Of a DNA stretch of 13,868 nucleotides, positions 1 through 13,868 are shown one piece after another. The DNA comes from a bacterium (GTDB lineage: Bacteria > DRYD01), in assembly GCA_039630415.1 (NCBI GenBank), contig JBCNVB010000009.1:1-13868 (forward strand). The letters are read 5' to 3'. How positions within the stretch are numbered: the stretch's first letter is position 1; each line of letters opens with the position of its first letter. The notes under the pieces were generated by a model. It did not search any database. It was not told the origin of the DNA and was given only the letters and a program-made list of their open reading frames with translations. The position numbers and the translations under genes were made by a program.

Positions 1-66
1 TGGGTTTTGAGAAGGTGTAACTTCAGCACCAACTAGAGCTACTGTTATTACTAAAGGATTATCCAT
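1..66 (-). CDS. 3-keto-5-aminohexanoate cleavage enzyme / BKACE (DUF849) family protein, 5' part only (runs off the window)
   Basis: Not in the ORF track. Manual translation from the ATG at 66..64 gives MDNPLVITVALVGAEVTPSQNP, matching the Kce N-terminal pattern (LIITxAxxGAEVTxxxNP). The ATG overlaps the transketolase TGA (TGATG). Confidence 0.85.
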   Translation of the reverse strand, partial: MDNPLVITVALVGAEVTPSQNP

Positions 67-1922
67 CATATTATCTCTTTTACCTTGTTATAAATTGATA
101 GATAATCTAATCCGTGTTGATTCATTAACTCTTGTGGAGAAGCACTGCCAGGTATACTGTTTACACCTATGTTATCAAAATAATCGACATTGTATTTGTT
201 TTTTAACAAAATACTTGCTATTACTTGACCTATACCTCCGTACTCGCTATGTTCTTCAAAAACTAATATCTTTTTTACATTTCCAAGGCTTTCAATAAAA
301 TGTTTTTGATCAATAGGTTTTATTGTTAGAGCATCTATTACTCTTATGTTAATGTTTTCCTTTTCCAGTAATTCATAAGCTTTTAGTACTTGATGAATTA
401 TTACCCCAGCTGAAATAACAGCTACTTTATCTTCAGGATGTTGTTTTATAACTTTAACTTTTCCTATTTCGAATTCTTCATTTGGTTGATAAATGTTAGG
501 AGTTGATGGTCTTGATGCTCTAAAGTAAACTATACCTTCTAGATTGCCCTTCAAGTGTTCTTTTATTACTTTCTGTAGCATTTTCTGTGCACTAATTGAA
601 TCTGAAGGGTATAAAACAGTACTTTTTATTAGTGAATTAAACATTGCAATATCTTCTAGAGCCATCTGCGAAGGACCATCTTCACCTATTGATATTCCCG
701 CATGAGTACCTACAAATATTACCAAAGGTGGTTGAGAATAAACCATCATTCTTATGAAATCAAAAGCTCTAGTTAGAAAAGCACCAAAAGTTGATAAATA
801 CACTATGAATTTGTTTTTAGCTAATCCTAAAGCTGCCCCTACCATTGCTTGTTCAGCTATATGACACTGAATAAATCTCTCTGGAAACTCCTTTTGAAAG
901 TATTCAGTATAGGTTGAGTTTTTTACGTCTGCGTCTAAAACCACTATATTGCTTATTTTTTTGGCTATTTGTGTTAGTGCTTTTGGCAAAGCTTGCCTAG
1001 TTGCCATAGGCTTTGGATCTATATCTATTTCGATTTCTTCTATCGTAGACAGACCATTTGAATAGGGATATTTTGAGTAGCTTGGTTTTATTTGCATTTC
1101 TTGATTTATATCAACACCTAATTCTTGTATAGCTTTTTGTAAATCTTGGGGATCTTGGATAGGTTTACCATGCCAATTTTCTTTATCTTCCAGAAAAGAT
1201 ATTCCTTTACCCTTGTACGTTTTAGCTACTATTGCAAATGGTTTTTGTGTTCCTTGTTTGAATTTTTGATAAGCTTTTTCTATCTCTTGAATATCGTGTC
1301 CATCTATTATTTGGTATTCCCAACCAAATGCTTCTAGTCTCTTTGAGTACTGTAACAAGTCATGACCAAAAAGAGTAGGCTCACTTTGACCTAATCTATT
1401 TACATCGATGATAAGACATAAATTATTGAGGTTGTATTTAGTAGCCAGATTAAGAGCTTCGTAGTTACTACCTTCAGCAAATTCACCATCTCCGACAAGT
1501 ACGTATACTTTAGAGTTTACATTATGATATTTTCTTGCCCATGCAGAGCCTACCGCAATAGCCAATCCCTGTCCCAGAGATCCAGTTGCATAATTTATAC
1601 CCGGTAGCTTAACACTGGGATGTCCTTCAAGAGGGCTACCCAGTTTTCTCAAGCTTAAAAGATCATGGTAGATTATACCTACTTTTTTGTAGATTGAATA
1701 CAGAAGGGGTGCAGCATGACCTTTTGAAAGAATAAATTCGTCATGATATATTTGAGGATAATTCTGAGGTTCAAAAACAAGGTATTTGAAAAATAACGTT
1801 GCAACTAACTCAACAGCTGATAGGCAAGTAGTTGGGTGACCAGAACCGGCAGCATAAGTACTTTCTATTATGTCCCTTCTAATTTGCTTGCATATCTCTA
1901 TCAGACTAGAGGTACTGATCAT
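66..1922 (-). CDS. tkt: Transketolase, single-chain, animal-TKT-like subtype
   Basis: Motifs SGHPT, LSKGHAAP, LEGHP, ATGSLGQG, ThDP-binding GDGE...DVNRLGQS, IAEQAMVG and THAGISIGEDGPSQMALED. SD GGGAGG lies just upstream of the ATG. Confidence 0.95.
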   Translation of the reverse strand: MISTSSLIEICKQIRRDIIESTYAAGSGHPTTCLSAVELVATLFFKYLVFEPQNYPQIYHDEFILSKGHAAPLLYSIYKKVGIIYHDLLSLRKLGSPLEGHPSVKLPGINYATGSLGQGLAIAVGSAWARKYHNVNSKVYVLVGDGEFAEGSNYEALNLATKYNLNNLCLIIDVNRLGQSEPTLFGHDLLQYSKRLEAFGWEYQIIDGHDIQEIEKAYQKFKQGTQKPFAIVAKTYKGKGISFLEDKENWHGKPIQDPQDLQKAIQELGVDINQEMQIKPSYSKYPYSNGLSTIEEIEIDIDPKPMATRQALPKALTQIAKKISNIVVLDADVKNSTYTEYFQKEFPERFIQCHIAEQAMVGAALGLAKNKFIVYLSTFGAFLTRAFDFIRMMVYSQPPLVIFVGTHAGISIGEDGPSQMALEDIAMFNSLIKSTVLYPSDSISAQKMLQKVIKEHLKGNLEGIVYFRASRPSTPNIYQPNEEFEIGKVKVIKQHPEDKVAVISAGVIIHQVLKAYELLEKENINIRVIDALTIKPIDQKHFIESLGNVKKILVFEEHSEYGGIGQVIASILLKNKYNVDYFDNIGVNSIPGSASPQELMNQHGLDYLSIYNKVKEII

Positions 1923-2019
1923 TTTTTCCTCCCGAATTCTTTTTTTTAGATTATTCTATATCACAAATTTTCATACCTCTACAAATCCCGCAATAGATAA
2001 AGTAAGTTATTGTTTCATT

Positions 2020-2113
2020 TTTGTTAATTTGTAAGTTTCGCTATGTAAAAAAAAATGTAAAAAATTGGTTAGAATCTTTTTAAAAAAGAAAAGCACGGCC
2101 TATTTTATAGGTG
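2020..2113 (+). promoter_or_regulatory. Putative promoter and activator-binding array for ORF 2154..3077 (copy A of a shared motif)
   Basis: TTTGTTAATTTGTAAGTTT (2020-2038), TGT-A9-TGTAA (2044-2060), TTTA(2079-2082)-N15-GCCTATTTTATAGGTG (2098-2113). A parallel arrangement occurs at 11575-11661 on the minus strand. Confidence 0.55.
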
Positions 2114-2153
2114 CAAGATTAAGAAGAATGTCCCCAAAAGGGAGGGGGAGTGT

Positions 2154-3077
2154 ATGACTTATATTTACGGGTCTGATAACCCAATTAGTAGGTTTCCTGG
2201 TAACATTTATCATGGAAGAATCCATAAATCTCCGAGTGCAATTCCTTCCAAACCTGGTACAATCCCTAAAAACCCAGCTATTGATAATGAAAAACCAACG
2301 ATAACACGTCCGCTTTTGATTATTAGTGGGGACTTGATCAAAGAATTAGAAAAAGCAGCAGGTAAAGAAGAAAATGAAGAGACTAATCAAACCAATCAAA
2401 CCAACCAAAATAATCAAGCAAACCAGGCTAGCGATAATAAAAGTCAAAAACCTAGGATTGATATGCAAAAAGTAAGAGAACAACTAGAAAAAATCATTAG
2501 AGAAGTAGTTATTCCGAAAATATCAGAAGCTATAACAAAATTTATTCAATCCCTGAAGGATATTATAATAAAATCCGTATCAGCAACAATTAAAGCTTTA
2601 GCAGGTCCTTTAGGAGATGTGCTTTCAAGAGCAGCAGATACAATTTCAAACATAGCTGATCTCATAGATAGTTTTCTTACTAATGGCGCAAGTAAAATTA
2701 AGAAAATTGTAGGGAATAAGTTAATCAGTAGTTTAGATAAGATTGTTTCGGTAGTAGTAGAAGCTGCCAAAATACTAGAAGATGGCAAAGTAAAATTACA
2801 CGAAGTTGTTCAGGCAGTAAGTAGTTTTGGGATTGAAATGGTAGGAGGTTTAATAGGATCAACTATAGGAGGAGCAATAGGATCCTTCATTGGAGGTGTA
2901 GCAGGAGGAGTAACAGCACTAGTAGCAGGCCCGGTTGGAGCAGCTGTGGGGTCAATTATAGGATCTTTTGTTGGAGAAAAATTTGGAGACTGGATGGCTC
3001 CAAAAATTGCTCAATTTTTCGGAGAAGATAGGGTCCTAATAGATTTCACAAAAGCGGCACCTGCTGGAGCTAAATGA
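2154..3077 (+). CDS. Hypothetical protein: Pro-rich disordered N-terminus, N/Q linker, amphipathic helices and a C-terminal glycine-zipper hydrophobic region
   Basis: 307-aa ORF with strong SD GGAGGGGGAG (2141-2150). GxxxG run GGLIGSTIGGAIGSFIGGVAGGVTALVAGPVGAAVGSIIGSFVGEKFG. No classical signal peptide visible. Confidence 0.85.
   Translation: MTYIYGSDNPISRFPGNIYHGRIHKSPSAIPSKPGTIPKNPAIDNEKPTITRPLLIISGDLIKELEKAAGKEENEETNQTNQTNQNNQANQASDNKSQKPRIDMQKVREQLEKIIREVVIPKISEAITKFIQSLKDIIIKSVSATIKALAGPLGDVLSRAADTISNIADLIDSFLTNGASKIKKIVGNKLISSLDKIVSVVVEAAKILEDGKVKLHEVVQAVSSFGIEMVGGLIGSTIGGAIGSFIGGVAGGVTALVAGPVGAAVGSIIGSFVGEKFGDWMAPKIAQFFGEDRVLIDFTKAAPAGAK
2382..2426 (+). repeat. In-frame 9-bp imperfect tandem repeat x5 (TNQ-TNQ-TNQ-NNQ-ANQ)
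   Basis: ACTAATCAA ACCAATCAA ACCAACCAA AATAATCAA GCAAACCAG. Confidence 0.85.
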
Positions 3078-3083
3078 CTGATA

Positions 3084-3157
3084 GGTGGAGCCGAGGGGAT
3101 TTGAACCCCTGACCTTCTCGGTGCAAACGAGACGCTCTCCCGCTGAGCTACGACCCC
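3084..3157 (-). tRNA. tRNA-Ala (anticodon TGC)
   Basis: The reverse complement folds as GGGGTCG TA GCTC AGCGGGA GAGC G TCTCG TT-TGC-AC CGAGA AGGTC AGGGG TTCAAAT CCCCT CGGCTCC A CC. It has the G3:U70 alanine identity pair and discriminator A. The genome reads CC then T, not CCA. Confidence 0.97.
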
Positions 3158-3176
3158 TCATACATACTATTAAACA

Positions 3177-4226
3177 CTACCTCACCAATCCCTTCTCAAA
3201 GATAAAAGGCTTTGAGTAACATCTGTTCTCCAAAACAATATAATCTATAAGACTAGCTGGTGTTATATCGAAAGATGGATTATAAACATCATACTCTTCC
3301 CTTGTTATATAACTATTTTTGAACTTTATTACTTCTTCTTTATTCCTTTGTTCTGGTTCAAAGTTTTCAAGATTAGGTAAATTATAATCTATGGAGCTAC
3401 TGGGGGCTGCAACAATAAAGGGAATTTGATAGTGTCTACACAAAACAGCTAAATTTAGTGTTCCTATTTTATTTGCAGTATCTCCATTTAGAGCTATTCT
3501 ATCTGCTCCAACACATACAACATCCACATATCCTTTTGAAATAACATATGCAGCTGAGTTGTCGGTTATTATCTTAAATTCTATACCTTCTTTATCAAGT
3601 TCCCATGCAGTTAGTCTACTTCCTTGAAGATATGGTCTAGTCTCATCAACCCAAACAAATACTTTACCACCTACTTTTGACAATTGTTGATGAGTGTACT
3701 TTATTATTCCCAGTGCAGTACCTAACCCAATTGTAGCTAAGGATCCAGTATTACAGTGCGTCAGAAAATTTACACTTTTTGTTTCAGATATTTTACTTAA
3801 AATTTTCGACAATAACTCATAACCATTCCTGGAGATATTTAGATTTTTGGTTTCTTCAGAGTGTATTATATCCAATATGAACTTTTTAATTAAGCTTTTG
3901 TACTCAGAAGAACTACCCGTATTGTTTTTTGAGAGTAGATTTTGAAGCTGATTGAAGTAATTAAAGATATTTACTGCGGTAGGTCTTGCTTGTCTTAATA
4001 AATTCATATCTTCAACGAGATTATTACCCAGATAGACCCCAATAAGCGCTACTATACCAATTAAAGGAGCTCCTCTAACTACCATATCTTTTATAACATA
4101 ATAAACATCATGCACCGTTTTTAACTCTACATATTTCTCTTCCAAGGGTAATAATCTTTGGTCTAAAACTAAAAATTGATTATTTTCAAAATCAATTATC
4201 AGATTTTTATACTCTAATTTTTGCAT
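3177..4226 (-). CDS. mtnA: S-methyl-5-thioribose-1-phosphate isomerase
   Basis: Motifs LDQRLLP, MVVRGAPLIG, RPTAVN, LTHCNTGSLAT, DETRPYLQGSRLTAWEL, GADRIALNGDTANKIGT and NPSFDITP. The ATG at 4226 is preferred over the upstream TTG at 4250 used by the ORF track; the start is uncertain. Confidence 0.93.
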   Translation of the reverse strand: MQKLEYKNLIIDFENNQFLVLDQRLLPLEEKYVELKTVHDVYYVIKDMVVRGAPLIGIVALIGVYLGNNLVEDMNLLRQARPTAVNIFNYFNQLQNLLSKNNTGSSSEYKSLIKKFILDIIHSEETKNLNISRNGYELLSKILSKISETKSVNFLTHCNTGSLATIGLGTALGIIKYTHQQLSKVGGKVFVWVDETRPYLQGSRLTAWELDKEGIEFKIITDNSAAYVISKGYVDVVCVGADRIALNGDTANKIGTLNLAVLCRHYQIPFIVAAPSSSIDYNLPNLENFEPEQRNKEEVIKFKNSYITREEYDVYNPSFDITPASLIDYIVLENRCYSKPFIFEKGLVR

Positions 4227-4337
4227 GCTGTTTATATATTTTACATTCAAATAATTTTACCTTGCTTGAAAGCCTACACTCCATAAAACTTAGGGTATAA
4301 GAAGGTAAAGCATTAGATCAAAGAAAATTGTATTATT

Positions 4338-5549
4338 ATGAAAAATGAAATGATAGAGAAAATAATAGCTAATACTCAGGAAGTGATAGAAGTAGAAGAG
4401 TTAAAGAGCAAGATAGATAGAAAGGGTAGATTAAGAGTAAAGTTAGGAATAGACCCTACAGCAAATACAATACATTTAGGTTTTGCTGTAGTTTTGAGGA
4501 AATTCAGATTATTCCAGGATTTGGGTCATGAGACTTACCTGATTTTAGGAGACTTTACAGCCCTAATTGGGGATCCTTCGGGTAGAAATAAAACTAGACC
4601 AATGCTTTCAAAAGAAGAAATCCAAGAAAATTTGAAAACCTACATTCCTCAATTGGGAAAAATAATTGATATATCAAAAACAAAAATAGTATACAATTCC
4701 TCTTGGTTATCAAAATTAACACCAGAACAAATAGTAAGACTATCTTCTAAATATACACTAGCTCAAATGCTAGAAAGAGAAGACTTTAAAAACAGATATA
4801 GATCAAATGAGCCAATATCTCTGCATGAACTACTTTATCCTTTATTCCAAGCTTACGATAGTGTAGAGTTGCAAGCAGATGTAGAATTAGGAGGAATAGA
4901 TCAAAAATTTAATTTCATAGTTACCAGGTACATTCAACAGAGTTTCAATCAAGAGCCAGAAGTAGCGGTTATGATGCCAATTCTAGAAGGTACCGACGGT
5001 ATTAATAAAATGAGCAAATCATTGGGTAATTATATAGGAATAGATGATGAACCAAATGATATGTTCATTAAAATAATGTCCATTCCAGATAACCTAATTA
5101 GAAGATATTTTGAATTATGTACCAATCTTCCACAAGAGACGATTCAAAAGATTATTGACCTAAATCCAAATCCTAGGGATAGTAAGCTAATCTTAGCAAG
5201 GGAAATAGTAAGCATATATCATGGGGAAGAAAAATCACAAAAAGCATATGAGGAATTTATAAACGTTTATTCTAAAAGAGAGTTACCTTCCGAAATACCA
5301 CAGTTCAAAATCCCCCGTTACATAATAGACCAAGAAAACAACCTAAACTTAGTAGAATTATTATACAGCGTGGGTATAGTAGAAAGTAAATCTGAAGCCA
5401 AAAGGCTTCTAGCACAAGGAGGAATATATATTAACGGCAATAGAGTATCCTCAAAAACAATAAAGTACAGCCATCCCCTAATTATAAGAATAGGAAAGTT
5501 TGATTATTACAGTTTAGTACTGGAAGATGAATCTCTTCACAGCTCCTAA
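4338..5549 (+). CDS. tyrS: Tyrosine--tRNA ligase
   Basis: KLGIDPTANTIHLGF (HIGH variant), GDFTALIGDPSG, YPLFQAYDSV, ELGGIDQKFN, KMSKSLGN, and a C-terminal S4-like domain (SKSEAKRLLAQGGIYING). Confidence 0.97.
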   Translation: MKNEMIEKIIANTQEVIEVEELKSKIDRKGRLRVKLGIDPTANTIHLGFAVVLRKFRLFQDLGHETYLILGDFTALIGDPSGRNKTRPMLSKEEIQENLKTYIPQLGKIIDISKTKIVYNSSWLSKLTPEQIVRLSSKYTLAQMLEREDFKNRYRSNEPISLHELLYPLFQAYDSVELQADVELGGIDQKFNFIVTRYIQQSFNQEPEVAVMMPILEGTDGINKMSKSLGNYIGIDDEPNDMFIKIMSIPDNLIRRYFELCTNLPQETIQKIIDLNPNPRDSKLILAREIVSIYHGEEKSQKAYEEFINVYSKRELPSEIPQFKIPRYIIDQENNLNLVELLYSVGIVESKSEAKRLLAQGGIYINGNRVSSKTIKYSHPLIIRIGKFDYYSLVLEDESLHSS

Positions 5550-6114
5550 AGTATTCTCTTCCATATCTAGTTTGACAATACCAGAATATATATACATTCT
5601 TAACTACACCAAAGAATTAATCAAAAAGTATGATCAAGGATTGCTAGACAATACACTTATAAACTATCCCATATTGGTTTTGGAGTTGTCAAAACACGAA
5701 TCTTTGCAGATAGTAGTTAACATTATTCAAAACATAAGTTTTTTTTGTAGAAAGATGGTTAATTTGTCCTTTATACCAGCAATACAAGATATTTATAAAC
5801 TTGTATTTGTAGTTGATCTCGATGGTAATTTTTATAATCTTAAAGCTGAGAATATTATCTACATAAATAGAGAGACTTTATCAGTATTTTTAGGCTTATC
5901 ATATTTTATAGATAGTTTAGAGTCGGATACTTATGATAAGATTGATCTACCAGTAGATCATTCAATAATTAGCCAAATTGTTTCATTGATCTATGAGAAG
6001 AAGGAATATTTGAAAATAGAAGAAAATATTGAATTAGAGCGTAGATACCTATCGTATAAAAGTGTAATGTTTTTAATGCTCGGAACGTCCATAATCATGA
6101 TTAGGAAAGTATGA
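5527..6114 (+). CDS. Hypothetical protein, possibly a highly degenerate and internally deleted ornithine/aspartate carbamoyltransferase-fold protein
   Basis: 195-aa ORF overlapping tyrS by 23 bp and prfA by ATGA. The N- and C-terminal segments resemble OTCase termini by eye, but the catalytic STRT and HPxQ motifs are absent. Confidence refers to it being a CDS; the family call is much weaker. Confidence 0.7.
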   Translation: MNLFTAPKVFSSISSLTIPEYIYILNYTKELIKKYDQGLLDNTLINYPILVLELSKHESLQIVVNIIQNISFFCRKMVNLSFIPAIQDIYKLVFVVDLDGNFYNLKAENIIYINRETLSVFLGLSYFIDSLESDTYDKIDLPVDHSIISQIVSLIYEKKEYLKIEENIELERRYLSYKSVMFLMLGTSIIMIRKV

Positions 6115-7202
6115 ATGAGATTCTTCTAAAAATATATCAAACCAGAAAAAATTCTTTAGAAAAACTCGAAGAAAAAATAAATCAAATAGATGACTTTACC
6201 AGCGAAAATTATATAAAGCTTATAAAAGAGAAGAATGCCGCTCAAGAATATGTTGATCTTTTCGAAAAGTATAGAAGAAAAATTCAAGATATCCAAGATG
6301 CAGAGGAACTTATAAAAACAGAGAAAGATCAAGAAATGAGAAAATTTTATCAAGAGGAAATAGAAAAACTTTCCACAGAGATGAAAGAGATAGAGAATCA
6401 ACTATGGAATTTGGTTGTAGAAGAAGAGGAAGAGGATAGTAGAAATGTAATAGTAGAGATTAGAGCAGGTACAGGAGGAGAAGAAGCAGCCTTATTCGCA
6501 GCAGATTTGTTTAGAATGTACCAAAAATTCGCAGATAAAATGAAATTTAAAATAGAAATTCTAAGTACTAACTACACTGATCTAGGTGGAATAAAGGAAA
6601 TTTCATTTTTAGTTAGTGGTAAAAATGCTTATAAAATTTTTAAGTATGAAAGTGGAACCCATAGGGTACAAAGAGTTCCAATAACAGAGGCAAGTGGGAG
6701 AATTCACACATCTACAGCTACCGTAATTGTCCTACCAGAAATTGAAGAAAAAGAGGTAGTAATAAGAGATGATGAGATAGAGATGGAAACTTTTAAAGCT
6801 GGAGGGCCAGGAGGCCAAAATGTAAATAAAAACGAATGTGCAGTAAGATTAAGACATTTACCAACAGGAATAGTGGTAACCTGTGCAGACGAAAGAAGTC
6901 TTCATCAAAATAAACTTAAAGCTCTCAAAATACTACGAGCTAAAATAGTACAACTACAAAAAGAAAAACAGGAAGAAGAAATTCAAAAACAGAGAAGACA
7001 ACAAGTAAAAACAGGTGACAGAAGTGAAAAAATCAGAACCTATAATTTCCCCCAAAATAGAGTGACGGATCACAGAGTAAACCTAACTATTCAAAACTTA
7101 GAATACATCCTAGAAGGAAATCTAGAACCAATAATTCAAGAACTTCAAAAAGCTGAAATTTTCAAAAAAATACAAGAAATCAAGGAAAAGATAGAAACTT
7201 AA
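6111..7202 (+). CDS. prfA: Peptide chain release factor 1
   Basis: EIRAGTGGEEAALFA, KYESGTHRVQRVP-I-TE (RF1-type PxT), GPGGQNVN, GDRSEKIRTYNFPQNRVTDHR. Confidence 0.97.
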   Translation: MNEILLKIYQTRKNSLEKLEEKINQIDDFTSENYIKLIKEKNAAQEYVDLFEKYRRKIQDIQDAEELIKTEKDQEMRKFYQEEIEKLSTEMKEIENQLWNLVVEEEEEDSRNVIVEIRAGTGGEEAALFAADLFRMYQKFADKMKFKIEILSTNYTDLGGIKEISFLVSGKNAYKIFKYESGTHRVQRVPITEASGRIHTSTATVIVLPEIEEKEVVIRDDEIEMETFKAGGPGGQNVNKNECAVRLRHLPTGIVVTCADERSLHQNKLKALKILRAKIVQLQKEKQEEEIQKQRRQQVKTGDRSEKIRTYNFPQNRVTDHRVNLTIQNLEYILEGNLEPIIQELQKAEIFKKIQEIKEKIET

Positions 7203-7205
7203 AAA

Positions 7206-8009
7206 ATGGAAATACAAGTTTTCAAAAAATTTGCTCAAAAGTTCCCGGAATACTACAAGATAAAAAACCCGAACTTTCTCATAATGACCAAATACTATTT
7301 ACGAAAACCAACATTTAAATACCTATGGTACCTGTTTTACAAGAATCCCTTGAGAATACTTTATAATCTTTTTGTGAATGTTTTACCTTTACTGGTTTGG
7401 GAATTATTCAAAAAATTAATGAACGGGAACTCAAAGATAGATTCATATGCGGATATAGGTAAAGAAAAGCTTATAGATTATTTTAGTAAGGGTCAGGGTT
7501 TTATTACTATAAGTTATTGTCAAAAGCCGTTTAAGTGCCCAGATGGTAGATTTTCTACCAAATGTACTGCTAAATATGATGTATGTCAGTCCTGTTTCTT
7601 ATCAAAAATCAAGGCTAGAGCTGATCAACTAGGACTGGATTACTACATAGTTCTTGGAGATTATGACAGCGTTTGGAATATACTTAAAAACCAGTTTCTT
7701 AAGCGTAAACATGGTGGATATGTTTTGACAGTTTGTGTTATGGTTCTAAATGTAATTAAGTACTTGTCACCTCTATTTGGTTTTAGGGGTTTAATAGTGC
7801 CTTTTACAAAGGGCGAATGTAAAACTTTAGCAGCTTACGAACTAGCAGAGTTTGGATATAAAAACGTTGAAACTGACATTTCAGACAAGAATAAAAACCT
7901 TTTACTTGAAATCTTAGATCAAGCAATAAAAAAGAAATATTCGATGAATTTCGAAAAAACAGGAGGTAACTATGAAAAACAATTCACTCAAATTCAAATT
8001 ACTAACTAA
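7206..8009 (+). CDS. Cys-rich putative metal-binding protein, DUF116-like
   Basis: Pattern SYCQKPFKCP..KC..CQSCFLSKIKARADQLGLDYYIVLG..LTVC..GECKT resembles the DUF116 Cys arrangement. A hydrophobic N-terminal segment is present. Confidence 0.65.
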   Translation: MEIQVFKKFAQKFPEYYKIKNPNFLIMTKYYLRKPTFKYLWYLFYKNPLRILYNLFVNVLPLLVWELFKKLMNGNSKIDSYADIGKEKLIDYFSKGQGFITISYCQKPFKCPDGRFSTKCTAKYDVCQSCFLSKIKARADQLGLDYYIVLGDYDSVWNILKNQFLKRKHGGYVLTVCVMVLNVIKYLSPLFGFRGLIVPFTKGECKTLAAYELAEFGYKNVETDISDKNKNLLLEILDQAIKKKYSMNFEKTGGNYEKQFTQIQITN

Positions 8010-8850
8010 AATAATCATTTCAGTCATTTTAGGTTTAGTATTATTCACATTTGTCTATTCCAACTCAGCATGGAAGATAAGAATAAAAGGAATAACAAGA
8101 GAAGTTAATACTAATCCGATAATAAAAGGAACATCAGTTTTTGTAGATATATACGATTTGAGTAATCTCTTCAAAATAGACTATGAAGTTAACCTAACAA
8201 GAAAATTAATAACTTTCTATAGGGATGTATCGATCACTGTGGAGAAGCCGGAAGAAAAGCAAGTAGAAAAGCCGATAGAAAAACCATCTGAAAAACAGCT
8301 TGAAAATCCTCCACAAAAACTAAACTCTCTTATGCTGAATAAAATAAATGCTATAAAAACTGTATTGATAGTTAATGCAATAAATGAAGTCAAAGAAATT
8401 GAAGATAATAATTACAGTACTTACTCTGAGGATATAGAAAATGTTCAGAAAGTATTGAATTCTTACTTTTCGGAAAAAGGTTTTAAGAGTATAGTGATCG
8501 ACAATAATTTTAGAATAGATAAGCTTGAAATACCAACCATAGTTAGATACTTAAAAGAAAAAGATATAGATGGTGCAATAGTACCAGTATTAAAAAAATA
8601 CTACTATTATGAAAAAGATGGCAATAATTTGGTTCCCACGGTTGAGTTACAGATAAACTATGTTCTAGTAAACCAAGCAGGTGAAATCGTATTTTTCAAT
8701 GTTCAGAATATAATCAGAAATTTAGCCATTATCTCAAGTAGTTCAGTTAGATATAGAAAATCAAAATTATTAGATCTTGTTAGAATGTCAGTAGATTTAT
8801 TTATTAGAGACTTTAACGAATATGTGCTAATCCTATCACAGGAGGGTTAA
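7972..8850 (+). CDS. Exported or membrane-anchored protein with a copper-amine-oxidase-N/stalk-like domain, an EKP linker and a C-terminal alpha/beta domain
   Basis: SD AGGAGG. Basic N-terminus plus hydrophobic IIISVILGLVLFTFVYSNSA. PIIKGTSVFVDIYDLSNLFKIDYEVNLTRKLITF resembles the stalk-domain pattern PIIxxGRTLVPLRxIxExLGxxVxWD. Confidence 0.7.
   Translation: MKNNSLKFKLLTKIIISVILGLVLFTFVYSNSAWKIRIKGITREVNTNPIIKGTSVFVDIYDLSNLFKIDYEVNLTRKLITFYRDVSITVEKPEEKQVEKPIEKPSEKQLENPPQKLNSLMLNKINAIKTVLIVNAINEVKEIEDNNYSTYSEDIENVQKVLNSYFSEKGFKSIVIDNNFRIDKLEIPTIVRYLKEKDIDGAIVPVLKKYYYYEKDGNNLVPTVELQINYVLVNQAGEIVFFNVQNIIRNLAIISSSSVRYRKSKLLDLVRMSVDLFIRDFNEYVLILSQEG
8239..8310 (+). repeat. In-frame 12-bp imperfect tandem repeat x6 (xEKP/xEKQ linker)
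   Basis: VEKP EEKQ VEKP IEKP SEKQ LENP, encoded by GTGGAGAAGCCG GAAGAAAAGCAA GTAGAAAAGCCG ATAGAAAAACCA TCTGAAAAACAG CTTGAAAATCCT. Confidence 0.7.
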
Positions 8851-8853
8851 AAA

Positions 8854-9615
8854 ATGAATTACCAAGATAACGATTACCAAGATAACGAGTACGAAGATAA
8901 CGAGTACAAACAAGAGGATATAACAGAAGAGGTTAAACCCCCATCAGCAGACTTTAAATTCAAAGAAAAAAGAAAAGAAGAAAGAAGAGTTCTAAATCCA
9001 GCTAGGTTAGTAAAGGTAGTAATTTATTATGATAATGATCTTGTGATAGAAAAGTGGGTAAGTGTAGTAGACGTATCAAGGCACGGAATGAAAATAATAC
9101 TCGACATACCTTTAAAATTAGCAGATAATGTTAAGATTGATTTTTATACTTCCAAAGAACCTGTATCCACAGAAGCAAGAATAGCTTGGTGTAAAGAGCT
9201 AGTTAGAGGTTCAGGATTGTTTGCTGCAGGACTAGATCTAGCCAAACTTAGTCAAGAAAATTACGAAATAATCAATAATTTTCTTATGAATTTTGCACCG
9301 TTTGAGGAAAGAAAAGCAGTTAGAGTAAAAAAACCTTTCCTTGTTGAGCTTCGCACAGAAAAAGAAACCAAAAGATTCTACACATATGCAGTGGATTTAT
9401 CTATAACAGGAATGAGAATTATTAGTGATTTTGAGCTAGATGCTGATGATATCGTACTTATTAAAGCTATATTAGGGCCTGATCAGACAGGATATATCAA
9501 AGCCAGAATAGTATGGCAACAAACTAAAAGCTTCGGAGTTATGATAGGAATTAACTTTATAGAAGCTAGTAATGAAGATATCAAAAAAATTAGTGACTTC
9601 ATATATGGAACATGA
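8854..9615 (+). CDS. Tandem PilZ-domain protein (putative c-di-GMP receptor)
   Basis: Two complete PilZ signatures: RKEER..DVSRHGMKI..ARIAW..GLDL and RKAVR..DLSITGMRI..ARIVW..GINF. SD AGGAGGG. Confidence 0.9.
   Translation: MNYQDNDYQDNEYEDNEYKQEDITEEVKPPSADFKFKEKRKEERRVLNPARLVKVVIYYDNDLVIEKWVSVVDVSRHGMKIILDIPLKLADNVKIDFYTSKEPVSTEARIAWCKELVRGSGLFAAGLDLAKLSQENYEIINNFLMNFAPFEERKAVRVKKPFLVELRTEKETKRFYTYAVDLSITGMRIISDFELDADDIVLIKAILGPDQTGYIKARIVWQQTKSFGVMIGINFIEASNEDIKKISDFIYGT
8860..8907 (+). repeat. In-frame 15-bp tandem repeat x3 (YQDND YQDNE YEDNE Y)
   Basis: TACCAAGATAACGAT TACCAAGATAACGAG TACGAAGATAACGAG TAC. Confidence 0.9.
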
Positions 9616-11135
9616 GTAAAGTGTATATAACAACACCTATATATTATCCAAACTCGGATCCACATGTAGGTACAGCATATACCACTATAGTAGCAGATTT
9701 CTTAGCAAGATACTATAGACAAAGAGGAAAAACAGTTTTCTACTTAACAGGAACTGATGAAAACAGTGTCAAAGTTGAAGAAGCTGCACAAAAACTTAAT
9801 AAACCTACAAAACAGTATGTAGACGAAATGGCAAGTATCTTTAGGGAAATATGGCAAAAATTAAATATCAGCTACGATAAATTCATTAGAACTACTGATG
9901 ATTACCATATTCAAACTGCTCAGTTTGTATTTCAGAAACTTTATGAAAAAGGATATATTTACAAGAGTTATTATGAGGGGTGGTACTGTAATAGTTGTGA
10001 AACTTTTTGGCCCTCATCTAAACTCGGAGATGAAAAAGTTTGTCCAAACATAGAGTGCAGAAAACCACTCACAATTGTTAAGGAAGATAATTATTTTTTC
10101 AAATTGTCAGATTTTCAAGAAAAACTTATTAAGTATTACGAGCAAAATCCAGATTCAATTTTTCCCAAAACACGATATAATGAAGTTTTATCTTTTATCA
10201 AAATGGGTCTTCAAGATATTTCAGTTAGCAGAAAAAACATAGAATGGGGAATAAAAGTTCCTTTTGACCCTAACTACACGATATATGTCTGGATAGATGC
10301 TTTGACGAACTACATTAGTGGCATAGGATATCCATATAATTTTGAAGAGGAATATTGGCAAAATGTTTATCATATAATGGGGAAAGACATTATAAGGTTT
10401 CATGCGGTAATTTGGCCTTCGATCCTGCTTGCATTAGGATTAGAACCTCCAAAAAAACTCATAGTTCACGGATGGCTTACTACTCCCGAAAATAAGAAAA
10501 TATCTAAATCAACAGGCGGAGATATATTCAAACTAAGAGAATTCATCTCAAATAACCCTGAACATATGATCATGGGACTGAGATACTACTTGTTAAAAGA
10601 AGGTAGTTTTGGAGAAGATATACCAATTAGTGTAGAAAGATATGTTCAGATTTACAACTCAGATTTGGCTAATAATGTAGGAAACTTGCTTTCAAGAATT
10701 GTAGCTTTAATACAAAAAAATCTTGAAAGTAAAGTATATAAAAAATCTTCACTGGAATTTATACCAACTCTTTACTCACAAGTTTTGAAAGAATACAACA
10801 AATATGTAGAAAACTTTGAATTTTCTAAGGCTATGGATATTATAATAGATTTCAGTAACCATCTGAATAAAAAGATAGAAGAAAATAGACCATGGGAAAT
10901 GAAGAATCAAAAAGATAAGTTAAACGATTTGATGTTCGAACTATGTTTAGGTTTAGTTGGTATATTTACTTTTCTTTATCCTGCTATACCTTATTCGAGT
11001 TACCAGGCACTTAATCAATTAGGTTTAGAGAAAATTTTAGATAAAGCTAGTTTTAATGTATCTGACTTGTATTTAGATGGTATTGAATCCTTCGAGATAA
11101 GGAGTAGGCAGGTACTTTTTCCTGCGATAAAATAG
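9612..11135 (+). CDS. metG: Methionine--tRNA ligase, short form without the C-terminal tRNA-binding appendix
   Basis: YITTPIYYPN, HVGT (HIGH variant), TGTDE, FIRTTD, Zn knuckle CNSC..CPNIEC, YVWIDAL, GKDIIRFH, KISKS, DLANNVGNLLSR. 507 aa. Confidence 0.97.
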   Translation: MSKVYITTPIYYPNSDPHVGTAYTTIVADFLARYYRQRGKTVFYLTGTDENSVKVEEAAQKLNKPTKQYVDEMASIFREIWQKLNISYDKFIRTTDDYHIQTAQFVFQKLYEKGYIYKSYYEGWYCNSCETFWPSSKLGDEKVCPNIECRKPLTIVKEDNYFFKLSDFQEKLIKYYEQNPDSIFPKTRYNEVLSFIKMGLQDISVSRKNIEWGIKVPFDPNYTIYVWIDALTNYISGIGYPYNFEEEYWQNVYHIMGKDIIRFHAVIWPSILLALGLEPPKKLIVHGWLTTPENKKISKSTGGDIFKLREFISNNPEHMIMGLRYYLLKEGSFGEDIPISVERYVQIYNSDLANNVGNLLSRIVALIQKNLESKVYKKSSLEFIPTLYSQVLKEYNKYVENFEFSKAMDIIIDFSNHLNKKIEENRPWEMKNQKDKLNDLMFELCLGLVGIFTFLYPAIPYSSYQALNQLGLEKILDKASFNVSDLYLDGIESFEIRSRQVLFPAIK

Positions 11136-11173
11136 TTTTCTTAAAGTTTTACTATAAAAGCTATAAAAAATAT

Positions 11174-11199
11174 AAGAGGGGCTTTAGTAAGCCCCTCTT
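11174..11199. terminator. Bidirectional intrinsic terminator between convergent metG and ORF 11239..11547
   Basis: Perfect 11-bp stem AAGAGGGGCTT-TAGT-AAGCCCCTCTT. T-rich tracts follow on both strands (TTTCGCTTTT on plus, TTATATTTTTT on minus). Confidence 0.9.
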
Positions 11200-11238
11200 T
11201 CGCTTTTGCTTTTTTAACTTTCTTGTTATTCTACTTAT

Positions 11239-11547
11239 CTATCCACCGCCGCCGCCACCAAGAGCTTTTGTCCATTGTTGAGCTATTTGCGATTGAGTTT
11301 TGAATGCGTTCATTCTGTTTTCTTCATGCATCTTTCTTATTGCTCTGTTTGTATCTAGGATCATTTTTTGCATTTCTTGTTGGTGCTTCTTTTCAGAGAG
11401 CATATCAGATAGCATGATGTTTTCTAGCTCTCTTCTGTTTTCATTACTAATAGACCATGCTCTTGCTCCGTTTATAAATGGGCTCCATGCTCTTTCTGTT
11501 GCCAAAGGCAACCCTTGTGTAGGATCAAACCATCCAAATATTGACAT
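11239..11547 (-). CDS. Small hypothetical helical protein (Q/M/E-rich) with a C-terminal hexa-glycine
   Basis: 102-aa ORF with a strong SD AAGGAGGTG (11554-11562), its own upstream region and a downstream terminator. Confidence 0.85.
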   Translation of the reverse strand: MSIFGWFDPTQGLPLATERAWSPFINGARAWSISNENRRELENIMLSDMLSEKKHQQEMQKMILDTNRAIRKMHEENRMNAFKTQSQIAQQWTKALGGGGGG

Positions 11548-11574
11548 CTTTTACACCTCCTTGCTTATCGTGTT

Positions 11575-11661
11575 CACTTTATATATGTCATAAAATCCCA
11601 AAAATTAAATACCAACCCGGAAAAGTTAACATTTTTTTTACAAAACCTGTAAGCTAACAAA
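11575..11661 (-). promoter_or_regulatory. Putative promoter and activator-binding array for ORF 11239..11547 (copy B of the shared motif)
   Basis: On the minus strand: TTTGTTAGCTTACAGGTTT (11661-11643), TGT-A8-TGTTAA (11642-11626), TTAA(11608-11605)-N15-GACATATATAAAGTG (11589-11575). Confidence 0.55.
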
Positions 11662-11693
11662 GGAACAAAACAAAAACTGTTGAACTACATTAT

Positions 11694-12830
11694 GTGAACT
11701 TCGAAGTAGTAATAACAGGCAATAGCTTTGCAACTAATAGTCTAATTTTTCTTCTTAACACCCACTTTAACATAAACATAGCAAATATAGTACCTGAAAT
11801 TTCAATGATAAGGGATATTAAACTATTTATGCCAGCAGCAACTCTTAAAAACCTCTCCATACCACTAAAAAAACTCTCAGATAAAAATGTAGCTTCTTTC
11901 AACAAAATACACCTCTTCCTTTACAATAATCAAAGAATACTCTCCCATAACAAAAAAATCATAGTATCAACTTCCCTCGAAAAACTAAAAAAAATACTAC
12001 TTAGCCTTTCCCCTAAACCTAAAAACATAAAAATTTTTCAAAATTCAATAAACGAAATATTCTACAATAACGACAAATTTTACATAAAATTGTCAAACAA
12101 CAAAATACTTACAACTCATTACCTCATAATCGGGGATGACTTTTGGGGTAATAGCTGGAATTTTATAAACTACAAACCCCATCACACAGGAGGATGGATA
12201 GTTAAAATACCCAACACTAAATCAATATCAACCATACCCTTCATAGCCCTAGGCTACTCAAAAAAAAGTCTAATTCTATCAGACAACCAAAACCTAATCT
12301 TTTCTAAACACATCGATAAAGAATATTCCATAGAAAACCTAATCATCAACTTTCTGACAAATAATCAGATCATAAAAAATATCATCCTATCAGATTGGAA
12401 TAAATATGTTCTACCCTTCTCAACCAAAGAACAAAACTTTCCAGAACACCTAAAGAATAAAAAAATATTCATCATTACAGAATATTTGGGCCTAACAAGT
12501 TGTTTATTACCAGATTTTACCTATCTAACATCCTTTCTAGTGAAAGAATTCATCGTAAATATCGATAAAACAGTTAACTCTTTCAAAGATTTCATCCCCT
12601 ACATAAATAAAGCAATTCAGTATAATCAAATATTTCTCAAAATAAATAACCTTATAAACAACTTTCCCTTGATGTTTTTTAATAACTCAGAAAAAGATGA
12701 AATACTAGTTGATTTACTTCTAGGAAACATAACCCCTTCAGAAGCAGATAGAATGTTTAAACAAATATTTGAATTCTACGATAGAAGATTTGAAGTAGTT
12801 TTATCAGCTAGGGCTCAAGAGGAAGAATAA
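11694..12830 (+). CDS. Degenerate FAD-dependent oxidoreductase-like protein (geranylgeranyl reductase / aromatic hydroxylase fold)
   Basis: GTG start, 378 aa. FEVVITGNSFAT sits at the DVxIVGxGPAG position, THYLIIGDD at the ADG motif, and IFIITEYLGLTSCLLPDF at the LLVGDAAGxxxPxxGEG motif. All three motifs are eroded. Confidence 0.6.
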   Translation: MNFEVVITGNSFATNSLIFLLNTHFNINIANIVPEISMIRDIKLFMPAATLKNLSIPLKKLSDKNVASFNKIHLFLYNNQRILSHNKKIIVSTSLEKLKKILLSLSPKPKNIKIFQNSINEIFYNNDKFYIKLSNNKILTTHYLIIGDDFWGNSWNFINYKPHHTGGWIVKIPNTKSISTIPFIALGYSKKSLILSDNQNLIFSKHIDKEYSIENLIINFLTNNQIIKNIILSDWNKYVLPFSTKEQNFPEHLKNKKIFIITEYLGLTSCLLPDFTYLTSFLVKEFIVNIDKTVNSFKDFIPYINKAIQYNQIFLKINNLINNFPLMFFNNSEKDEILVDLLLGNITPSEADRMFKQIFEFYDRRFEVVLSARAQEEE

Positions 12831-12834
12831 TACA

Positions 12835-13530
12835 TTACAATTTCCAACCACCAGAAACCTCTATCAACTGACCCGTTATATAGTCAGCATTAATCAGAAA
12901 TTCTACTACAGAGCATATTTCATCTAATCTAGCTGTCCTACCCATCGGTATTTCACTAATCGGTTTAGTAATGGAATTCTCAGCAACCCCAACACCTATA
13001 ACATTTACCGTAATCCCCTCTTTAGCCAACAACTTAGCTAAACTTTTCGCATATATTAAAACCCCCGTTTTCGCTATATTATACGCCGTCGTAAAAGGAT
13101 AAGCCATAACCTTATCAGTACCAGCAAAACCTATAAAGATTAACCTTCGCCTTATATACCCCAACATCCTTTGAGTCAATAAAAAACAACTATTCAAATT
13201 AGAATCAATTATGTACTTCCACTCCTCAAAACTCACCTGCCTTATATCTTTGTATAAATAGTCCCCAACATTGTTCACCAAAATATCCACCCAACCAAAC
13301 TTACCAACAATCAAATTCACCATATTATCCACTTCCACAGAGTCCATAATATTCGCCTTAATCACCGGAACTTGTATATTGAAATCCCTTTTTATAATCT
13401 CAGAAAATTCAACAGCTTCAGAATGACTAGTATTATAGTGAACAGGAACTATATATCCAAGGTTAAGTAACTTCAAAGTTACCGCCCTACCAATTCCTTT
13501 AACATTACCAGTAACCAAAGCAACTTTCAT
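12835..13530 (-). CDS. Short-chain dehydrogenase/reductase (classical SDR, FabG-like fold)
   Basis: VALVTGNVKGIG (TGxxxGIG), DILVNNVG, YNIAK (YxxxK), ITVNVI, IPMGR, YITGQLIEVSGG. Confidence 0.92.
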   Translation of the reverse strand: MKVALVTGNVKGIGRAVTLKLLNLGYIVPVHYNTSHSEAVEFSEIIKRDFNIQVPVIKANIMDSVEVDNMVNLIVGKFGWVDILVNNVGDYLYKDIRQVSFEEWKYIIDSNLNSCFLLTQRMLGYIRRRLIFIGFAGTDKVMAYPFTTAYNIAKTGVLIYAKSLAKLLAKEGITVNVIGVGVAENSITKPISEIPMGRTARLDEICSVVEFLINADYITGQLIEVSGGWKL

Positions 13531-13551
13531 AACAGATAAATAATAGCAACA

Positions 13552-13868
13552 CTATTCTATTCTTACTGCAAAAAATCTAAAGTCTCCAAGAGCAATACTT
13601 GAAAAATAAGCACCTCTAATGTTAGTAGCTGGAAAAACTCTACTTGTACCTACTATAAACAGCCTACCAAATCGATCTATAATCATATCATTTGCTACAT
13701 CTTCTGCACCTATTCCAGCTATATCATTCAATATCAAATATCCATTATTTCCAAATGAAGTATCTAACTGACCTTGAGAGTTTAATTTAAACAAAACTAT
13801 ACTCTGATCCTGTAATCCTATACTATTTCCAGCTACAAATATCTCACCATTGCTATTTATAGCCAAGC
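13552..13868 (-). CDS. C-terminal part of a delta-60-repeat beta-propeller protein (runs off the window)
   Basis: AINSNGEIFVAG..LFKLNSQGQLDTSFGNNG and IDRFGRLFIVG match the delta-60 repeat pattern (QxDGKIxVAG..RLNxDGSLDxSF). The frame is open to the window edge. Confidence 0.8.
   Translation of the reverse strand, partial: LAINSNGEIFVAGNSIGLQDQSIVLFKLNSQGQLDTSFGNNGYLILNDIAGIGAEDVANDMIIDRFGRLFIVGTSRVFPATNIRGAYFSSIALGDFRFFAVRIE

Follow-up and report, generated by a model that had tools for sequence, protein, structure and literature searches.

The promoters of the two orphan genes in the stretch analysed here (13,868 nucleotides, termed the window) are built around a 17-18 bp box that is present in the genome far above chance level, precedes a -10-like element at a regular distance and is found upstream of corresponding genes in related genomes. 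Its counts, conservation and spacing place both promoters within a lineage-wide regulon, dispersed as the earlier note on this DNA had proposed, and the sequence comparisons support the view that the box-bearing genes form a real dispersed regulon, shared across the family in this hot-spring lineage. The explanation that we favour as a whole, and hold to be probable, is that these are bipartite promoters of a family-wide regulon, in which a box for an OmpR/PhoB-family regulator is combined with a core for a housekeeping-type RNA polymerase. A cis-regulatory code that is concrete and can be tested is thereby available for uncultivated thermophiles of a deep-branching lineage. One 17-bp box predicts the regulon, and of only four response regulators it singles out one as the candidate.

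Organization of the two promoters and their genes

The features of the two loci are listed in Table 1. All sequence strings quoted in the earlier note (a 19-mer starting at 2020 in copy A and at 11661 in copy B, a distal TGT-A8/9-TGTWAA element and a core) were found at their coordinates in both loci, and the 42-nt distance from the T of the second TGT to the start of the core (2098; 11589) is exact in both copies. A Shine-Dalgarno sequence and an ATG follow each core. With nine bases in its A run (6-nt spacer), the copy A box has a period of 12 nt. The position of the copy A -35-like hexamer is occupied by TTTAAT, TTTTCA or TTTAGT in other box-bearing promoters.

Table 1. Coordinates of the features of the two promoters, their genes and the adjoining terminator.
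Feature	Position	Strand	Remarks
Element 1 (19-mer), copy A	2020..2038	+	unsupported as an element
Distal box, copy A	2044..2061	+	TGT-A9-TGTAAA, TGTAAAAAAAAATGTAAA; two TGTWAA half-sites in direct repeat
-35-like TTTAAA, copy A	2079..2084	+	putative, read from the sequence
Core, copy A	2098..2113	+	GCCTATTTTATAGGTG; -10-like ATTTTATA at 2102-2109
Orphan gene, 307 aa	2154..3077	+	polar N-terminus, helical middle, C-terminal glycine zipper
Bidirectional intrinsic terminator	11174..11199		between metG and the 102-aa gene; 11-bp stem, 6 GC pairs
Conserved small gene, 102 aa	11239..11547	-	variable polar N-terminus, poly-Gly tail
Core, copy B	11575..11589	-	GACATATATAAAGTG; -10-like ATATATAA at 11586-11579
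-35-like TTTAAT, copy B	11604..11609	-	putative; TTTTCA or TTTAGT there in orthologues
Distal box, copy B	11626..11642	-	TGTAAAAAAAATGTTAA, TGT-A8-TGTTAA = TGTAAA-AAAAA-TGTTAA
Element 1 (19-mer), copy B	11643..11661	-	unsupported as an element; flanked by the box and by the divergent ORF at 11694

The 19-mer did not hold up as a promoter element. The likeness of its two copies is at the level of chance, as at least 14/19 identity is reached in 47 of 990 pairs of 45-nt flanks of box sites (at least 15/19 in 12 of the 990) and in 90 of 2000 shufflings of the two flanks, and the search for it upstream of the orthologues of both genes showed that it is not kept there.

Both genes are oriented against their neighbours, as described before. 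The 102-aa gene is followed by a strong terminator, and none was detected downstream of ORF 2154-3077. No signal peptide was found in the 307-aa protein, which scores 18 bits with Gly-zipper_Omp (below the cut-off). A word-seeded search with it returned only the protein itself, and its Atlas matches all stay under 0.9, with TM below 0.5, except for short glycine-zipper stretches. An orthologue of ORF 2154 that carries the exact box upstream is present in genome G006, and one segment of the protein is common to the orphan C3_88493. The 102-aa protein has 45 homologues, each at least 64% identical, and is modelled as one long helix (residues 13-97; mean pLDDT 79). No Pfam family was assigned to it and its profile found no better match among PDB sequences than E = 0.76. 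A FlgM-like anti-sigma role was considered for this protein and found no support.

Abundance, spacing and conservation of the box

The distal element is a genuine motif. The 1.4-Mb genome has 11 copies of its exact form TGTAAAAAAAATGT (TGT-A8-TGT), where 20 simulations with an order-5 Markov model yield 0-1, and a relaxed pattern finds 26 matches (0-3 simulated). The position weight matrix scan that the earlier note had called for detected 43 sites at 14 bits or more, a count that includes the 24 training sites, against 2-5 in the simulations. The flanking TGT..TGT pair accompanies 11 of the 374 A8 runs, where 1.2 are expected. TGTWAH-N5-TGTWAH with at least four A in the spacer is intergenic in 22 of its 24 matches, while 82% of the genome lies within ORFs of 100 aa or more. 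The generic TGTWAH-N5-TGTWAH consensus alone is only mildly enriched (46 matches, and 16-40 when the spacing is changed or the half-sites are permuted). The motif of the lineage thus hinges on the A-tract, and this tract might just as well act through the RNA polymerase alpha-CTD or DNA bending. The two TGT triplets of the box are nearly invariant with a period of 11 nt, and arrays of at least three half-sites with the same period exist. Boxes of either orientation and with various distances from -10-like elements occur, some of them lying 8-14 nt from a -10, and a 1-kb oriC-like region combines many half-sites with at least 17 DnaA-box-like words.

The core and its spacing also proved real, with a -10-like element of the ATATATAA type located about 37-42 nt downstream of the box. 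When the 0-89 nt following 45 sites were inspected, the distance from the box to the start of the hexamer was 36-42 nt for 10 of the 17 exact TATAAT/TATATA hexamers. In a second genome (G004; 34 of its 35 exact box sites were used) 17 of the 27 ATATA occurrences start 36-45 nt after it. About half of the sites share this fixed spacing.

The likeness of the cores to a sigma-28/FliA promoter, suggested previously, was not borne out. The sigma-28 consensus is TAAA-N15-GCCGATAA; neither core has the TAAA-N15 geometry and CGA is absent from them, while the -35-like TTTAAT/TTTTCA lies 17-18 nt from the TATATA-like -10, a sigma-70-like arrangement. The sigma factors encoded are one RpoD-like protein, two of the SigB/F/G family and one SigH-like. 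The search for a FliA/WhiG factor (TIGR02479) in this genome, which is 89% complete, gave a best score of 104.9 bits for a cut-off of 189.6, the best-matching family being SigB/F/G, and the sigma-54 DNA-binding domain was not found in the genome. A sigma-54 promoter was also rejected on the G-to-G distance within the box (11 nt, not 12). A sigma-H-like AGGAAAA-N12-GAAT motif in the fliF promoters was dropped because these fit the general box-N37-42-ATAWAWAA layout.

Each of the nine further family genomes has the exact box, in 7-35 copies, as does one of 11 genomes outside the family, a count whose built-in control is uninformative because the box word reads identically backwards. Its position upstream of particular orthologues is kept across two genera. 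All ten loci of the 102-aa gene orthologues carry the box followed after about 37-39 nt by ATATATAA; in these promoters ATATATAA or ATATAATA and then GTGAA/TTGAAG are kept and the intervening sequence diverges. Box and spacing are likewise kept upstream of fliF in eight of nine loci and of flhB in eight of ten. Box sites were followed locus by locus in the present genome (G000), in G004 and for four gene families. An origin of the promoter likeness from a repeat or mobile element was rejected because the copies have box and core alone in common and differ in the intervening stretch. One homologue record bears the name Candidatus Calescibacterium; the literature surveyed on this lineage (Calescamantes, Calescibacter, EM19), with passages of PMC4791363 and PMC11696919, listed no work on its promoters or regulons.

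Targets of the box and the flagellar export apparatus

The genes preceded by the box include fliF, flhB-flhA, pilin-like genes, proteases, cell-wall hydrolases, a nuclease and many orphans. That it lies upstream of fliF and flhB-flhA, which belong to the flagellar type III system, in this genome as in relatives agrees with the association with export genes that had been suspected, and the expected enrichment in orphans is observed: no Pfam family scores above the cut-off in 14 of the 21 targets in the same orientation as the box, compared to 6 of 40 random genes. The subtilases, clostripains, NlpC/P60 hydrolase and nuclease among the targets are all without signal peptides. A distance of 56 nt separates the start of the NlpC/P60 gene from a box in opposite orientation, and a weak box is located upstream of an Amidase_3/AMIN gene; cell-wall hydrolase genes are typical targets in WalR/MtrA regulons. 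The idea of a dedicated regulon was not supported, as the box also precedes nuoL, atpC, the valyl-tRNA synthetase gene (ValRS) and tRNA genes, partly with other spacings or in opposite orientation. By linking dozens of orphans of unknown function with flagellar type III genes, pilins and exo-enzymes, the box suggests that they may act at the cell surface or be secreted. The orphans may be type III export substrates, one of the possibilities raised in the earlier note, which is a plausible hypothesis.

The flagellar type III export apparatus is represented by FlhA, FlhB, FliP, FliF, FliG, FliM/N and rod proteins. Neither Flagellin_N nor MotA_ExbB at cut-off was found in any of ten family genomes (71-90% complete), nor was a hook-sized axial protein in the same ten, whose Flg_bbr_C frames are 151-277 aa long; because of the incompleteness of these genomes, flagellin, hook and MotA are to be taken as not found rather than proven absent. 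It is possible, although we regard it as doubtful, that the flagellum of this family is reduced to gate, rings and rod and acts as a dedicated secretion machine, with the box co-regulating fliF, flhBA and about thirty substrates. The latter would comprise the signal-less subtilases, clostripains, NlpC/P60 hydrolase and nuclease, along with orphans that evolve fast and have a polar N-terminus and a glycine-zipper tail, the product of ORF 2154 being an example. If so, this heterotroph of hot springs, with its small genome, may use them together as an arsenal for feeding or attack.

Two known situations may be compared with this one. Campylobacter Fed, Cia and FspA are proteins co-expressed with the flagellum and secreted by its type III system. 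By analogy, scattered non-flagellar genes would here too be co-regulated with flagellar genes, their products having no Sec signals. The Campylobacter genes differ in having sigma-28/sigma-54 promoters and a full motile flagellum, whereas the genes of the present lineage have a response-regulator-type box in common, and flagellin, hook and stator were not found. Buchnera retains reduced flagellar basal bodies as exporters, to which the genes for export gate, MS and C rings and rod without flagellin correspond here (the hook-sized protein, as stated, was also not found); unlike Buchnera, the present lineage comprises free-living thermophiles, and its candidate substrates are many and co-regulated. 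Were the rod-only apparatus a secretion system with co-regulated substrates, it would represent, in a free-living organism, the transition of a flagellum to a secretion machine, which is usually inferred from phylogeny only.

Candidate regulator and alternative readings

The earlier note had likened the repeat to OmpR/PhoB-type sites. The box is indeed a direct repeat of 11-bp period and matches exactly the WalR/VicR consensus TGTWAH-N5-TGTWAH, for which the footprinted nlmC site of S. mutans is TGTAAA-N5-TGTTAA (PMC4168254). The search of the genome for OmpR-family regulators, likewise proposed there, identified four response regulators, two of them with Trans_reg_C and hence the only ones of the OmpR family, one being located at about C6:8442-9125. 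The canonical one, G000:C8:30108-30797, scores best with YycF, MtrA, RpaB and PhoB and, among solved structures, with RegX3 and MtrA. It reaches no NCBIfam equivalog cut-off: the YycF/WalR model NF040534 gives 272.6 bits (cut-off 340), and MtrA, RpaB and PhoB score nearly as high. The adjoining kinase (391 aa) shows HATPase_c alone and the gene after it encodes a polysaccharide pyruvyl transferase; WalK-type HAMP/PAS domains in the kinase and walH/I/J-like neighbours were not seen, nor is there a box near the regulator gene among the sites of at least 14 bits.

The system shares with WalR/VicR of Firmicutes the half-sites, their direct repetition with 11-nt period, an OmpR-family regulator whose best NCBIfam match is YycF and NlpC/P60 and Amidase_3 peptidoglycan hydrolase genes among the targets. 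It differs by its near-invariant A-tract spacer, a regulator below the YycF cut-off, a regulon that reaches flagellar type III genes, pilins, proteases and orphans, and a host from a distant uncultivated lineage. The cyanobacterial RpaB/HLR1 system is also a global OmpR-family regulon whose repeats contain TTTACA, the complement of TGTAAA, and whose effect depends on position, sites about 50 nt upstream activating and sites near the start repressing (PMC6525291); HLR1 departs from the present box in its 8-nt repeats with 2-nt spacer and 10-nt period and in its photosynthesis gene targets. PhoB/PhoP and actinobacterial MtrA/RegX3 belong to the same regulator clade as the candidate. MtrA binds oriC and cell-wall hydrolase genes, and its oriC binding parallels the half-sites in the oriC-like region. 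The PhoB consensus is noted to be very similar to that of WalR (PMC4168254). Unlike for Pho boxes, phosphate-uptake genes were not seen among the targets and the box lies mostly off the -35.

According to the explanation that we favour, each orphan gene would have a promoter in two parts. One is the 17-18 bp box, with two direct TGTWAA half-sites joined by the A-tract (TGTAAA-AAAAA-TGTWAA), which would be centred near -61 and span about -69 to -53 if ATATATAA is the -10. The other is the putative core, in which TTTAAT is -35-like and (C)ATATATAA is -10-like. The protein most likely to bind the box is a winged-helix response regulator of the OmpR/PhoB family that binds in tandem, and G000:C8:30108-30797 is the best candidate. 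Bound at about -61 it may activate a housekeeping-type RNA polymerase, as upstream RpaB sites do; the idea of an activator, postulated previously, is supported, and boxes at other spacings or in opposite orientation may repress, or act at the -35. The same box marks a family-wide regulon of flagellar type III, pilin-like, protease, peptidoglycan hydrolase, nuclease and orphan genes and a few housekeeping genes. The binding protein, its activating or repressing effect and the transcription start are what we infer here.

An unlikely alternative is that the box is an UP-element-like or bent A-tract module that acts through alpha-CTD or curvature, with no dedicated regulator, and marks strong promoters. 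UP elements are A/T-rich, read by alpha-CTD and located at about -40 to -60, with -59 to -38 as the usual zone. An A8 tract upstream of the -35 in an AT-rich genome, the boxes at tRNA, ValRS, atpC and nuoL promoters and an enrichment that hinges on the A-rich spacer all suit such a module. Against it stand the near-invariant TGT pair with 11-nt period, which points to base-specific contacts, a box that would lie largely upstream of the usual zone (with ATATATAA as -10), boxes 8-14 nt from a -10, reversed or in multi-copy arrays, and the exact match to a footprinted regulator consensus. Binding by a nucleoid-associated or replication-linked protein, the box being then an architectural enrichment of AT-rich intergenic DNA and not a regulon, has a low probability. 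The crowding of half-sites in the oriC-like region would fit such a protein as well, and so would the variable distances and both orientations of the box, but not the -10 spacing fixed in about half of the sites, the position kept at particular orthologues in two genera or the functional skew of the targets.

The version of the earlier note, an alternative sigma factor with a dedicated activator, appears quite improbable, be the factor sigma-28-like, one of the two SigB/F/G-like ones or the SigH-like one. It can draw on the box common to flagellar genes, on the two SigB/F/G-family and one SigH-like factors and on the ATAA that ends the -10 block like the sigma-28 -10. It is opposed by the sigma-70-like geometry, the missed FliA/WhiG cut-off, the lack of a sigma-54 hit and the presence of the box at tRNA and aminoacyl-tRNA synthetase promoters with TATAAT or TGnGATAAT. 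That the promoter likeness is a chance match of AT-rich intergenic regions holds for the 19-mer, given the flank pairs and shufflings that equal it, and a generic sigma-70 consensus scan of the window is uninformative (65 sites vs 62 expected); for the distal box and the core it is refuted by the box counts, conservation and spacing, which leaves chance as an extremely improbable explanation of the whole.

Promoter elements and their conservation

The promoters of the two window genes, ORF 2154 and the gene coding a 102-aa protein, belong to a family-wide regulon whose hallmark is a WalR-type box of direct repeats, set at a constant spacing from a sigma-70-like core. The dispersed regulon that the earlier note proposed from these two copies is real and more general than anticipated there: the exact box word is found in all nine other genomes of the family (two genera; 7–35 copies per genome) and in 1 of 11 genomes outside it (2 copies). 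A reversed-word control was uninformative for this count because the word is identical when read backwards.

All strings quoted for the two promoters were located at their coordinates, and the core lies exactly 42 nt past the second TGT in each copy. The three elements are very unequal in significance. Element 1, a 19-mer, matches as a degenerate word just the two sites of the window. This uniqueness carries little weight. When the 45-nt flanks upstream of box sites were compared in 990 pairs, with an 8-nt offset allowed, 47 pairs reach at least 14/19 identities and 12 at least 15/19, while shuffles of the two flanks reached at least 14/19 in 90 of 2000 trials. The 19-mer is also not present upstream of the orthologues of both window genes, and its similarity in the two copies is ascribed to chance or composition; as a promoter element it is not supported. 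Element 2, the box TGT-A8/9-TGTWAA, is a true motif. The genome has 11 copies of TGTAAAAAAAATGT versus 0 or 1 in order-5 Markov genomes (n = 20), and 26 matches to a relaxed box pattern versus 0–3 in simulations. TGT flanks both sides of 11 of the 374 A8 runs (1.2 expected), and a PWM threshold of at least 14 bits yields 43 sites, 24 of them training sites, versus 2–5 per simulated genome. Box sites are almost all intergenic according to a crude ORF map. Element 3 and its spacing are upheld by positional peaks of −10-like words in two genomes. At 45 sites (the 43 PWM sites and two A9 variants), 10 of the 17 exact TATAAT/TATATA occurrences within 0–89 nt start 36–42 nt past the box; in G004, another member of the family, ATATA starts 36–45 nt past the box in 17 of 27 occurrences (34 of 35 exact sites).

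The gene of the 102-aa protein has orthologues in 10/10 family genomes. Their ten usable upstream regions all keep the box, a −35-like TTTTCA, TTTAGT or TTTAAT and ATATATAA or ATATAATA, with a spacing of 37–39 nt and divergent intervening sequence. A box is found upstream of fliF at 8 of 9 loci, the remaining locus being truncated at a contig end, and upstream of flhB at 8 of 10. ORF 2154 has one clear orthologue, in G006 (36% identity, shared C-terminus). An exact copy of the box stands before it, with ATATATTT at a distance of 39 nt, and the gene is positioned ~8 kb from the 102-aa gene of that genome, the same arrangement as in the window.

The core geometry is sigma-70-like (TTTAAT-N17-18-TATATA). 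Sigma-28 promoters have the geometry TAAA-N15-GCCGATAA, which is not that of the core. The sigma factors of the genome are one RpoD-like (encoded beside dnaG), one SigH-like and two SigB/F/G-like; none reaches the FliA/WhiG cut-off and no sigma-54 was found. The participation of an alternative sigma factor, also put forward in the earlier note, is therefore unsupported and looks unlikely.

Identity of the box and candidate regulator

The box, TGTAAA-AAAAA-TGT(A/T)AA, is a direct hexamer pair with an 11-nt period that exactly matches the WalR/VicR consensus TGTWAH-N5-TGTWAH published in PMC4168254. That article also gives the footprinted Streptococcus mutans nlmC site (TGTAAA-N5-TGTTAA) and remarks that the PhoB box is close to the WalR consensus. 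In this lineage the spacer is distinctive, being a nearly unvarying A-tract; the consensus in its generic form has 46 matches in the genome versus 16–40 for control spacings. Two of the four response regulators of the genome carry Trans_reg_C. The canonical one, encoded on contig C8, is the candidate box-binding protein. It scores best as YycF (272.6 bits), MtrA, RpaB and PhoB, all below their equivalog cut-offs, and against solved structures RegX3 and MtrA score best. HATPase_c alone was recognised in the adjoining kinase. The consensus match and these scores suggest a system behaving like a WalR/MtrA/RpaB-type regulon, but it is not assigned to WalRK.

With ATATATAA as −10, the box would extend from approximately −69 to −53 and be centred near −61. 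For RpaB, a regulator related to the candidate, PMC6525291 describes activation from sites centred ~50 nt upstream and repression from sites near the start. At the present box, both the binding protein and the direction of regulation are inferences. A second layout has the box 8 nt before TGnGATAAT, at the ValRS gene and at a gene truncated by the end of contig C14; at a tRNA gene, TATAAT lies 14 nt after the box. At 22 of the 45 sites, the box and a gene starting 37–92 nt away have opposite orientations. Tandem boxes and arrays of three half-sites are also present.

Targets and the flagellar system

Features of the genome and box orientation relative to the gene (C numbers, contigs)
Feature	Location	Box orientation	Remarks
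ORF 2154	window 2154–3077 (+)	same	307 aa
102-aa gene	window 11547–11239 (−)	same	follows metG; further genes beyond
Transketolase	window (−)		precedes ORF 2154
mtnA-like IF-2B	window (−)		after ORF 2154
tyrS, release factor	window		named by reading translations
Two orphan ORFs	window 7206–8850		operon upstream of metG
PilZ protein	window 8854–9615		same operon, after the orphans; two-domain; read from translation, alone among these three Pfam-confirmed
metG	window (+)
SBBP/DUF5122 beta-propeller-repeat gene	window 13552–13866 (−)		broken off by contig end; similar to propeller-bearing pilin-like proteins encoded elsewhere in the genome
fliF		same	monocistronic, flanked by aminoacyl-tRNA synthetase genes
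flhB-flhA		same
Orphan cluster, three genes	C3	same
Other orphans	C5 (four), C16, C22	same
EF-hand protein; endonuclease/exonuclease/phosphatase-family protein; HD_5 protein		same
Amidase_3/AMIN protein		same
Four pilin-like or N-terminally anchored proteins		same
atpC; nuoL		same	nuoL box found again in G004
Two clostripain-family peptidases, two subtilases, NlpC/P60 hydrolase	C14:10478–12325, C23:101175–102614, C17:22863–24293, C5:224786–225847, C5:191912–192793	opposite
FlgB-like gene, lysine aminomutase, ~ten orphans		opposite
Three HELGH-motif paralogues	C5:114456–119627 (L018)	opposite	tandem; 366, 362 and 735 aa
Response regulator	C8:30108–30797
Non-coding region, ~1 kb	C18:85380–86450 (L167 80–1150)

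Same-orientation targets start 55–134 nt downstream of the box. No Pfam family above cut-off was found for 14 of 21 in this author-assembled list versus 6 of 40 random genes of at least 100 aa (Fisher p = 1e-4); without the one target of 96 aa the count is 13/20 (p = 2e-4). The inverted box lies 56–59 nt before the first and third HELGH paralogues, and also before a 190-aa orphan gene after the array. The 735-aa paralogue is an internal duplication. Read from the translations, HELGH would be a zinc-metallopeptidase-like motif; no Pfam peptidase family was named for the two paralogues tested.

The flagellar genes, dispersed singly or in pairs amid housekeeping genes, encode components of the export gate and of the MS and C rings (FlhA, FlhB, FliP, FliF, FliG, FliM/N) as well as four axial proteins of rod type. 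Neither Flagellin_N nor MotA_ExbB at cut-off was detected in the ten family genomes, and no hook-sized axial protein was seen, Flg_bbr_C being confined to open frames of 151–277 aa; as these genomes are 71–90% complete, the results read as "not found". These searches suggest that the flagellar set may end with the rod. A published analysis of Calescamantes assemblies (PMC4791363) lists flagellar genes and infers motility.

The connection with flagellar-type export suggested in the earlier note holds at the level of shared regulation, with boxes at the fliF and flhB loci; that the orphans, as candidate substrates, are exported is an inference. The subtilases, clostripains, P60 hydrolase and nuclease lack a hydrophobic signal peptide and have orphan-like N-termini rich in Asn, Thr, Ser and Ile. 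In 13 soluble targets, picked post hoc, N/S/T/Q/G/P account for 46% of residues 2–31 versus 29% in 1199 other predicted proteins (p = 2.6e-7), and charged and hydrophobic residues are fewer. Type III substrates typically have polar, disordered N-termini, though the trait is not specific to them.

The window proteins and other genomic features

The 102-aa protein has 45 homologues, all at least 64% identical, and no Pfam family; a 75%-identical one bears the NCBI name Candidatus Calescibacterium sp. As judged from these sequences, the protein is confined to this lineage. Its N-terminal 30 residues are variable and the C-terminal 70, ending in Gly4-6, nearly invariant; the predicted fold is a single 85-residue helix. 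Its conserved C-terminal helix recurs in a 348-aa protein, itself the product of a box-bearing gene. The 307-aa protein, an orphan that evolves fast, has a glycine zipper at its C-terminus and a 105-residue segment in common (E = 2e-5) with a box-bearing orphan of the C3 cluster. For both window proteins our best guess, from the class of promoter and the N-termini, is export or a role at the cell surface. In G004 (loci L109 and L114), a second box-bearing protein, with the N-terminus MMPGPGLYGDGAWLSLIRQQQ..., has the N-terminal W-L-x-x-x-RQQQ module of the 102-aa family, which hints at a module common to different cargo-like proteins.

The window is contig C31 in its entirety (13,868 bp). The genome (1.40 Mb, 31 contigs, 32% G+C) is an estimated 89% complete, and the closest relatives of its MetRS in the species collection are only 36–48% identical. 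The PilZ protein, together with a complement of just four response regulators, suggests c-di-GMP signalling. The non-coding region on contig C18 looks like an oriC, although its neighbours are alaS and the gene of an ABC permease and dnaA is not adjacent. DnaA-box-like words (TTTTCCACA/TGTGGAAAA) occur in it at least 17 times, facing either way, and beyond them comes very AT-rich DNA with dense TGTAAA, TGTTAA and TTTACA half-sites.
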